Source: Vicinamibacteria bacterium (lineage in GTDB: Bacteria > Acidobacteriota > Vicinamibacteria > Marinacidobacterales > Marinacidobacteraceae). Taken from it: 64,000 bases of DNA. Below, piece after piece: positions 1 to 64,000 of the stretch. Every line of letters begins with the position of its first letter. Within the stretch, counting starts at the first letter, position 1. The notes under the pieces were generated by a model. The model saw nothing but the letters and a program-made list of their open reading frames with translations. It ran no database searches and was not told the origin of the DNA. The DNA lies in assembly GCA_964291235.2 (NCBI GenBank), contig OZ219816.1:1888001-1952000 (forward strand). The letters run 5' to 3'. Both the position numbers and the translations under genes were made by a program.

Positions 1-441
1 TTCATCGACACCATCGTGGTGTGCAGCATGACCGCGTTCGCGGTGCTTTCCTCGGGCATGTGGATGGACGCGGCGTACCAGAACGCCAGTGGCGACCTCA
101 CCGCCGCGGCCTTCTCGGTGTCGATTCCGTTCGCGCCGGTGGTGATCGCGATCTCCTCGTTCCTGTTCGGCTTCTCGACGATCATCGGCTGGTATTACTA
201 CGGCGAGACCTGCTGGGAGTACATGTTCGGCCAGAAGGGCATCTTTTCCTACCGGATCATCTACGTCGCCCTCCTCCTCATCGGCGGGCTCGTGACGGTG
301 GAGACGGTCTGGAACATCGGGACCCTGCTGAACGGCTTCATGGCCTTTCCCAACCTGATCGGCATGTTGTTCCTCGGTGGGGTGGTCGCCAAGAAGACAA
401 ACGAGTACTACGCCGCCGAAAAGGGCGGAGGATCGAGCTGA
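1..441 (+). CDS. Alanine/glycine:cation symporter (AGCS family), 3' part; gene starts before the window
   Basis: Frame open from base 1: FIDTIVVCSMTAF...FGFSTIIGWYYYGE...NGFMAFPNLIG, motifs typical of AGCS C-termini. Confidence 0.9.
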   Translation, partial: FIDTIVVCSMTAFAVLSSGMWMDAAYQNASGDLTAAAFSVSIPFAPVVIAISSFLFGFSTIIGWYYYGETCWEYMFGQKGIFSYRIIYVALLLIGGLVTVETVWNIGTLLNGFMAFPNLIGMLFLGGVVAKKTNEYYAAEKGGGSS

Positions 442-561
442 TCCGGGAAGCCGACAGTGCCCGCCGCCTGGCGGCGGGCGCTCCGCCACTGCGGAGCCTC
501 ACCCCGGCGGCGCTGAGTCGCTCCGCCCGGCGCCCGATGTGCTAGAGATGCACCGCAGCCG

Positions 562-2829
562 ATGACGGACGGTCAGCACCCGCCCCCGGCCGGGACAGCG
601 TCGGGACACGGTTTCGGTACCGCTCCCGTCTTCCTGGCGTCGATCAGCACCATCCTCGGGGCAATCCTCTTTCTGCGGTTCGGCTACGCCGTCTCGGATG
701 TCGGGCTCCTCGGCACCCTGCTGATCATCGCGATCGCGCATCTGGTCACCATCCCGACGGTCCTCGCGGTGTCCGAGATCGCGACGAACCGCCGGGTCGC
801 CGGTGGCGGCGCCTACTACATCATCAGCCGGTCCTTCGGGACCCGGATCGGCGGGGTCATCGGAATCACGCTCTATCTGTCGCAAGCCATCTCGATCGCG
901 TTCTACGTGGTGGCTTTCGGCGAGGCGTTCGGACCGGTGTTCGACTGGATCGAGGCCAACTGGAACGTGGTCGTGGACCCACGGTTCGTGAGCGTTTCGG
1001 CAGCCCTCGGGCTCCTGGTGCTGGTCCTGGCGAGAGGCGCCGACCTCGGGGTCCGGGTGCTGTGGGTGGTCTGCCTGTTACTGGGCGGCTCCGTTGCCGC
1101 CTTCCTGCTCGGCTCGGCTCCCGAAGCGATCCGTCCGGAGAGCTTCAGCCTGACCGCCACCAACGAGAACCCGCACAGCTTCGGGGTGGTGTTCGCGATC
1201 ATCTTCCCCGCCTTCACCGGGATGATCGCGGGCCTCGGGCTATCGGGGGATCTGAAGAATCCACACCGGAGCATTCCCCTGGGAACGATCCTGGCGACCG
1301 TCGTGGGAATGCTCATCTACGTCGTGGTCGCCATCAAGCTGGCCGTCAGCGTCAGCCCGGAGGAACTCCACGCGGACCAGTTCGTCATGGCGAGGATCGC
1401 GCTCTGGGGCCCCGCGATCTACGTGGGGCTCGGGGCAGCCGCCCTTTCCTCCGCGCTCGGCTCGGTCCTGGTCGCGCCGCGCACCCTGCAGGCGCTCGGC
1501 CAGGACAAGGTGCTGCCCTTCCCGGCGCTGAACCGGTTCGTAGCGAAAGGATTCGGGGAGGCGGGCGAACCGCGCTGGGCGGCAGCGCTGTCCGGCGCCG
1601 TCGCGGTCTTCTTCGCGGTGATCGGCGATGTGGACTTCATCGCCCAGATCCTGACGATGTTCTTCCTGGTCACCTACGGCGCGCTCTGCACGGTGTCTTT
1701 CCTGGAGTACTTCGCCGGCAATCCGTCCTATCGGCCGACCTTCCGCACCCGGTGGTACCTCTCGCTCGTCGGGGCAATCATGTGCGGGGTGCTCATGGTG
1801 CGGATGAACGCCCTCTATGCCCTAATCGCGTTCTCGGTGATGTGGCTCATCTACCTGGGACTGAGTCGCTCGCGCCGCGGCGAGCGGGACTTCGCCGCCA
1901 TCTTCCAGGGCACCATCTTCCAGCTCACCCGACGGCTCCGCATCACTCTCCAGAAGAACCGGGTGGAACGGGCCGCCGGGGGCTGGCGGCCGTCGGTGGT
2001 CGCGGTAACCCGGCACGGGGAACGGCTGGGTCACTTCGACCTCCTGCGCTGGATCAGCCACCGGCACGGCTTCGGCCATTTCGTCCGCTACTTCGAGGGG
2101 GACTATTCCCTCGCCACCACCCGGGAGGCCCGTGCGGAAGTGCGCAGCCTGATCGGCCAGACGGAAGCCAGTGGAGCGGGTGTCTATGTGGACTCCCTCA
2201 TCAGCCCGTCGTTCCCGCTCGCGCTCGCCCAATCGCTCCAGATGCCGGGAATCTCCGGACTACCCAACAACTGCCTGCTGCTGGAGTTCGACAAGCCGCG
2301 GCGGGAGGAAATTGCGGAGACCGTCCAGGGAGCCCGAACCGCGGTGGACACCGGGTTCAACGCCCTGGTCCTCCGCTCCACCAGCCATCGCTTCGGCTAT
2401 CGCTCGTCCATCCACCTGTGGTTGACCGAGGACAACTTCGACAATGCGCCTCTCATGCTGCTGCTCGCCTACATCATTGTGGGACACCCGGAATGGAAGC
2501 GCGCCGAGATCCAGGTGTTCGAGTGCTGCGATCTGAGCTCGAGCGAGCATCAGAACCATGACCTCGCGGGGCTGCTGTCGCAGGAGCGCCTGCCCATCTC
2601 GGAGCAGAACCGAATGACGATCGGCTACCGCGGCGACGAGGACCTTGAGGAAGAGGTTTCACGGCGGTCCGCACGAGCCGACCTGGTGATCGCCGGAATC
2701 CCGGCCGCGACGCTCAGGGGAGAGGAAGCGGAGCGGGCGCTCCGCGGCTACGCATCCACGAACGACGTGCTGTTCGTCAGCGGGGTAGAGCAGATTTCGC
2801 TGGCGGACGGAGGCGCGGGCGGCGGATAG
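562..2829 (+). CDS. Amino-acid permease / cation-chloride cotransporter (SLC12-like) family transporter
   Basis: STILGAILFLRFGYAV, GGGAYYIISRSFG and FPAFTGMIAG motifs; about 12 TM segments plus a cytoplasmic C-terminal domain starting at WRPS. Confidence 0.85.
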   Translation: MTDGQHPPPAGTASGHGFGTAPVFLASISTILGAILFLRFGYAVSDVGLLGTLLIIAIAHLVTIPTVLAVSEIATNRRVAGGGAYYIISRSFGTRIGGVIGITLYLSQAISIAFYVVAFGEAFGPVFDWIEANWNVVVDPRFVSVSAALGLLVLVLARGADLGVRVLWVVCLLLGGSVAAFLLGSAPEAIRPESFSLTATNENPHSFGVVFAIIFPAFTGMIAGLGLSGDLKNPHRSIPLGTILATVVGMLIYVVVAIKLAVSVSPEELHADQFVMARIALWGPAIYVGLGAAALSSALGSVLVAPRTLQALGQDKVLPFPALNRFVAKGFGEAGEPRWAAALSGAVAVFFAVIGDVDFIAQILTMFFLVTYGALCTVSFLEYFAGNPSYRPTFRTRWYLSLVGAIMCGVLMVRMNALYALIAFSVMWLIYLGLSRSRRGERDFAAIFQGTIFQLTRRLRITLQKNRVERAAGGWRPSVVAVTRHGERLGHFDLLRWISHRHGFGHFVRYFEGDYSLATTREARAEVRSLIGQTEASGAGVYVDSLISPSFPLALAQSLQMPGISGLPNNCLLLEFDKPRREEIAETVQGARTAVDTGFNALVLRSTSHRFGYRSSIHLWLTEDNFDNAPLMLLLAYIIVGHPEWKRAEIQVFECCDLSSSEHQNHDLAGLLSQERLPISEQNRMTIGYRGDEDLEEEVSRRSARADLVIAGIPAATLRGEEAERALRGYASTNDVLFVSGVEQISLADGGAGGG

Positions 2830-2917
2830 AAGCCGGGCGAACCGGGGCGATAGGAGTTTCGCCCGCTGCGCAGGCGATGCCGGTGCGATGACCGGCCCAG
2901 TGGTGGGGGTTCCTCGC

Positions 2918-3322
2918 CTACTTCCAGACGGACAGCAAGAGCGCCTGCCCCATCAGCGCGACGAAGTTGTAGGCGACGTTCATCACCGCGAGTCCGGATT
3001 TCCGCTTCTCGAACGCCACCGACTGGTGCGACACCGGGATCACGAAGGCGATCGTGGCGACGAGGGCGGCGTGGACACCGTGGAGCGGGCCGCTGAAGCC
3101 GTCGAGCAGCACCGCGAGGCCGAAGGCGGACGCGATGGCGAACAGGAATGACCCGCCGTAGGTCTTCAGGGGATTGAAGCCCTCGGCGATGGCCTCTTCG
3201 GTGGTCTCCATGAGCGCCAGCCAGCGCTTCCCGAAGATCGGGCCGTACCAGAGCGCGCCCACGATCAGCGGCACGATGCCGGCTACGAGAATGGCCAGGT
3301 AGTTGAGGTCGGGTCCGTGCAT
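2918..3322 (-). CDS. DUF1761-like small membrane protein
   Basis: LNYLAILVA...GALWYGPIFGKRW N-terminal motif; 4 TM segments. Confidence 0.75.
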   Translation of the reverse strand: MHGPDLNYLAILVAGIVPLIVGALWYGPIFGKRWLALMETTEEAIAEGFNPLKTYGGSFLFAIASAFGLAVLLDGFSGPLHGVHAALVATIAFVIPVSHQSVAFEKRKSGLAVMNVAYNFVALMGQALLLSVWK

Positions 3323-3334
3323 GGGTTCCTCCCG

Positions 3335-4633
3335 CTATTCGCTGTCGAGATCGTCGCCGGAGACGCTGATCCCTGCTTTTTCGAGCTCCCAGAGCACCGC
3401 ATCCGCGAATTCGTCGAGGGTCGGCAGCCGCCGCCCATTGATGAATAGCGTCGGGGTACCGGTGATTCCGAGTCGCATTGCCTCGGCGATGTCGGACTGG
3501 AGCGCCGCTTCCGCCTGAGGCTCGGCCAGGCAGGCCCGGAAGGCTGCTTCGTCGAGCCCGGCGCCCACCGCGATGCGGACCACATCGTCCACATCCGGTC
3601 CATTCGGCGGGGCCCGATAGACGGCATCGTGATACTCCCAGAACCCACCCAGAAGGTTGGCGCAGGTCCCGCCGCGCGCCACCTCGCAGGCGCCGGGGTG
3701 CATCACGCGCGGGAGGTGCGCGGAGCACGTCGAATCGAGCGGATAGCTCCGGTAGTAGAGGGCGATGTGGGGACCCGTGGGGCCTTCCACGTATTGATCG
3801 AAGGCCAGCGCGAAGCGCCGGCAGGACGGACAGAGAAAGTCCGAAAAGGTGACGATCTTCACCGGGGCGTCGGAATCCCCCTTGACGGGTAGCCCGTCGA
3901 GCGAAACTTCCTGCACCCGCTGCTGTTGAAACGAGGGATTCCTCCACTGCGGCAAGACGCCGGCGCCTTGTACCGGCAGCGCGCGGGGGACATCCTCCGA
4001 AGCCGCCGAGCGGACTCCCAGGATCGAGAGGTCAACGGAGGTCTCGGCGCGGTCGCCGAGGCCGGTATTGATCACCAGCACGGCCGCGGCGACCAGGCAG
4101 GCGGCGAGCCAGAACGCGCGAATCGCGAATCGTTCCACGGCAAACTGCGGATCCGCCGCCGGCGCCGGCGTTCCCCCCGGCCGCCGGCGGGCCGGCAACA
4201 GGAACCAGAAGGCCGCCGCGTTGGCTCCGTAGGTCCAGATGCAGAGCGAACAGAAGCTGCCGATGGCGAGCGCCTGAACGCCGAACAGGAACAGATCCAC
4301 GAGGAGCGCCAGGCTCACGAGACCGAGCGCCAGGCGGCCGGGCCGGCTGGAAAGCGGGGCCTTCCCGAGCAGGGCAAGCGCCAGCAAAAACCCGAGGGAG
4401 ACGAAGAACGCGAGCCCCACCGCGGCAAGGGGAACCCCCGCCACCGCGGACCAGGAACTCGCGGCTACTTCCTCACAGCCCGAGTTCATCGGATCGCAGG
4501 CGGCCGCGGCGAGGGCGCCCGCATCGAGGCCGTGATGCCGGAGAAGCAGGACTCCCGAAACCACCGCGCCGAAGGTGGCCGCGGCAAAGGCGAGTCCAAG
4601 ACGAACGGTGTCCGTTACGCGAGAAAAGGGCAT
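3335..4633 (-). CDS. VKOR family membrane domain fused to a DsbA/thioredoxin domain
   Basis: N-terminal C...C..V..S.WS loop and CSLC in a TM segment (VKOR); C-terminal FSDFLCPSC and GITGTPT (DsbA). ATG at 4633 preferred over the ORF-track start at 4654. Confidence 0.85.
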   Translation of the reverse strand: MPFSRVTDTVRLGLAFAAATFGAVVSGVLLLRHHGLDAGALAAAACDPMNSGCEEVAASSWSAVAGVPLAAVGLAFFVSLGFLLALALLGKAPLSSRPGRLALGLVSLALLVDLFLFGVQALAIGSFCSLCIWTYGANAAAFWFLLPARRRPGGTPAPAADPQFAVERFAIRAFWLAACLVAAAVLVINTGLGDRAETSVDLSILGVRSAASEDVPRALPVQGAGVLPQWRNPSFQQQRVQEVSLDGLPVKGDSDAPVKIVTFSDFLCPSCRRFALAFDQYVEGPTGPHIALYYRSYPLDSTCSAHLPRVMHPGACEVARGGTCANLLGGFWEYHDAVYRAPPNGPDVDDVVRIAVGAGLDEAAFRACLAEPQAEAALQSDIAEAMRLGITGTPTLFINGRRLPTLDEFADAVLWELEKAGISVSGDDLDSE

Positions 4634-4707
4634 GGGAGCCCGGAGTTTATCCACCGTCGCCGGCCTTGAAAGGAATCCGCGGGAGAGCCCGACCCGCCTG
4701 GGTTCCG

Positions 4708-5376
4708 CTACCTGCCGCGCACCTCTCGTTCGTAGCCGACAACGTAGTCGGGCGCACCAATGCCTTCCCTCAGATCCGGCGCCGGCTCCGGCGGCCCGAA
4801 AGTCGTTCTCACCGGGACCAGGCCGGCCCAGCAGGACAGCGCGAGGTCCTCATCATCGTCGGCGGGAGGCCCGGTCCGCACTTTGGCAGTTGCCTCGCTG
4901 ATGGGGATGGACGCAACCAGCGTCGCCTTGAGTTCCACGGCGTTGGTCGGCCGGGCATCTCCGTGTCGCCCCGGCACCAACCGGCTCAGCAGGACATCAA
5001 GGGCGCGCATCTTCTCGCCTTCGTCGGCGACCTCTTCGGTGCGCCCGAGCACCACCACCGAGCGGTAGTTCATCGAATGGTGGAAATAGGACCGGGCAAG
5101 GACGAGGGCGTCCAGCAGGGTCACGGTGACCGCGGCCTCGGTTCCGGCGACGAGCTGACGCATCAACCGGCTCGCCGACGAGCCGTGCAGCAGCAGGCGA
5201 TCCCCGTCGCGGGCGTATCCCATGGGAATCACGAATGGCGAACCCTCGTGGACGAAACCGACATGCGCCACGATGCCCTCGTCGAGGATCGAATCGATCA
5301 CCGTCCGGTCGTGCGAGCCCCGTTGCGGCAGCCGCCGGACACGGCTGCGGGGCGTCCGCTGGATTTCGGAAGCCAT
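4708..5376 (-). CDS. Pyridoxamine 5'-phosphate oxidase-like FMN-binding protein
   Basis: ILDEGIVAHVGF, LLHGSSASRLM, HHSMNYRSVVVLG motifs. Confidence 0.85.
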   Translation of the reverse strand: MASEIQRTPRSRVRRLPQRGSHDRTVIDSILDEGIVAHVGFVHEGSPFVIPMGYARDGDRLLLHGSSASRLMRQLVAGTEAAVTVTLLDALVLARSYFHHSMNYRSVVVLGRTEEVADEGEKMRALDVLLSRLVPGRHGDARPTNAVELKATLVASIPISEATAKVRTGPPADDDEDLALSCWAGLVPVRTTFGPPEPAPDLREGIGAPDYVVGYEREVRGR

Positions 5377-5400
5377 TGTCTCCCGAGTCTAGCGGTGGTC

Positions 5401-6531
5401 CTACAGGTCGGTACGCAGCGAGAGCCGACTCCGCAACATCGCGACGGTTACCACGCCCACGAACCGTCCGGCATCGAGGACCGCCAGGGACCGCCGGCCT
5501 TCGGAGAGGAGAGTCACGGCGCGGATGGCCGCGTCCTCCGGGGACAGCGTCGTGGCCAGGATGTCCGTACGCATGAGATCCCCGGCGGTGAGCCGCTCCA
5601 GTTCGTCCGCCGACCGCCGCCGCAGATCCTCGACGCGGACGGCTCCCACGAGGTCCGCCTCATCGAGCACCGGGATTTCGGAGTGGGGCGTTTCCAGCGT
5701 TGCCAGTTCGAGGCCGGAGGCATCTCTCGGAACCGAAAGGATGCGGTAGTCGAGCAGGTGGGCCGCCGTAACTCCCTCGAGCGTCTTGGCGAGCCAGACG
5801 TGGCGGGTCACCTCCCGCGACGTCCGCCGGAGGTGGAGCCCGATGAGGACAAACCAGGCGCCGAGCACCAGTCCAATCGCGCCCCCCGCCGTACCGCTGC
5901 CGCCAAAGAGCGCCAGCGCGCCGAACGCGATCATCAAGAGCCCAAACGCGCCGCCGGTAGCCGCAACCGCCCGGGTGGCGGCCAGGGGACGGTCCCAGAC
6001 CGCCCAGAGAGCGGCCCGCAGAATCCGGCCGCCGTCCAGGGGAACCGCCGGGATCAGGTTGAACGTCAGCAGCAGGCCATTGATCAGCGCAAGGTTGTTC
6101 GCCACGGCGACGACCGCGGACGCGTCCGCGCTGACGAGTGCCGAGGTGGCGAGGAACAACAACAGGAGGAACAGGGTGGCGAATGGCCCCGCGAGAGCGA
6201 TCCGGAGTTCCGCCGCCGCACCCCGCGGATGCCCTTCCAGCTCCGTAGCCCCTCCGAACACCCGGAGCGTAATTCCGGAAACCTTCAGCCCCGTTCGCGC
6301 CGCCGCGGCGGCATGGGCCAGTTCGTGAATCAGGACGGACCCGAGGAGCAGCACGCTGGTCACCACGCCGAGGGCGGCGGCGCCCGCTGCCGATAGCCCG
6401 GGAACACCCCGGTAGTAGAGCACCGCAAAGAGCGCCGAGACGACGCTCGCGGTCAGCAACCACGAATAGTGGATACGGATCGGAAACGGAAGCCAGAGTT
6501 GGCGGACTCCCGGCCGCCCTGCCCTGGTCAC
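5401..6531 (-). CDS. Site-2 protease (M50) with CBS domains
   Basis: HELAH zinc motif, FNLIPAVPLDGGR, C-terminal CBS pair. Confidence 0.9.
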   Translation of the reverse strand: MTRAGRPGVRQLWLPFPIRIHYSWLLTASVVSALFAVLYYRGVPGLSAAGAAALGVVTSVLLLGSVLIHELAHAAAAARTGLKVSGITLRVFGGATELEGHPRGAAAELRIALAGPFATLFLLLLFLATSALVSADASAVVAVANNLALINGLLLTFNLIPAVPLDGGRILRAALWAVWDRPLAATRAVAATGGAFGLLMIAFGALALFGGSGTAGGAIGLVLGAWFVLIGLHLRRTSREVTRHVWLAKTLEGVTAAHLLDYRILSVPRDASGLELATLETPHSEIPVLDEADLVGAVRVEDLRRRSADELERLTAGDLMRTDILATTLSPEDAAIRAVTLLSEGRRSLAVLDAGRFVGVVTVAMLRSRLSLRTDL

Positions 6532-7925
6532 GGAACCTGTCTCCCGGAAGCCGGCCGTTGCCGGTCTCGCGACAGGATCAGGATGCGCTCTCCCGGACCG
6601 AGTGGCTCACGCAGCCAACTCCGATTCAGGGATTCCACGGCGGCGAGCGGCCCGTCGATCCTCCCCTCGGCGGCGAGTCGGTCGAGTGCGTCCCGTACCG
6701 AACCCGCCTCATCCACGGCCAGCGCGGCGATCCGCAGCGGCCCCGGCACCGGCGTGTCCCGAAGCCGGTCGGCGCTCCCGACGACAGCCATGAAAAGGGC
6801 CTCACAGGCGTCAAAGCGCCGGCGCCCGCAAGCGAGACTCACTTCCACCAGGGACCCCTCCGAGCGGAGGAGCGCGACGAGCCCGGGGGAGGCGCCGGGA
6901 ACGGTCCCGGATGCGGAACCGTTCCGGGCGCCGGGCTCCGCTCCGCGGTCCCGGTTCACCGGTACCGCATCCGGATCCACCGCGGCCCGCGGGTCCTCGG
7001 CCGACAGCGGCTGCACACGACCCCGCACCGCGGTGAAGCCGCGGAACCGGAGCGCCTCGACAAACGTCGCCTCCGCTCCGCGACCGCCCGCCGCCTGGCG
7101 GAGGCGGGCTCCCAGATCCGCCAGCTCGGCGCGGTGCTCGGCTGTCCGGCTCCCCGCCGTTGCCGCGGTGAATGCCGCCGCCGGTATCTCCCGGACGGTG
7201 AGGCCCAGTGGCTCGGCCCCTCGGATCGCGCGGAAGACGCCGCGCCCCGCGGGCTCGAACGCGCTCTCCTCCGGCAGGGACAGCCGGAGATCGGCCTTCG
7301 GCAACAGCAGTTCCGGTCCGTCTGCCACGCCGAACTCGATGGGTTCCCCGAAGAGCAGCCCGTCCAGGAGGTCCATCCAGCGCTCCCGGCCGGTGGCCGG
7401 GTCGGCAGGATCGTCCTCGGGATCCGGCTCGGCCGGCAGCGTCAGGCGGATCGGTTGCTCGACGAGCCCCTCTCCGGGCACCGGCCGGAAACCGCCGCTC
7501 GCGAAGGTCGTCGCCGCGGACTGGAACAACGCGACGAGCGCCGGCTCGCCCGGCAAGGCGGCCAGCGCGCCGCGGGAAACGAAGATCGTCCGGTCCGCGA
7601 ACAAGAACGCCGCTGGTTTCGGATCGTCGAGGACGTGAAATCGCCAGCCCTCCCCCAAAGTCGCAACCACGCCGTTTCCGGCGGCAAACAGCGGAGCCTC
7701 GGCGAGCGCTTCGAGACCGACCTCCGAAACCCGCGCAGTGAGCGCGGGGTCCCGCACGACGGGACGGCCTTCCGCGAAAGCGAGGCGGGCGCGCTCGGCG
7801 GCGTGAATCGCTGCCGCGTCGGGCGGGACCGCGACCGGGCCCGAGGTGGTCGCGCAACCCGCGCCAGCAAGGCTTCCGAGAAACGCGACGACCGGGTACA
7901 ACCCGGGAAAGAGCTTCCGGGTCAC
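6528..7925 (-). CDS. Lipoprotein resembling M48 metalloproteases but lacking HExxH
   Basis: Lipobox LAGAGC; WRFHVLDDPKPAAF...IFVSRGALA and LDGLLFGE resemble M48 proteins; 4-nt overlap with the M50 gene. Confidence 0.55.
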   Translation of the reverse strand: MTRKLFPGLYPVVAFLGSLAGAGCATTSGPVAVPPDAAAIHAAERARLAFAEGRPVVRDPALTARVSEVGLEALAEAPLFAAGNGVVATLGEGWRFHVLDDPKPAAFLFADRTIFVSRGALAALPGEPALVALFQSAATTFASGGFRPVPGEGLVEQPIRLTLPAEPDPEDDPADPATGRERWMDLLDGLLFGEPIEFGVADGPELLLPKADLRLSLPEESAFEPAGRGVFRAIRGAEPLGLTVREIPAAAFTAATAGSRTAEHRAELADLGARLRQAAGGRGAEATFVEALRFRGFTAVRGRVQPLSAEDPRAAVDPDAVPVNRDRGAEPGARNGSASGTVPGASPGLVALLRSEGSLVEVSLACGRRRFDACEALFMAVVGSADRLRDTPVPGPLRIAALAVDEAGSVRDALDRLAAEGRIDGPLAAVESLNRSWLREPLGPGERILILSRDRQRPASGRQVP

Positions 7926-7949
7926 GCGAATTCCAGAAGGTTCGACCGA

Positions 7950-8134
7950 TAACAGCCTGTGGTGAAACGCACGTGAGCACCGAGACAGGTGAGGCGCCCG
8001 GCTGACGAGGCGCGTGAGGGAGGAATACCGAGTGTATTTCGACCGAAACGCAACGATGAGCGCCTCGTAGAGGCGCGGTTCAGCCGGGATGGATCGCCCG
8101 TCGAATGCCGCGTGGGTTTCACCACAGGCTGTTA
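7950..8134. mobile_element. 185-bp MITE-like element with perfect 19-bp terminal inverted repeats
   Basis: TAACAGCCTGTGGTGAAAC (7950-7968) and GTTTCACCACAGGCTGTTA (8116-8134); no credible ORF; related internal segment at 46565-46631. Confidence 0.7.
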
Positions 8135-8198
8135 CCGGTGGAACAGTTCAGGGTGACGGGACACGAATCCCGCCCCGCGGCGGTGGCTGGAAACCCAG

Positions 8199-8456
8199 TC
8201 AGGCGTAGTAGTTCGTGTTGATGTCCCGGTAGTCGGACCACTCCTCGGGCAATTCCTCGTCCGGGAAGATGGCCGTCACCGGGCACGCCGGTTCGCAGGC
8301 ACCGCAGTCGATGCAGGTGTCGGGATCGATATAGAGCTGGGTAGCCTCTTCAAACCCGTCCTCGTCACTCGTGGGGTGGATGCAATCGACCGGACAAACG
8401 TCCACACACGCGGTATCTTTGGTCCCAATGCAGGGTTCGGCGATCCAGTAAGACAT
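8199..8456 (-). CDS. Dicluster (7Fe-type) ferredoxin
   Basis: C-x7-CVDVCPVDC and CIDCGACEPACP motifs; acidic, 85 aa. Confidence 0.92.
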   Translation of the reverse strand: MSYWIAEPCIGTKDTACVDVCPVDCIHPTSDEDGFEEATQLYIDPDTCIDCGACEPACPVTAIFPDEELPEEWSDYRDINTNYYA

Positions 8457-8519
8457 CGTAGGAAGCTGCCTCCTCAGACAGACACAAACAGAGTGGTCAG
8501 GGCGTTATTGGCTCCTGGC

Positions 8520-10016
8520 TCAGCCGAGTTCAAGAAGTTTCTGCGAGTACTCGGTGACCCGATCCAGGGAACCCCAGAATAGTAATCCAAGAAGGTTCGG
8601 GACGACGAGCACCGCGAGCAAACCGACATCGAGGCGGCTGAACGCGAGAGCCGGTGTTGGTCCGGATTCCTGGTCGATCACCATGATCCGCAGGACCTTC
8701 ACGTAGTAGAAGGCGGCCACCGCGCTGTTCAGCACCCCGATCACAGCGAGCCAGCCGAGGCCGGCGTTGATCACCGCCGCGAAGACGTACCACTTGGCGA
8801 GGAAGCCGGCGAAGGGGGGAATCCCCATCAAGGAGAAGAGGAAAATCCCCATCGCGACAGTGAGCAGCGGCGACCGCTTCCAAAAACCCGCGTAACCGCT
8901 GATCTCGAAGCTCCCGGTGACCCGGTGGGCCAGAATCACCACCAGGAAGGCTCCGAGGTTCATGAAGAGGTAGATGGCCAGGTAGGCCACGATGGCCTGC
9001 ACGCCTTCCACCGAAAGCACGCACGCCGCCATCAGCATGGTCCCGGCATGGGCGATCGAGGAGTAGGCGAGCAGCCGCTTCACGTTGGTCTGGAGGAGAG
9101 CCGCCACGTTCCCGAGGGTCATGGTGATGACCGAGAGGATCATCAACAGAAGCTGCCAGTCGGCGCCCCCCACCGGGGCAATCGTTCCGCCGCCCGTGGG
9201 CTCCGCCATTCCGAGGAAGAAGAAGCGGATCAGGACGGCGAACCCGGCGGCCTTCGGGCCGACCGACAAGAACGCGGTAACCGGGGTGGGGGCCCCGGTG
9301 TACACGTCGGGACACCAGAAATGGAAGGGCGCGGCGGCGATCTTGAACCCGATTCCGGCGGCGATCAGGATCAGAACGAACAGCAGCCCCGGCCCGAAAG
9401 CGCCGTCGGCCAGGGCGGCCCGCACTTCGTAGAGATCGAGGGTGCCGGTCATTCCGTAGAGGAGCGAGAGCCCGAAGAGCATGGCCCCCGTAGAGACCGC
9501 CCCGAACAGGATGTACTTGAGCGACGCCTCGTTCGAGAGTCGGTCGGAACTCAGGTAGCCCACCATGAGGTAGGAGGCCACCGAGACCGTCTCAAGCGAC
9601 AGGTAGATCATCACCAGGTTGACGGAGCCCGCCATCCACATGAGCGCCGCGGTGACGGTGAGCAGCAGCGCCACCATCTCACCCATCCGCACTCCCTCGA
9701 GTTCGCGGGAGCGCATGGTCAGGAGCAACACCACGATGGAGGTGAGAACGAAGACCACCCGGAGCACCCCGAGCAGTCCGTCGTCGGCGACCATCGAGGC
9801 GAAGAGCGCCTGCGGTTCGCCGCTGGCCCCGAGCGCCTGCCAGGAGGCCACGAGGGCTGCCACCAGTCCCGCGAGGGTGATGCCGTTCAGAAGGTTGGTG
9901 TTGTCCTTCAGCGGGCGGCGCTGGGTGAACAGATCCGCGACGATCACGAGGGCCAGAACGGCCATCAGGATCAGTTCGGGAATGAACCGGGAAAGGCTCT
10001 GAAGGGCGTCAGACAT
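8520..10016 (-). CDS. nuoN: NADH-quinone oxidoreductase subunit N
   Basis: EASLKY, GFKIAAAPFHFWCPDVYTGAPTPV, KRLLAYSSIAH. Confidence 0.95.
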   Translation of the reverse strand: MSDALQSLSRFIPELILMAVLALVIVADLFTQRRPLKDNTNLLNGITLAGLVAALVASWQALGASGEPQALFASMVADDGLLGVLRVVFVLTSIVVLLLTMRSRELEGVRMGEMVALLLTVTAALMWMAGSVNLVMIYLSLETVSVASYLMVGYLSSDRLSNEASLKYILFGAVSTGAMLFGLSLLYGMTGTLDLYEVRAALADGAFGPGLLFVLILIAAGIGFKIAAAPFHFWCPDVYTGAPTPVTAFLSVGPKAAGFAVLIRFFFLGMAEPTGGGTIAPVGGADWQLLLMILSVITMTLGNVAALLQTNVKRLLAYSSIAHAGTMLMAACVLSVEGVQAIVAYLAIYLFMNLGAFLVVILAHRVTGSFEISGYAGFWKRSPLLTVAMGIFLFSLMGIPPFAGFLAKWYVFAAVINAGLGWLAVIGVLNSAVAAFYYVKVLRIMVIDQESGPTPALAFSRLDVGLLAVLVVPNLLGLLFWGSLDRVTEYSQKLLELG

Positions 10017-10019
10017 TGC

Positions 10020-10325
10020 CTAACCCTTGAGCTCCGCGGCGTCGTCGAGGTTCACGTGCTTCACCACCCGGTAGAGCGACATGACGATGGCGAGGGCGAC
10101 CGCCGCCTCGCAGGCGGCGATGACGATCACCAGCAACGCGAAGACCTGCCCGCCGAGCGCCCCCTCCACGAACCGTGAGAAGGCGACCAGATTGATGTTG
10201 GCCGAGTTGAAGATCAACTCGATGGACATCAGGACATTCACCGCGTTCCGCCGGGTGAGCACCCCGAAGACGCCCAGCGAGAAGAGCGCCGCGGAGATGT
10301 AGAGGTAGTGCTCCAGGGGGATCAT
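10020..10325 (-). CDS. nuoK: NADH-quinone oxidoreductase subunit K
   Basis: LMSIELIFNSANIN, AACEAAVALAI. Confidence 0.95.
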   Translation of the reverse strand: MIPLEHYLYISAALFSLGVFGVLTRRNAVNVLMSIELIFNSANINLVAFSRFVEGALGGQVFALLVIVIAACEAAVALAIVMSLYRVVKHVNLDDAAELKG

Positions 10326-10834
10326 GACGAACCACCTCTCCGCCGGCGGACCAGCATGGCCGCGCCCATGAGCGCAATCAGCAAGAGGACCGAGGCGATT
10401 TCGAACGGAAGCAGGTAGTCGCCGACCAGCAGTCGCCCGATGGCTTCGCTCGTGGGTCCGGGATCACCCACGTCCATGGCGCCCCAATCCACCGAACGGA
10501 TGATCCAGACGAGGAGCGCGAAGACGAGTCCCGCGGACAGCGCTCCCGGAACCACCTGGATCGCACCGGAAGAGAGATTCAGGTTGTAGATGCGGTTGGT
10601 CAGCATCACCCCGAACACCATCAGCGTGAGAACGCCGCCCACGTAGATGACCACCTGGGCGCCGGCCAGGAAATCGGCCCCGAGATAGACGTACAGGATC
10701 GCCACTCCGAAGAACGTTCCCATGAGGGCGAAAGCGCAGTGCACGAGGTTCCGGCCGAGGACTACGTAAAAGGCCGACGCGAGCATGAACGCGGCGGTCC
10801 CGTAGAAGATCGCCGCGACCCCGAGGGACTCCAT
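10322..10834 (-). CDS. nuoJ: NADH-quinone oxidoreductase subunit J
   Basis: ADFLAGAQVVIYVGGVLTL, YLLPFEIASVLLL; start at MESLG. Confidence 0.93.
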   Translation of the reverse strand: MESLGVAAIFYGTAAFMLASAFYVVLGRNLVHCAFALMGTFFGVAILYVYLGADFLAGAQVVIYVGGVLTLMVFGVMLTNRIYNLNLSSGAIQVVPGALSAGLVFALLVWIIRSVDWGAMDVGDPGPTSEAIGRLLVGDYLLPFEIASVLLLIALMGAAMLVRRRRGGSS

Positions 10835-10853
10835 CGTCTTCCTTCTCTTCCCG

Positions 10854-11384
10854 TCAGGCGCCGGCCCGTCGAGCCGGCGGAGCGGCGGGCTCCGCGGTCC
10901 GCGGCTCCTTCGCGAACCGGTAGAGGAGGTCTCCCTTCGTCTTCCCGCCGAACTCATAGTTCGGAGTCATCTCGATGCAGTCGGTCGGGCACGGGAAGAC
11001 GCAGAGCTGGCAGTAGCAGCAAAGCGACATGTCGATATCGAACTTCACCACCGTCTGCTTGATGGCCGTCCCGTCGGCCGCAAAGATCGGCGGTGCGTCG
11101 CGGGCCCGCTTCTCGTTGTCGATGTGGATGCAGTCCACCGGGCAGGCGCGTTCGCACTGCTTGCACCCGATGCAGTCCTCGATCTTGACGTGGAGCCGCA
11201 TCCGCGAGCGATCCATCAACGACTCCTTGGGGATGTCGAGCGGCGAACGCCAGCGTTCCTCGGGAAGCTCGTCGGCGGAGTATTGCTGGGTCACGGAACG
11301 CGTGAAAACGTGCCGGAGGGTCACCCCCATCCCGATCAGAACCGTGCTGACGGTTTCCCAGAGGTCAACGAAATACCGCTTCAT
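10854..11384 (-). CDS. nuoI: NADH-quinone oxidoreductase subunit I
   Basis: [12 protein letters not shown] and [12 protein letters not shown] [4Fe-4S] motifs; operon position. Confidence 0.92.
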
Positions 11385-11385
11385 G

Positions 11386-11610
11386 TCATCCCGCGGAGAA
11401 AGCGCTCCGCGTCGTGGTCAAAACGGGGTTCACACCCGAAGCCGAATGTAGTCCGCATGCGGAGCGCTTTTTCCCCGGGATGATGCCGCGGATCGCTCTG
11501 CGATCCACGACATCCTTCCTCGCGGGGAGGGGAAACCCCTCCCCGCACCCCACCCCCGCGGCGCTGGGCGCCGCGACGGACCGGTAAGACGTTTTGCTCA
11601 CAGGCTGATA
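11386..11610. repeat. Structured intergenic insert between nuoH and nuoI (degenerate MITE-like)
   Basis: Long IR at 11386-11410/11459-11483; hairpin GCGGGGAGGG-GAAA-CCCTCCCCGC; end GTTTTGCTCACAGGCTGATA resembles the 8116-8134 TIR. Confidence 0.5.
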
Positions 11611-11616
11611 TCCCCC

Positions 11617-12768
11617 TCAGAACAGTCCCTTGATCACGGTGGTCGCGATCAGGAGGAAGAACGAGATCGGGATCACGTACTTCCAGCAGACGCCCATCAA
11701 CTGGTCCACCCGGAGCCGCGGAAGGGTCCAGCGGAGCCACATCTGCACCACCACCAGTCCAAACCCCTTGAGGAAGAACAACAAGGGGTTCGACCCGAAG
11801 GGCCCGATCCAGCCCCCAAGGAACAGCAGCGCCGCCAGCATCGAAACCAGCAGCATGTTCCCGTATTCGGCCAGGAAGAAGAACGCGAACCGCATCCCGC
11901 TGTACTCGGTGTGGAAACCGGCCACCAACTCCGACTCCGCTTCCGGGATGTCGAAGGGGGTGCGGTTCGTCTCGGCGAGGCCGCAGATGAAGAACAGGAC
12001 GAAAGCGATCAGGTTGAGCGGGAAGAGCTGGAAGATGAGCCAGTCGCCGACCCCCAGGATTCCTCCCGACTGGGCAGCCACGATGTCGGGGATGTGGAGG
12101 CTCCCGACCTGGGCAACCACCACCAGGATCAGGATCGCCGTCGGGATCTCGTAGCTGACCATCTGGGCAGCGGCGCGCATGCCCCCGTAGAGCGCGTACT
12201 TGTTGTTCGAGCCCCAGCCCGCCATCAGCACCGCGAGCGCCCCCAACGAGGTGATCGCGATGAAGTAGAGAACCCCGATATTCAGGTTGGAGACCGCGAG
12301 GACCACCCCGTCTTCGCGAACTCCCCAGGGAACGACGGCAAAGGCCGCAAACGCACTCGCGATCGCAAGCATCGGGGCCGCCCGGAAGAGAACCCGGTCC
12401 GCATCGCGGGGAATGAGATCTTCCTTGAAGAGCAGCTTCACCCCATCGGCGAAGCTCTGGAGCAGTCCGTGCCAGCCCACCCGCATCGGACCGAGCCGGT
12501 CCTGGACGTGGGCCGCGACCTTCCGCTCGAGCCAGATCGAATAGATGGGATTGAGCGCGAGGATGCCCACAAAGCCAACCGTGCCCAGCAGCACCACCAC
12601 GAGATGCTGCAGGCCGGCCGGCACGAAATCGCCGACCAGTTCGGAAATCATGGCGGCGAGCATGGGGAGCGCCGCGATCGTGCCGAGCACCACGAAAACC
12701 AGCACGATGGGGATCATCGTGAGCGGCCCCATGAGCCGCATCTCGATCTGGCGGAACCGGGTAATCAC
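11617..12768 (-). CDS. nuoH: NADH-quinone oxidoreductase subunit H
   Basis: ERKVAAHVQDRLGP, ADGVKLLFKED, AETNRTPFDIPEAESELVAGFHTEYSG; GTG start overlaps the nuoD TGA (the ORF-track extension to 14208 is spurious). Confidence 0.93.
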   Translation of the reverse strand: MITRFRQIEMRLMGPLTMIPIVLVFVVLGTIAALPMLAAMISELVGDFVPAGLQHLVVVLLGTVGFVGILALNPIYSIWLERKVAAHVQDRLGPMRVGWHGLLQSFADGVKLLFKEDLIPRDADRVLFRAAPMLAIASAFAAFAVVPWGVREDGVVLAVSNLNIGVLYFIAITSLGALAVLMAGWGSNNKYALYGGMRAAAQMVSYEIPTAILILVVVAQVGSLHIPDIVAAQSGGILGVGDWLIFQLFPLNLIAFVLFFICGLAETNRTPFDIPEAESELVAGFHTEYSGMRFAFFFLAEYGNMLLVSMLAALLFLGGWIGPFGSNPLLFFLKGFGLVVVQMWLRWTLPRLRVDQLMGVCWKYVIPISFFLLIATTVIKGLF

Positions 12769-13982
12769 CGGTCGATCTCCCCGAGGACGATGTCCAGACT
12801 GCCGATGATGGCGATGATGTCGGCGATCATCTCGCCGCGGGTGATCTCGTGGAAGAGCCCCATAGCGACGAAACAGGGGGAGCGGCCCTTCACCCGGTAG
12901 GGGATGGGTTTCTTGTTTTCGGCAACGATGTAGAACGCCAACTCGCCCCGGGGCGCCTCGCTCCGGCAGTACGCCTCGCCGGCCAACGGCCGGACGAACC
13001 GCGGCACGTTCTCGTGCACGTCGCCCTCCGACGGCAGCCGGTCGAGCGCCTGGCGGACGATCTTGACACTCTCGTACATCTCGCGTACGCGGACGAAGTA
13101 CCGGTCCCAGCACGAACCGACGGGGCCGTGCGGGCTGTCGGCGACGACGACGTTGAAGTCGTAGTTTTCGTAGCCCAGATAGGGGTCGTCCCGCCGCAGG
13201 TCCCAGTCGATCCCGGAGCCGCGCAGGTTCGGACCGGAGAGCGCGTAGTCCTTCGCCATCTCCGGCGTGATGATCCCGATATCGGCGGTCCGGCGGATGA
13301 AGATCTTGTTGTGGCTGAGGAGCTTGTCCACCTCGTCCAGCACCGGCACGAACTCGTCGAGGAAGCGCCGGCACTTGTCGGTCCAGCCCTCGGGCAGGTC
13401 GTGGGAAACGCCGCCGACCCAGTTGTAGTTGTAGAGCAGGCGGGCGCCGCAGAGCCACTCGAAGAGATCGAGGACCCGCTCGCGCTGCTGGAAACAGAGC
13501 AGGAACGGCGTGAAGGCGCCGATGTCCATCCCGTAGGTGCCCATCGCGAGCAGGTGGCTCGCGATCCGCTGCAGTTCCGCGGTGATCACGCGGATCCCGG
13601 CGACCCGCTCGCCGACTCCGATGCCGAGCAGTTTCTCGACGGTGAGCGCGTACGCCAGGCTGTTCCCCATCGACCCGACGTAGTCCATCCGGTCGGTGAA
13701 GGGGATGACGCCCTGGTAGTCGATGTTCTCGGCGTGCTTTTCGAAATTCCGGTGCAGGTAGCCGATGTGGGGCCGGGAATCCTTGACGATCTCTCCGTCG
13801 GTCTTGAGCTCCACCCGCAGCACGCCGTGCGTGGAGGGGTGCTGGGGCCCCATGTTGAGGATCATCTCGTCCTCTTCGAGGTCCTCGGGAGAGAACGCGT
13901 AGGAGTTGTCGGGCGGCAGTTCCTCGTCGTAGAGGGTGACGGCCGGAGCGCCGTCGAAGCCTGTGGAGCCCGGTTTGTCCAT
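12765..13982 (-). CDS. nuoD: NADH-quinone oxidoreductase subunit D
   Basis: NMGPQHPSTHGVLR, IGYLHR, DRMDY, EAPRGE, SLDIVLGEIDR. Confidence 0.96.
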   Translation of the reverse strand: MDKPGSTGFDGAPAVTLYDEELPPDNSYAFSPEDLEEDEMILNMGPQHPSTHGVLRVELKTDGEIVKDSRPHIGYLHRNFEKHAENIDYQGVIPFTDRMDYVGSMGNSLAYALTVEKLLGIGVGERVAGIRVITAELQRIASHLLAMGTYGMDIGAFTPFLLCFQQRERVLDLFEWLCGARLLYNYNWVGGVSHDLPEGWTDKCRRFLDEFVPVLDEVDKLLSHNKIFIRRTADIGIITPEMAKDYALSGPNLRGSGIDWDLRRDDPYLGYENYDFNVVVADSPHGPVGSCWDRYFVRVREMYESVKIVRQALDRLPSEGDVHENVPRFVRPLAGEAYCRSEAPRGELAFYIVAENKKPIPYRVKGRSPCFVAMGLFHEITRGEMIADIIAIIGSLDIVLGEIDR

Positions 13983-13991
13983 TCCGCTTCC

Positions 13992-14543
13992 TCAGTCGAA
14001 GGGGCCGACGCCCGTCATCTGACCGCTCTCGGCGCGGTCGGTCATCTGGCGCCCCGCCTTCACCGGGATCTTGTGCCAGGTTTCGGGCCACTCCCAGTCG
14101 CGAAGCAGCGGGTGCCCGGGCCAGTCGTTCGGCAACAGGATGCGCCGGAGATCGCTGTGTCCCTCGAAGCGGACACCGAAGAGGTCGTACGCCTCCCGCT
14201 CGTGCCAATTCGCCGTCTTCCAGACATTTTCCAGCGTCGGAAGGCTGGCGCCCTCCCGCTCCACCCGGGTCTTCACGACGATCCAGTGCTTTTTCGTCAT
14301 GGACGTGAGGTGGTACACCATCTCGATAGCGGGCGGATCGTCACCGGGCCAGTCCACGCCGGAAACGCAGTGGAGGGTGTCGAAGTCGAGATCCGGATCC
14401 GCCTTCAGAAACTCCGCGGCTGCGAGCAACCGGTCTCCCGGGAGGCGGATCCACGGATCCTTCGCTTCCGCATCGGACTCGAACGAGCCCTCGGCGAGGC
14501 CGAGCCCTGCCGCCAGGCGCTCGATGATCTCGGCGCCCCTCAC
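13992..14543 (-). CDS. nuoC: NADH-quinone oxidoreductase subunit C
   Basis: [19 protein letters not shown]...RRILLP...GHPLLRD. Confidence 0.95.
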
Positions 14544-15121
14544 CCGGCAGTCTCCATGACCCGGGGCTCCGGGGGCTGTCTCCCGGCCGACGAACTCTCG
14601 GCGGGCAAGGCAGCTCGCCCCTCACGCGGATCATCGAGAAGCGACCTCTCCCGGATCCGGTCCTGAAGCGCCATGATGCCGTAGAGGAGGGCCTCCGGCC
14701 GCGGCGGACAACCCGGCACATACACGTCCACCGGGATGATCTGGTCCACGCCCTTCACCACGTGGTAGCCATACTGCCAGTAGGGGCCACCGTTGTTGGC
14801 GCAACTGCCCATGGAGATCACGTACTTGGGCTCTGGCATCTGGTCGTAGAGCGTCTTGATCCGGATCGCCATCTTGTGGGTTACGGTGCCGGCGACGATC
14901 ATGCAGTCGGACTGCCGGGGCGTGGCCCGCGGAATCAACCCGAGGCGGTCCCAGTCGAAACGGCTCGCGCCGGTTGCCATCATCTCGATGGCGCAACAGG
15001 CAAGACCGAAGGTCATCGGCCAGATCGCCGACAGCCGCGCCCAGTTGACGATCGCGCTGACGGTCGTGAGCGCTACGTTGTCCCTGCCGAGTCCCTTGCC
15101 GAGGGCGCCGATCAGATCCAC
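14540..15121 (-). CDS. nuoB: NADH-quinone oxidoreductase subunit B
   Basis: [34 protein letters not shown]. Confidence 0.96.
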
Positions 15122-15161
15122 ACGGACTCTCCGTTCAACGGCCCCTCGAACGCCCGGAGCC

Positions 15162-15590
15162 TCAGGCGGCCGCCCCCGAGGTGGAAGAGGCCGATGGGCC
15201 GGAACGAGCCTTGAGCGCCCGCCGGTCTTCCTCGCGGACCCACTCCAGATCGCCCTTCACCCAGACATCGGCGAGCCCGAGAACCAGCATGCCGATAAAG
15301 ATGAGCCCCGCGATCAGCGCTCCCGCGCCGAGATCGAGATAGGCGAGCGCCCAGGGAAGCAGCATGACCGCTTCCACATCAAAAATGAGAAACACCAAGG
15401 CGAAGACGTAGAACCGGATGTTGAATTGCACGCCCCAGGGAGTCCCCACCGGATTTTCGCCACACTCGTAAGGCTGCGACTTGCTGCTGAGCGGCAGCGA
15501 GGGGCGAACCAGCGAGGAGACGAACAGGGTGACGCCCACGAAGAGCACGCCGACCGCGATCGCGACCAGCGGTCCCAGGTATTCGCCCAT
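15162..15590 (-). CDS. nuoA: NADH-quinone oxidoreductase subunit A
   Basis: [20 protein letters not shown]; start at MGEYLG. Confidence 0.93.
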
Positions 15591-15683
15591 GAAATTCGAA
15601 AAATCCGCCGCCTCGACTGTCCGGGCCGCGGAACGCACAGAATTCTAGCGGGCGGCCGGACGGTAGGTAAAGACCAAAACGTC

Positions 15684-15710
15684 GGAGCGCCGACCTCCGG
15701 TCGGCATCGC
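15684..15710 (+). repeat. REP-like palindrome
   Basis: GGAGC-GCCGACC-TCC-GGTCGGC-ATCGC; related copies at 28067, 51409, 51437 and (minus strand) about 25506-25532. Confidence 0.5.
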
Positions 15711-15825
15711 CAGCCGCCCGGCTGGCGAACAAAGGCGCCGCCCACATTCATGTTTTGCCGAGACGTTCCACGCCGCTAACACTACGCCCCAGGGCCTCCA
15801 CCATCCACCACTTTCTGCCGCCGCC

Positions 15826-16530
15826 GTGATCTCCGTCGTAATCCCGACGCTCGACTCCGCCAAAACCGTGGGCGCCGCCATCCGCTCCGCCCCGTTTGGT
15901 GCGGAGGTGATCGTGGCGGACGGGGGCAGCCGCGACGACACCGCCGGAGAGGCGGAGCGCGCCGGCGCCCGGGTCCTGGCGACCGCGCGGGGACGCGCCG
16001 CCCAGTTGAACGGCGGAGCGCACGCCGCAAGCGGCGACATCTTGATGTTCCTCCACGCCGACTGCCGGCTCCCGGAAGATGCCGCCCGGCAGATCGGCGT
16101 GGTACTCGGCCGGCCCGGAGTCACCGGCGGGTGGTTCCCCCTGCGGATCGACGGGGCCGGAGTGCTGCTGCGCCTCGGGGCCCGCGGGTCGAACCGGCGG
16201 GCGCGCTGGCTGGCGCTCCCGTACGGAGATCAAGCGATCTTCACCCGCCGCGACGCTTTCCGGCGGGCCGGCGGGTTCCCCGACCACCCGATCATGGAGG
16301 ACGCCGGCTTCGCACGCCGGCTGCGCCGCCTGGGCCGGCTCGAACCGGCGCGCTCTCCCGTAACTACCGGAACCGAGCACTGGCGGCGTCTCGGACCGGT
16401 GGGGACCGGGCTCCTCGACTACCTGACGCTCGGGGCCTGGCTGGTCGGGGTGCCCCCGGCGTGGATCGCTCGGGTGTACTTCCCGCTCCAGCGGGGATCT
16501 CCTACCGGAGAACCCCCGGAACAAGGCTGA
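15826..16530 (+). CDS. GT2 glycosyltransferase, TIGR04283-like
   Basis: ISVVIPTL, DGGSRD, GRAAQLNGGA, FLHAD, YGDQAIF, PIMED. Confidence 0.85.
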   Translation: MISVVIPTLDSAKTVGAAIRSAPFGAEVIVADGGSRDDTAGEAERAGARVLATARGRAAQLNGGAHAASGDILMFLHADCRLPEDAARQIGVVLGRPGVTGGWFPLRIDGAGVLLRLGARGSNRRARWLALPYGDQAIFTRRDAFRRAGGFPDHPIMEDAGFARRLRRLGRLEPARSPVTTGTEHWRRLGPVGTGLLDYLTLGAWLVGVPPAWIARVYFPLQRGSPTGEPPEQG

Positions 16531-16597
16531 CCCGCCGATCCCGCTCCCGACCTCGGCGGCGTTCGCGGGCGGCGCGGGCTGTCTCTATACTGAGGTC

Positions 16598-16951
16598 GTG
16601 ATGAAGCGATCCGGCAGCCTCCGGCGGAAGCCGCTCGCTGCGGCTGTCCTCGCCGTGGTGCTCGCCTTCGCGGTCGTCTGTCCGCTGATGGCGGCGCCCG
16701 GGATTCCTGCCGAGCAGGGATGCCACACCGGTTCCGAACCGGCTTCGGAAGGCGAACGCATGAACGTCTGCTGTTCCTCGGTCACCGTTCCCAAGCTGCT
16801 CACCCCCGACCCGGGCCCGGCGGCGGTCCTGCCGGCCTCCGTGGAGACCTCCGTAGCGCCTCCCAGGTGGAACCACCAACCGGGTGATCCCCTTCCCCCG
16901 CGCGAGCCGAACCCACCTCTCTTCGTCCAGCACGCCGCCCTGCTGATCTGA
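16598..16951 (+). CDS. Small exported/membrane protein upstream of the heavy-metal RND operon
   Basis: Hydrophobic N-terminus, CH and CC residues, Pro-rich tail ending PPLFVQHAALLI; TATACT 6 nt before the start. Confidence 0.55.
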   Translation: MMKRSGSLRRKPLAAAVLAVVLAFAVVCPLMAAPGIPAEQGCHTGSEPASEGERMNVCCSSVTVPKLLTPDPGPAAVLPASVETSVAPPRWNHQPGDPLPPREPNPPLFVQHAALLI

Positions 16952-17196
16952 GTTTCCGTCCGACGCACGTTCGGCTCCGCTGAGCCGGGCGCTGCCGGAT
17001 CGGGCTCGCGTCTCGCTCGCGCGCCCGGCAGGCGTCGCTCCCGGCCAGTCCCCTGACGACCGGCGGCCTGCGCTCGCGCAGGGTGGTCTTCCGGGCTCGC
17101 CAACCCGGTGACCCGCCGGCGGCCAGCGCCAGCCCGCCCAGCGCGGTCCCGCCCTGGCCCCGACCCGCCGCAGCCTGGCAACGGAATCTCCCAATC

Positions 17197-18537
17197 GTGT
17201 TCTTACGAAGATCCCTCTCCGGCAGCGCAGTGGCGGTCTTGCTGGCCGTCCCCGCTTCCGGAGGAACCCAGCCCGAGGCAGCGCTCGATTCCAGGCCCGA
17301 TTTCTACGCCGCCGAGCCGGAACTGAGGAGTTGCGTGGACAGCGCCATCGAGCGGCACCCCGCTCTGCTCGCATCGCGGGCGAACTACCACGCCGCCCGG
17401 GAACGGGTCCCGCAGGTCACCGCGCTCCCGGACCCGACCCTGAGCGTGAGTCAGGCGGTCCGGCGCGTGGAAACCCGCGTGGGCTCCCAGACCGGCGGCA
17501 TCACCGTGACCCAGTCCCTGCCCTGGTTCGGCGCCCGCGATCTCCGCGGCCGGGTTGCGCTCTCCGAAGCCGACGCCCAGCGCCGCGTTTACCAGGCCGA
17601 GGAGCGTGAAGTCATCGCTCGGATCAAGCGGACTTTCTACGACGTCGCCTACCTCGACGCCGCGCTCCGGCTACTGAACGAAGAGCACTCGCTCGTCGGG
17701 CACTACGAAACCCTGGCGCGGGCGCGCTATTCCACCGGCCAGGGTCTCCAGCAGGCGGTGATCCGGCTGCAGGCGGAACTCACCCGGATCGGCGACCGGC
17801 AGCGACAGCTCACCCGCCAGCGTCGGACGCTCGCCGTGAACCTCAACACGCTCTGCGCCCGGCCCCCGGAGACCGCCGTCCCGCCCATCCCCTCCCTCGA
17901 CCCGCCGGGGATGACCCTGGACCGGGCACATCTGGTGGGCCTGGGAGAGCGGAACCGGCAGGAGATGCTGGCGGCGACGGCACTGATCGAGGCGAGTCAG
18001 GACGCCGTCGAACTGGCCGGGATGAACTTCCGGCCCCGTTTCACCGCGAGCCTCGCGCTCATGAACGTTGCCGGCCGCGACCCGGCGGACGTCCTCGGAC
18101 CGCTCCCTCCGGATGAGGGCAAGAACTCCCTGAGCCTGTCGCTGGGGGTGTCGCTACCGGTGTGGAAGGAGAGCTACCGCGCTGGCGTCGAAGAAGCCGG
18201 GTACCGGCTCACGGCGCATCGAAGGCGTCTCGAAGAAGCCCGGGACGCCATGGAAAGCGCGGTGGAGCACGCCCTGATCCGGGTCGAGACCATCGAGGAA
18301 CAGCTCGCCCTGCTCGACACCGTGCTCGTTCCGCAGAGTGAGGAAACGCTCCACGCCACCGAGACCGCCTACGAAACGGGTCAGGTGGGAGTGCTGGACC
18401 TGCTCGACAGCGAACGCGTGCAACTCGACGTCCTGAGGATGCGGGCCCGCTACCTGTCCGACCTCCTCATTGCACTCGCCGATCTCGAACGTGGCATCGG
18501 CACCCGGGTACCCCTGCCCGCCGGGAGGGCCTCATGA
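17197..18537 (+). CDS. TolC-family outer-membrane efflux protein (CusC-like)
   Basis: ALPDPTL, SLPWFG, AYETGQVGVLDLLDSER; first gene of the RND operon; start uncertain (17083-17197). Confidence 0.88.
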   Translation: MFLRRSLSGSAVAVLLAVPASGGTQPEAALDSRPDFYAAEPELRSCVDSAIERHPALLASRANYHAARERVPQVTALPDPTLSVSQAVRRVETRVGSQTGGITVTQSLPWFGARDLRGRVALSEADAQRRVYQAEEREVIARIKRTFYDVAYLDAALRLLNEEHSLVGHYETLARARYSTGQGLQQAVIRLQAELTRIGDRQRQLTRQRRTLAVNLNTLCARPPETAVPPIPSLDPPGMTLDRAHLVGLGERNRQEMLAATALIEASQDAVELAGMNFRPRFTASLALMNVAGRDPADVLGPLPPDEGKNSLSLSLGVSLPVWKESYRAGVEEAGYRLTAHRRRLEEARDAMESAVEHALIRVETIEEQLALLDTVLVPQSEETLHATETAYETGQVGVLDLLDSERVQLDVLRMRARYLSDLLIALADLERGIGTRVPLPAGRAS

Positions 18538-20015
18538 ACCGCACGCTCGTTATCGGGGCCGGCGCCTTCTTCGCCGGCATGGCGCTCGTCGCTCTCGCCG
18601 GGTTCGCCCTCGGCGGCTGGGAGTGGCCTCCCCGCTACGGCGTGCCCACCGAACAACACGAAGGGCACGACATGAGCGCCCCGGCCGCACAAGCGGAACG
18701 GGAAATCCTCTACTGGCGCGCCCCCATGGACCCGAACTTCACCTCGGATCGGCCCGGCAAGTCCCCCATGGGAATGGACCTCGTCCCGGTCTACGCGGAT
18801 CCTGCCCCGCCGGCGGAACGGGAGGTCCTCTACTGGCGCGCCCCCATGGACCCGAACTTCACCTCGGATCGGCCCGGCAAGTCCCCCATGGGCATGGATC
18901 TCGTCCCGGTTTACGCGGACGAAGCAGGGAGTCAACCGGAGGGGACGGTGCGCATCGACCCGACCTTCGTGCAGCGGATCGGCGTCCGCACGGCGCCCAT
19001 CGAGCGGCGCGACATCGCCCAGACGATCCGGACCGTCGGCACCCTCGCCCATAACGACAAACAGATCGCCTGGGTGGGCACGAAGTACGACGGCTGGATC
19101 GAAAACGTCGCGGTGAACTATCTCGGCGAGACCGTCGAGCAGGGCCAGGTGCTCTTCGACATCTACAGCCCGCAAATCGTCGCCACCCAGACCGAGTACC
19201 TCCACGCGCTGCACTACGCGGAGCGGCTGGACGCCTCGCAGTACCCCGACGTCGCCGAACGGGCGCGCTCGCTCGTGGAATCGGCCCGCACCCGGCTCCG
19301 CTACTGGGACATCACCGACGATCAGATCGCCATTCTGGAGCAGGAAGAGGCCCCGCGCCGCACGCTCTCGGTGGTCTCCCCCGTGACCGGCGTCGTGGTG
19401 GAGAAGGTGGACGAGGCGCTCGAGGGCATGTACGTCGAGCCGGGGATGAACCTCTACAAGGTGGCCGACCTCACCACCATCTGGGTGGACGTCGAGATCT
19501 TCGAGCACCAGGTGCAGGCCATGCGGATCGGCCAGCGGGCCGAGGTGGAACTGCCTTACGTGCCGGGACGGCCCTACACGGGCTTCGTCCGTTTCCTGTA
19601 TCCCCATTTCAACCAGGAGACGCGGACCATGACCGTGTCCATCGAGCTCGCGAATCCCGATCTGGCGCTCCGCGCGGGCATGTACGCGAACGTCACCTTC
19701 GACGTTCCGGTGGCCCGGGATGCCCTGGCGGTTCCCGAAGAAGCGGTGATCCGGAGCGGCACCCGGGACCTGGTGGTCCTTGAACTCTCGCCGGGCCTGT
19801 TCCGGGTGGCGGACGTCACTCTGGGCGCCAGCGGCGAGGGGCTGCTGGAGATCGTCGAGGGCGTAACCGAAGGGGACCGGGTCGTGGTCTCGGCCCAATT
19901 CCTGATCGATTCCGAAAGCAACCTCACCCAGGCCATCAAGGCGCCCGTCGCCGAACCGGAGGCCGCGGAGCCCGAGGCGCCGGAACCGGCCATGACCCAC
20001 CGCCACCACGGCTAG
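18534..20015 (+). CDS. cusB: Heavy-metal efflux RND periplasmic adaptor (CusB-like) with two tandem heavy-metal-binding domains
   Basis: YWRAPMDPNFTSDRPGKSPMGMDLVP twice; GWIE, SAQFLIDSESNL; His-rich termini. Confidence 0.88.
   Translation: MNRTLVIGAGAFFAGMALVALAGFALGGWEWPPRYGVPTEQHEGHDMSAPAAQAEREILYWRAPMDPNFTSDRPGKSPMGMDLVPVYADPAPPAEREVLYWRAPMDPNFTSDRPGKSPMGMDLVPVYADEAGSQPEGTVRIDPTFVQRIGVRTAPIERRDIAQTIRTVGTLAHNDKQIAWVGTKYDGWIENVAVNYLGETVEQGQVLFDIYSPQIVATQTEYLHALHYAERLDASQYPDVAERARSLVESARTRLRYWDITDDQIAILEQEEAPRRTLSVVSPVTGVVVEKVDEALEGMYVEPGMNLYKVADLTTIWVDVEIFEHQVQAMRIGQRAEVELPYVPGRPYTGFVRFLYPHFNQETRTMTVSIELANPDLALRAGMYANVTFDVPVARDALAVPEEAVIRSGTRDLVVLELSPGLFRVADVTLGASGEGLLEIVEGVTEGDRVVVSAQFLIDSESNLTQAIKAPVAEPEAAEPEAPEPAMTHRHHG
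18693..18919 (+). repeat. In-frame tandem duplication with a 120-bp period
   Basis: 18693-18799 and 18813-18919 are nearly identical, differing mainly at third codon positions. Confidence 0.95.
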
Positions 20016-20019
20016 CCCC

Positions 20020-23000
20020 ATGCTGACGCGCCTCATCGAGTGGTCGCTCCGGAACCGCCTGTTCATCCTCGTGCTGGCGGTGTTCCTCGCCGTCGCCGGG
20101 TTCCAGGCGCTCCGCGCCACTCCACTGGATGCGCTGCCGGATCTCTCCGACGTCCAGGTGATCGTGTTCACGGACTACCCGGGACAGGCCCCGCAGGTCG
20201 TCGAAGACCAGGTCACCTACCCGATCACCACCCAGATGCTCGCGGTCCCATCGGCCACCGTGGTGCGGGGCTATTCGTTCTTCGGCTTCTCGTTCGTCTA
20301 CGTGATCTTCGAGGATGGCACCGATCTCTACTGGGCCCGGAGCCGGGTTCTCGAGTACCTCAACTACGTCAGCGGCAGGCTCCCGGAGGGAGTCAGCCCC
20401 ACCCTGGGCCCCGACGCCAGCGGCGTCGGCTGGGCCTACATGTACGCGCTCCGCTCCGCGGACCACGATCTCGCCGAACTGCGGTCGCTCCAGGACTGGT
20501 TCCTCAAGTACGAACTCACCGCGGTCCAGGGGGTCTCGGAGGTGGCGAGCGTCGGCGGGTTCGTGCGCCAGTACCAGATCACCGTGGATCCGAATCGGCT
20601 CCGCGCCTACGACATCTCCCTGTCCCGCATCCGGGACGCGGTGCAGCGCAGCAACACGGACGTGGGGGGACGGGTCTTCGAGACCGCCGAGACGGAGTTC
20701 ATGGTTCGCGGGCAGGGCTATATCCAGGGGCTCGACGACGTGCGCCGCATTGCGCTCGGGGTGGACGCTTCCGGCACTCCGGTCACCGTCGAGGATGTCG
20801 CAACCGTCCAGTTCGGACCGGAAATCCGCCGGGGGCTGGCCGAACTGAACGGCGAGGGAGAGGTGGTCGGCGGCATCGTCGTGGTGCGGTCGGGCGCGAA
20901 CGTCCACGACGTCGTCGGACGGGTCAAGGCGCGGCTCGAAGAGCTCCAGGCGGGCCTTCCCGAAGGCGTGGAGGTGGTGCCGGTCTACGACCGGACGGAA
21001 CTGATCGAGAACTCCGTCGCCACCCTCCGCGAGAAGCTGATCGAGGAGATGGCGATCGTGGCGCTGGTCTGCGTCGTCTTCCTGATGCACCTGCGCTCCG
21101 CGCTGGTCGCGGTGATCACCCTGCCACTCGCGGTGCTGATGGCGTTCATCGTGATGTACGTGCAGGGGGTCGGGGCCAACATCATGTCGCTCGGCGGCAT
21201 CGCGATCGCCGTCGGGGCCATGGTGGACGCGGCGATCGTGATCGTGGAGAACGCCCACCGGCACCTGGAGCGGGACCGGGGCAAGGTACCCCACTGGAAG
21301 ATCATCGCGCGCGCCTCCACCGAGGTCGGGCCCACCCTCTTCTTCGCGCTGCTGGTGATCACAATCTCCTTCGCGCCCATCTTCGCGCTGGAGGCACAGG
21401 AAGGCCGGCTCTTCCGCCCGCTCGCGTTCACGAAGACCTACGCGATGGCCGCTGCGGCGCTGCTCTCCGTGACCCTCGTGCCGGTTCTCGCCGGCTTCTG
21501 GATCCGCGGGCGTATCCGGCCGGCGCGCCGCAATCCGGTCACCTGGCTGCTCATGGCGCTCTACCGCCCCATCCTGCGTCGGGTGCTGGCCTGGCGGTGG
21601 GCGGTCCTCGCGCTCACCCTGGCGGGAGCGGCCGCCACCGCGGTGCCGGTCTCGCGTCTCGGATCCGAGTTCATGCCGCCGCTCTGGGAAGGGGACCTGC
21701 TTTACATGCCGACCACCCTGCCCGGGGTCTCGATTACCAAGGCTCGCGAGGTGCTGCAGCAAACCGACCGGATCCTCCGGGACTTCCCCGAAGTGGACCA
21801 GGTATTTGGCAAGGTCGGACGCGCCGACACGGCCACCGACCCGGCGCCGCTGAGCATGATCGAGACGACGATCCTGCTGAAACCGGAGAGCGAGTGGCGG
21901 CCGGGCATGACCCCGGACCGGCTCATCGAGGAGATGGACGACGCCATCCGCTTCCCCGGACTGACCAACGCCTGGACGATGCCCATCAAGACCCGGATCG
22001 ACATGCTGTCCACCGGCATCAAGACCCCGGTGGGAGTCAAGCTGTCCGGTCCCGACCTGAGCGTGCTCGAGGATCTGGGCAGCCAGGTCGAAGCGGTCGT
22101 GCGCGACGTTCCGGGCACCCGTTCCGCCTATTCGGAACGGGCCATGGGCGGCAACTACCTGAACTTCACGATCCGCCGGGACGCCATCGCCCGCTACGGC
22201 CTGACGGTGGCCGACGTGCAGGAGGTCATCCAGTCGGCGATCGGCGGAATGAACATCACGACGACCGTGGAGGGGCTGGAGCGGTACCCGGTCAACCTCC
22301 GCTACAGCCGCGATCTGCGCGACAACCCGGCCGATTTCGGGGACATCCTCGTCCAGACGCCGACCCGGCAGCAGATCCCGCTCGCTTTCCTCGCGGACAT
22401 GTCCTTCGTCAAGGGACCGCCGGTCGTCAAGAGCGAGCAGTCCCGCCCGAACGCGTGGATCTACGTGGACATCGAGGACGTGGACATCGGAACCTACGTC
22501 GAGAACGCCCAGGCGGCGGTCGCCGCGGAGGTCGAGATCCCGACGGGCTACAGCCTCGGCTGGAGCGGGCAGTACGAGTTCCTGCTCCGCGCCCGCGAGC
22601 GCATGGAAATCATGATTCCGCTCACCCTGTTGCTCATTCTGCTCACGATCCAGATGAGCACCCGCTCGCTGTCGCGGACGCTGATCGTGGTGACGGCGGT
22701 GCCCCTCTCCCTCGTGGGCACCTTCTGGCTCCTCTTCGCGCTCGACTACAACCTGAGCATCGCGGTCGGTGTCGGGATCATCGCCCTCGCCGGGCTGAGC
22801 GCCGAGACGGGCGTCGTGATGCTTCTCTATCTCGACCGCTCCTGCGAAGCGGCCCGGGAGACGGGACGCCTCACGAACCGCGCCGAGCTGAGCGAGGCGG
22901 TGTTTGACGGCGCGCTCCGGCGTGTTCGTCCCGTCGCCATGCTGACCGCCACCACCGCGCTCGGCCTGCTGCCCATCATGTGGAGCACCGGCGCCGGGTC

Positions 23001-23142
23001 GGACGTCATGAAGCGGATCGCCGCCCCCATGGTGGGCGGAGTGGTGACCGCCGCATTGGTAGTGCTGGTGGTGTTTCCCGCGATCTACTTCATCTGGCGA
23101 GCGCGCGGGCTGCCGCGGACGACCGATGTCGCCCGGGACTAG
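20020..23142 (+). CDS. cusA: CusA/SilA-family Cu(I)/Ag(I) efflux RND permease
   Basis: LDALPDLSDVQVI, GPDASGVGW, GSEFMPPL.EGDLLYMP, DPAPLSMIET, RIDMLSTG, MKRIAAPMVGG. Confidence 0.93.
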   Translation: MLTRLIEWSLRNRLFILVLAVFLAVAGFQALRATPLDALPDLSDVQVIVFTDYPGQAPQVVEDQVTYPITTQMLAVPSATVVRGYSFFGFSFVYVIFEDGTDLYWARSRVLEYLNYVSGRLPEGVSPTLGPDASGVGWAYMYALRSADHDLAELRSLQDWFLKYELTAVQGVSEVASVGGFVRQYQITVDPNRLRAYDISLSRIRDAVQRSNTDVGGRVFETAETEFMVRGQGYIQGLDDVRRIALGVDASGTPVTVEDVATVQFGPEIRRGLAELNGEGEVVGGIVVVRSGANVHDVVGRVKARLEELQAGLPEGVEVVPVYDRTELIENSVATLREKLIEEMAIVALVCVVFLMHLRSALVAVITLPLAVLMAFIVMYVQGVGANIMSLGGIAIAVGAMVDAAIVIVENAHRHLERDRGKVPHWKIIARASTEVGPTLFFALLVITISFAPIFALEAQEGRLFRPLAFTKTYAMAAAALLSVTLVPVLAGFWIRGRIRPARRNPVTWLLMALYRPILRRVLAWRWAVLALTLAGAAATAVPVSRLGSEFMPPLWEGDLLYMPTTLPGVSITKAREVLQQTDRILRDFPEVDQVFGKVGRADTATDPAPLSMIETTILLKPESEWRPGMTPDRLIEEMDDAIRFPGLTNAWTMPIKTRIDMLSTGIKTPVGVKLSGPDLSVLEDLGSQVEAVVRDVPGTRSAYSERAMGGNYLNFTIRRDAIARYGLTVADVQEVIQSAIGGMNITTTVEGLERYPVNLRYSRDLRDNPADFGDILVQTPTRQQIPLAFLADMSFVKGPPVVKSEQSRPNAWIYVDIEDVDIGTYVENAQAAVAAEVEIPTGYSLGWSGQYEFLLRARERMEIMIPLTLLLILLTIQMSTRSLSRTLIVVTAVPLSLVGTFWLLFALDYNLSIAVGVGIIALAGLSAETGVVMLLYLDRSCEAARETGRLTNRAELSEAVFDGALRRVRPVAMLTATTALGLLPIMWSTGAGSDVMKRIAAPMVGGVVTAALVVLVVFPAIYFIWRARGLPRTTDVARD

Positions 23143-23275
23143 GGCCGGACGATCGCGGAAGAGCGCTCGTAGCGAGCCATGAGTGTCTTCGCGGACACCT
23201 CCAGGTTCCGCGCTACACCTTCCGGATCGCCGGCCACCCGGATCTGATCGCCCAGTTCATCGAACTGCAGCGCCA

Positions 23276-24136
23276 TCACCGGCGCGGCGAAGGCGGATCG
23301 ACCGGCCCGCCCGCTGACGATGCGGGGAGGGCCAGCATCCCGGTCCCCGCCAGCACCGCCAGGTCGACAAACAGCAGCGGCGCGAACGGCGGAGCGCCGT
23401 GGACGAACGCCTCGAAGGGCCGTCCGCCGATGGCGCTGATCCCGGCGTCGAGGTGCAGCCAGAAGCCGAGCAGGCCGACTCCGACCTGAACCAGCAGCGT
23501 GAGACACGCGAGGCGGACGAGCCCCGGCGCGGGGGTGCGCCGCAATCCCACGAGGACGAGGTTCGACACCGCGAGCGCCGCCGCGACCACCGGAATCCAC
23601 TCGGTCCAGAAGGAAAATCCGTTCTGTTCGTGGTCCAGCAACGAGAGCACGAAGTTGCCCGCGAACCCGCCGGCCGCGAACATCGTCACCCAGCGGCCCC
23701 AGCCGAAATCGTCTGCGGCGGGACGGAACAGGCTTCTCCGGTTGGCGAGCAACAGGAACCCGATCCCGGCGTAGGCCAGCGGCGCCACGAACGGCGCCGC
23801 ATAGACAAGCCCGTCGAGGGCGAAACGGCGAAAGAAGGCGCTCTGGAGGTGCAGGATCGTCCCCCAGATCCCCACCCCCACCGAGAGCGCGCCGATCACA
23901 CCCCCGGCCCACCGCGCTGCCGGCGCATCGGGCCCCCGTCCGGACGCGAGCAGCCCGAAGAGCACAAGTCCGCCGGCCAGCGAGAACCACAGCGGCAGCC
24001 ACTCGACCGGCTCGCGGAACGAATTGACCGAGTGTGCGAAGAAGATGTCCACGGCCAGAAACAGCAGGTTCCCGGCGAGAAAGACCTCGAGCAAGAGGCG
24101 CCGGCGGCGCCGCAGAAACGCGAGGCGGCGGCTCAC
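23276..24136 (-). CDS. Uncharacterised membrane protein (about 8 TM) with an internal two-fold repeat; probable partner of the multiheme cytochrome
   Basis: Repeated H..N.F...EW.P and G..G..LHL...APxxAPL blocks; 49 nt downstream of the octaheme gene. Confidence 0.7.
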   Translation of the reverse strand: MSRRLAFLRRRRRLLLEVFLAGNLLFLAVDIFFAHSVNSFREPVEWLPLWFSLAGGLVLFGLLASGRGPDAPAARWAGGVIGALSVGVGIWGTILHLQSAFFRRFALDGLVYAAPFVAPLAYAGIGFLLLANRRSLFRPAADDFGWGRWVTMFAAGGFAGNFVLSLLDHEQNGFSFWTEWIPVVAAALAVSNLVLVGLRRTPAPGLVRLACLTLLVQVGVGLLGFWLHLDAGISAIGGRPFEAFVHGAPPFAPLLFVDLAVLAGTGMLALPASSAGGPVDPPSPRR

Positions 24137-24185
24137 GGGGCGCTGATTCGGCCGCTCGGGGTTCCGGCTGCCCGACCGGCCCCGG

Positions 24186-25448
24186 TCATTCCCGCTCGAG
24201 CCCGGCGATCCGTTCCTCGATCTCGCTGAGCCGGTTCAGCAGATCGTAGGTGCCGTGCCACTGCACGAAGTCGGCGCCATCCATGAAGGCGCCGTGTTTC
24301 ACCGTCCGCCCCGCGTAGTGCCACGCGTCGAAGAACAGGAAGTCGAGCGGCTCGTCAAACGGGGCATCGGTCAGCAGCCCGGCTTCCTGGACCTCGGCCA
24401 TCCGCTCCATGAGCGCCGACACCCGGACATTCGTGATGTCCACGACCCTCTCCGCCTCCGCGTAGAACTGTTGAATCTGCTTCTCCGCGTGGCACTTGAG
24501 GCAGATGCCCTGCATCTCGGCCTGCGCCTGGTCGTAGTGCGGACGTTTCTCGGAAACCGGCGCGAAGAGCCACCACGAGAGACGCTCGGTGGTGTCGTGG
24601 GTCACCTTGGCGCCCTCGAGCCCGCTCAGGTGGCAGGTGGCGCAGGTCGGGACCGGCATGTCGAACGCGGTGAGCAGCTTCGGCTCCGCATCCAGGTTCA
24701 TCAGGTGGCGCTGCGCCTCGAAGAGGATGCCGTGCTTCGACTCGCTGTAGATCTCCTTCTGGGCGTGGTCGGGCCCCATGTGGCACTGCCCGCAGGTCGC
24801 CGGCGACCGGGCCAGCGAGATGGCGGTGGAGTGCCGGCTGTGGCAGGCCGTGCATGTCCCGATGGAGCCGTCGGCGTTGGGCTGGCCGATGTCGTGGCAG
24901 CCAAGACAACCCGAAACGGCCGTCGCTTCGCCTTCCAGCCGGGCCAGCGCGTTCGGGGGGCGCCGTACCGCCCCCGGATGAAGTTCCTCCGCCCGCGCGA
25001 TCCGCTCGGTGGGGAACGTCGCGGGGTATCCCTCGGTACCCATGACCGCCGCGTAGGCGGGGAGCGCGTGCCGGCTGCGTTCGAACTGGCGCACCTCGTC
25101 GGCGTGGCAGTCCTGGCAGGCGAGGGCGGTGGCCGCGGTGGTCATTTCGAACCCGTGGTGCTCGAGGGCCGTCTGTCCCGGGCGCACCTGGTGGCAGTCG
25201 AGGCAGGTGACTCCGGCCCCGGCATGGGCGCTCATTTCAAACTGCGCCACCACCGCGCCGGTCTCGTTCCGGTGGCAGTTCGCGCACTCGCCGCTCGCCC
25301 GGATCTGTTCCGCCGACCGGCCGGCCACCCGGGGGCGGGCCTGGTGAAGCAGCACGGCGCCCGCCACCAGGACTCCGGCCACGCCGACGACCGCGACCAC
25401 GTCACGGAAGCGGATCCCGGCGAACGTCGGTGAACCTTGACCGGCCAT
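24186..25448 (-). CDS. Octaheme cytochrome c of the hydroxylamine oxidoreductase (HAO)-like family
   Basis: Eight CxxCH (CANCH, CLDCH, CQDCH, CLGCH, CTACH, CGQCH, CATCH, CLKCH); CHMGPDH, ESKHG, HGAFM.GADFVQWHG; N-terminal TM anchor. Confidence 0.88.
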   Translation of the reverse strand: MAGQGSPTFAGIRFRDVVAVVGVAGVLVAGAVLLHQARPRVAGRSAEQIRASGECANCHRNETGAVVAQFEMSAHAGAGVTCLDCHQVRPGQTALEHHGFEMTTAATALACQDCHADEVRQFERSRHALPAYAAVMGTEGYPATFPTERIARAEELHPGAVRRPPNALARLEGEATAVSGCLGCHDIGQPNADGSIGTCTACHSRHSTAISLARSPATCGQCHMGPDHAQKEIYSESKHGILFEAQRHLMNLDAEPKLLTAFDMPVPTCATCHLSGLEGAKVTHDTTERLSWWLFAPVSEKRPHYDQAQAEMQGICLKCHAEKQIQQFYAEAERVVDITNVRVSALMERMAEVQEAGLLTDAPFDEPLDFLFFDAWHYAGRTVKHGAFMDGADFVQWHGTYDLLNRLSEIEERIAGLERE

Positions 25449-25582
25449 GCCGCCATGCTAGCCCGGACCCGGGACCCCGAGCGGGTGCCGGGGGCAATCC
25501 CGGTTCCGGCCGCGAGCGCGGCCGGCGCTCCCCGTTCCCGGCGGCCTGTCGCCCGGCGCGCCGGCCGGTTCCGGCCGCGCCG

Positions 25583-27859
25583 TCAGGACTGGGCGAACAG
25601 ATCCGGCGGCCCCGCCGTCTCCTGCGACTCGACCACTGCGATGGCGACCACGTTGACGATCTCTTCCACTTCGGCGCCGCGCTGCAGGACGTGCACCGGA
25701 CGGCGGAGACCGGTCACGATGGGGCCGATCGCCTCCGCGCCCCCGAGGCGCTGGAGCAGCTTGTAGGCCACGTTCCCGGCTTCCAGGCTGGGGAAGATCA
25801 ACACGTTGGCGGCCCGATCGAGGCGCGAGAACGGATAGGTACCGCGGAGCAGGTCGTCCACCACCGCGGTGTCGGCCTGCATCTCCCCGTCGGCAACCAG
25901 ATCCGGCGCCCGCTCGCGCAGGATCTCGACCGCCTCGCGCACCTTGTTCGAACGCTCGTGGGGAGCGCTTCCAAAGTTGGAGAAGGAGAGCATCGCCACC
26001 CGTGGCTCCACGTCGAAGCGCTTTGCCACTTCGGCAGTCTGGATCGCGATGTCGGCGAGATCCTCGGCGCTGGGATCGATGTTCACCGTCGCGTCCGCGA
26101 AGAACTTGATCTCGTTGGGGAAGACCATCAGGTACACCCCGGCGACCCGCCGGACGTCGTCGCGCATCCGGACGATCTGGAGCGCCGGACGGATGGTCTC
26201 GGGATAGTGCTGGGTGACGCCCGCCACCATCGTGTCGGCGTGCCCGAGGTTCACCATCATGGCTCCGTACACGGTCGGGTTCTTGATGAGCTCGCGCGCC
26301 TTGGCGGGCCCGACCCCGCGCCGCTGACGGATCTCCACCAGGCGCCGGGCATATTCCTCGCAACGCTCGGGGTCGGTGACATCCACCACCCGGGCGCCTT
26401 CGACATCGATGCCGAGGGTCTCGCAGGCATCCCGGATGACCTGCGGGCGTCCGAGCAGGATGGGCTCGGCGATTCCCTCATCGAGCAGCCGCTGGGCAGC
26501 CCGCAGAATCTTCGGCTCCTCGCCTTCGGGGAACGCGACGGACCGGGTGACCCGCTTGGCGCGGCCGATCACCTGGCGCATGACTTCGCGCTCGAGACCG
26601 AGGCGGGATTCGAGCCGGGCGCCGTACTGCTCCAGGTCGATCTGGATGCGGGCGACGCCGCTTTTCATCGCGGCCTCGGCGACCGCGGGGGCCTCCCAGA
26701 GAAGCACCCGGGAGTCGAACGGCGAGGGAATGAGGTACTCCGGGCCGAAGGACATCCGCTCCTTGCCGTGCGCGCGCATCACGGAATCGGGAACGTCCTC
26801 CTTGGTGAGTTCCGCCAGGGCCCTTGCGGCCGCCAGCTTCATCTCCATGTTGATGGTGCGGGCCCGCACGTCGAGTGCGCCCCGGAAGATGAATGGGAAC
26901 CCGAGGACATTGTTGACCTGGTTCGGATAATCCGAGCGCCCGGTGGCCATGAAGACGTCGCTGCGAGCGTCCATGGCGTCTTCCCAGGTGATTTCCGGGT
27001 CCGGATTGGCCATCGCCAGCACGAGCGGCTGGTCGTGCATGGAGACGAGCATTTCCTTCGAGACCGCGTCCTTGACCGAAAGGCCCATGAACACGTCGGC
27101 GCCGCGCATGGCATCGGCGAGGGATCGCATGGAGGTGTCGAGGGCGTAGCGCTCCTTGAACTCGTTCATCCCCGCCTCACGGCCCGCGTGGATGACTCCG
27201 CGAGAGTCGCACATCACCACGTTCTCGTGGAGCACACCCAGGCTCTCCGCGAGTTCGGCGCAGGCAATCCCCGCCGCCCCGGCGCCGTTGATGACCAGTC
27301 GCACCTCGGCGGGGTCCTTGCCGGTGAGTTCGAGCCAGCTCAGGAAGGCGGCCCCGGAGATGATCGCGGTGCCATGCTGGTCGTCGTGGAAGACGGGAAT
27401 GTCCATCTGCTCCCGGAGCTGGGACTCGATGTAGAAGCAGTCCGGCGCCTTGATGTCCTCGAGGTTGATTCCGCCGAAGGTCGGTTCGAGGGCCTTCACC
27501 ACCCGGACCACTTCCTCCGGGTCGGTGACGTTCAGCTCGATGTCGAAGACGTCGATGTCGGCGAAGCGCTTGAAGAGCACGCCCTTGCCTTCCATGACCG
27601 GCTTGGCGGCCAGCGGCCCGATGTTGCCGAGGCCGAGCACGGCGGTCCCGTTCGAGACCACGGCGACCAGGTTGCCGCGCGCGGTGTAGTCGAACACCCG
27701 CTCGGGAGCCTTGTGGATTTCGCGGCAGGGCTCGGCGACGCCCGGGCTGTAGGCAAGCGACAGATCCCGCTGGGTCTGGGTGGGTTTCGTGGGCCGAACC
27801 TCGATCTTTCCGGCCCGGCCGGTCATGTGGTAGTCGAGGGCATCCTGTCTGCGAATCAA
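25583..27859 (-). CDS. maeB: NADP-dependent malic enzyme with phosphotransacetylase-like domain
   Basis: [39 protein letters not shown]; C-terminal FPEGE and DGEMQAD; AGGAG RBS before TTG at 27859. Confidence 0.95.
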
Positions 27860-28066
27860 GGGACTCTCCTCACAAGGGTGAGATGCGCGGGCTCGGCCGC
27901 TGGAGTGCTGGCGGAGCGTGGCCGCGGGTGACTCAGGGTCCCGCCCATTCGGGACCGGAAGGCGCGAAGTGTAACGGTCCGGCACCCGTTTGAAGGACCG
28001 GCGTCGGGGCCTCCGGAGATTCCCGGATCCGGAAGGCCCTTGCCGCGGGGCCTACGGGCCAGCCCC

Positions 28067-28095
28067 GGGAGCGCCGGCCTCCAGGCCGGCATCGC
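28067..28095 (+). repeat. REP-like palindrome
   Basis: GGGAGC-GCCGGCC-TCCA-GGCCGGC-ATCGC. Confidence 0.55.
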
Positions 28096-28113
28096 TCCCC
28101 AATTCGACGACGG

Positions 28114-30216
28114 TCAGCGGCTGTTCGCCGCGTCGTCGGTCTCTTCTTCGGGCGTGTGCGCCCGGAACCAGGTCAGGATGCGCTCGGAGACATCCATCAG
28201 GAACTTCGGCTCCCTGGGGCCGTGCGGAGTTCTCGGGTACACGACCATCTCGGTGGGTACCCCCCGGCGGTCGAGCGCCCGGTAGAACTCCTGTCCCTGG
28301 GTGAACGGAACCCGCAGATCCTGGGCGCCGTGGATCACCTGGGTCGGAGTGGTTACCTCGGCGATCCGGTAGATGGCCGAGTGGGCTTCGTATACCTCGT
28401 AGTCCTCCCAGAAATCCCCTCCCATGTGGCCCGCCAGATAGTCCTGGATGTCGGTGGTGGTGACCATGCTGATCAGATTCGGAAGCCCCGCGCCCATGCT
28501 GGCCGCCACGAAGCGGTCGGTCCGGGTAACGGCGAAAGAGGTCATGTAGCCGCCGTAACTCCATCCCATGATGTAGAGCCGGCTGGGCTCGGCCACTCCC
28601 TGCTCGATCACCAGGTCCACCCCCGCCATCAGGTCGTCCATGTCTCCGAAACCCCAGTCCTTGAAGTTCGCGTAGCGGAACTCCTTGCCGTAGCCCGTGG
28701 AGCCGCGGGGGTTCGGACGCAGGATGGCGAACCCTTCCTGGGCGAAATACTGGAGCATGTAAATGGAGGGTGACCCGGTGAAAGTCTCCGAGTAGACCCC
28801 GGCAGGACCGCCATGGACGTTCAGCACCAGCGGGTAGCGGCGTCCTTCCTCATAGTCCACCGGGAGCGTCAGGAGGCCCTCCACCGGGGTGCCGTCGGGT
28901 GAAGTCCAGGTGAGCACGCTGGTCTTACCCATCGCGGGACGGGCCACGTCCCGGTGCAGATCGGTCAGTTGCCGCGGCTCGAAATTCGCGGCCGCCCCGC
29001 CTCCGGTCCCGAGATCGGCGGCGAAGACATCCCACGGCGTATCCGGCGTCTCGTGGGTAAAAGCCATCACGTCGGCGGCCGTCGCGATTGCGGGAGAGCG
29101 GAAGACGCCCTCACCCGGAGTCATTTCCACCAGGTCTCCGCCGTCCGCCGGCAGCCCGAACAGACGCCGCGAGGTCCGGTCGGCCTCGGTCACGTAAACC
29201 AGCGAGCCGTCCCGGGACCAGCCGAGGATCCCCGGGCTGCGGTCCTTCGTTTCCGCGAGCCGCACCCGTTCGCCGCCCATGACGGGCATCACGTAGATGT
29301 CCCCGAGCCCGATCGGCTCGGGCTGGTCACCGGTCGAGCGGAAGGCGACGGTCTGGCCGTCGGGGGAGACCCGGGGACTGCTCTCGATTCCGTCGCCGGC
29401 GTGGAGCACATCCACGCGGCCGTCTCCCAGGTGAACGACCGACAGATCCCCGGAGCGGCGATTCGTGTTGATCCGAGGGTCGTCCTGATGGCTGAAGACG
29501 ATCCGGTCGCTGCTCGACCAGTCCCAGCCCGAGACGTGGAAATCACCCCAGGTGAGGCGGCGATCCTCGCCGTCCGGGTCGTAGCCGTCCGTCACCAGAG
29601 CGACGTAGAGGTGGCCGTACTTGAAGTTCCGGTCCACCAGTTCGACGTCCCGCTTTTCCTTCTTGCGGGTCTTTTCCTCTTCGGTCTCGGGATCGCTCAT
29701 CAGGTAACCGAGGCTGCGGGCGTCCGGCGAGAACCGGAAAGCGCGCGCACCGTTCTCCGCGTGGGTGAGCTGGAAGGCCTCGCCGCCGGCGAGCGGCAGG
29801 GCCCATACCTGCTGCTTTTCCGTCCCTTCCCTGAGAAAGCCGAGATAGCGGCCGTCCGGGGAGAAAGCGGGAGAGGTCGCCGAGTTCTCGCCGGTGGTGA
29901 ACGCGACCGCGTCGCCGCCGCTCGCCGGGACGACGTGGATCTGGGTCCGGTATTCGGACTTCTCGCCCTCCATGAGCGGCACCGTGACCGTGAAGGCCAC
30001 GAGCGAACCATCGGACGAAACCGCCACCGAGGAAACCCGGTGGTACTTCATGGAGAGCGCCGGGGTCCAGCGATCGTCCTCGGCGGACGCCGCGGAGGCG
30101 GCGCAGAACACCGCCAGGATTCCGGCAAGAACGGCAGAAACGGTTGAGCGAGCGAGCACGGCGGGCCTCCTCGGCGGCCGGGAAACGCCTCGGCTGCCAA
30201 CGCCGAAGTATCCCAC
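28114..30216 (-). CDS. S9 family serine peptidase (acylaminoacyl/dipeptidyl aminopeptidase-like), exported
   Basis: Beta-propeller repeats, VHGGP, GWSYGG nucleophile motif, D.RVP, PH; start uncertain. Confidence 0.92.
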   Translation of the reverse strand: MGYFGVGSRGVSRPPRRPAVLARSTVSAVLAGILAVFCAASAASAEDDRWTPALSMKYHRVSSVAVSSDGSLVAFTVTVPLMEGEKSEYRTQIHVVPASGGDAVAFTTGENSATSPAFSPDGRYLGFLREGTEKQQVWALPLAGGEAFQLTHAENGARAFRFSPDARSLGYLMSDPETEEEKTRKKEKRDVELVDRNFKYGHLYVALVTDGYDPDGEDRRLTWGDFHVSGWDWSSSDRIVFSHQDDPRINTNRRSGDLSVVHLGDGRVDVLHAGDGIESSPRVSPDGQTVAFRSTGDQPEPIGLGDIYVMPVMGGERVRLAETKDRSPGILGWSRDGSLVYVTEADRTSRRLFGLPADGGDLVEMTPGEGVFRSPAIATAADVMAFTHETPDTPWDVFAADLGTGGGAAANFEPRQLTDLHRDVARPAMGKTSVLTWTSPDGTPVEGLLTLPVDYEEGRRYPLVLNVHGGPAGVYSETFTGSPSIYMLQYFAQEGFAILRPNPRGSTGYGKEFRYANFKDWGFGDMDDLMAGVDLVIEQGVAEPSRLYIMGWSYGGYMTSFAVTRTDRFVAASMGAGLPNLISMVTTTDIQDYLAGHMGGDFWEDYEVYEAHSAIYRIAEVTTPTQVIHGAQDLRVPFTQGQEFYRALDRRGVPTEMVVYPRTPHGPREPKFLMDVSERILTWFRAHTPEEETDDAANSR

Positions 30217-30417
30217 CCGCCGTCAGCGCGGCGCGACTCCAAGCCTTTGGCGCCAGCAACGGAGCGAAGCGGGCGCCACCGGGTTCCTTCAAGGCATCGC
30301 CGTAACCGTTCGTAGCGGTGGCCGCGTCGGGCAACGGCAAGGATCAGAATCAGCAACCGACTCTGTACGCTGTCTCAAATGAACCCTTGGGGCCTCGCTT
30401 GCGTAGTCTTCGCGCGA

Positions 30418-31580
30418 TGACTGCGGTAAAGGTGCGGACCGGCCTGGACCGGCTCCCGGAAATGGGGGAGTTGCTGCGAGGACTCCGGGTCGGGCTGATC
30501 GCGAACCCGTCCTCGGTGGACTCTTCCTTCCGCCACGCACGAGAGGTGGTGGCCGGGCTGCCGGGGGTGACGCTGGCGGCGCTCTTCGCCCCCGAGCACG
30601 GCTTCGACGCCGTCGAGCAGGACCTGATCGAGATCGCCGACGCGGACGGAAAGGTCCCGGTCCACAGCCTCTACGGCCCGACGCGGCGACCGACCTCCGC
30701 CATGCTGGAAGGGCTGGACGCGCTGGTCTTCGACATTCAGGACATCGGTTCGCGCTACTACACCTACGTCTGGACGATGGCCCACGCGATGGAGGCCGCC
30801 GCCGAACACAAAAAGCGCATCGTCGTCCTCGACCGCCCCAACCCCATCGGGGGCGCCGTCGAGGGCAACCTGATCCGGGACGACCACCGATCCTTCGTGG
30901 GGCTCTATTCGCTCCCGAATCGCCACGGGATGACCGCCGGCGAGATCGCGGGGCTGTTGAACCGGCACCACGGGATCGGGGCCGACCTGGTGATCGTGGG
31001 CTGCGACGGCTGGCGGCGCGACCAGTGGCTCGATGCGACCGGAATTGCCTTCATCCCACCCTCACCCAACATGCCGACCCTCGATACCGCCGCCGTCTAT
31101 CCCGGGGCCTGCCTGATCGAGGGAACGAACCTTTCCGAAGGCCGGGGAACCACCCGGCCGTTCGAACTCTGCGGGGCGCCCTGGGTGGATGGACCGCGCC
31201 TCGCGGAAGCGCTGGCCGAAGAGGAACTCCCCGGGGTCCACTTCCGCCCGGTGCGTTTTCGGCCCACCTTCCATAAATTTGCGAACGAGGAGTGCGGCGG
31301 GGTGATGCAGCACGTCACCGACCGGGACGCCTACCTGCCCTGGCGCACCGGCATCGCCGTCCTGAACCAAACTCGGCGTCTCTGGCCGGCCGACTTCGCC
31401 TGGCGACAGCCTCCCTACGAATACGAGTTGGAGCGCCTGCCGATCGACATCCTGGGTGGAAATCCGGGCATCCGGGAGGGCATCGAGGCGGGACGCGCCA
31501 CGGCCGAGATCGCGGGCGCCGGGAACGCCGAGGGAGACGGCTTTCGCCCGATCCGCGAAGCGTTCCTGCTCTACCGCTGA
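30418..31580 (+). CDS. Exo-beta-N-acetylmuramidase NamZ family (DUF1343)
   Basis: LFAPEHG, FDIQDIGSRYYTY, LDRPNPIGG, PSPNMP, SEGRGTTRPFE. Confidence 0.9.
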
Positions 31581-31610
31581 GGGCGACGGTCCCGGCCTGC
31601 CGGGCGCGCC

Positions 31611-32759
31611 TCAGCCCCCGACTCCGCGCCCCGTGGCCAGGTAGGTGGCGAAGCTGCCGAGCCAATGGCTGCCGACGTAGTTGGTCGGATCCACCCCGGC
31701 GAAACCCGCCTCCGCGTTCCGCGCGGCGAGCGCGGCCATCGCTCCTCTCCGGCCGTCACCTTCGGGGAGGGCGCTCACGATGCCCTGGAGCATCCAAGCG
31801 CGGCTCAGGTGCAGGCCGTGGAGGTGCCCGAACGCGTCCTCCTCGTCCTGCGGCACCCGCACGGGCTCGAGGTTCGGCGGCAGCGGGCCGGGCAGGAAGG
31901 CGTCCAGCCAAGCCGCGAATTCGTCCGCCGGCAACACCCGGCGCATGAAGTCGGCCTCCGCGACGCACGGCGAAAGGAAGTCCTGCCCTGACGGTTCGTA
32001 GTCCACCGGGCAGTCGCGGTCGCCGCCGTACCAGACCCGCGCCCGGGCGGCCAGCAAGTCCTGCATGGGTTGGTCTCCCACGGACACCGCCCAGTCGTGG
32101 ATCAGGCCGGCCGAGAACGCGGTCTGCTTGTGCTCCCCGACCCGGACCGGATGCTCCAGTTTCTCGAAGAACTCCGCCAGCCGCTCGACCCCGTTGGCGG
32201 TCAGCGGCGCGAGCGTCTCGCGCCAGCGGGCCGCCCGGTTCCGGTCGTCCTCCCCTGCCGCCGTATCGGAACTCCATTCGTGAAGCTCGGCGTCGAGCTG
32301 GAGCAGCCAGGCAAGGCCGTAGGGACGCTCGAAACCGCGCCGGCCCTCCTTCGAAACGAAGGTCAGTTCGGCGGCGACCCGCTCCTCGGCGAGGTTGTGA
32401 TCGAGCGCCGCACGGGCGCCCGGAGCGAATTCGGCGCCGGGGAACCGGCGGGTCAGCCGGGCCAGAAGCCAGTGTCCGTGCACCGCGGAATGCCAGTCGT
32501 AGCAGCCGTAGAAGACCGGAGTGAGATCCCGGGGCAGGCCCAGATCGTCGTCGCTTTCGAGGCGCAGGCGCAGGCCGTACGGATACTCCTTGAGCACGCA
32601 GTCGAGGGCGAGCGCCGCGAAGGCGGCCGCGCCGCTCTCGTCAATTGCCGGAGGCGTCAAGTCCACGGGAGGCGCCCGATCGCCGCTTCCACAGGCCGCC
32701 GCCAACCCGCTGGCGAGCGCCAGGGCGGCGAACCGCTGTCTCGAGCCGTCGTGAACCAT
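31611..32759 (-). CDS. DUF2891 family lipoprotein
   Basis: Lipobox LAAAC; FYGCYDWHSAVHGHW, FERPYGLAW, EPSGQDFLSP, HWLGSFA. Confidence 0.85.
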   Translation of the reverse strand: MVHDGSRQRFAALALASGLAAACGSGDRAPPVDLTPPAIDESGAAAFAALALDCVLKEYPYGLRLRLESDDDLGLPRDLTPVFYGCYDWHSAVHGHWLLARLTRRFPGAEFAPGARAALDHNLAEERVAAELTFVSKEGRRGFERPYGLAWLLQLDAELHEWSSDTAAGEDDRNRAARWRETLAPLTANGVERLAEFFEKLEHPVRVGEHKQTAFSAGLIHDWAVSVGDQPMQDLLAARARVWYGGDRDCPVDYEPSGQDFLSPCVAEADFMRRVLPADEFAAWLDAFLPGPLPPNLEPVRVPQDEEDAFGHLHGLHLSRAWMLQGIVSALPEGDGRRGAMAALAARNAEAGFAGVDPTNYVGSHWLGSFATYLATGRGVGG

Positions 32760-32781
32760 CGCATTCCTCCTGCCTCCGCGG

Positions 32782-33456
32782 TCAGAGTTTGCGGGCCTGA
32801 CTCACCAGCCGGTCGGCGCGGCGAACGGGCTCCGGAAGACGAAATCCTATGGCGCAGGCGAGTACCAGAGTTTCCGCAGTCGCCAGATCGATTCGATGGC
32901 CAATGCTCACGAACACCGGGCGCACCCGTTCCCGGGTGCGGAGGACCGTGCCGACCCGCTCTCCGCGATGCTCGAGGGGCCCCTTCGAACCCCGCGACGG
33001 AGCAATCTCCGGGTGCTCGCCGACCAGGACGCTCTTCGCACAGCCGATGGCGGGGACTCCGGTCAGGACGCCGAGATGGCACGCGAGCCCGAACCGGCGC
33101 GGGTGGGCGAGCCCGTGGCCATCGCAGAACAGGGCATCCACCGGCGTGTTCAATTCCGCGAACGCCGCCAGCACCGCCGGGGCCTCTCGGAAGGACAGGA
33201 GACCCGGGACGTAGGGGAAGGTCAGCGGGCGGCGCGCCACCCGCTCCTCGACCACCCGGCGTTCCGCGACCGACCACGCCACCGCCGCGGCCACGCACTC
33301 CCTGCCCCCCTTCGGGAAAGCGGCATCCAGTCCCGCCACGATCCGCGGATCGAATCCCGACGGCGTCTCCGCCTCCACCAACTCGGCGAGTTCCCGCTGC
33401 AGGGAGGCGGCCTCGCGGGGAGAGACGTTCCACGGGTGGGCGAGGAGTGGCTTCAC
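32782..33456 (-). CDS. nfi: Endonuclease V
   Basis: VAGLD, FPYVPGLLSFRE, DGHGLAHPRRFGLACHLG, IGCAKS, RLPEP. Confidence 0.95.
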   Translation of the reverse strand: MKPLLAHPWNVSPREAASLQRELAELVEAETPSGFDPRIVAGLDAAFPKGGRECVAAAVAWSVAERRVVEERVARRPLTFPYVPGLLSFREAPAVLAAFAELNTPVDALFCDGHGLAHPRRFGLACHLGVLTGVPAIGCAKSVLVGEHPEIAPSRGSKGPLEHRGERVGTVLRTRERVRPVFVSIGHRIDLATAETLVLACAIGFRLPEPVRRADRLVSQARKL

Positions 33457-33624
33457 GGGAGCTCAGATGTAGCACACCGCATGACAAGCACAACCCGGAA
33501 CACCGCCGCGTCGCGCGTCATCGGACCGGGTGTGACGTACAGCTTCATCACGAACGGACGCCCCGTGGCGGGCAGCCTCCGGACGGGGAAGGAACTCCCG
33601 TCCGGAGGGGGAAGAACCTCGACG

Positions 33625-34494
33625 TCAGCGGACGTCGTTGAGGTCCCAGTCGTATTCGTAGTCGAAGCCGCCTTCGAAGCTCTTGAGCTGTTCCGCGAGT
33701 TCGGGCTCCGCGTAACGGAGCAGGTGTTCGACAACACCCGCTTCGCTTCCCCCGAAATCCTCCTGGAACCAGGTATAGATGCTGGAGACAACCCCAGACA
33801 TCTCGTCCATGAGTTCGACTCCCCGCGGGTGGTTGATGTAACCCCGGGCGGCCGCATCCATCATTGCCTCGAGATCCGCCGCGGTGAATACCCTGGGAGC
33901 CAGGTTCGGACACCCGATGCTCGCGCAATTCACCGCGTAGTGAATGCGCGGATCCCGCCAGAGCGCCCGCAGGATGTCGTGCTCCATGTTGTCGAGCGTG
34001 AGCCGCTGTCCGGCGACGGTGGCGCGCCGGTCGCCCCAGGGGCCGGAAAGCGGCACGATGCCGTCGTGGATGTTCTTGATGGAGTCCACGGGATAGTCCT
34101 CGACGACGGTCTCCACGGTGAGCGCGTTGTAGAAGTTGATCCAGTACGCCATCTGCTCGTCGCGCGAGTAGAGGCGCGGATCCACCGCCTCCAGATGCGC
34201 AAGGTAATCCTGGAGACGGCCGCGGTCGACTGCGTTCGCCTTGAGGCCGCCGTAGTCGAACAAATGGACCCCTGAGGGATCGTCGGTGTGCAGATAGCCG
34301 TCCAGAATCGCCTGCCACTCGCGGTGATCGATCGTTTCGGAGTTCTGGTTGTCGTGCTCCGCCCAGGAAACCAGCACCTCCGGCCCGTTCGATGCGCAGT
34401 TGCTGGCTCCGAGCCAGCCCCCTGCCGCGAGAACCGCCACGGCGGTGAGGACGGGCCTCCGATGCCCGCTTCGGGTCGTTTTTTCGCTCTTCAT
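33625..34494 (-). CDS. DUF547 domain protein, exported
   Basis: AYWINFYNALT, LDNMEH, DPRIHYAVNCASIGCP, YDWDLND. Confidence 0.9.
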   Translation of the reverse strand: MKSEKTTRSGHRRPVLTAVAVLAAGGWLGASNCASNGPEVLVSWAEHDNQNSETIDHREWQAILDGYLHTDDPSGVHLFDYGGLKANAVDRGRLQDYLAHLEAVDPRLYSRDEQMAYWINFYNALTVETVVEDYPVDSIKNIHDGIVPLSGPWGDRRATVAGQRLTLDNMEHDILRALWRDPRIHYAVNCASIGCPNLAPRVFTAADLEAMMDAAARGYINHPRGVELMDEMSGVVSSIYTWFQEDFGGSEAGVVEHLLRYAEPELAEQLKSFEGGFDYEYDWDLNDVR

Positions 34495-35252
34495 GAGCCA
34501 TCTACCTCCTTCCTCCGGCCTGTCCGGAGGACCCGGGATTTCTGTTCTACGTATAGCCTAGCGATCATCGCGAGGATGCCCGCGCTCGCGCCCACCACCC
34601 CGCGGATCGTGCCGCCGACCTTCGATCGTCCGTAACGTCGCTTCCGGGTGTCCACGGGCGTCTCGACGATTTCGAGACCGTGCTGGATCGCCTTGATCTG
34701 CATCTCGACGGTCCACCCATAGGCCCGGTTCTCCATCGAGATCCGGCGTAACGATGCGGACCGGATGGCCCGGTAGGGGCCGAGGTCGCTGATTCGCTGC
34801 CCCCAGAGGACGCGAATCAGAAGCGCGGCCACCTGGTTTCCGGCGACCTGCGGAGCGGAAAGCGCCCCCGGCTCGGCGTGGCCGTGCACCCGCGATCCGA
34901 TCGCGAGATCCGCCCCCCCGGCAACCTGCGCGAGGAGGCGCGGCGCCTGCGCGGCGTCGAACGATCCATCTCCATCGGTGAACAGGACCACGTCCACGGG
35001 CGAAAGCGACGCCAGCGCCGTCAAACAGGCGACTCCGTACCCGGGCCGATCCTGATACACCACCCGGGCGCCGGCTTCCCGCGCCCGGAGCGTGGTTTCG
35101 TCGCGCGATCCGTTGTCGCAGACCACGAGGTCGTCGATCAGCCGCGCGCCCGCTTCGTCCCTTAGCGCGAGGAGTTCCCGAACGACCGGACCGATGTTCT
35201 GCTCCTCATCCCGCGCGGGGACGACGACGCCGACCTTCAGGCCTCGATACAC
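34491..35252 (-). CDS. GT2 glycosyltransferase (polyprenol-phosphate mannosyltransferase-like)
   Basis: VVVPARDEE, DNGSRD, GYG.AC, DGDGS, DLGPYRAI, YGWTVEMQ. Confidence 0.88.
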   Translation of the reverse strand: MYRGLKVGVVVPARDEEQNIGPVVRELLALRDEAGARLIDDLVVCDNGSRDETTLRAREAGARVVYQDRPGYGVACLTALASLSPVDVVLFTDGDGSFDAAQAPRLLAQVAGGADLAIGSRVHGHAEPGALSAPQVAGNQVAALLIRVLWGQRISDLGPYRAIRSASLRRISMENRAYGWTVEMQIKAIQHGLEIVETPVDTRKRRYGRSKVGGTIRGVVGASAGILAMIARLYVEQKSRVLRTGRRKEVDGS

Positions 35253-35421
35253 GCAGGTCTGTCCTTCACGGCTTCGGTTCGCCGGCGACGCCGGTTCTCA
35301 GCGCGAGCGGGGCAGCTCGGGTCGAGCGCGGCGCACGCGAGCCCGACCGCATCCACCCAGCGGGAGCGGAAGAAAGCGCCCGTCCCTTCCCACCGGATCC
35401 GCGTTCGCTCCGGCCTCGCGA

Positions 35422-35820
35422 TCACGTCGGCGATTCCCCGTCCGGAAAGAAGAACGCGTCCGTATCGGACGGCTCGAAGAGACACCGATCGAGACGTACC
35501 CGGCCGCGATCGTCAAACGGGACTCTTTCCCGGACGAGGAGCGCCCGCTGCCGGCCGGGCTCGCAGTTCCCGCTCAGTTCGGCAGAAAGCAATCCCTCCG
35601 CATTCACCACCCGGTGCCAGGGAACGCCTTCGGGGGAATTTCGGAGCGCCCAGCCGGCCGCCCGGGCGGAGAGCGGATACCCGGCCGCGGTCACCGCCCG
35701 CGCCACCCGGCCGTAGGTGGTCACCCGGCCGGCGGGGACTTGCCGCACGACGGCGTGAACCCTGCGGAACTTGCCCTCGCTTCCCGGAGCGGAAAACGGA
35801 GCCGGCGGGAGAAGCGGCAT
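35422..35820 (-). CDS. Alkyltransferase-like (ATL/YbaZ-type) MGMT family protein
   Basis: VPAGRVTTYG, AR..GWAL and PWHRVV (Trp in place of the catalytic Cys); start uncertain. Confidence 0.85.
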   Translation of the reverse strand: MPLLPPAPFSAPGSEGKFRRVHAVVRQVPAGRVTTYGRVARAVTAAGYPLSARAAGWALRNSPEGVPWHRVVNAEGLLSAELSGNCEPGRQRALLVRERVPFDDRGRVRLDRCLFEPSDTDAFFFPDGESPT

Positions 35821-35972
35821 CACCGGGGACGGGCCGGGGACCCTGGTCGGGAAACGTCGCGGCGGGAGCAAATGTGGTACAAGCGGGGGTCGTCCGTTCC
35901 GCCGGCCGAGGGCAGCCATCCGATCCTATCCTGCGGAAGGCGCGGCGCCGCACGGCGCCCGGAGGCTCGACC

Positions 35973-37913
35973 ATGACCCCGCCCCAGAAGATGCATCGCC
36001 CGTTCGGAGCCGGCGTCAGCCGCCGTGACTTCCTGTCCGGAGTACCGGTGGCGCTGACCGGAGCGGCGCTTGCCTGCCGCGAGGTCCCGGAGTTCCAGTC
36101 CGAGATCGACCGCGCCGGCGAGGCCAACTACCCGCCGCTCCGCACCGGGATGCGCGGGTCGCACGACGGCTCCTTCGAAGTCGGGCACCAGATGGCGCAC
36201 GAGGGACGCGAATGGCCGCCCACCGACACCGGGGAAAGCTACGACCTCGTGGTGGTGGGTGCCGGGATCTCCGGACTCTCCGCCGCCCACTACTTTCGTA
36301 AGCAGGCTGGCCCGGACGCCCGCATCCTGCTCCTCGACAACCACGACGACTTCGGCGGCCACGCCAAGCGCAACGAATTCCGGCTCGACGGCCGGACCTA
36401 CCTGATGAATGGCGGGACTCTGAACGTGGAGGCGCCGTCCCAGTACGGGGAGATCGCCGAAGGCCTGCTCAAGGAGATCGGGATCGACCGAACGCGCTAC
36501 TACGAGAGCATCAGCGCCGTCTCCGACACCTATGGAAGCCTGGGCCTCCAGCGGGCCATGTTCTTCGACCGCGAGACCTTCGGGGCGGACCAACTGGTCG
36601 CCGGGATCGGCAGGCGGCCGCTCGGGGAGTTCCTCGCCGACTCCCCGATGCCCGAGGCGGTGCGGAACGACCTGATCCGGCTGCACGCGGACGACCAGCC
36701 GGACTATCTCCCGGACCTCTCACCGGAGGAAAAGAAGGCGTACCTGGCCACCATCAGTTACAAGGACTTCCTGATCGAGCACGCCAAGTGCGATCCGGGG
36801 GTGGTCTGGTTCTTCGACCATCGGCCGAAGGGTCTCTTCTGCACCGGGATCGACGCCTACCCGGCGCGCTACGCCTGGGAGGAGGGTTTGCCGGGATTCT
36901 CGGGAATGGAGATTCCCCAGACGCCGCCGGATGTCCTCGCCGACGAGCCGGGCGGTCAGCACGGGCGGGAAAACCAGGCCCGGGCCGAAAAGGGCGATCC
37001 CGATCTCTACTTCCCGGACGGCAACGCCACGATCACCCGGTTGCTCGTCCGCGGGCTCATTCCGAGCGCCATCCCCGGCTCGACCATGGAAGACGTGGTC
37101 ATGGCGCCGCTGGACTACGGGATGCTGGACCAGGCCGGCAATTCGACCCGGATTCGGCTCTCCTCGACCGTGATCCGCGTCGAACCGGGCGAGGCCGGCC
37201 CGGCCCGCATCACGTACGTGCACGGCGACCAGGGGCACACGGTCGCCGCCGGGCGCGTCGTCCTGGCCTGCTGGCACAACATCATTCCCTACCTCGTTCC
37301 CGAACTGCCGAAGGCGCAGCGGGACGCCCTGTCGTGGCCGGTCAAGTCGCCGCTGCAGTACACGAGCGTCCTGCTCCGCAACTGGCGGGCATTCACCGAG
37401 GCGGGCGTCTCTTCGATTGCCGCGCCTGGCGGGTACCACACCTCGATCGGGCTGGCCCCTCAGCTGGCGCTCGGCGACTACCGCACCTCCACCTCTCCTG
37501 ACGAGCCGCTGGTAGTGCGGATGAACCGCTATCCCTGCGAGCCCGGGCTCTCGCGCCGGGAGCAGCACCAGATCGGCCGGATGGAACTCCTCCACACCAC
37601 CTTCGAAACGGTGGAGGCGAATATCCGCGACCAGCTCAACCGGATGCTCGGCCGGAGCGGCTTCGACGACCAGCGCGACATCGCCGCGATCACGGTCAAC
37701 CGCTGGCCGCACGGCTACACGTATTCCTACAACCCGATGTTCGATCCCCCGGAATGGGCTTTCGAGGCCGGCGACGACCGCCCGCACGTCTCCGCCCGGC
37801 AACCGTTCGGACGAATCGCCATCGCGGGCACCGACTCCGCCGGCAGCCCGCATAGCGACGCGGCGATCCGGGAGGCGCACCGGGCGGTCGGAGAGATCCT
37901 CGCCGCGGACTGA
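35973..37913 (+). CDS. Tat-exported FAD-dependent oxidoreductase, spermidine dehydrogenase-like
   Basis: SRRDFL Tat motif; YPP..TGMRGSH, VVVGAGISG, NHDDFGGHAKRNEF, FPDGNA, ITVNRWPHGY. Confidence 0.85.
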   Translation: MTPPQKMHRPFGAGVSRRDFLSGVPVALTGAALACREVPEFQSEIDRAGEANYPPLRTGMRGSHDGSFEVGHQMAHEGREWPPTDTGESYDLVVVGAGISGLSAAHYFRKQAGPDARILLLDNHDDFGGHAKRNEFRLDGRTYLMNGGTLNVEAPSQYGEIAEGLLKEIGIDRTRYYESISAVSDTYGSLGLQRAMFFDRETFGADQLVAGIGRRPLGEFLADSPMPEAVRNDLIRLHADDQPDYLPDLSPEEKKAYLATISYKDFLIEHAKCDPGVVWFFDHRPKGLFCTGIDAYPARYAWEEGLPGFSGMEIPQTPPDVLADEPGGQHGRENQARAEKGDPDLYFPDGNATITRLLVRGLIPSAIPGSTMEDVVMAPLDYGMLDQAGNSTRIRLSSTVIRVEPGEAGPARITYVHGDQGHTVAAGRVVLACWHNIIPYLVPELPKAQRDALSWPVKSPLQYTSVLLRNWRAFTEAGVSSIAAPGGYHTSIGLAPQLALGDYRTSTSPDEPLVVRMNRYPCEPGLSRREQHQIGRMELLHTTFETVEANIRDQLNRMLGRSGFDDQRDIAAITVNRWPHGYTYSYNPMFDPPEWAFEAGDDRPHVSARQPFGRIAIAGTDSAGSPHSDAAIREAHRAVGEILAAD

Positions 37914-37932
37914 CGGACGGTCTGGAGACAAC

Positions 37933-38262
37933 GTGGAAAGTGACCTGATCCTCTACGGCGTTCCGTTACTTGTCCTGGTGGTGTCCGCTCCGATGACCCT
38001 GGGCATCGTCCCCCCCAACCGGATCTACGGTTTCCGGACGGAAGAGACCCTCTCATCTCCGGAGGTCTGGTATCCGGCCAATCGGGCGTGTGGGTGGTTC
38101 ATGGTTGCCGCCGCGGCCGTCTCCGTCTGCTTCAACCTGGCCTTGTCGTCGGCCTTTCCGGAATGGCCGCTGGAACGGCTGAGGCCGTGGATGGTGGGCG
38201 GAAACGTCGTACCGCTGCTGGCGGGAGCCGCCGCGTCCTACGTTTACCTCCGCCGGCTCTGA
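37933..38262 (+). CDS. SdpI family membrane protein
   Basis: PPNRIYGFRT..TLS...WY.ANR motif; 3 TM segments. Confidence 0.8.
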   Translation: MESDLILYGVPLLVLVVSAPMTLGIVPPNRIYGFRTEETLSSPEVWYPANRACGWFMVAAAAVSVCFNLALSSAFPEWPLERLRPWMVGGNVVPLLAGAAASYVYLRRL

Positions 38263-38309
38263 GGAAACGACCCAAGGACCGTACCGCCGACGGATGGACA
38301 CCTGCTGAC

Positions 38310-38984
38310 GTGACGTTCGAGGCCCGGGTGAGGACCGCCATCCTGGGGGTCTTCGCCGAGACCGGGGTCGCACCGGCCCCAGACGGGATCGCCGAGCGGC
38401 TGGGATCGGACGTCGCCGCCGTCCGGGCGGCCTGGGGCCGCCTCCGGGAGGGCCGCGCCATCGTCACCGGCAAGGATGGGGTCTCCATCCGGATGGCGAA
38501 CCCCTTCTCCGGGATTCCCACCGAGCACACCTTCGAATCGGGGGGCGTCCGCTACTACGCGAACTGCGCGTGGGACGCCCTCGGCATCCCAGCGGCGCTC
38601 GGCCTGGGAGGGACCGTCTCGTCGCGCTGCGCGAACTCCGGAGAACCGCTGTGGCTCGAAGTTACGGACGACGGTCCGGGCCCCTGCGGCTGGTTCTTCC
38701 ACTCGCTGGTGCCGGCGGCCCACTGGTGGGACGACATCGTCTTCACTTGAGCGAACATGCTGTTCTTCCGGTCGGAAGACGACCTCCGGGCCTGGTGCGG
38801 CGAGCGCGGCGTGGAGCCGGGACCGAGGGTGCCGGTGCCCCAGCTCTGGAACCTTTCGAAGGTCTGGTACGGAGACCGGCTCGACCCCGAGGCGCCCCGC
38901 CCCACACCCGTAGAGGCCCGCGCTATCTTCGCGGGCGTGGGACTGACCGGCGCCTTCTGGGACCCGGTTTCCCGTCAGGAGTAA
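38310..38984 (+). CDS. MerB (organomercurial lyase)-like protein, probable selenoprotein (UGA at 38748-38750 read as Sec)
   Basis: N-terminal HTH, MANPFS, YANCAWDAL (catalytic Cys/Asp), SRC, then WDDIVFT-TGA-ANMLFFRSE in frame; joins track ORFs 38088-38750 and 38757-38984. Confidence 0.85.
38762..38780 (+). promoter_or_regulatory. Putative bacterial SECIS element
   Basis: G(T)TCTTCC-GGTC-GGAAGAC hairpin with a bulged U and G-containing loop, starting 11 nt after the UGA. Confidence 0.75.
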
Positions 38985-38987
38985 GCC

Positions 38988-40346
38988 ATGACCGACAAGC
39001 GGACCGACAAGCGATCCGGGTTGACCCGAAGGCAACTGCTGGCTGCCGGCGCGGGCGCCGCCGCCGCCGGCCCCGCGCTCGCGGGCGTTCAGGCGGCGGC
39101 AGCGAGTCTGCTAACCGCGCCCGGGATCCCGAACGTCCGCATCGGGTTCGTGGGAGTCGGCGGCATGGGCACCGTCCACGTCCGGAACCTGCTCGCGGTG
39201 GGGAAGGCGTCCCCCGGGGTGGAGATCCGGGCGGTCTGCGACGTCCGGCCCGAGCACGCCGAGCGGGCTCGGGACTTCGTGCGAGAGGCCGGGGGCCCCG
39301 ACCCGACGCTCTACACCCGGGGAGAACGGGACTACGAGCGGATGTGCGCCGAGGAGGACCTCGACCTCGTCTTCACCGCCACTCCCTGGCGCTTCCACGT
39401 CCCGGTATGCGTCGCCGCCATGGAACACGGCAAGCACGCCGCCACCGAGGTGCCGGCCGCCACCACCCTCGACGAATGCTGGCAACTCGTGGAGACCGCG
39501 GAGCGGACCGGCCGCCATTGCGTGATGATGGAGAACTGCAACTACGGCCGGTGGGAGATGATGGTGTTCCACCTGGTCCGGCTGGGGATGTTCGGCGAAG
39601 TGCTCCACGCCGAAGGCGGCTATCTCCACGACCTCCGCGAGGTGAAGTTCGCAAACCGCGGGGAGGGTCTTTGGCGGCGCGCCCACTCCCGTACGCGGGA
39701 CGCGAACCTCTACCCGACACACGGCCTCGGCCCGGTGGCGAACTGCATGGACATCGGCCGCGGCGACCGATTCGACTACCTGGTCTCGATGAGCGGCCCG
39801 TCGCGCGGGCTACAGGACTACGCGCGGGAGCACTTCCCCGAGGGAGCGCCGCAGCGGGCCGAGGAGTTCCGGCTCGGCGACGTGAACCTGAGCCTGATCA
39901 AGACGGCCCGGGGCCGGACGATCACCGTGGTCCACGACACGAACCTGCCCCGGCCGTACAGCCGGATCAACCTGGTCCAGGGCACCCGAGGCATCTTCCA
40001 GGGCTACCCGAACCGGGTGTACGTCGAGGGTAAGAGCGAGTCGCACCGCTGGGACGACGCCGAGACCTGGCGCGCGGAATACGAGCACCCGCTCTGGCGA
40101 AACGTCGCGAGCCCCGGCGAGGAACTCGGGCACGGGCGGATGGACTACCTCGAGGACTACCGGCTGATCCGTTGCCTCCAGGAGGGGTTGCCCACCGAGA
40201 TGAACGTCTATGACGCGGCGGCGCTCTCGGCGGTCACCGACCTGAGCGAGCGGTCCGTGGCGGACCGGAGCCGGCCGATGGACTTCCCGGACTTCACCCG
40301 GGGCGGGTGGAAGACGTTCCCGAAGCTTCCGGTGGTCACGAACTAA
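38988..40346 (+). CDS. Gfo/Idh/MocA oxidoreductase, GH109 (alpha-N-acetylgalactosaminidase)-like, Tat-exported
   Basis: TRRQLL Tat motif; ATPW..H, EVPAA, MMENCNY, YPTHGLGP, HG.MDY. Confidence 0.88.
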   Translation: MTDKRTDKRSGLTRRQLLAAGAGAAAAGPALAGVQAAAASLLTAPGIPNVRIGFVGVGGMGTVHVRNLLAVGKASPGVEIRAVCDVRPEHAERARDFVREAGGPDPTLYTRGERDYERMCAEEDLDLVFTATPWRFHVPVCVAAMEHGKHAATEVPAATTLDECWQLVETAERTGRHCVMMENCNYGRWEMMVFHLVRLGMFGEVLHAEGGYLHDLREVKFANRGEGLWRRAHSRTRDANLYPTHGLGPVANCMDIGRGDRFDYLVSMSGPSRGLQDYAREHFPEGAPQRAEEFRLGDVNLSLIKTARGRTITVVHDTNLPRPYSRINLVQGTRGIFQGYPNRVYVEGKSESHRWDDAETWRAEYEHPLWRNVASPGEELGHGRMDYLEDYRLIRCLQEGLPTEMNVYDAAALSAVTDLSERSVADRSRPMDFPDFTRGGWKTFPKLPVVTN

Positions 40347-40420
40347 CCCGGCGGCCCATCGTCAAATAGACACCAGTCGTTCCAACCAACCGGAAAAGAC
40401 GTCGCTTCGGGGGCCGGACC

Positions 40421-41830
40421 TCAGTTCTCGATTCCCGGCCCCGGGCGGACGCGGGTCTCGGGTGGCGTCGGCTGGACGGTTCCGTTCCGAACCACCCAGT
40501 AGCCATCGCGGAAGACCTCCGCCACGTTCGCGAGCGCGCCCAGGTCGGCGAGCGGGTCCCCCTCCACGATCAGGATGTCCGCAAGCTTGCCGACCTCGAG
40601 CGTCCCGAGCTTGTCGTCCATCCCGAGCACCCGGGCGCTGTCGCGGGTCGCCGCGACGAGCGCCTCGTTCGGCGTGAACCCGGACTCCACGTAGGCCTCC
40701 AACTCCCAGATGTAGGCGTAGGGGAGGTCGCGGTAGTTCTCGACGATCAGGTCGGTTCCCACACCGATCAGGATCCCCGCTTCCTTGAGTTCGCGCAGCA
40801 TGGCGCGGCTGATCTCACCGTTCAGTTCGAAGCGCCGCGAGGTGGAGCTGTGGTAGCTGCCCCGCTCGTTGAAGATGTAGTCGTAGGTGATGATGGTGGG
40901 TACCGACGCCGTGCCGCGCCGGGCCATCATCTGGACCACCTCGTCGGTGCGCGGCAGCGGGTGCTCGATGGTGTCGGCGCCGGCCTCCACCGCCCAGCCG
41001 GTATAGAAGGTCTCCGAATCCACGGTCACCTTGAGGCCGAGCGCGTGGGCCTCGTCCACCGCAGCCGCGATCTCCTCCTGGCTGAAGTGGCTCGCGATCT
41101 TGATGAGGTCGGCGCCCAGCTTGAACTGCTGGCGCACCGCGTCCCGGAACTCGTCCGGCCCGGACGCCTCGACGATCCCGCCGTAGAGCGCGTGGTGGAT
41201 CGAATACCCCTCGGCGCCGTGGCCGCCGGTGCCGGTGATGAGCGAACCCGCCGCGAAGACCCGCGGCCCCGGGAGACGGTTCTGGTTCACCCAGTCCTTG
41301 ACGATGAAAGGAACCGTCCCGGCGGAACCGGTATCCCGGATCGAGGTGATCCCCGAGCCGATGAAGACGTGAAGCCGTTCCATCGCCCGCAGCGTCTGAT
41401 GCGAGGGATCGATCGCCAGTACCTGCGGAACGTCCGGCTCGGTGTAGGTGAGATGGGTGTGCAGGTCGATCAGTCCGGGCAGGACGGTGTGGCCGGAGAC
41501 GTCGAGCACCATGGCGTCTTCGGGCCAGTCCCTCTCGCCCTCGCCGAGGATCGCGGCGATCCGGTTTCGCTCGATCACGAGCGTGCCGATGCGGGAGTCG
41601 GCGCCGGTGCCGTCGAAGAGGAAACCGCCCCAGAGAACGGTGGTCCCGTCGGGACCGCGCGGGCCCGGAGGAGCTGGAACGCGGCGGGGGTCGTCGGAGG
41701 TCTGGACCTCGTTCAGGAACTGGCGGCGGTCCACGACCTGGCGCTGCGTCTCGGGGGGCTGAGCGAGGGCGAGGGGGGCGGTGAGGGAGAAGAGAAGCGC
41801 AGTGGCGAAGATCACGCGAGCAAACGACAT
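40421..41830 (-). CDS. Exported amidohydrolase family protein
   Basis: Signal peptide MSFARVIF; PGLIDLHTH, TGGHG, GTD, GTLEVGKLAD. Confidence 0.88.
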   Translation of the reverse strand: MSFARVIFATALLFSLTAPLALAQPPETQRQVVDRRQFLNEVQTSDDPRRVPAPPGPRGPDGTTVLWGGFLFDGTGADSRIGTLVIERNRIAAILGEGERDWPEDAMVLDVSGHTVLPGLIDLHTHLTYTEPDVPQVLAIDPSHQTLRAMERLHVFIGSGITSIRDTGSAGTVPFIVKDWVNQNRLPGPRVFAAGSLITGTGGHGAEGYSIHHALYGGIVEASGPDEFRDAVRQQFKLGADLIKIASHFSQEEIAAAVDEAHALGLKVTVDSETFYTGWAVEAGADTIEHPLPRTDEVVQMMARRGTASVPTIITYDYIFNERGSYHSSTSRRFELNGEISRAMLRELKEAGILIGVGTDLIVENYRDLPYAYIWELEAYVESGFTPNEALVAATRDSARVLGMDDKLGTLEVGKLADILIVEGDPLADLGALANVAEVFRDGYWVVRNGTVQPTPPETRVRPGPGIEN

Positions 41831-41911
41831 GGGGAACTCCTTGGCGACCGAGCGGCCGGCGGGACTATTCTCGCCGGTTGGGGCCGTCGCGCCATCCGGG
41901 GTCGTTGCTGA

Positions 41912-41940
41912 TTGACGGGAGGCGCGGGCGCCGGGACAAT
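41912..41940 (+). promoter_or_regulatory. Candidate sigma70 promoter
   Basis: TTGACG-N17-GACAAT upstream of the 41990 gene. Confidence 0.4.
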
Positions 41941-41989
41941 GTTGCTCGTGCTCGGCAACCCTGGTTCCCCGGCGTAAAGGCGCGCGAAG

Positions 41990-42970
41990 GTGCGGACAAC
42001 CGGCGGCAGGCGCGGAGCGGCAGGGCGCTTCCGGGTTTCGTCTATCAGCCACGCTCTCGCTCTGGTCGCCGGCGTACTGGTCGCGGGCTGCGGCTCCGAG
42101 CCGGCGGGCTCCGGGTCCGCCCAAGCCGAACCGGCGAGGTCGAAGGTGCTGCTGATCGGGATTGACGGGGTGCGGCCCGACGTGATGGCCGAGGTGCCGA
42201 CCCCGAATCTCGACGCGCTCGCCGGAGGGGGCCTGTTCATCGCGGACGCGCAGACGACGACCCCCTCGGTGAGCGGACCGGCCTGGTCGTCCATGCTGAC
42301 CGGCGTCTGGCCCGACAAGCACGGCGTCACGGACAACGAGTTCACCGGGAAGCGATATGACGAGTTTCCCGATTTCCTGACGCGTATCGAACAGGTGCGC
42401 CCCGAACTGGCGACGGTGGCCATCGCGGATTGGATGCCGCTCGTCCGGGCCGAAAAGGGGAGCGCCCCCGTCAGCGACGCCGTTGACGTGAAGCACGCGC
42501 TCGACGGCTACCAGGTCGGATGGGCCGAGGCAGACAACCGAGTGGCAGCGCTCGCGGTCGAGTTGCTCACCGGGTCCGACCCGGATGCCCTCTTCGTGTA
42601 CCTCGGCCATGCCGACGAAGCGAGCCATGAGCACGGCTCGATCGGTGAGGAATACCGCGCGGCGATTGCGGAGGCCGACCGGCAGGTGGGCGAGATCGTC
42701 GCGGCGGTGCGAGCCCGCCCGTCGTTCGCAACCGAGGACTGGCTGATCCTGTGCAGCACCGACCACGGCCGCCGAGCCGATGGTGGACATGGCGGAGACA
42801 GCCCGGAGGAAATGACGATCTTCGTGATCGCGAGTGGCGCCGGGTCGGCGACCGCCCCCATGCCGAATGGTGTCGGGATCGTGGACGTGGCGGTGACGGC
42901 CCTCACCCATCTCGGGCTCACCATCGAACCGGAGTGGGAGCTGGACGGGAAGTCGCTCACGGATCCCTGA
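41990..42970 (+). CDS. Alkaline phosphatase / nucleotide pyrophosphatase superfamily lipoprotein
   Basis: Lipobox VAGC; IGIDGVRPD, SGPAWSSMLTG, D...H, TDHG. Confidence 0.85.
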   Translation: MRTTGGRRGAAGRFRVSSISHALALVAGVLVAGCGSEPAGSGSAQAEPARSKVLLIGIDGVRPDVMAEVPTPNLDALAGGGLFIADAQTTTPSVSGPAWSSMLTGVWPDKHGVTDNEFTGKRYDEFPDFLTRIEQVRPELATVAIADWMPLVRAEKGSAPVSDAVDVKHALDGYQVGWAEADNRVAALAVELLTGSDPDALFVYLGHADEASHEHGSIGEEYRAAIAEADRQVGEIVAAVRARPSFATEDWLILCSTDHGRRADGGHGGDSPEEMTIFVIASGAGSATAPMPNGVGIVDVAVTALTHLGLTIEPEWELDGKSLTDP

Positions 42971-43046
42971 CCGGAATCGCCAGCCTCGCGCGTCTTCCCG
43001 GTCGGCGATGGGAGTGTCGCAGCGCTGCACGCGGCGATGCCGGTCT

Positions 43047-43143
43047 TAACAGCCTGTGGCAAAACCCCCGCGGCCCAGTTCTCCCGGTGGGGGCTCGAGT
43101 GGCGATGCATCCCGCCTGAACGCCCCCCCACCGGGAGAACTGG
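43047..43143. repeat. TIR remnant plus a 19-bp inverted repeat between convergent genes
   Basis: TAACAGCCTGTGGCAAAAC (17/19 match to the 7950 TIR); CCAGTTCTCCCGGTGGGGG / CCCCCACCGGGAGAACTGG. Confidence 0.6.
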
Positions 43144-43200
43144 CGCTTTGCGGCGCTGATCGTTGACCGCCGGGGGCACTGGCCGGCCGTCCCGGGCGCG

Positions 43201-44253
43201 CTACAGGGCGGCGAGGACGATGTCGGTGATTTCGGTGGTGCCGGCGGAGCCGCCAAGGTCGCGGGGCAGGACATCTCCTCGCAGGCAGTCGGTGACCGCG
43301 GACTCGATGGCCGCCGCCTCCTCCTTCAACCCGAACGACAGGTCCAGCATCATCGCCGCTGTCGAAATCGCCGCGAGCGGGTTCGCAATCCCCTGCCCCG
43401 CGATGTCCGGGGCGGAACCGTGTACCGGCTCGTACAGTCCGCCGCCGTCGCCCACGCTCGCCGAGGGCAGCAGGCCGAGCGATCCGGCCAGCACCGAGGC
43501 CTCGTCGCTCAGGATGTCTCCGAACATGTTGCCGGTGAGGATCACGTCGAACTGGGACGGGTCCCGGACGATCTCCATGGCGGCGCGGTCCACGTACATG
43601 TGGTCGAGCCGGACCGCGGGGTAATCGGAAGCCATCCCGGCCACCACCTCCCGCCAGAGCTGCGACGACTCCAGGACGTTCGCCTTGTCCACCGAAAGCA
43701 GGAGTCCCCGCCGGCGGCCGGCGGCCTCGAAGGCGACGCGGGCGATCCGCTCGATCTCGCGCACCTCGTAGCGGAGCGTGTTCACGCCGACCCGCTGGCC
43801 GTTCTCTTCCCGGATCCCGCGCGGCTCGCCGTAGTAGATGCCGCCGGTGAGCTCGCGCACGATGAGGAGGTCCGCCCCCTCGATCGCCTCCGGCCGGAAG
43901 GGGGAACTGTCCAGCACCCGAATCACCTTGACCGGACGCAGGTTCGCGTAGGCACCGAGCATCCGGCGGAGCTCGAGGAGAGCGCGTTCCGGGCGCTCGG
44001 CAGCGGGGAGCACGTCGTGGCGCGGATCCCCAACCGCCCCCAGCAGGATCGCCCGGGCGCCGGCGCAGGCGGCGCGGGTCACATCGGGAAATCCGGTGCC
44101 CGTCCGGTCCCAGGCCGCTCCCGCGAAGTCGTGGCGCTCCACGAGCAGCCGGTGGCCGCGCCGCGCCGCCACCCGCTCCAGCACGCGTTCGGCCTCGGCC
44201 ACCACGTCGGGGCCGATGCCGTCTCCGGGAAGACAGACGATGGGCAAATCCAT
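43201..44253 (-). CDS. leuB: 3-isopropylmalate dehydrogenase
   Basis: LPGDGIGP, ANLRP, VRELTGGIYYG, VDKANVL, NMFGDILSD, EPVHGSAPDIAG. Confidence 0.95.
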   Translation of the reverse strand: MDLPIVCLPGDGIGPDVVAEAERVLERVAARRGHRLLVERHDFAGAAWDRTGTGFPDVTRAACAGARAILLGAVGDPRHDVLPAAERPERALLELRRMLGAYANLRPVKVIRVLDSSPFRPEAIEGADLLIVRELTGGIYYGEPRGIREENGQRVGVNTLRYEVREIERIARVAFEAAGRRRGLLLSVDKANVLESSQLWREVVAGMASDYPAVRLDHMYVDRAAMEIVRDPSQFDVILTGNMFGDILSDEASVLAGSLGLLPSASVGDGGGLYEPVHGSAPDIAGQGIANPLAAISTAAMMLDLSFGLKEEAAAIESAVTDCLRGDVLPRDLGGSAGTTEITDIVLAAL

Positions 44254-44330
44254 GTTGGCCGGGGATGGTAATCGCCCGCCCCACATTCCCGGCCCTGGCA
44301 TACCCGGCCCCGTCATAGACTCCCCCCGCG

Positions 44331-45062
44331 ATGGCCCCGAATCCCAAGCTGACCGCCTGGGGGAGCCTCCGCCGCTACCTGCTGCGCGGCTTCCTGGTCT
44401 GGATTCCGCTGGCGGCCGTGTTCCTGGTGGGGCGAGTGATCTATTCGATCATCCAGTCCTGGTTCTTCCCCTCCCTCCCCTGGGAGCCGCGGCTCACCGC
44501 GCTCGGCGTGGTGATCCTGGTGCTCTTCCTGACCGGTTGGGGAGTCACCAAGTTCGGCGTTGCCCGGGTGGTGCTGCGCGCCACCGTCGAACGCCCGCTC
44601 AGCCGGATTCCGGTGGCGCGCTGGGTCTATTCGGGAGTGCGCCAACTGCTCGAGGCGCTCTTCTCCTCCGGTGACGCCTTCGGGAAGGTGGTGCTCATCG
44701 AATACCCGCGCCGCGGCGTTTACAGCATCGCGTTCCAGATGGCGGGAGAACTCGGCGAGGTCCAGCACCGGGTGCGGCAACGCATCGCCGAACGAAACGG
44801 CGTCGCCGCCACCCCGGCGCCGAACGATGCCGGGCCGGAGCAACGGGAGGTCATGGCGGTCTTCGTGCCCACGACGCCCAATCCGACCTCGGGCTTCGTC
44901 ATCACCCTCCCCAAGGAAGATGTCATCGAACTCTCGATGAGCCGGCAGGCGGCCCTCCAGATGATCATCTCGCTCGGGGTGGTCGTTCCCGAGTGGCAAA
45001 AGGACCAACTGGAAGGGGAGCCCTCTCCCCCTCCGGGACCGGACTCCGCCGCGCCGGCCTGA
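44331..45062 (+). CDS. DUF502 family membrane protein
   Basis: VVLIEYPRRG, VFVPTTPNPTSGF, IISLG. Confidence 0.9.
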   Translation: MAPNPKLTAWGSLRRYLLRGFLVWIPLAAVFLVGRVIYSIIQSWFFPSLPWEPRLTALGVVILVLFLTGWGVTKFGVARVVLRATVERPLSRIPVARWVYSGVRQLLEALFSSGDAFGKVVLIEYPRRGVYSIAFQMAGELGEVQHRVRQRIAERNGVAATPAPNDAGPEQREVMAVFVPTTPNPTSGFVITLPKEDVIELSMSRQAALQMIISLGVVVPEWQKDQLEGEPSPPPGPDSAAPA

Positions 45063-45107
45063 ACCGGACGCGCCGCCCGGCTGCCTGATTCCCGGCGGCG
45101 GTCCGAC

Positions 45108-46466
45108 TCAGACGACGCCCTGGTCCATCATGGCGTCCGCGACCTTGAAGAACCCGGCGATATTGGCGCCCACGACGTAGTTGCCGACGGCGTCGAACCG
45201 CTCCGACGCCTTGACGCAGGCGTCATGGACTTCAAACATGATGTCGCTCAGCCGGTGGTCCACCACCTCGCGCTTCCACTGGATCATCCCGACGTTCTGG
45301 GCCATCTCCAGCCCCGATACCGCGACGCCGCCGGCGTTTGCGGCCTTGCCGGGTCCGTAGAGGATCCCGGCGGCCACGAACTGGTCCACCGCGTCCGGCA
45401 CCGAAGGCATGTTGGCGCCTTCGGAGACCACGAAACAGCCGTTTTCGAGCAGGGTGGCGGCGTCCTTGGCGCTGACTTCGTTCTCGGTGGCGCTCGGGAA
45501 GGCGCACGCGGCCGGTATGGCCCACAGCGGGTTGTGGTCGGCGCCCAGATCGGAATCGTGATACGTCACGCCCGGGAACTTCTCGGCGTATTCCCGAATC
45601 CGGCCCCGCCGGACGTTTTTCAGTTCCATGACCCAGGCCAGCTTCTCCTGGTCGATCCCGGCCGGATCGTGGATGAAGCCGCTCGAATCGGACAGCGTCA
45701 CCGCCTTGGCCTCGAGGTCATTCAACTTCTCCACGGTGAACTGGGCCACGTTGCCGCTGCCGGAGACGAGACAGGTCTTCCCGCGCAGGTCGTCGTTGCG
45801 GGTGGCAAGCATCTCCTGGGCGAAGTAGACGGCCCCGTAGCCGGTGGCCTCCGGCCGGATGAGCGATCCGCCCCACCCCGGCGACTTGCCGGTGAGGGTG
45901 CCGGTGAACTCGTTGGCGAGCCGTTTGTACTGGCCGAACAGGAAGCCGATCTCGCGGCCGCCGACGCCGATGTCTCCGGCCGGAACGTCGGTGTAGGGCC
46001 CGATGTGACGCTGCAGCTCGGTCATGAACGACTGGCAAAAGCGCATCACCTCGGCATCGCTCTTCCCCTTCGGATCGAAGTCCGACCCGCCCTTGCCGCC
46101 GCCGAGCGGCAAGGTGGTCAGCGAGTTCTTGAACACCTGCTCGAAGGCGAGGAACTTGAGGATCGAGGCGTTCACCGAGGGATGGAAACGCAGGCCGCCC
46201 TTATAGGGCCCGATCGCGCTGTTCATCTCGATCCGGAAGCCCCGGTTCACCTGGACCTCGCCCGAGTCGTTCACCCAGGGCACCCGGAACTGCACCAGGC
46301 GCTCGGGTTCCACCATGCGGTCCAGCACGCGCGCCGCGCGGTACTCGGGGTGTCGCTCGATGACAACGGCAACCGACTCGATGACCTCGCGGACAGCCTG
46401 GTTGAATTCGGGCTCGTTCGGATTGCGCGCCGCGACCTGGTTCAGGACAGACTCGATGTAGTTCAT
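45108..46466 (-). CDS. gdhA: NADP-specific glutamate dehydrogenase
   Basis: GPYKGGLRFHP, GGGKGGSDF, DVPAGDIG, RPEATGYG, GSGNVAQ, GANIAGF. Confidence 0.96.
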   Translation of the reverse strand: MNYIESVLNQVAARNPNEPEFNQAVREVIESVAVVIERHPEYRAARVLDRMVEPERLVQFRVPWVNDSGEVQVNRGFRIEMNSAIGPYKGGLRFHPSVNASILKFLAFEQVFKNSLTTLPLGGGKGGSDFDPKGKSDAEVMRFCQSFMTELQRHIGPYTDVPAGDIGVGGREIGFLFGQYKRLANEFTGTLTGKSPGWGGSLIRPEATGYGAVYFAQEMLATRNDDLRGKTCLVSGSGNVAQFTVEKLNDLEAKAVTLSDSSGFIHDPAGIDQEKLAWVMELKNVRRGRIREYAEKFPGVTYHDSDLGADHNPLWAIPAACAFPSATENEVSAKDAATLLENGCFVVSEGANMPSVPDAVDQFVAAGILYGPGKAANAGGVAVSGLEMAQNVGMIQWKREVVDHRLSDIMFEVHDACVKASERFDAVGNYVVGANIAGFFKVADAMMDQGVV

Positions 46467-46564
46467 GGACCCTCCAGCCCCACCGCCCGTGAACAGGGCA
46501 ACGCGGCCTTCGGCCGCGATCCATCCCGGCGGCAACGCTTCGCGCTCGGTCGCGAATCCCGCGG

Positions 46565-46631
46565 AATACGCTCGGCATTCCTCCGATTCGCGCCGTGTCA
46601 GCCAGGCGCCTCACCGGCCTCGGTGCTCACG
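46565..46631. repeat. Degenerate partial copy of the 7950-8134 element (inverted orientation)
   Basis: 56/67 ungapped identities to the reverse complement of 7972-8038 by manual alignment. Confidence 0.75.
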
Positions 46632-46761
46632 CTGCCCTGTCCAGGGACGGCGAGTGGCGCGGATTGTAGGGCTCCTTCCGGGTCAATGCTCGCGCTCTTT
46701 GAGATTTCCTCCGCCGGGAGGCCGAAAGAAGGCCCAAGCCGGGTGACAAACTAGCAATCGC

Positions 46762-49734
46762 ATGCCACTGCACGGCAATCTCTCCCCGGCGTTCGCCGAC
46801 CTCCTGGGCTTCCAGGTCCACGAAGTCCTCTTCGTGCTGAGCCACTACGACTCCTTCATCCTCGCCGAGGACGGCCAGCTCAACGACCGCGTTCTTTCGG
46901 GTTTTTTGGACCTGAACCTGCGGATCCTGCCGAGCGTGACCCAGGTGGAGTCCGGCGCCGAAGCCCTGGATCGCCTGGCGCGGACCCCGGACCGCTTCCA
47001 GTTGGTGATCGGCTCTCCGGATCTCGGCGACATGGACATCGGCACCTTCGCCCATCGCCTGCGTCACGCGGGACGGGAAACGCCGGTCACGCTCTTCGGC
47101 TACGACGCGGGCACGGTGGGCGAATACCTGACCCGCCACGGGAGCCACGACCTCGAAAAACCTTTCGTCTGGCAGGGCGATGTGGGGATCTTCCTCGCCA
47201 TCGTCAAACAGCTCGAGGACCGCCGGAACGCGCCCCAGGACACCGGACACCTGGGCGTACCCGCCATCCTGCTGATCGAGGACAGCATCCGCTACTACTC
47301 CTCGTTCCTGCCGGTGGTCTATCAGGCGGTCTTCGAGCAGACCCGGAAGCTGGTCCCCGAGGGGCTCAGCCTCACCGAGAAGTTCCACCGCATCAAGCGC
47401 CGTCCCAAGATCCTGCTCTGCGACCGCTACGAGGAAGCGTGGGAGTACTTCACCTCCTACCAGGACCAGATTCTCGGGGTGATCTCGGACGTTGAATTCC
47501 CGCGGGAGGGCCGCTCGGATCCGCAGGCGGGCGAGCGCTTCGTGGCCGCCACGCGGCGCGCGCGCCCGGACATCCCCGCCATCCTCCACTCCCGCCGCCC
47601 GGAGAACGCCGCGGCGGCCGAGAGCGTGGGAGCCGACTTCCTGCTCAAGGGATCACGGGATCTGCTGCGCCGCATCCGCCGGTTGATGCGCGACCGGTTC
47701 CACTTCGGGGATTTCATCTTCCGGATGCCCGACGGAACCGAGGTCGCCCGGACGCCGGACCTCGAATCCTTCGAGCGCGAACTTCCGAACGTACCGCACG
47801 AGGCCATCCTCGAGTCCGCCCGCAAGAACGAGATCTCGCACTGGCTGATGGCGCGCGGGGAACTGGAACTCGCCGCCCGGCTGCGAGACGTGCGGGTCAG
47901 TGACTACGGCCCCGGCGATCACATCGGACGCGATGTCGCCGAGCGCCTCGCCAGGCGGCGGCAGGAGCGAAGCCGGTCGGTGGTGGCCGATTTCCCTCGC
48001 GAACACTTCGATCCAGGCGCCAGTTTCCTCCGGATCGGCAGCGGGTCGGTGGGCGGCAAGGCGCGTGGACTGGCGTTTACCAACTCGGTGCTCGCCCGTT
48101 CCGGCATTCAGGAACGCCACCCGAACACGATCATCGGCGTTCCCCAGGCGGTCGTCCTCGCCACCGGGATCTTCGACCGCTTCATGGAGGAGAACGACCT
48201 TCTCTCCTTCGCGCTCGAGGTATCGAGCGAGGCTGAGCTGCGCCGGCGCTTCGACGAAGCCCGCTTTCCCGAGGAAGCGTGGGGGGATCTCCGCCGCTTT
48301 CAGGAGAAGGTGCGGTATCCGGTGGCGGTCCGGTCGTCCAGCCTGCTGGAGGACTCGCCCTACCAGCCCTTTTCCGGGGTGTACGAGACCGTCCTGGTGG
48401 CGAACCAGGAGGAGACGGCGCGCGGACGCCTCGACGCTCTGGCGCGGGCCATCAAGCAGGTGTACGCCTCGTTGTTCCTGCCCAGGGTCCGCAGCTTCCT
48501 CGACAGCACCCCCTACCGCCAGGAAGAGGAAAAGATGGCGGTGATTCTCCAGCGGGTCGTCGGGGTGCCCCACGGGCGGCGCTTTTACCCCGACATCGCG
48601 GGGACCGCCCGCTCACAGAACTTCTATCCCACCGCGCCGCTCCGCGCCGCGGACGGCATCGCCACCGTCGGGCTGGGACTCGGCGAACAGATCACGAGCG
48701 GCGGTCCGGCGGTTCGATTTTCGCCGCGCCATCCCCAGCACCGCCTGGGACACCAGAGCGCCGAGGATGCGTGGCGCAATTCACAGAGCGAGTTCCTGGC
48801 GGTGGATCTCGAATCCGGACCCTTGAGCGGCGTCTCCGGGCTGCCGCCGCTGGTGACCGGCTCGCTCGCCGACGCCGAGGCGGACGGCGTGCTGGGGCTG
48901 CTCGCTTCCACCTGGGCGAAGGACTCGGGAACCCTCTACGACGGCATCTCGCGGCCGGGGAGCCGGTTGCTCACCCTCGCTCCCCTGCTCAAGATGCCCG
49001 ACGTCTTCCCGATCGCGGACATCCTCACCGAACTCCTCGACATGGGGGAAGAGGCGTGCCGGGCGCCGGTGGAGCTGGAGTTCGCGGCCAACCTGTCGGT
49101 GCCCCGGGGAAGCCCCCGGGAGTTCGGGTTCGTCCAGTTGCGGCGGCTACAGCAGACCCGGGAACTGCCGCCGGCGGAAAAAATCGCGGTCGCGAGCGGC
49201 GAAGGCGTCCTCTGCCGGAGTTCCCAAGTGCTCGGTCACGGTCAGATCGAGGGACTGCGCGATCTGGTGGTGGTCCAACGCGACACCTACGACCGGCTGA
49301 AGAGCCACGAAGTCGCGCGCGACGTCACCCACTGCAACAGCGTGCTCCAACGGGCGGGCCGTCCTTACGCGCTCATCGGCGTCGGCCGGTGGGGTTCGAG
49401 GGATCGCTTCCTCGGGATTCCGGTCAGCTGGGAGCAGGTGAGCGGCGCCCAGGTCATCGTGGAGGCCGGCTTCCGGGATCTCATCGTCACCCCGTCGCAG
49501 GGCACGCACTTCTTCGACAACCTGGTCTCGCACGGGATCGGCTACTTCACCGTGAATCCCGAACGCGGCGACGGCCTCCTCGACTGGGACTGGCTGGGGG
49601 CGCAGCCCGCGGTCTGGGAAAGCGGCCCCGTCCGTCATCTCCGTCTCGAGAACCCGCTCCGGGTGCGCATGCAGGGGAGCCGCAGCGACGGCTGGATCCT
49701 GAAGCCGGAACGCTCGGGAGCCGATCCGCGCTGA
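46762..49734 (+). CDS. Receiver-like domains fused to a PEP/pyruvate-binding (PEP synthase N-terminal, ATP-grasp) domain
   Basis: ILLIEDS..YYS, GVISDVEFP, IGSGSVGGKARGL, AVRSSSLLEDS, EEKMAVILQ, SQGTHFF. Confidence 0.82.
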   Translation: MPLHGNLSPAFADLLGFQVHEVLFVLSHYDSFILAEDGQLNDRVLSGFLDLNLRILPSVTQVESGAEALDRLARTPDRFQLVIGSPDLGDMDIGTFAHRLRHAGRETPVTLFGYDAGTVGEYLTRHGSHDLEKPFVWQGDVGIFLAIVKQLEDRRNAPQDTGHLGVPAILLIEDSIRYYSSFLPVVYQAVFEQTRKLVPEGLSLTEKFHRIKRRPKILLCDRYEEAWEYFTSYQDQILGVISDVEFPREGRSDPQAGERFVAATRRARPDIPAILHSRRPENAAAAESVGADFLLKGSRDLLRRIRRLMRDRFHFGDFIFRMPDGTEVARTPDLESFERELPNVPHEAILESARKNEISHWLMARGELELAARLRDVRVSDYGPGDHIGRDVAERLARRRQERSRSVVADFPREHFDPGASFLRIGSGSVGGKARGLAFTNSVLARSGIQERHPNTIIGVPQAVVLATGIFDRFMEENDLLSFALEVSSEAELRRRFDEARFPEEAWGDLRRFQEKVRYPVAVRSSSLLEDSPYQPFSGVYETVLVANQEETARGRLDALARAIKQVYASLFLPRVRSFLDSTPYRQEEEKMAVILQRVVGVPHGRRFYPDIAGTARSQNFYPTAPLRAADGIATVGLGLGEQITSGGPAVRFSPRHPQHRLGHQSAEDAWRNSQSEFLAVDLESGPLSGVSGLPPLVTGSLADAEADGVLGLLASTWAKDSGTLYDGISRPGSRLLTLAPLLKMPDVFPIADILTELLDMGEEACRAPVELEFAANLSVPRGSPREFGFVQLRRLQQTRELPPAEKIAVASGEGVLCRSSQVLGHGQIEGLRDLVVVQRDTYDRLKSHEVARDVTHCNSVLQRAGRPYALIGVGRWGSRDRFLGIPVSWEQVSGAQVIVEAGFRDLIVTPSQGTHFFDNLVSHGIGYFTVNPERGDGLLDWDWLGAQPAVWESGPVRHLRLENPLRVRMQGSRSDGWILKPERSGADPR

Positions 49735-49766
49735 CGTGATTGCCGTCCCGGATTGAGGTCCCCTGC

Positions 49767-51386
49767 CTACGGGAAGATCAGGTAGATCGCGGCGATGGTC
49801 GCCAGCGCGAGTCCGCCCTTCCAGTACACCCCGGGTAGCGGCGTCAGGTCCACGCCGGTGACGGGGGCCGGGGGTTCCGGTACGTCGGTGCGCGGCCAGC
49901 GCCAGGCGGCGAACGCCAGTCCCGCCACCACGATCAGGAAGCTGATCCCCATGTGGTGCAGAAATGCGGTTTCCGGCCAGACGAGGCGAAAAACGGCGTA
50001 GATTGGGATCCCGGCCAAAAGGCCGACCCGAGCGGCGAACGCCGGCACCCGCTTCGAAACCACCCCGGCAAAGAACACCGCGACGATTCCGGGGGTAACG
50101 AAACCCCAGACCGTCTGGATGTAGCGGAAGACTCCCGGAAAGCCGCCGATCAGGGGCGCCCAGAGGCAGGCCGCCACCACGAAGACGGTCGAGGCGATGC
50201 GCGCGATGCGCACCGAGGATTCGCCGTCGTCTCCGCCGGCCGGACGCCGGCCGAAGAGCCGGCCGTGAACGTCCAGCGCGTACATGGTGGACGCCGAGTT
50301 CAGCATCGAGTTGAACGAACTCATGATCGCTCCCGCGAGCGCGGCGAGCAGGACGCCGCGGAGCGCGGGGGGCAGGAGTTCGCGGACAAGGACCGGGTAC
50401 GCCTGGTCGGGGTGGGCGATCTGGTCCCCGTAGAGCTGCACCGCGAGGATCCCCGGGAAGCAGATCAGGAAGGGCACCAGGATCTTGAGCCAGGCGCCGA
50501 AGATGGTGCCCCGCTGTCCCTCGGCGAGACTCCGGGCCGCGAGGGTGCGCTGGATGATGAACTGATTCACTCCCCAGTAGAAGAACTGCGCGATCCAGAG
50601 ACCGCCCACGAACACCGCGGTCCAGGGCACTTCGGGGTGGTCGGCGGGCAGCACGGTGTGCAGCCGGTCCTGGTTCTCCACGAGAAAGCGCGCCGCCCCG
50701 GCGAGCACCCCATCGTCCCCACCGAGCGCCGAAAAACCGAGCCAGAGGACCATCACGCCACCGGCGAGGATGGCGATCCCCTGGATGAAGTCGGACCAGA
50801 CGACAGCCTTCAGCCCGCCGTAGATCGTGTAAACGCTGGCCAGCAGGCCGATCCCCCACACCCCAAGGAGGGTGGCGGCCAGTTCCGCGGCCTCGGGCGA
50901 AAGACCGAGCAGGTTCCCGAGGATCTCGGGCAACAGGAAGATCGCGTTCAGCGCCACCGCCCCGGCGTAGAGCACCGTCGCCATCGCGACGAACACGGTG
51001 GCGGCGGTGAGGAGGGCGGCGAGGATCGTCCGGGCGCCCCGGTCGTAGCGCCGCTCGAGGAACTCCGGCATCGTGAAGACGCCGCTCTTCAGGTAGCGGG
51101 GGAGCAGGAACCACCCGATGACGATCAGCGCCGCGGCTGCCGTCCACTCGTAGCTGGCGATCGCGAGGCCGATCTCGGTCGCCGCCGAGCCGGACATCCC
51201 CACGAAGTGCTCGGTGGAAATGTTCGTCGCCACCAGCGACATCCCGATAGCCCAGCCGCCGAGGTTCCGGCCGGCGAGGAAGTACCCCTCGGCCGTCCGG
51301 CGTCCGCGCGAGGCCCGCAGGGAAACGAAGATCACCGCCCCCAGGAAGAGGACGAAGGTGATCAGGTCGGTGGTGGAGAGCGGCAC
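49767..51386 (-). CDS. Sodium:solute symporter (SSS family)
   Basis: YFLAGR, NISTEHFVGMSG, TMPEFLERRY, YWGVNQFIIQRTLAA. Confidence 0.93.
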   Translation of the reverse strand: MPLSTTDLITFVLFLGAVIFVSLRASRGRRTAEGYFLAGRNLGGWAIGMSLVATNISTEHFVGMSGSAATEIGLAIASYEWTAAAALIVIGWFLLPRYLKSGVFTMPEFLERRYDRGARTILAALLTAATVFVAMATVLYAGAVALNAIFLLPEILGNLLGLSPEAAELAATLLGVWGIGLLASVYTIYGGLKAVVWSDFIQGIAILAGGVMVLWLGFSALGGDDGVLAGAARFLVENQDRLHTVLPADHPEVPWTAVFVGGLWIAQFFYWGVNQFIIQRTLAARSLAEGQRGTIFGAWLKILVPFLICFPGILAVQLYGDQIAHPDQAYPVLVRELLPPALRGVLLAALAGAIMSSFNSMLNSASTMYALDVHGRLFGRRPAGGDDGESSVRIARIASTVFVVAACLWAPLIGGFPGVFRYIQTVWGFVTPGIVAVFFAGVVSKRVPAFAARVGLLAGIPIYAVFRLVWPETAFLHHMGISFLIVVAGLAFAAWRWPRTDVPEPPAPVTGVDLTPLPGVYWKGGLALATIAAIYLIFP

Positions 51387-51464
51387 GGAACGGGGGATTG
51401 TGCGGCAAGGGAGCGCCGGCCCCCCTCCCCTCGTCCGGGAGCGCCGGCCTCCACTCCGCGGCGC

Positions 51465-52658
51465 CTACCCCCCGAGCGCTCCGCTGATCAGCCGCGACCC
51501 ACCCACGAACGTCCCGAAGATGCTCCCGATCGTCGGCAGGATGAGCGCCAGCGCGATCTTGAGCGCCCGGTTCCGGAACCAGCGGCGGGGCGCCAGCGCG
51601 TCCGCCTTCAACTCCCGAAGTTCGAACACCCGCGGGGGCCGCACCCAGGCCTGGACGAACGCTGTGACGTAACCCGTTCCAATCACTGGGGTCAGGCTGG
51701 TGAACGGGGCGGACACAAACGCCGCCAGGATGGTGAGCGGATGCGCCAGCGCGAGCACCGCCCCCAGCGCCGCCGGGATCGAGTTGACCGCGATCCAGAA
51801 CAGCGCTCCTTCGGACGCGGCGTCCGCCCCGCGCACCGCCCAGGTCCAGCCGAGCGTGCCCAGGATGATCGCCGGAATGGCGAACCCGACGATCCGGCCC
51901 GCCCTGCCCGGGGGCGGGACCTCGGCGAGCGGCGCGGTGGGGACCTCTTCCGGCTGGAGCAGGGTCCGCTCGACGCCGTCGAGGTGCCCTGCCCCGATCA
52001 CGACAACCAGACGGCCCCCCGGAACCGCCTTCACCGCCTCGCCGATCCAGGTGTCCCGCTCGTCGATGACAACTTCCTTCAGCGTGGGAAACGCTTCACC
52101 AAGTTCGCTGACGAGCCGCGAAACCACGTCGCCCGAGAGCAGTTCCTCGATGTCTTCCTTCGTCGGCTCATCGGCCGCGCCCGACTCGAGTCCTCCCGCC
52201 ATCAGCTTGACCTTCTGCCAGAAGCTGGCCCGCCGCCAGACCCGAAGCAGAGTGATCCGCACCTGACGGTCCACCAGATGGACCTCCGCTCCCACCTCGT
52301 CGGCGGTTTTCGCCGCTTCCCGAAGTTCCGCTCCCGGCTCGACGCCGAGCCGGAGGCCCATCCGCGCCTGCCAGGCGCCGAGCGCCACGCTGGCGAGGAG
52401 CGGCAACAGCTTCCGGTCCCGGACGACCTGCTTGAGATCGAGCCGCTCGATGGCTGCCGGATCCATGAGCGCCTCGTAGCGGGCATCATCCAGCTCGATG
52501 CACACCCCGTCCGGTTGCTCGCGCTCGATCGTCTCGCGCACGAGCCGGAGCGAATCCGGGGAGATGTGGGCGGTCCCGACCAGCACCACCTCGCGTTCCT
52601 CCGGCCAGTCCGGCCGGCGGATGCGGCGAACCAGAGGAGCGCTCGCTTCAGTGGTCAT
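51465..52658 (-). CDS. TraB/PrgY/GumN family protein
   Basis: LVGTAHIS, CIELD, PGAE, IDERD, VIGAGH; C-terminal TM segments. Confidence 0.9.
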   Translation of the reverse strand: MTTEASAPLVRRIRRPDWPEEREVVLVGTAHISPDSLRLVRETIEREQPDGVCIELDDARYEALMDPAAIERLDLKQVVRDRKLLPLLASVALGAWQARMGLRLGVEPGAELREAAKTADEVGAEVHLVDRQVRITLLRVWRRASFWQKVKLMAGGLESGAADEPTKEDIEELLSGDVVSRLVSELGEAFPTLKEVVIDERDTWIGEAVKAVPGGRLVVVIGAGHLDGVERTLLQPEEVPTAPLAEVPPPGRAGRIVGFAIPAIILGTLGWTWAVRGADAASEGALFWIAVNSIPAALGAVLALAHPLTILAAFVSAPFTSLTPVIGTGYVTAFVQAWVRPPRVFELRELKADALAPRRWFRNRALKIALALILPTIGSIFGTFVGGSRLISGALGG

Positions 52659-53160
52659 TTCGGTGTGAGGCGTCCTTCAGCGTCTATTGGCTGGATCCGG
52701 CTCGGAAGCGAGTCACCCCACGTCCACAGGACGAGGTTGCGGTCGTCGGGGCCTGCTCCGCGAAAGAAGGCCGGGACCAGCACTCCGGCGTAGCCCCGGG
52801 CAATCAGGCGGTCAACGACCGCCCAGCAGGCGGGGATTCTGCCTCGGTCCGGATCACGTCTCCAGTCGGGCGGATCAAGGTGCTCGGCCCGGACGCCCTC
52901 CTGGGCCATCGGTTCCGGGCGCGTGGCGTCAAGGATCGGGCTGCAATCGACCTCGTAAGCGGCGAGCACGACCGGCTGGATCGAAAACCCGGCTCGACTG
53001 ACTTCCCGGACCGCACCCGCCAGCGACAAGGGCGTGTAGAACGCCGGGACCCCCTTTCGGTTGAACCTTCCGCCATAGAGGGCTGTCCCCATTCCGGACA
53101 GCGGATCCGCAAGAGCCCGCTCGGGGAAGTGGGCCCAGTACACCACGCCCCGGAACGCAG
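52655..53160 (-). pseudogene. RES-domain protein, apparently degenerate and without an adjacent antitoxin
   Basis: PLSG.G..LYGGRFNRKG, YEVD, NLVLW; no clear start codon; YW and VPA where YR and VPS are usual. Confidence 0.6.
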
Positions 53161-53183
53161 AGTGCGCAGCGCCCGGCGGGCGA

Positions 53184-55796
53184 TCAACGCGGGGCGCGGG
53201 ATGCGGCGATGAGGTTCCCGAGCAGCCGGAACGCCCCCGGGACCCCCTCGGGGAGCTGGCGGTGGAGCGCGTAGGCAAAGTAGGTGTAGCGCCCATCCCC
53301 GAAATCGGCGGTGAGCGCCCCGCCCCGCTGGGGGTCCTGTCCGGTGTCCTGCGTCTCGAAGAGCGCGGTGTAGGCCTCATCCCACGCACTCCAGAACTTG
53401 GAGCCCCGCTGCTCCACCCAGTCTTCGAAGTCGGCGGGGACGATCCGGTGCGGCCAGGTGAGAAGCGGGTGGTCCGGCGCCAGGATCGTGAACGGGCTGT
53501 CCTCCTCGGACACTTCCTCGGACCGCTGCGGCAGGACGCCCGGGTACGGCGCGTGCTCGTTCGGAATCAGCTCGTTCGTGTTGTAGAGCACGACCAGGTG
53601 ACCCCCGCCCCGCGCGTAGTCGAGCAGGCGCCGGTTGGCCCGGAGCAGGTCGGGACGGACCGCGTAGGCCCTCGTTCCGGTGACCACCGCGTCGTAGCCG
53701 CTCAGGTCGGAGTTCAGGAGCGCGGCTTCGTCGAGCAACGTCACCTCGGCCCCAAGAGCCGCGATGCCTGCCGGCACCTCGTCGCCCGCTCCCACGACGT
53801 AGCCCACCCGGAGCCCGTCCGGCATCGCCAGTTCGACTCCGACGACCCTCAGCGCCGCCGGCCGCACCAGATAGCGGAGCGGCAGGTCCCGGTGGGCGAT
53901 CCGCTGGTAGCCGACGGCGGGCGCCGGCTCGCCGGAACCCGTGTCCAGAGCCGCGGTGATCTCGTAGGCGCCCGCCGCCATCCCATCGGCGTGGACGGTG
54001 AAGCGGACGCTCGACTCTTCGCCGGCGCGTTCGAAGGCGACGGTGGCCTCGGCCGGATCCGCCCGGAAGCCGTCCGGCAGTTTGAGCGCGACCCGGAACT
54101 CACCGGCCTGATTCCCGGTGACCATGACATTGGCTTCGAACGCGGCGGCGTCCGCTCCGGAAGGAAAGGCAGCGAAACCGGGATCGAAACCTACCGAGAC
54201 CGGCGGCAGGATCTCCAGTTCGCGGCGCTCGTAGCCGTAGGGGAGGTTGGGCTCGAAGCGCTCCGCGGCGGCAGCGAGTGGGACGGTGACGGTCTCTCCC
54301 CCGTCGCCCGCGGGAATCTCCAGGTCGAGCGTCGCCGTCATCGCCGACGGGGGCGCGCCGCGCGTCCAGTCGCCGTTCGTGCGGTAGCGGCTCTCGCCGA
54401 GCCCCGAACGCTCGACGTGCGGCCGCAGCACCGGGGCATCCGCGGCCAGAGTTACCACGAACCGGTGGGTTGCTCCCTCCACGTCACCGGGTTCGACTTC
54501 GCCGGGCGCCTCCAGGGACACCCCGGTGACCCGCGCCGGAGCAAGAGCCTCGGCGTTGACCCGCACCTCGAACCGCTGGCCGGGAACGACCGGGCCGAAC
54601 GCCGGAGGCGGCGCGAAAGGAGAAGCATCGGAGTCGGCGGACGGCTCGGTCGCAATGGCCTCGAACGAGACCCCTGCCGCCGAACGGATCGCTGCGACGA
54701 GCTCTTCCTCCTTCCGCTCGAGCTCGTGGCGGACATCGAAGAACCCGGACGGCGAACGCTCGGAGAGCAGTTCCCGCATCTCGGCGAGCGCCGCGCCGAG
54801 CCGCGGGAGGCTTGATTCCGGGGCGCTCCAGTCGAACCCGGCGGCAATCCCGCGGAATTGCTCGTCGAGCCGCTCCAGCACCGCCATCAGCCGACCCGGA
54901 ACCACCGGGCCAAAACGCGCGGAGAGCGAAGCCCGCTCCGGACTCAGCATGGCGAGGAGGTCGCGTTCGGCGCCCGGATCCCCGTCGGCGCGCATCAACC
55001 GCGCGGTTCGCCGTCCGGAAACCGGCCGAACGACCCCGCGAGTCTGCGATCGCTGGTAGGCCAACCCCACCGCGTTCAACTCGGCGAACGAGTGCGAGAG
55101 CCACGGCTGCGATCCCGAGACATCGATCTCGAAGGCTCCCTCCTCATCCCGGGCCCGCTGGAAGAACGCGAGCGGGAGATGCGGCCTGCGTCCCTCCCGG
55201 GCCGGGAAGGCGCCCATGTCCGGCGCGCCGTCGAAACCCCGCGCCGCCATCCGCCCCGCGAACTGGTGCTGGCCGTGGCCGTCCCGCGGATCCCCGGTGA
55301 AGCGGGCGAGGATGACCATCGGCCGCTCCCGCCGGATGACCTCCACGACGTCGGCGGCCGCCGACTCCTCGTCCCACGACCGGAGCGCCTCCTCGAGATT
55401 CTTCGAGTAGCCGTAGTCGGCGAGCGGCGTGTGGTAGATCCGGTCGAGGCCGTACCAGTTCCCGGCCACCTCCAGCTCGGCGGATCGGATCAGGCCGAGC
55501 CCGTCGAATAGCTCCGGCCCGATGGCGTTTGCCCCCGCTTCCCCCCGGGTGATGCTCAGGAGCGCGGCCCGGACTCCGTGCCCCCGGCTGAGGAGCGCCA
55601 GGAGCGCCCCGTTCTCGTCGTCCGGATGCGCGGTGACGTGGAGCACCGATCCGGTCGTCTGCAGCTTCTGAATCCAGTGCCACGCCTCGGCCGCCCGCCC
55701 CTGCCCCGGCCCGGTCGGCTGCGCGCCCGCGGTGCCGGCGAGCGGAAGGATCAGCAGCACCGTTGCGAAAACGCGCCAACCCCGGAACTTCTGCAT
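53184..55796 (-). CDS. PIG-L/LmbE-family deacetylase, multidomain, exported
   Basis: AHPDDE, TRGEAG.N, DYGYSK, HGQH; C-terminal GATase-like region (GDEVP, WVEQRG). Confidence 0.88.
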   Translation of the reverse strand: MQKFRGWRVFATVLLILPLAGTAGAQPTGPGQGRAAEAWHWIQKLQTTGSVLHVTAHPDDENGALLALLSRGHGVRAALLSITRGEAGANAIGPELFDGLGLIRSAELEVAGNWYGLDRIYHTPLADYGYSKNLEEALRSWDEESAAADVVEVIRRERPMVILARFTGDPRDGHGQHQFAGRMAARGFDGAPDMGAFPAREGRRPHLPLAFFQRARDEEGAFEIDVSGSQPWLSHSFAELNAVGLAYQRSQTRGVVRPVSGRRTARLMRADGDPGAERDLLAMLSPERASLSARFGPVVPGRLMAVLERLDEQFRGIAAGFDWSAPESSLPRLGAALAEMRELLSERSPSGFFDVRHELERKEEELVAAIRSAAGVSFEAIATEPSADSDASPFAPPPAFGPVVPGQRFEVRVNAEALAPARVTGVSLEAPGEVEPGDVEGATHRFVVTLAADAPVLRPHVERSGLGESRYRTNGDWTRGAPPSAMTATLDLEIPAGDGGETVTVPLAAAAERFEPNLPYGYERRELEILPPVSVGFDPGFAAFPSGADAAAFEANVMVTGNQAGEFRVALKLPDGFRADPAEATVAFERAGEESSVRFTVHADGMAAGAYEITAALDTGSGEPAPAVGYQRIAHRDLPLRYLVRPAALRVVGVELAMPDGLRVGYVVGAGDEVPAGIAALGAEVTLLDEAALLNSDLSGYDAVVTGTRAYAVRPDLLRANRRLLDYARGGGHLVVLYNTNELIPNEHAPYPGVLPQRSEEVSEEDSPFTILAPDHPLLTWPHRIVPADFEDWVEQRGSKFWSAWDEAYTALFETQDTGQDPQRGGALTADFGDGRYTYFAYALHRQLPEGVPGAFRLLGNLIAASRAPR

Positions 55797-55953
55797 GGCG
55801 CACAAGTGTAGGACCGCCGCGGATGGCCAGCATGGCCGCGTTCGCATCAGGGACGCATTTCCGCAACGAGGCCAACCAATCCCGTGCAAGAGTCGAACGT
55901 TCCTTCTTTCGCTAAAGTCACAAAACTCTTGCTCGCATGTTATTTTTACGCTA

Positions 55954-57153
55954 ATGATCGCCAGAAGAACGCAAGAGGCCGTCCTCCGTGCCCTTGACCG
56001 TCAGCCAGCGGCGGCGCTCCTGGGCCCTCGGCAGTGCGGCAAGACCACCCTAGCCCGCCGGATCGCAGACGACACCGACGCGATCTATCTGGACCTCACG
56101 GATCCGCTGGATGTGGCGCGGCTCGCGGACCCGCATAGCTTCCTCGCCCGCCACGAAGGGCGGCTCGTGGTTCTGGACGAAATCCATCGGACTCCCGAAC
56201 TCTTCCTTGCGCTTCGGGGCCTCATCGACGACGGCCGGCGCCGAAATGTCGCCCATGGGCGCTTCCTCATCCTGGGTTCCGCGTCGATGCGCCTGCTTCG
56301 CCAGTCGGCCGAGACGCTCACCGGACGCATCGCGATCGTTTCCCTCTCTCCCTTCGACCCGCTGGAAGTCGAGAGCGCGGGTGACCTCGACCGGCTCTGG
56401 CTTCGTGGAGGGTTCCCCACCAGCTACCTGGCACCCGACCACGAAACGAGCTTCGAAGTGCGCCAGGACATGATTGCGACGATCATCGGCCGTGACATTC
56501 CGGAGTTCTCTTCCCGCCCCCTGCCGATGGAAACCCTCCGGCGCTTTCTGACCATGCTGGCTCACCAGCAAGGGGGGCCGGTCAACCGGGCGGCGCTCGC
56601 GTCCGGACTCGGGATCCGGGAGGCGACCGTAGCACGCTACCTCGACCTCTTCGTGGATCTGTTGCTCGTTCGCAGGATCGAGCCGTGGACGTCAAGTGTC
56701 GGGAAACGCATGCGGAAGGCCCCCCGCATCATCATTCGTGACAGCGGTCTGGTCCACGCGCTCCTGAACATCCGCACGCTCGACGACCTCCTCGGCCACC
56801 CCATCGCCGGACCGAGTTGGGAAGGGTTTGTCGTAGAGAACCTCTTGCGCGCGGCGCCGCCCCTGGCGGGGGTCGGGGCCTACCGCACCCTCCGCGGGGC
56901 GGAATGCGACCTGGTTCTCGATCTGCCGCGGAAGGGTCGGTGGGCGATCGAGGTCAAAAGGGGTCGGGTTCCGAAACTGGAGCGAGGATTCTGGGATGCG
57001 TGCCAGGACATCGCTCCGGCCCGACGCTTCGTGGCATACCCGGGATCCGATCGCTTCCCTTTGAGGAACGACGTCGAGGCAATTGGGGTCGAGGAGCTGA
57101 TGCGAGAGGTGGCCGCAGCTTCGCGCGCCCCCGACTCCGTCCGGTTGGCCTAG
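55954..57153 (+). CDS. AAA_14 ATPase with DUF4143 domain
   Basis: Walker A GPRQCGKT, LDEIH, ILGSAS, RGGFP, DSGL, WEGFV, ECDLV, IEVK. Confidence 0.9.
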   Translation: MIARRTQEAVLRALDRQPAAALLGPRQCGKTTLARRIADDTDAIYLDLTDPLDVARLADPHSFLARHEGRLVVLDEIHRTPELFLALRGLIDDGRRRNVAHGRFLILGSASMRLLRQSAETLTGRIAIVSLSPFDPLEVESAGDLDRLWLRGGFPTSYLAPDHETSFEVRQDMIATIIGRDIPEFSSRPLPMETLRRFLTMLAHQQGGPVNRAALASGLGIREATVARYLDLFVDLLLVRRIEPWTSSVGKRMRKAPRIIIRDSGLVHALLNIRTLDDLLGHPIAGPSWEGFVVENLLRAAPPLAGVGAYRTLRGAECDLVLDLPRKGRWAIEVKRGRVPKLERGFWDACQDIAPARRFVAYPGSDRFPLRNDVEAIGVEELMREVAAASRAPDSVRLA

Positions 57154-57219
57154 AAAAGCTGGGGTCGTGCACCGCACGAGGCCGCGGTGCCGGTGGCCGG
57201 TTCTCCCGGTGGGGGCCCC

Positions 57220-58299
57220 TTACCGGGGGCGCCGTACGGCCCGGGTCTGGGCGGCTTCCCAAGCGCGGACCCGAATCCGCGCCGCGTCGAAGAGGCGCTC
57301 GTAGTTGCCGCGGCGGAGCTGCTCGCTGGCTTCGGGGTCGAGTTCGTCCAGAAGCGAACGCCAGGCCTCGAGGGCGCCGTGATAGGAGGCCGCGTCCCTC
57401 GCGACCACCGAATCCGACCCGATGATGAATCGGTCCGGCCAGGCGTTCACCAGATCCACCCAGGCGGCAAGGCGCTCCGGCGGCGCCACCATCTGCCGGG
57501 CCACCACGTCCCAGGAGAGATCGAAGTAGAGGTGGTTCAAGCCTTCGTCACGAAGGATCTCCTCCAGCAGGTTCACGTAGTCGCCCGTCGGCTCCACGAA
57601 CCGCCCGAGGCCGGCGTGCGCCCACAGGATCGTTGTTTCCGGGTGCCGCCGGACCACTTCCACAAAGGTGTCCAGATGGGTGGGCCGCTCCCCCTCGTGC
57701 GGGAGGATCACGTCCACGTCGTTGTGGATCAGCGTCAGGAGCCCGACCTCTCCCGCGAACTCGAGGATTCGGTCGAGCGCCGGGTTGCGAAGGCTCGCCG
57801 TATGTCCCACCGTCTTGGGTGACACCACCTCCTTGTGGATGGAGAACTCGCCGATCCCCGAGAACACGCCCGGATAGAGGCGCAGCACGCGCCGGATGTG
57901 GTCCGTCGCGTACATGTCGGTCGGGTTGAATCCGGTGATCATGGGATCGAACCGGTCCTGCTGCTCCGGCGGCAAGGCCAGCACGGCCTGCGCCACCATC
58001 GCGTCCACGAACGGGTAGTAGTAGAGCGCCGCATCGGAACGCAGGTAATAGTCGGGAGCGCGATCGCCCGATTCGAACCAGTCCCACTTCTGCTGGAGCG
58101 GAATGCCCATGAGCGCCGCGCGTCCCACGCGCTCCCCCATCATCGCCAGGAACTCCGGCAGCGACGTCTCCTGCTGGATGTAGTCGGTGGGGTGGTAGTG
58201 CGCGTCGTGGAAGGTGACCCCGGAGTTCGACGACTGGGCCGAGGCCGCGGAGGCAAACAGCACCGCGAACGCCAGACCCAGGCGCAGCCAGCGAGACAT
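57220..58299 (-). CDS. Exported amidohydrolase-2-like TIM-barrel protein
   Basis: Signal peptide; DAHYH, GIGEF, IHND, WAH, GSD. Confidence 0.8.
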   Translation of the reverse strand: MSRWLRLGLAFAVLFASAASAQSSNSGVTFHDAHYHPTDYIQQETSLPEFLAMMGERVGRAALMGIPLQQKWDWFESGDRAPDYYLRSDAALYYYPFVDAMVAQAVLALPPEQQDRFDPMITGFNPTDMYATDHIRRVLRLYPGVFSGIGEFSIHKEVVSPKTVGHTASLRNPALDRILEFAGEVGLLTLIHNDVDVILPHEGERPTHLDTFVEVVRRHPETTILWAHAGLGRFVEPTGDYVNLLEEILRDEGLNHLYFDLSWDVVARQMVAPPERLAAWVDLVNAWPDRFIIGSDSVVARDAASYHGALEAWRSLLDELDPEASEQLRRGNYERLFDAARIRVRAWEAAQTRAVRRPR

Positions 58300-58348
58300 C
58301 GCAGCCAAGAGTATCGGGCCAAAAGCCGAACCGGTAGCCTCTCCGGTC

Positions 58349-59245
58349 ATGCCCTCCGGTGCGCCCCGCCTGCTGATCGCCGGAGAGACCTTCGAGGATC
58401 TCATCTTCGCGGAGTTGCCCCGCCTGCCTCGTCCGGGCGAGGAACTCCGCACGGATCAGTTTCGCCGCACCTTTGGCGGCGGCGCCCTCATCTCGGCGGC
58501 GTGGGCACGGGTGGAGGGGCTCGAGGTGGATCTCCTCTCGGCCCTGCCGCCACGCGTGGGGCGCACCCTCCAGACGGAAGGCATCGGCTACCGCAACCTG
58601 CGCCGGCCCCGCGAGCCGTACGCCGTCACCGCCTGCCTTTCGTTCGGGCCGGAGCGGAGCTTCGCGACCTTCAACGGAATGAACCGGGACCTCGAGCAGC
58701 GGATCTACGTCGCCCTCCGGGGCGCGGGATCCACCACCCCCTTCGGGGCGGTGCTGATGGCGATGCCGCCGCGCGTCTGTCCCGCGTGGACGGAGTTGCA
58801 GATCGCGATGCGGCAGGTCGGCGAGAGCGCCGAGATCTTCTGGGATTTCGGCTATGACGAAGACCTTCCCCGGCGCGATGGCTTCCCCGAGTTGCTCCAG
58901 AACTCCGCCGGGATCTTCGTGAACGCCCAGGAGGCGGCGCTCTACGACGGGCCGGGAGGATTTCTCCAACGGGCCGCCGCCGGTGGAACGCTCGTCATCG
59001 TGAAACGAGGGGCCGACGGCGCCGAGGTGTTCGGGAAACCCGAAACACGCGTGCCGGCGCCGATCCCGCTGCGCGGCATCCGTGACACCACCGGAGCCGG
59101 CGACGCGTTCGCCGCCGGCTTCCTGGCGCGGCGGCTGCGGGGCGGGTCCCTCGAAGAACAGCTCACCGCCGGCAACGTCTGCGGCGCCCGCTCCGTCCAG
59201 TTCCTGGGCGGGTTGCCGGCGCGGCCCTGGAGCGCCGGATCTTGA
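58349..59245 (+). CDS. PfkB-family carbohydrate kinase
   Basis: N..EA, VKRGADGA, DTTGAGDAFAAGFL. Confidence 0.88.
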   Translation: MPSGAPRLLIAGETFEDLIFAELPRLPRPGEELRTDQFRRTFGGGALISAAWARVEGLEVDLLSALPPRVGRTLQTEGIGYRNLRRPREPYAVTACLSFGPERSFATFNGMNRDLEQRIYVALRGAGSTTPFGAVLMAMPPRVCPAWTELQIAMRQVGESAEIFWDFGYDEDLPRRDGFPELLQNSAGIFVNAQEAALYDGPGGFLQRAAAGGTLVIVKRGADGAEVFGKPETRVPAPIPLRGIRDTTGAGDAFAAGFLARRLRGGSLEEQLTAGNVCGARSVQFLGGLPARPWSAGS

Positions 59246-60588
59246 AGGTAGCCCTCCTCGGCGGGGGCGGCCTCCGCACCCCACTGCTGGCCCGCGCCCT
59301 CGCCGCCAGCGGACTCGGAGTCGAGGAACTCGCGCTCTACGACGCGGACCGGACGCGCCTGAAGGCGATCGCGCCGGTGGTCGAGGCGAGTGCCCCCGGA
59401 ATCCGGGTGCGCGGGAGCCGGACCCCGGCCGCCGCCGTCCGCGGAAGCCGGTTCGTGTTCGCCGCCATCCGGGCTGGCGGACAGGAGGCGCGCGCTCACG
59501 ATGAGCGGGTATGCGTCGAGGCGGGAATTCTCGGGCAGGAAACAGTCGGGGCCGTGGGAGCGGCGCTTGCGATGCGGAACATCCCGGCGATGCTGCGGCT
59601 CGCGCGCGTGGTGGAACGAGAGGCCCCCGCGGCCACCCTCATCAACTACACGAATCCCGCGGGAATGGTCACCGAGGCGCTCCTCCGGGAAACCGCGCTC
59701 GAGGTCGTCGGAATCTGCGACACCCCCGCCGAACTCACCGACCGGGTCCTCAAGCTTCTCTACCTCGATCCGGACGCCTGCTCGGCGGGTTGGTCCGGAA
59801 TCAACCATCTCGGGTGGCTGACCGCTCTCCACGAGGCCGACCCGACGGGCGCCTTCCCCCCCGAAAACCGACTCGAAGACCTGTTTCTCGATGTGGAACG
59901 CCTGGAGCGGGTGCATCCGGATGGGCTGTTCGAGAACTCGGAAATGGCGGGCGCCGTCCCCTCGGAGTACGTGTTTCTCCACCTCCACCCCGACCGGGCA
60001 CTACAGCGCACGCGCGCCGCCGGCACCACCCGGGGCGCCTCCATTCTCGATCTGGAAGGGACGCTCTTCGCCGCGCTCAAGGCGGCGTACGGGAGCGGGC
60101 GGCAGGCGCGCGAAAGCTATCGGGAGTTCACCCGCACCCGGGACGCGTCCTACTTTCAGATCGAAGCCCGGGGTGATGCAAACCAGGCGAGCGGCGCGCC
60201 CGCGGATGACGGCCCCAGCGGCTACGACCGCATCGGCCTCCAGGCAATGCGGGCGTTCCTCGGAGACCAAGCGGAAGAGATGGTCGTCAACACCCGGAAC
60301 CGCACGCCGGCCGGAGGCCCGGCCGTCCCGGAGCTACCCGCGGAAGACGTCGTGGAAGTCGCCGCCGTGGTGGGGAAGAGCGGGGTGGCTCCCATTCCCC
60401 AGCCTCCGCTACCCGTCCCGGCCGGAAACCTGCTCCGCAGGGTAAAGGCGGCCGAGCGGGAGTTCGTGCGGGCCGCGCTGACCGGAGATCCCCGGATCGC
60501 TGCGGAGGCTCTACGGGAGCACCCCGCCGGCGGACCGGAGGCGGCCGGCATCTTCGGCAACCTCCGCACCCTCGCGGAGGAAGTCTGA
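59242..60588 (+). CDS. Glycoside hydrolase family 4 (6-phospho-beta-glucosidase-like)
   Basis: GGGGLRTP, GQETVG, INYTNPAG, GICD, GINH; TTGA overlap with the kinase gene. Confidence 0.9.
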   Translation: MKVALLGGGGLRTPLLARALAASGLGVEELALYDADRTRLKAIAPVVEASAPGIRVRGSRTPAAAVRGSRFVFAAIRAGGQEARAHDERVCVEAGILGQETVGAVGAALAMRNIPAMLRLARVVEREAPAATLINYTNPAGMVTEALLRETALEVVGICDTPAELTDRVLKLLYLDPDACSAGWSGINHLGWLTALHEADPTGAFPPENRLEDLFLDVERLERVHPDGLFENSEMAGAVPSEYVFLHLHPDRALQRTRAAGTTRGASILDLEGTLFAALKAAYGSGRQARESYREFTRTRDASYFQIEARGDANQASGAPADDGPSGYDRIGLQAMRAFLGDQAEEMVVNTRNRTPAGGPAVPELPAEDVVEVAAVVGKSGVAPIPQPPLPVPAGNLLRRVKAAEREFVRAALTGDPRIAAEALREHPAGGPEAAGIFGNLRTLAEEV

Positions 60589-60604
60589 GGGCGGTTTCGT
60601 TACG

Positions 60605-62098
60605 ATGGCGGACGACCGTTCCGAATCGCTGTCTTCCGGACCGAGAACCCCGGAACGGCGGGGATTCATGATGCCTCCAGTGAACCGATTCGCAGCGCTG
60701 CTCGCCGGACTGCTCCTCTTCACCCTCGCCGCGCCGCTCGCCGCCCAGCCTCCGCCCGACCCGGGCGACCCCTTCGGGGAAGACCCGTTCGGCAACCGTT
60801 TCGCCACTCCGGACGCCGATGTCGACGCCATGGTGCGGGCGGCATTCTTCTCGAGAAACAGCGCCCAGCGGACCCGTGCGCTCCGTTTTCTCGTGGAACG
60901 CGACCAGAAGGACGTGATCCCGGCGTTCATCGCGGTGCTTCGCCTGCTGCCCGACGAGGACGGACAGCTGCTGGACGCGCTCCAGCGCCTCGCCCGGGCG
61001 AACATCCCCCGGGACTGGAAGGCGTGGACCGAGTGGCAGGAGGAACACACCGAGATCCGTCCCTATCGGGGGTTCGTCAGCTTCAAGGCGGACATCCTCG
61101 CCGGCATCGATCCCAATTTCCGCGACTTCCTCCACCGCGGAGTGCGGCACCGAATCCGGATCGAGGAGATCGTCTGGGGCGGCGTCAAGAAGGACGGCAT
61201 CCCCGCGCTGGTGAACGCGGCGCAGATTCCGGCCGCGGACGCTGGCTACCTCACCGACCGCGAGCTGGTCTTCGGAGTGAGCATCAACGGCGACTCCCGC
61301 GCCTATCCGCTCCGGATCCTCGACTGGCACGAGATGTTCAACGACGTCGTCGGCGGCGTCCCCGTCTCTCTCGCCTACTGCACGCTTTGCGGGTCGGGAA
61401 TTCTGTTCGATACCCGGGTTCCCGGACGCCGGAAGCCGCTCGTGTTCGGCTCCTCGGGGCTGCTCTACCGGTCCAACAAGCTGATGTACGACACCGAGAC
61501 AGAGTCGCTCTGGAACCAGTTCACCGGGGAGCCCGTGGTCGGGGAACTCACGGAATCGGACATCGTGCTGAAGGTCCTGCCGGTGGTGATCACCAGCTGG
61601 AAGGACTGGCTCGCCGCCCATCCCGACACCACGGTCCTCTCGCTCGATACCGGTTTCGAACGCGACTACCGCCCCGGAAGGCCCTACGGGGAGTACTTTG
61701 CGAGTCCCGAGCTCATGTTCCCGGTGGTGGTAAGAGACCGCCGCCTCGACCCGAAGGACCGCATCTACGTCCTCCGGGACGGCGAGAACCAGATGGCCTG
61801 GGCGCTATCGCTCTTCGCCGGGGGCGCCGCCGTCCACGACCGGGTGGGGCCGCGTGAGGTGGTCCTCATCGGGAACGCCGAATTCGAAACGGTACGCGCC
61901 TACGAGTCCGGGGGCCGCACATTCAGCGTCGTGGCGGACGACCCCGCCAACGTGGAAAGCGGCGGAGAACTCTGGAGCGTCAGCGAGGACGCCCTCACCG
62001 GCCCGGCCGGGGAGACCCTGGCCCGGCTGCCCGGCCACATGGCCTACTGGTTTGCGTACCAGAGCTACAACCCGGGCGACCCGGTCCGGGTGGAGTAG
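60605..62098 (+). CDS. DUF3179 domain protein, exported
   Basis: GGV.KDGIPAL, RAYP..IL.WHE..ND, YCTLCGSG, SGLLYRSN.LMYD..TESLW.Q; start may be 60669. Confidence 0.88.
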   Translation: MADDRSESLSSGPRTPERRGFMMPPVNRFAALLAGLLLFTLAAPLAAQPPPDPGDPFGEDPFGNRFATPDADVDAMVRAAFFSRNSAQRTRALRFLVERDQKDVIPAFIAVLRLLPDEDGQLLDALQRLARANIPRDWKAWTEWQEEHTEIRPYRGFVSFKADILAGIDPNFRDFLHRGVRHRIRIEEIVWGGVKKDGIPALVNAAQIPAADAGYLTDRELVFGVSINGDSRAYPLRILDWHEMFNDVVGGVPVSLAYCTLCGSGILFDTRVPGRRKPLVFGSSGLLYRSNKLMYDTETESLWNQFTGEPVVGELTESDIVLKVLPVVITSWKDWLAAHPDTTVLSLDTGFERDYRPGRPYGEYFASPELMFPVVVRDRRLDPKDRIYVLRDGENQMAWALSLFAGGAAVHDRVGPREVVLIGNAEFETVRAYESGGRTFSVVADDPANVESGGELWSVSEDALTGPAGETLARLPGHMAYWFAYQSYNPGDPVRVE

Positions 62099-62120
62099 CG
62101 GCTCGCGCGTTCGGCGGGCG

Positions 62121-62564
62121 TCAGCCGGACTGTTCCACGAGCCCTTCCGGGTAGTTCCGAAGTCTCAACACCATCGAACTCGCATCGGTGGCGCCCAGCG
62201 CGTTCGCGAACCGGAGGTCGGCCGTCACGATCCGGGCGTTCAGCCGGTTGGCCAGTGCGAGGTACATAGAGTCGTACACGGTCCGGTCATGGGCGAACGC
62301 CAGCCGCAGGCAAGCCGCGCCAAGCGCCTCGTCGGCGTGCCAGTTGATCGGCAATCGCGCAAGGGACTCCATCCCGGTTCTTGCGTCACCGAGCTCCAAC
62401 TCCCCTTGAAGAACCTTGCGCCAGAGGGCGCTGCCCACTTCGGACGCCAGGAGATGGGGGCAGTGAATCTCCTCGGCCCCGTTCGCCAGCAGGAAGGCGC
62501 GATTCGAATCCTCTTCCTCTACGAACCACTTGACCGCGACGCTCGCGTCCACCACCAGGTCCAT
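62121..62564 (-). CDS. VapC/PIN-domain toxin
   Basis: VVDASVAVKWF..E, EV..ALW, YD..YLALA, TAD. Confidence 0.9.
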   Translation of the reverse strand: MDLVVDASVAVKWFVEEEDSNRAFLLANGAEEIHCPHLLASEVGSALWRKVLQGELELGDARTGMESLARLPINWHADEALGAACLRLAFAHDRTVYDSMYLALANRLNARIVTADLRFANALGATDASSMVLRLRNYPEGLVEQSG

Positions 62565-62818
62565 CAGAACCTGTGCCCGGAGTCGCGGTCCTCGCGGATC
62601 AGCACCTCCGCGGGGGTCTGGGGCCGGCCCGCCGTCTTTCGCCGTAACTCGGCCGACACCACCCGAAACTCCGCCCAGCGCGCTTGCCCGTCATCGCAGG
62701 CGACCGTCTCCAGGATGTGGCGAACCTCTCCCTCCAGGGAACGCTTGTTCGCGGCGGCCCGAGCTTTGAGGCGCTCGACGACCTCGTCGCCCAGCCTCCG
62801 GACATTGATGGTGGCCAT
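62564..62818 (-). CDS. FitA-like ribbon-helix-helix antitoxin
   Basis: MATINVRRLGDEVVERLKARAAANKRSLEGEVRHIL...IREDRD; its TGA overlaps the toxin ATG. Confidence 0.9.
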   Translation of the reverse strand: MATINVRRLGDEVVERLKARAAANKRSLEGEVRHILETVACDDGQARWAEFRVVSAELRRKTAGRPQTPAEVLIREDRDSGHRF

Positions 62819-62833
62819 GTCGCCCCCCGCTCT

Positions 62834-62850
62834 GTTATCAAAATGATAAC
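62834..62850. promoter_or_regulatory. Palindromic operator upstream of the TA operon
   Basis: GTTATCA-AAA-TGATAAC, 15 nt upstream of the antitoxin start. Confidence 0.6.
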
Positions 62851-62904
62851 TCCCTCGGAGTGGACAGAACCCCGTGCCGCGGGATCGCGGCGCCCGAAGC
62901 TCCC

Positions 62905-63564
62905 CTACTTGTTCGGCTGCGAAACCAGGCGCAGGTAGGGCTTCGGCGACCGCCAGCCGTCCGGGTACTTCTCCCGGGCCGCCTCGTCGGAGACCGCCGG
63001 CACGATGATCACGTCGTCGCCGTCCTGCCAGTTGACCGGCGTGGCCACCTGGTGGGACGCCGTCAACTGCATGGAATCGAGGACCCGGAGCACCTCGTCG
63101 AAGTTCCGCCCGGTGGTCATCGGGTAGGTCAGGATCAGCTTGACCCGCTTGTCCGGGCCGACCACGAACACCGACCGCACGGTCATGTTGTCCATCGCGG
63201 TCCGGCCTTTCCCGCCAGCCGCGTTGGGGTGGATCATGTCGTAGAGCTTCGCCACCGCGAGGTCGTCGTCGCCGATCATGGGGTATTCCACGGGGTGGCC
63301 CTGGGTTTCGGCGATGTCGGCCTTCCAGCGCTGGTGATCCTCCACCGGATCCACGCTCAGCCCCATGACCTTGCAGTTGCGTTTCGCGAACTCTTCCTTC
63401 AGGCCCGCCATGTAACCCAGCTCGGTGGTGCACACCGGGGTGAAGTCCTTGGGGTGCGAGAAGAGGATCGCCCAACCGTCGCCGACCCAGTCGTGGAAGC
63501 GGATCGTGCCCTCGGTCGTACGGGCGGTGAAGTCGGGCGCGATGTCGCCGATGCGGATTGCCAT
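62905..63564 (-). CDS. 1-Cys peroxiredoxin (Prx6 family)
   Basis: FSHPKDFTPVCTTELG, YPMTTGRNFDE, ATPVNW. Confidence 0.95.
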   Translation of the reverse strand: MAIRIGDIAPDFTARTTEGTIRFHDWVGDGWAILFSHPKDFTPVCTTELGYMAGLKEEFAKRNCKVMGLSVDPVEDHQRWKADIAETQGHPVEYPMIGDDDLAVAKLYDMIHPNAAGGKGRTAMDNMTVRSVFVVGPDKRVKLILTYPMTTGRNFDEVLRVLDSMQLTASHQVATPVNWQDGDDVIIVPAVSDEAAREKYPDGWRSPKPYLRLVSQPNK

Positions 63565-63671
63565 GCGGTTACCTCCTGGGTTGCCGGTAGCTGGCGGTCG
63601 CCGGATGTTCTGAACCGGCGCCCGCGAACGATAGCCGCACTTTCGGCCCCGTTCGTGACACGCTACCCCTT

Positions 63672-64000
63672 ATGAGCAAAGCCGGCTCAGGCGCGCAGCT
63701 CCAGCGCCGGATGGGGCTCCTCGGAGCCACTTCCACCAACATCATCGGGATGGTGGGGATCGGTCCCTTCCTGACCATCCCACTGATGGTGTACGCGATG
63801 GGCGGGCCGCACATCATCTGGGCCTGGCTCGTGGGGGCGCTGCTCTCGCTCGCCGACGGCCTCGTCTACGCCCAGCTCGGCGCCGCGCTGCCCGGCAGCG
63901 GCGGGCCCTACATCTACCTGCGGGAGGCGTTTCGTCCGTTCGGGCTGGGGCGGCTGATGGCCTTCCTGTTCCTGTTCCACATCCTGCTGGTGGCGCCGCT
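63672..64000 (+). CDS. APC-family amino-acid permease, 5' part; runs off the window and is absent from the ORF track
   Basis: Manual translation MSKAGSGAQLQRRMGLLGATSTNIIGMVGIGPFLTIP...YAQLGAALPGSGGPYIYLREAF. Confidence 0.88.
   Translation, partial: MSKAGSGAQLQRRMGLLGATSTNIIGMVGIGPFLTIPLMVYAMGGPHIIWAWLVGALLSLADGLVYAQLGAALPGSGGPYIYLREAFRPFGLGRLMAFLFLFHILLVAP

What the first reader, a model, noticed from the sequence alone, without database searches (positions are those of the whole stretch)
38310..38984. Hidden selenoprotein: MerB-like lyase with in-frame UGA at the catalytic Cys and a SECIS-like hairpin
Seen: two track ORFs are in the same frame, separated only by TGA GCG AAC, and read ...YANCAWDAL...SRC...WWDDIVFT-U-ANMLFFRSE. 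Exactly 11 nt after the TGA is the hairpin G(U)UCUUCC-GGUC-GGAAGAC. Established: MerB uses Cys96, Asp99 and Cys159, and the E. coli fdhF SECIS has a bulged U and a GGUC-containing loop about 11 nt after UGA. Inference: the TGA encodes Sec at the Cys159-equivalent position. No merA, merR or merT lies in this window, so the substrate may not be organomercury and the protein may do other organometal(loid) chemistry. Sec-containing MerB-like proteins have been proposed before, but this gene would be mis-annotated as two fragments and its function is open.
Basis: partly seen in the sequence, partly recalled or inferred. Interest (0 to 1): 0.88.

Follow-up and report, generated by a model that had tools for sequence, protein, structure and literature searches.

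The report
Unannotated selenocysteine MerB-like lyase family
The two short reading frames are one gene for a relative of the mercury-carbon bond-cleaving enzyme MerB that carries selenocysteine at a catalytic position, and it belongs to a widespread family that databases hold only as truncated fragments.

Summary
Observation confirmed, interpretation supported. Window 38310-38984 (+) is one 224-codon frame with a single in-frame TGA (38748-38750). Pfam MerB matches end to end across it. The TGA sits in the MerB Cys159 column; Cys96 and Asp99 equivalents are kept.

It is not an error or a recent mutation. The column is TGA in 28 of 30 loci from the same phylum and TGC (Cys) in the other 2. It is TGA in 80 of 80 best loci carrying some ten different phylum- or class-level names. 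Codons downstream are under purifying selection.

The hairpin NNCUUCC-GGUC-GGAAGNN covaries and its synonymous sites are frozen; both Cys loci lack it. selA, selB, selD and tRNA-Sec are present.

It is neither canonical MerB nor the described selenoprotein SaoL: it scores far below both NCBIfam cut-offs, has T-U rather than C-U, and has no conserved neighbours. Only 1 of 32 carrier genomes has MerA.

Selenoprotein status is very likely. Substrate and chemistry are inferred only. I file it as a new variant of a known kind.

The parts
38310..38984 (+). Whole gene: 224 codons plus TAA stop (38982-38984), GTG start at 38310, one in-frame UGA
   Evidence: The start is supported by homologue N-termini (P0002 begins MTFATRV...). 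The next gene's ATG is at 38988.
38310..38498 (+). N-terminal three-helix plus hairpin domain (residues 1-63), winged-helix-like
   Evidence: AF2 secondary structure H3-18, H24-31, H35-47, E60-63. Only weak local Foldseek matches to DtxR and LexA N-domains, E 0.05-0.6.
38505..38873 (+). Pfam MerB (PF03243) domain, residues 66-188, spanning the UGA
   Evidence: 91.4 bits against cut-off 27, profile positions 1-126 of 126.
38565..38567 (+). Cys86 codon (TGC), in the MerB Cys96 column
   Evidence: Alignment to 3f2g and 3fn8. Invariant in A2. Cys in 80 of 80 loci.
38574..38576 (+). Asp89 codon (GAC), in the MerB Asp99 column (the proton donor in MerB)
   Evidence: Asp in 27 of 27 TGA-form rows and 80 of 80 loci. 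Cys in both Cys-form phylum loci.
38628..38630 (+). Cys107 codon, in the MerB Cys117 column; not conserved in the family
38748..38750 (+). UGA read as selenocysteine 147, in the MerB Cys159 column
38762..38780 (+). SECIS hairpin G(U)UCUUCC-GGUC-GGAAGAC; the loop starts 19 nt after the UGA
   Evidence: covariation; frozen synonymous sites; core present in 79 of 80 loci; literature.
38770..38784 (+). Competing hairpin GGUCG-GAAGA-CGACC, predicted more stable than the SECIS hairpin in this sequence

Best explanation
One gene encodes a 224-residue cytoplasmic protein of the MerB fold in which the second metal-binding catalytic residue (MerB Cys159) is selenocysteine. UGA 38748-38750 is recoded by SelB and Sec-tRNA(Sec), guided by a short in-frame hairpin with a GGUC loop that begins 19 nt downstream. 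That hairpin also fixes the peptide F-R-S-E. By analogy with MerB, Cys86 and Sec147 would bind the metal(loid) of an organometal(loid) compound and Asp89 would protonate the leaving carbon. It is a stand-alone gene with no mer operon or other fixed partner, so it is not the first step of a MerB-MerA pathway. Shown here: single gene, Sec column, SECIS, Sec machinery, MerB fold, conserved triad columns, solo context. Inferred only: Se incorporation itself, lyase chemistry, substrate. The confidence below is for 'genuine MerB-fold selenoprotein'. I put carbon-metal(loid) lyase chemistry at about 0.45 and mercury as the natural metal at about 0.2.
For: The Pfam MerB match is full length across the UGA. 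PDB alignment puts C86, D89, C107 and U147 on MerB C96, D99, C117 and C159. The AF2 model has pLDDT 95.7 and pTM 0.92. All 11 Foldseek PDB hits at E<=1e-3 are MerB or MerB2, TMq 0.50-0.65. The column is TGA in 28 of 30 phylum loci down to 36% identity and TGC in the other 2; 2 of the 28 come from unpublished genomes G152 and G024. It is TGA in 80 of 80 best loci from named species genomes. Of the best 150 cluster representatives, 69 stop exactly there and 55 read Cys. dN/dS downstream of the UGA is 0.12-0.20, against 0.19-0.24 upstream, versus 7 close relatives. Hairpin: 86% of cells paired; 5 of 8 pairs carry double changes; 0 of 500 shuffles reach the covariation score; slid controls give 46-59% paired. 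Codons TTC 28/28, CGG 27/28 and TCG 26/26, whereas the top codon at other conserved columns reaches 38-88%. Both Cys loci lack the hairpin. Own genome: selA 498 bits, selB 311, selD 249.5, tRNA-Sec 69.7 bits with anticodon TCA. A selA match is present in 32 of 32 carrier genomes, against 299 of 401 overall. The upstream neighbour ORF ends in TGA (38260-38262), so TGA is a stop in this genome. Solo context: no neighbour family is shared beyond close kin in 21 and in 80 loci. MerA is over cut-off in 1 of 32 carriers.
Against: No direct evidence of selenium incorporation or of any enzyme activity. No RNA run was available. In the window's own sequence the SECIS hairpin is not the predicted minimum-energy fold. 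Selenolate binds Hg(II) more tightly than thiolate (established chemistry, recalled). Without MerA to remove the product, turnover on organomercurials would be hard, as Christakis et al. note for MerB-only genomes (passage of PMC8261052). That argues against mercury as the natural substrate. The 80 loci were picked with a pattern containing NC[AI]WD and ranked by likeness to a Sec form, so '80 of 80' overstates how dominant Sec is. Active-site geometry of the model was not measured, because no coordinates were accessible.
Confidence: 0.88

Rival explanations
1. The protein is a selenoprotein of the MerB fold but not a lyase. The Cys86/Sec147 pair would act as a redox couple (selenenylsulfide) or as a tight metal(loid) trap, chaperone or sensor, possibly using the N-terminal winged-helix-like domain.
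For: Most known prokaryotic selenoproteins are redox proteins (abstract and passages of PMC13188914). About half of the Cys-form relatives have Cys-x-x-Cys in place of Cys-x-x-Asp: triads C-C-C 24 and C-D-C 24 among 55. That suits metal binding or redox better than protonolysis. There is no MerA partner. The N-domain weakly resembles DNA-binding domains.
Against: Asp at the MerB proton-donor column is kept in every Sec form examined: 27 of 27 and 80 of 80. The only solved structures with this fold are organomercurial lyases. MerB itself has the same N-domain without known DNA binding (recalled).
Confidence: 0.3
2. It is an ordinary organomercurial lyase (MerB, EC 4.99.1.2) of a mercury-resistance system, merely with Sec for Cys.
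For: Pfam MerB domain, the Cys96, Asp99 and Cys159 columns, and the MerB fold.
Against: NCBIfam MerB models give 45.8 bits against 193 and 44.3 against 200. No MerA over cut-off (best 366 against 454) and no MerT found in the 90%-complete genome. Only 1 of 32 carrier genomes has MerA, against 21 of 369 non-carriers. No mer genes lie next to it in 21 or 80 loci.
Confidence: 0.07
3. The TGA is a true stop: two separate products (146 and 75 residues), or only the N-terminal fragment, are made.
For: An ATG (38757) follows the TGA by two codons. Gene callers split it this way everywhere.
Against: The codon at that position is ATC, not a start, in 5 of 28 Sec loci and in L129. The break falls exactly on a catalytic column that is Cys in unbroken homologues. 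The downstream frame is kept open to the same C-terminus in all 80 loci, and dN/dS there is 0.12-0.20. The RNA hairpin covaries and is missing where the codon is TGC.
Confidence: 0.03
4. The TGA is a sequencing or assembly error, a recent nonsense mutation (pseudogene), or is read as Trp, Cys or Gly through another genetic code.
For: Three of the best 150 representatives, and P0059, print W at the column. I infer these come from gene calls made with a TGA=W table.
Against: Contigs of three runs show the same letters. The TGA is conserved in 28 of 30 and 80 of 80 loci. The neighbouring gene stops at TGA. A dedicated tRNA-Sec and SelB exist.
Confidence: 0.01

Closest known systems
SaoL, the MerB-like organometallic lyase selenoprotein (NCBIfam NF040728; Haft and Gwadz, bioRxiv 10.1101/2022.07.06.499078, passages read)
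   Same: Pfam MerB domain. Sec placed by its authors on the MerB Cys159 position. Seen in databases truncated at the UGA. Cys96 and Asp99 equivalents kept. Its authors also doubt that mercury is the only substrate.
   Different: This protein scores 31.3 bits against the SaoL cut-off of 140; six other family members score 0-51.5. The motif is T-U-x, not C-U. SaoL marks a nine-gene SAO locus with an ABC transporter and other selenoproteins in strict anaerobes, found 52 times, about 0.3% of species. Here there is no conserved neighbour. Hosts carry names such as Acidobacteriota, Chloroflexota, Verrucomicrobiota, Gemmatimonadota, Eisenbacteria and Planctomycetota.
Organomercurial lyase MerB of plasmid R831b (PDB 3f0o, 3f0p, 3f2f, 1s6l) and MerB2 (5c17)
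   Same: Fold (Foldseek E 2e-11 to 5e-8). Catalytic columns Cys96, Asp99 and Cys159, plus Cys117 in the window's protein.
   Different: 22-27% identity in the Foldseek alignments. Far below the NCBIfam MerB cut-offs. Sec in place of Cys159, and Ala in place of Cys160. A conserved C-terminal extension to ...FWDP. No mer operon and no MerA.
[quoted passage not shown] 2021 (PMC8261052, passages read)
   Same: MerB homologues that depart from the four-residue signature and often occur without MerA; function unknown.
   Different: Those variants were defined on full-length proteins that keep Cys159. Sec forms truncated at that column would fail such a screen (my inference). Their supplementary tables could not be seen.
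Enterobacterial fdhF SECIS (passage of PMC4489274; spacing rule in PMC10778597)
   Same: An in-frame hairpin directly after the UGA. A GGUC apical loop. The loop starts 19 nt after the UGA here, against 18 nt in the printed Salmonella fdhF sequence, within the stated 16-37 nt. The window's copy also has a bulged U on the 5' arm.
   Different: A shorter stem (6-8 bp). The bulged U is not conserved among relatives. No Rfam family matches.

Membership tests
Pfam MerB (PF03243) domain family | Score over the gathering cut-off across the whole domain | tested here: met
   91.4 bits against 27, profile positions 1-126 of 126.
Organomercurial lyase MerB (EC 4.99.1.2) | NCBIfam equivalog or exception model cut-off (NF009710, NF033555) | tested here: not met
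   45.8 against 193 and 44.3 against 200.
Organomercurial lyase MerB (EC 4.99.1.2) | Signature residues Cys96 and Asp99 (signature as given in PMC8261052) | tested here: met
   Cys86 and Asp89 align to them. Conserved in 80 of 80 loci.
Organomercurial lyase MerB (EC 4.99.1.2) | Signature residue Cys159 | tested here: not met
   The column holds UGA, read as Sec, not Cys. Chemically analogous, but not the defining residue.
Organomercurial lyase MerB (EC 4.99.1.2) | Signature residue Cys117 | tested here: inconclusive
   Cys107 is present in the window's protein, but the column varies among family members.
Organomercurial lyase MerB (EC 4.99.1.2) | Association with MerA or a mer operon | tested here: not met
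   No MerA over cut-off and no MerT found in the genome at 90% completeness. 1 of 32 carriers has MerA. No mer neighbours.
Organomercurial lyase MerB (EC 4.99.1.2) | Protonolysis of Hg-C bonds | not testable with these tools
   Needs an enzyme assay.
SaoL (NF040728) | HMM score over the cut-off | tested here: not met
   31.3 against 140.
SaoL (NF040728) | Cys-Sec (CU) dipeptide | tested here: not met
   Thr146-Sec147-Ala148. T, N or S precedes U in all 28 Sec loci.
SaoL (NF040728) | Nine-gene SAO neighbourhood | tested here: not met
   Neighbours are an FAD oxidoreductase, an SdpI-like protein, a GH109-like oxidoreductase and an amidohydrolase. No recurrent neighbours. The individual Sao family models were not searched.
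Bacterial selenoproteins | In-frame UGA aligned with Cys in homologues, with homology continuing downstream | tested here: met
Bacterial selenoproteins | SECIS hairpin with its apical loop 16-37 nt after the UGA (rule from PMC10778597) | tested here: met
   Loop at +19 nt, with covariation. Caveat: not the minimum-energy fold in the window itself.
Bacterial selenoproteins | selA, selB, selD and tRNA-Sec in the genome | tested here: met
   A selA match in 32 of 32 carrier genomes.
Bacterial selenoproteins | Selenium in the protein | not testable with these tools
   Needs 75Se labelling or mass spectrometry.

The most novel reading that the evidence does not exclude
This solo Sec-MerB-like enzyme, present in hundreds of species with soil, freshwater and marine MAG names and lacking mer operons, is a mer-independent demethylase or dealkylase of environmental organometal(loid)s such as methylmercury. 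Sec would give it very high affinity at trace concentrations. It could account for part of the methylmercury degradation seen where canonical merB is rare, perhaps ending in a stable Hg-Se product rather than Hg(0).
Probability: 0.15. Interest if true: 0.85.

Novelty: new variant of a known kind. Interest (0 to 1): 0.6.

Why it matters
Selenoproteins of the MerB fold are known only as SaoL, a rare protein of strict anaerobes embedded in a large locus. The clade found here is separate and much more widespread. 575 cluster representatives match at E<=1e-10. Every database copy I saw is a fragment of about 146 residues named 'hypothetical protein'.

No NCBIfam model covers the family. The 2026 inventory of prokaryotic selenoproteins lists only SaoL under MerB. 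Correct annotation would add one selenoprotein to many soil and marine genomes.

It would also give surveys of mercury-cycling genes a candidate they currently discard, because the truncated product lacks the Cys159 signature. Finally, the nearly invariant 17-nt SECIS core across distant lineages is a convenient probe for the whole family.

Tried and rejected
- **Rfam** search of 38600-38900 at E<=10 gave only noise.
- **Whole-genome UGA-plus-hairpin scan** gave 195 hits, almost all spurious open frames of a GC-rich genome. Only three were kept after Pfam. A fourth (L082) looked like two adjacent genes and was dropped.
- **A 'second Sec' at the Cys86 column** was an alignment artefact of the partial locus L051. 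The second U of L031 is its real stop.
- **Neighbourhood clustering** of 21 and 80 loci found nothing beyond close-kin synteny. Distant neighbour families under 60-70 bits would be missed.
- **The Sec/Cys tree** (FastTree, 143 columns, 141 rows) is too poorly resolved to count gains and losses.
- **Sequencing runs**: no RNA holder was listed, so nothing can be said on expression.
- **Literature**: Haft and Tolstoy 2025 (PMC12013261) is not held. The groundwater-MAG paper by Deng et al., cited in PMC13188914, was not found. Supplements are closed.
- **Model geometry**: distances between Cys86, Asp89 and Sec147 in the AF2 model could not be measured, because no coordinates were accessible.

Full report
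**1. Observation**

Window 38310-38984 (+) is a single frame that opens with GTG and ends with TAA at 38982-38984. It is interrupted once, by TGA at 38748-38750. The ORF lister shows it as two same-frame pieces, 38088..38750 and 38757..38984.

Read with TGA=U, the product has 224 residues with U at position 147, inside ...WWDDIVFT-U-ANMLFFRSE.... Eleven bases follow the TGA. Then come G38762, a bulged U38763, UCUUCC, the loop GGUC (38770-38773), GGAAGA and C38780.

**2. It is one MerB-fold gene**

Pfam MerB (PF03243) matches residues 66-188 over its whole profile, 1-126 of 126, at E 5.6e-26. The N-terminal piece alone reaches profile positions 1-80. The C-terminal piece alone scores 21 bits, under the cut-off of 27.

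Alignment to solved MerB chains places Cys86, Asp89, Cys107 and U147 on MerB Cys96, Asp99, Cys117 and Cys159. I worked out the offsets from the printed alignment.

I folded the protein with an alignment of 26 family members that excludes the unpublished genomes. The model has mean pLDDT 95.7 and pTM 0.92. Foldseek against the PDB returns 11 hits at E<=1e-3. All are MerB or MerB2, with TM-score 0.50-0.65 normalised to the query. The genome holds only this one MerB-domain match.

**3. The TGA is conserved, and Cys is the alternative**

- **Database proteins.** Of the 120 best proteins, 117 cover only 61-65% of the query (lengths 138-160). Those I read end in ...FT. The single full-length one, P0059, prints W at the column. 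Two others are shorter partials.
- **Same phylum.** In 401 genomes, 32 have a match at E<=1e-10. In the 30 loci fetched, the column is TGA in 28 and TGC in 2, at identities down to 36%. Two of the 28 (L027, L041) come from the unpublished genomes G152 and G024. Without them the count is 26 of 28.
- **Species-representative genomes.** All 80 best loci have TGA at the column, Cys at 86 and Asp at 89. Their record names include Acidobacteriota classes, Chloroflexota, Verrucomicrobiota, Eisenbacteria, Gemmatimonadota, Planctomycetota, Omnitrophota, Alphaproteobacteria, Bacteroidota and Ignavibacteria.
- **Bias in that set.** The 80 were selected with a pattern holding NC[AI]WD and ranked by likeness to a Sec form, so the set leans towards Sec forms.
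- **A less biased view.** The best 150 of 1687 cluster representatives split as follows: 69 stop exactly after column 146, 55 read Cys, 3 read W, 5 read other residues (A, S, Y, H, Q), and 18 are partial.
- **Selection.** Against 7 close relatives, dN/dS downstream of the TGA is 0.12-0.20 over 73-77 codons. Upstream it is 0.19-0.24. The frame stays open to the same C-terminus in all 80 loci.
- **Reads.** Contigs of three runs from three samples of one study carry the same letters over the TGA. One of these may be the source sample.

**4. The SECIS**

In 26 of the 28 TGA loci the sequence ..CUUCC-GGUC-GGAAG.. follows at the same distance. The other two carry variant loops on the same stem, and both TGC loci lack any such hairpin.

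On the 28-sequence alignment A1 I tested an 8-pair helix:
- 86% of cells are paired, against 46-59% when the 3' partner is slid by 1-3 columns.
- 5 of 8 pairs show changes on both sides. Pair 23-38, for example, is UA 20, CG 4, GC 3.
- 0 of 500 shuffles reach the covariation score.

A1 includes the two unpublished loci.

Synonymous sites inside the hairpin are frozen: Phe TTC 28/28, Arg CGG 27/28, Ser TCG 26/26. Elsewhere in the gene, the top codon at equally conserved residues reaches only 38-88%. For example, Arg190 is CGG in 8 of 27 and Ser67 is TCG in 11 of 26.

Of the 80 named loci, 79 contain TTCCGGTCGGA. The exception, L161, has a doubly compensated stem and a GGAG loop.

The loop begins 19 nt after the UGA. 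A review passage gives 16-37 nt as the bacterial range. A passage on the fdhF SECIS names the GGUC loop and a bulged U as functionally important. In the Salmonella sequence printed there, the loop begins 18 nt after the UGA.

Caveat. ViennaRNA puts the hairpin in the minimum-energy fold in 25 of 28 TGA loci, but not in the window itself. There, GGUCG-GAAGA-CGACC (-8.5 kcal/mol) outcompetes it (-6.9). The SECIS pairs keep a probability of 0.12-0.37 when only the RNA 3' of a ribosome on the UGA is folded. I take this as a quantitative weakness, not a refutation, because SelB binding is not in the energy model.

**5. Sec machinery**

The genome (90.3% complete) has selA (498 bits against cut-off 268), selB (311 with its C-terminal part, against 242), selD (249.5 against 125) and a tRNA-Sec (69.7 bits against 47) with anticodon TCA.

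Three more candidate selenoprotein genes turned up:
- a CMD/AhpD-like protein (C-H-Y-U);
- a thioredoxin-fold protein (U-P-W-C);
- an AhpC/TSA peroxiredoxin.

The first has a 7-bp hairpin with loop GGUCU starting 11 nt after its UGA.

All 32 carrier genomes in the phylum sample have a selA match at E<=1e-70, against 299 of 401 overall. The upstream neighbour ORF (37933..38262) ends in TGA, so TGA is an ordinary stop in this genome.

**6. What it is not**

- **Not canonical MerB.** The NCBIfam MerB models score 45.8 against 193 and 44.3 against 200.
- **Not SaoL.** The SaoL model scores 31.3 against 140. Four Cys-form and two Sec-form relatives fall equally far below all three models.
- **Different motif.** It is T-U-A, not the C-U dipeptide of SaoL.
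- **No fixed neighbours.** In the window they are an FAD oxidoreductase, an SdpI-like membrane protein, a GH109-like Gfo/Idh/MocA oxidoreductase and an amidohydrolase.
- **No shared context.** Clustering ORFs of 20 relatives (+-5 kb) and of 80 named loci (+-3 kb) finds no neighbour shared beyond the 7 closest relatives.
- **No mer system.** The genome has no MerA over cut-off (best 366 against 454) and no MerT match. In the same 401-genome sample, MerA is over cut-off in 22 genomes. Only one of them (G084) is among the 32 carriers.

**7. Mechanism**

Shown: a MerB fold; the two metal-ligand columns occupied by Cys and Sec; the proton-donor Asp invariant in Sec forms; and a solo gene.

Inferred: a carbon-metal(loid) protonolysis like that of MerB, with selenolate replacing the Cys159 thiolate.

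A point against mercury as the natural substrate is the product. Hg(II) would be held by S and Se with no MerA to take it away. This concern is voiced for MerB-only genomes in PMC8261052.

A redox or metal-trap role is a serious rival. About half of the Cys-form relatives carry Cys instead of the Asp: triads C-C-C 24 and C-D-C 24 of 55. Sec and Cys forms are interleaved on a poorly resolved tree, with 18 changes against about 45 when labels are shuffled.

**8. Prior art**

Full-text searches I ran:
- selenoprotein + MerB
- selenocysteine + alkylmercury lyase
- organomercurial lyase + selenocysteine
- MerB-like
- selenoprotein + groundwater + metagenome-assembled genomes

 They returned only the SaoL preprint (passages) and two reviews. 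The tables of those reviews list one MerB-like entry each, with the same accession; the 2026 review names it SaoL, with motif CU.

That 2026 review also credits the 2008 ocean-metagenome paper for this entry. The main text of that paper, as held, mentions MerP but no MerB or lyase. Its supplements are closed, so an earlier sighting of this clade cannot be excluded.

Peng 2016 and deep-Sep do not mention it in their main text. Haft and Tolstoy 2025 and the Deng et al. paper could not be read.

**9. Verdict**

This is a genuine, mis-annotated selenoprotein gene. It is a new, widespread variant of the MerB-like selenoprotein kind, with unknown substrate.

Noticed in passing
G000:C1:1306925-1308700 (loci L012, L058), outside the window: The selD match (249.5 bits) and a pyridine-nucleotide-disulfide-oxidoreductase-like match lie in one 795-residue open frame. 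This suggests a fused oxidoreductase-SelD protein.
   Followed up: no
L079:327-794 (-), L080:140-871 (+), L081:279-929 (+), outside the window: Three further candidate selenoprotein genes of this genome with in-frame TGA: CMD/AhpD-like (C-H-Y-U), thioredoxin-fold (U-P-W-C) and AhpC/TSA peroxiredoxin (G-G-U). The first has a GGUCU-loop hairpin starting 11 nt after its UGA.
   Followed up: partly
window 38770-38784: A competing hairpin GGUCG-GAAGA-CGACC overlaps the SECIS loop and 3' arm. It is predicted more stable than the SECIS hairpin in this genome. L084, L085 and L087 carry the same GACGACC, while L083, L086, L088 and L089 differ by a base. Whether it tunes Sec insertion is unknown.
   Followed up: partly
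L050 (G248), L052 (G022) and 24 of the 55 Cys-form representatives: Where column 147 is Cys, the MerB Asp99 column is often Cys as well (N-C-A-W-C). This gives a Cys-x-x-Cys plus Cys triad, and perhaps a different chemistry from the Sec forms, which always keep Asp.
   Followed up: partly
L034, L036, L038, L039, L043, L044 (alignment columns near residue 107): One sub-clade carries an extra C-G-C-C motif, and others C-x-D-C, at the MerB Cys117 column. This may be an additional metal site.
   Followed up: no
G084:C181:19745-20413 and G084:C200:27056-27715; L072:3-920: One genome has two copies, each with the TGA. G084 is also the only carrier with MerA over cut-off. Another genome (G168) has a second MerB-like ORF about 4 kb upstream of the first.
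   Followed up: no
P0059, P0134, P0172, P0203: Database proteins that print W at the Sec column (for example ...VFTWSTMLFFRSE). These probably come from gene calls made with a TGA=W table on short contigs. The DNA could not be fetched.
   Followed up: no
window 38988-40346 and 35874-37913: Both flanking enzymes carry twin-arginine-like N-termini: the GH109-like Gfo/Idh/MocA oxidoreductase has ...RRQLLAAGAGAAAAG..., and the 679-residue FAD oxidoreductase has ...SRRDFLSG.... They are syntenic only in the 7 closest relatives.
   Followed up: no
literature (PMC13188914 against PMC2398784): The 2026 review credits the 2008 ocean-metagenome study for the MerB-like selenoprotein. The held main text of that study does not mention MerB. 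The citation may refer to a supplement or be imprecise.
   Followed up: partly
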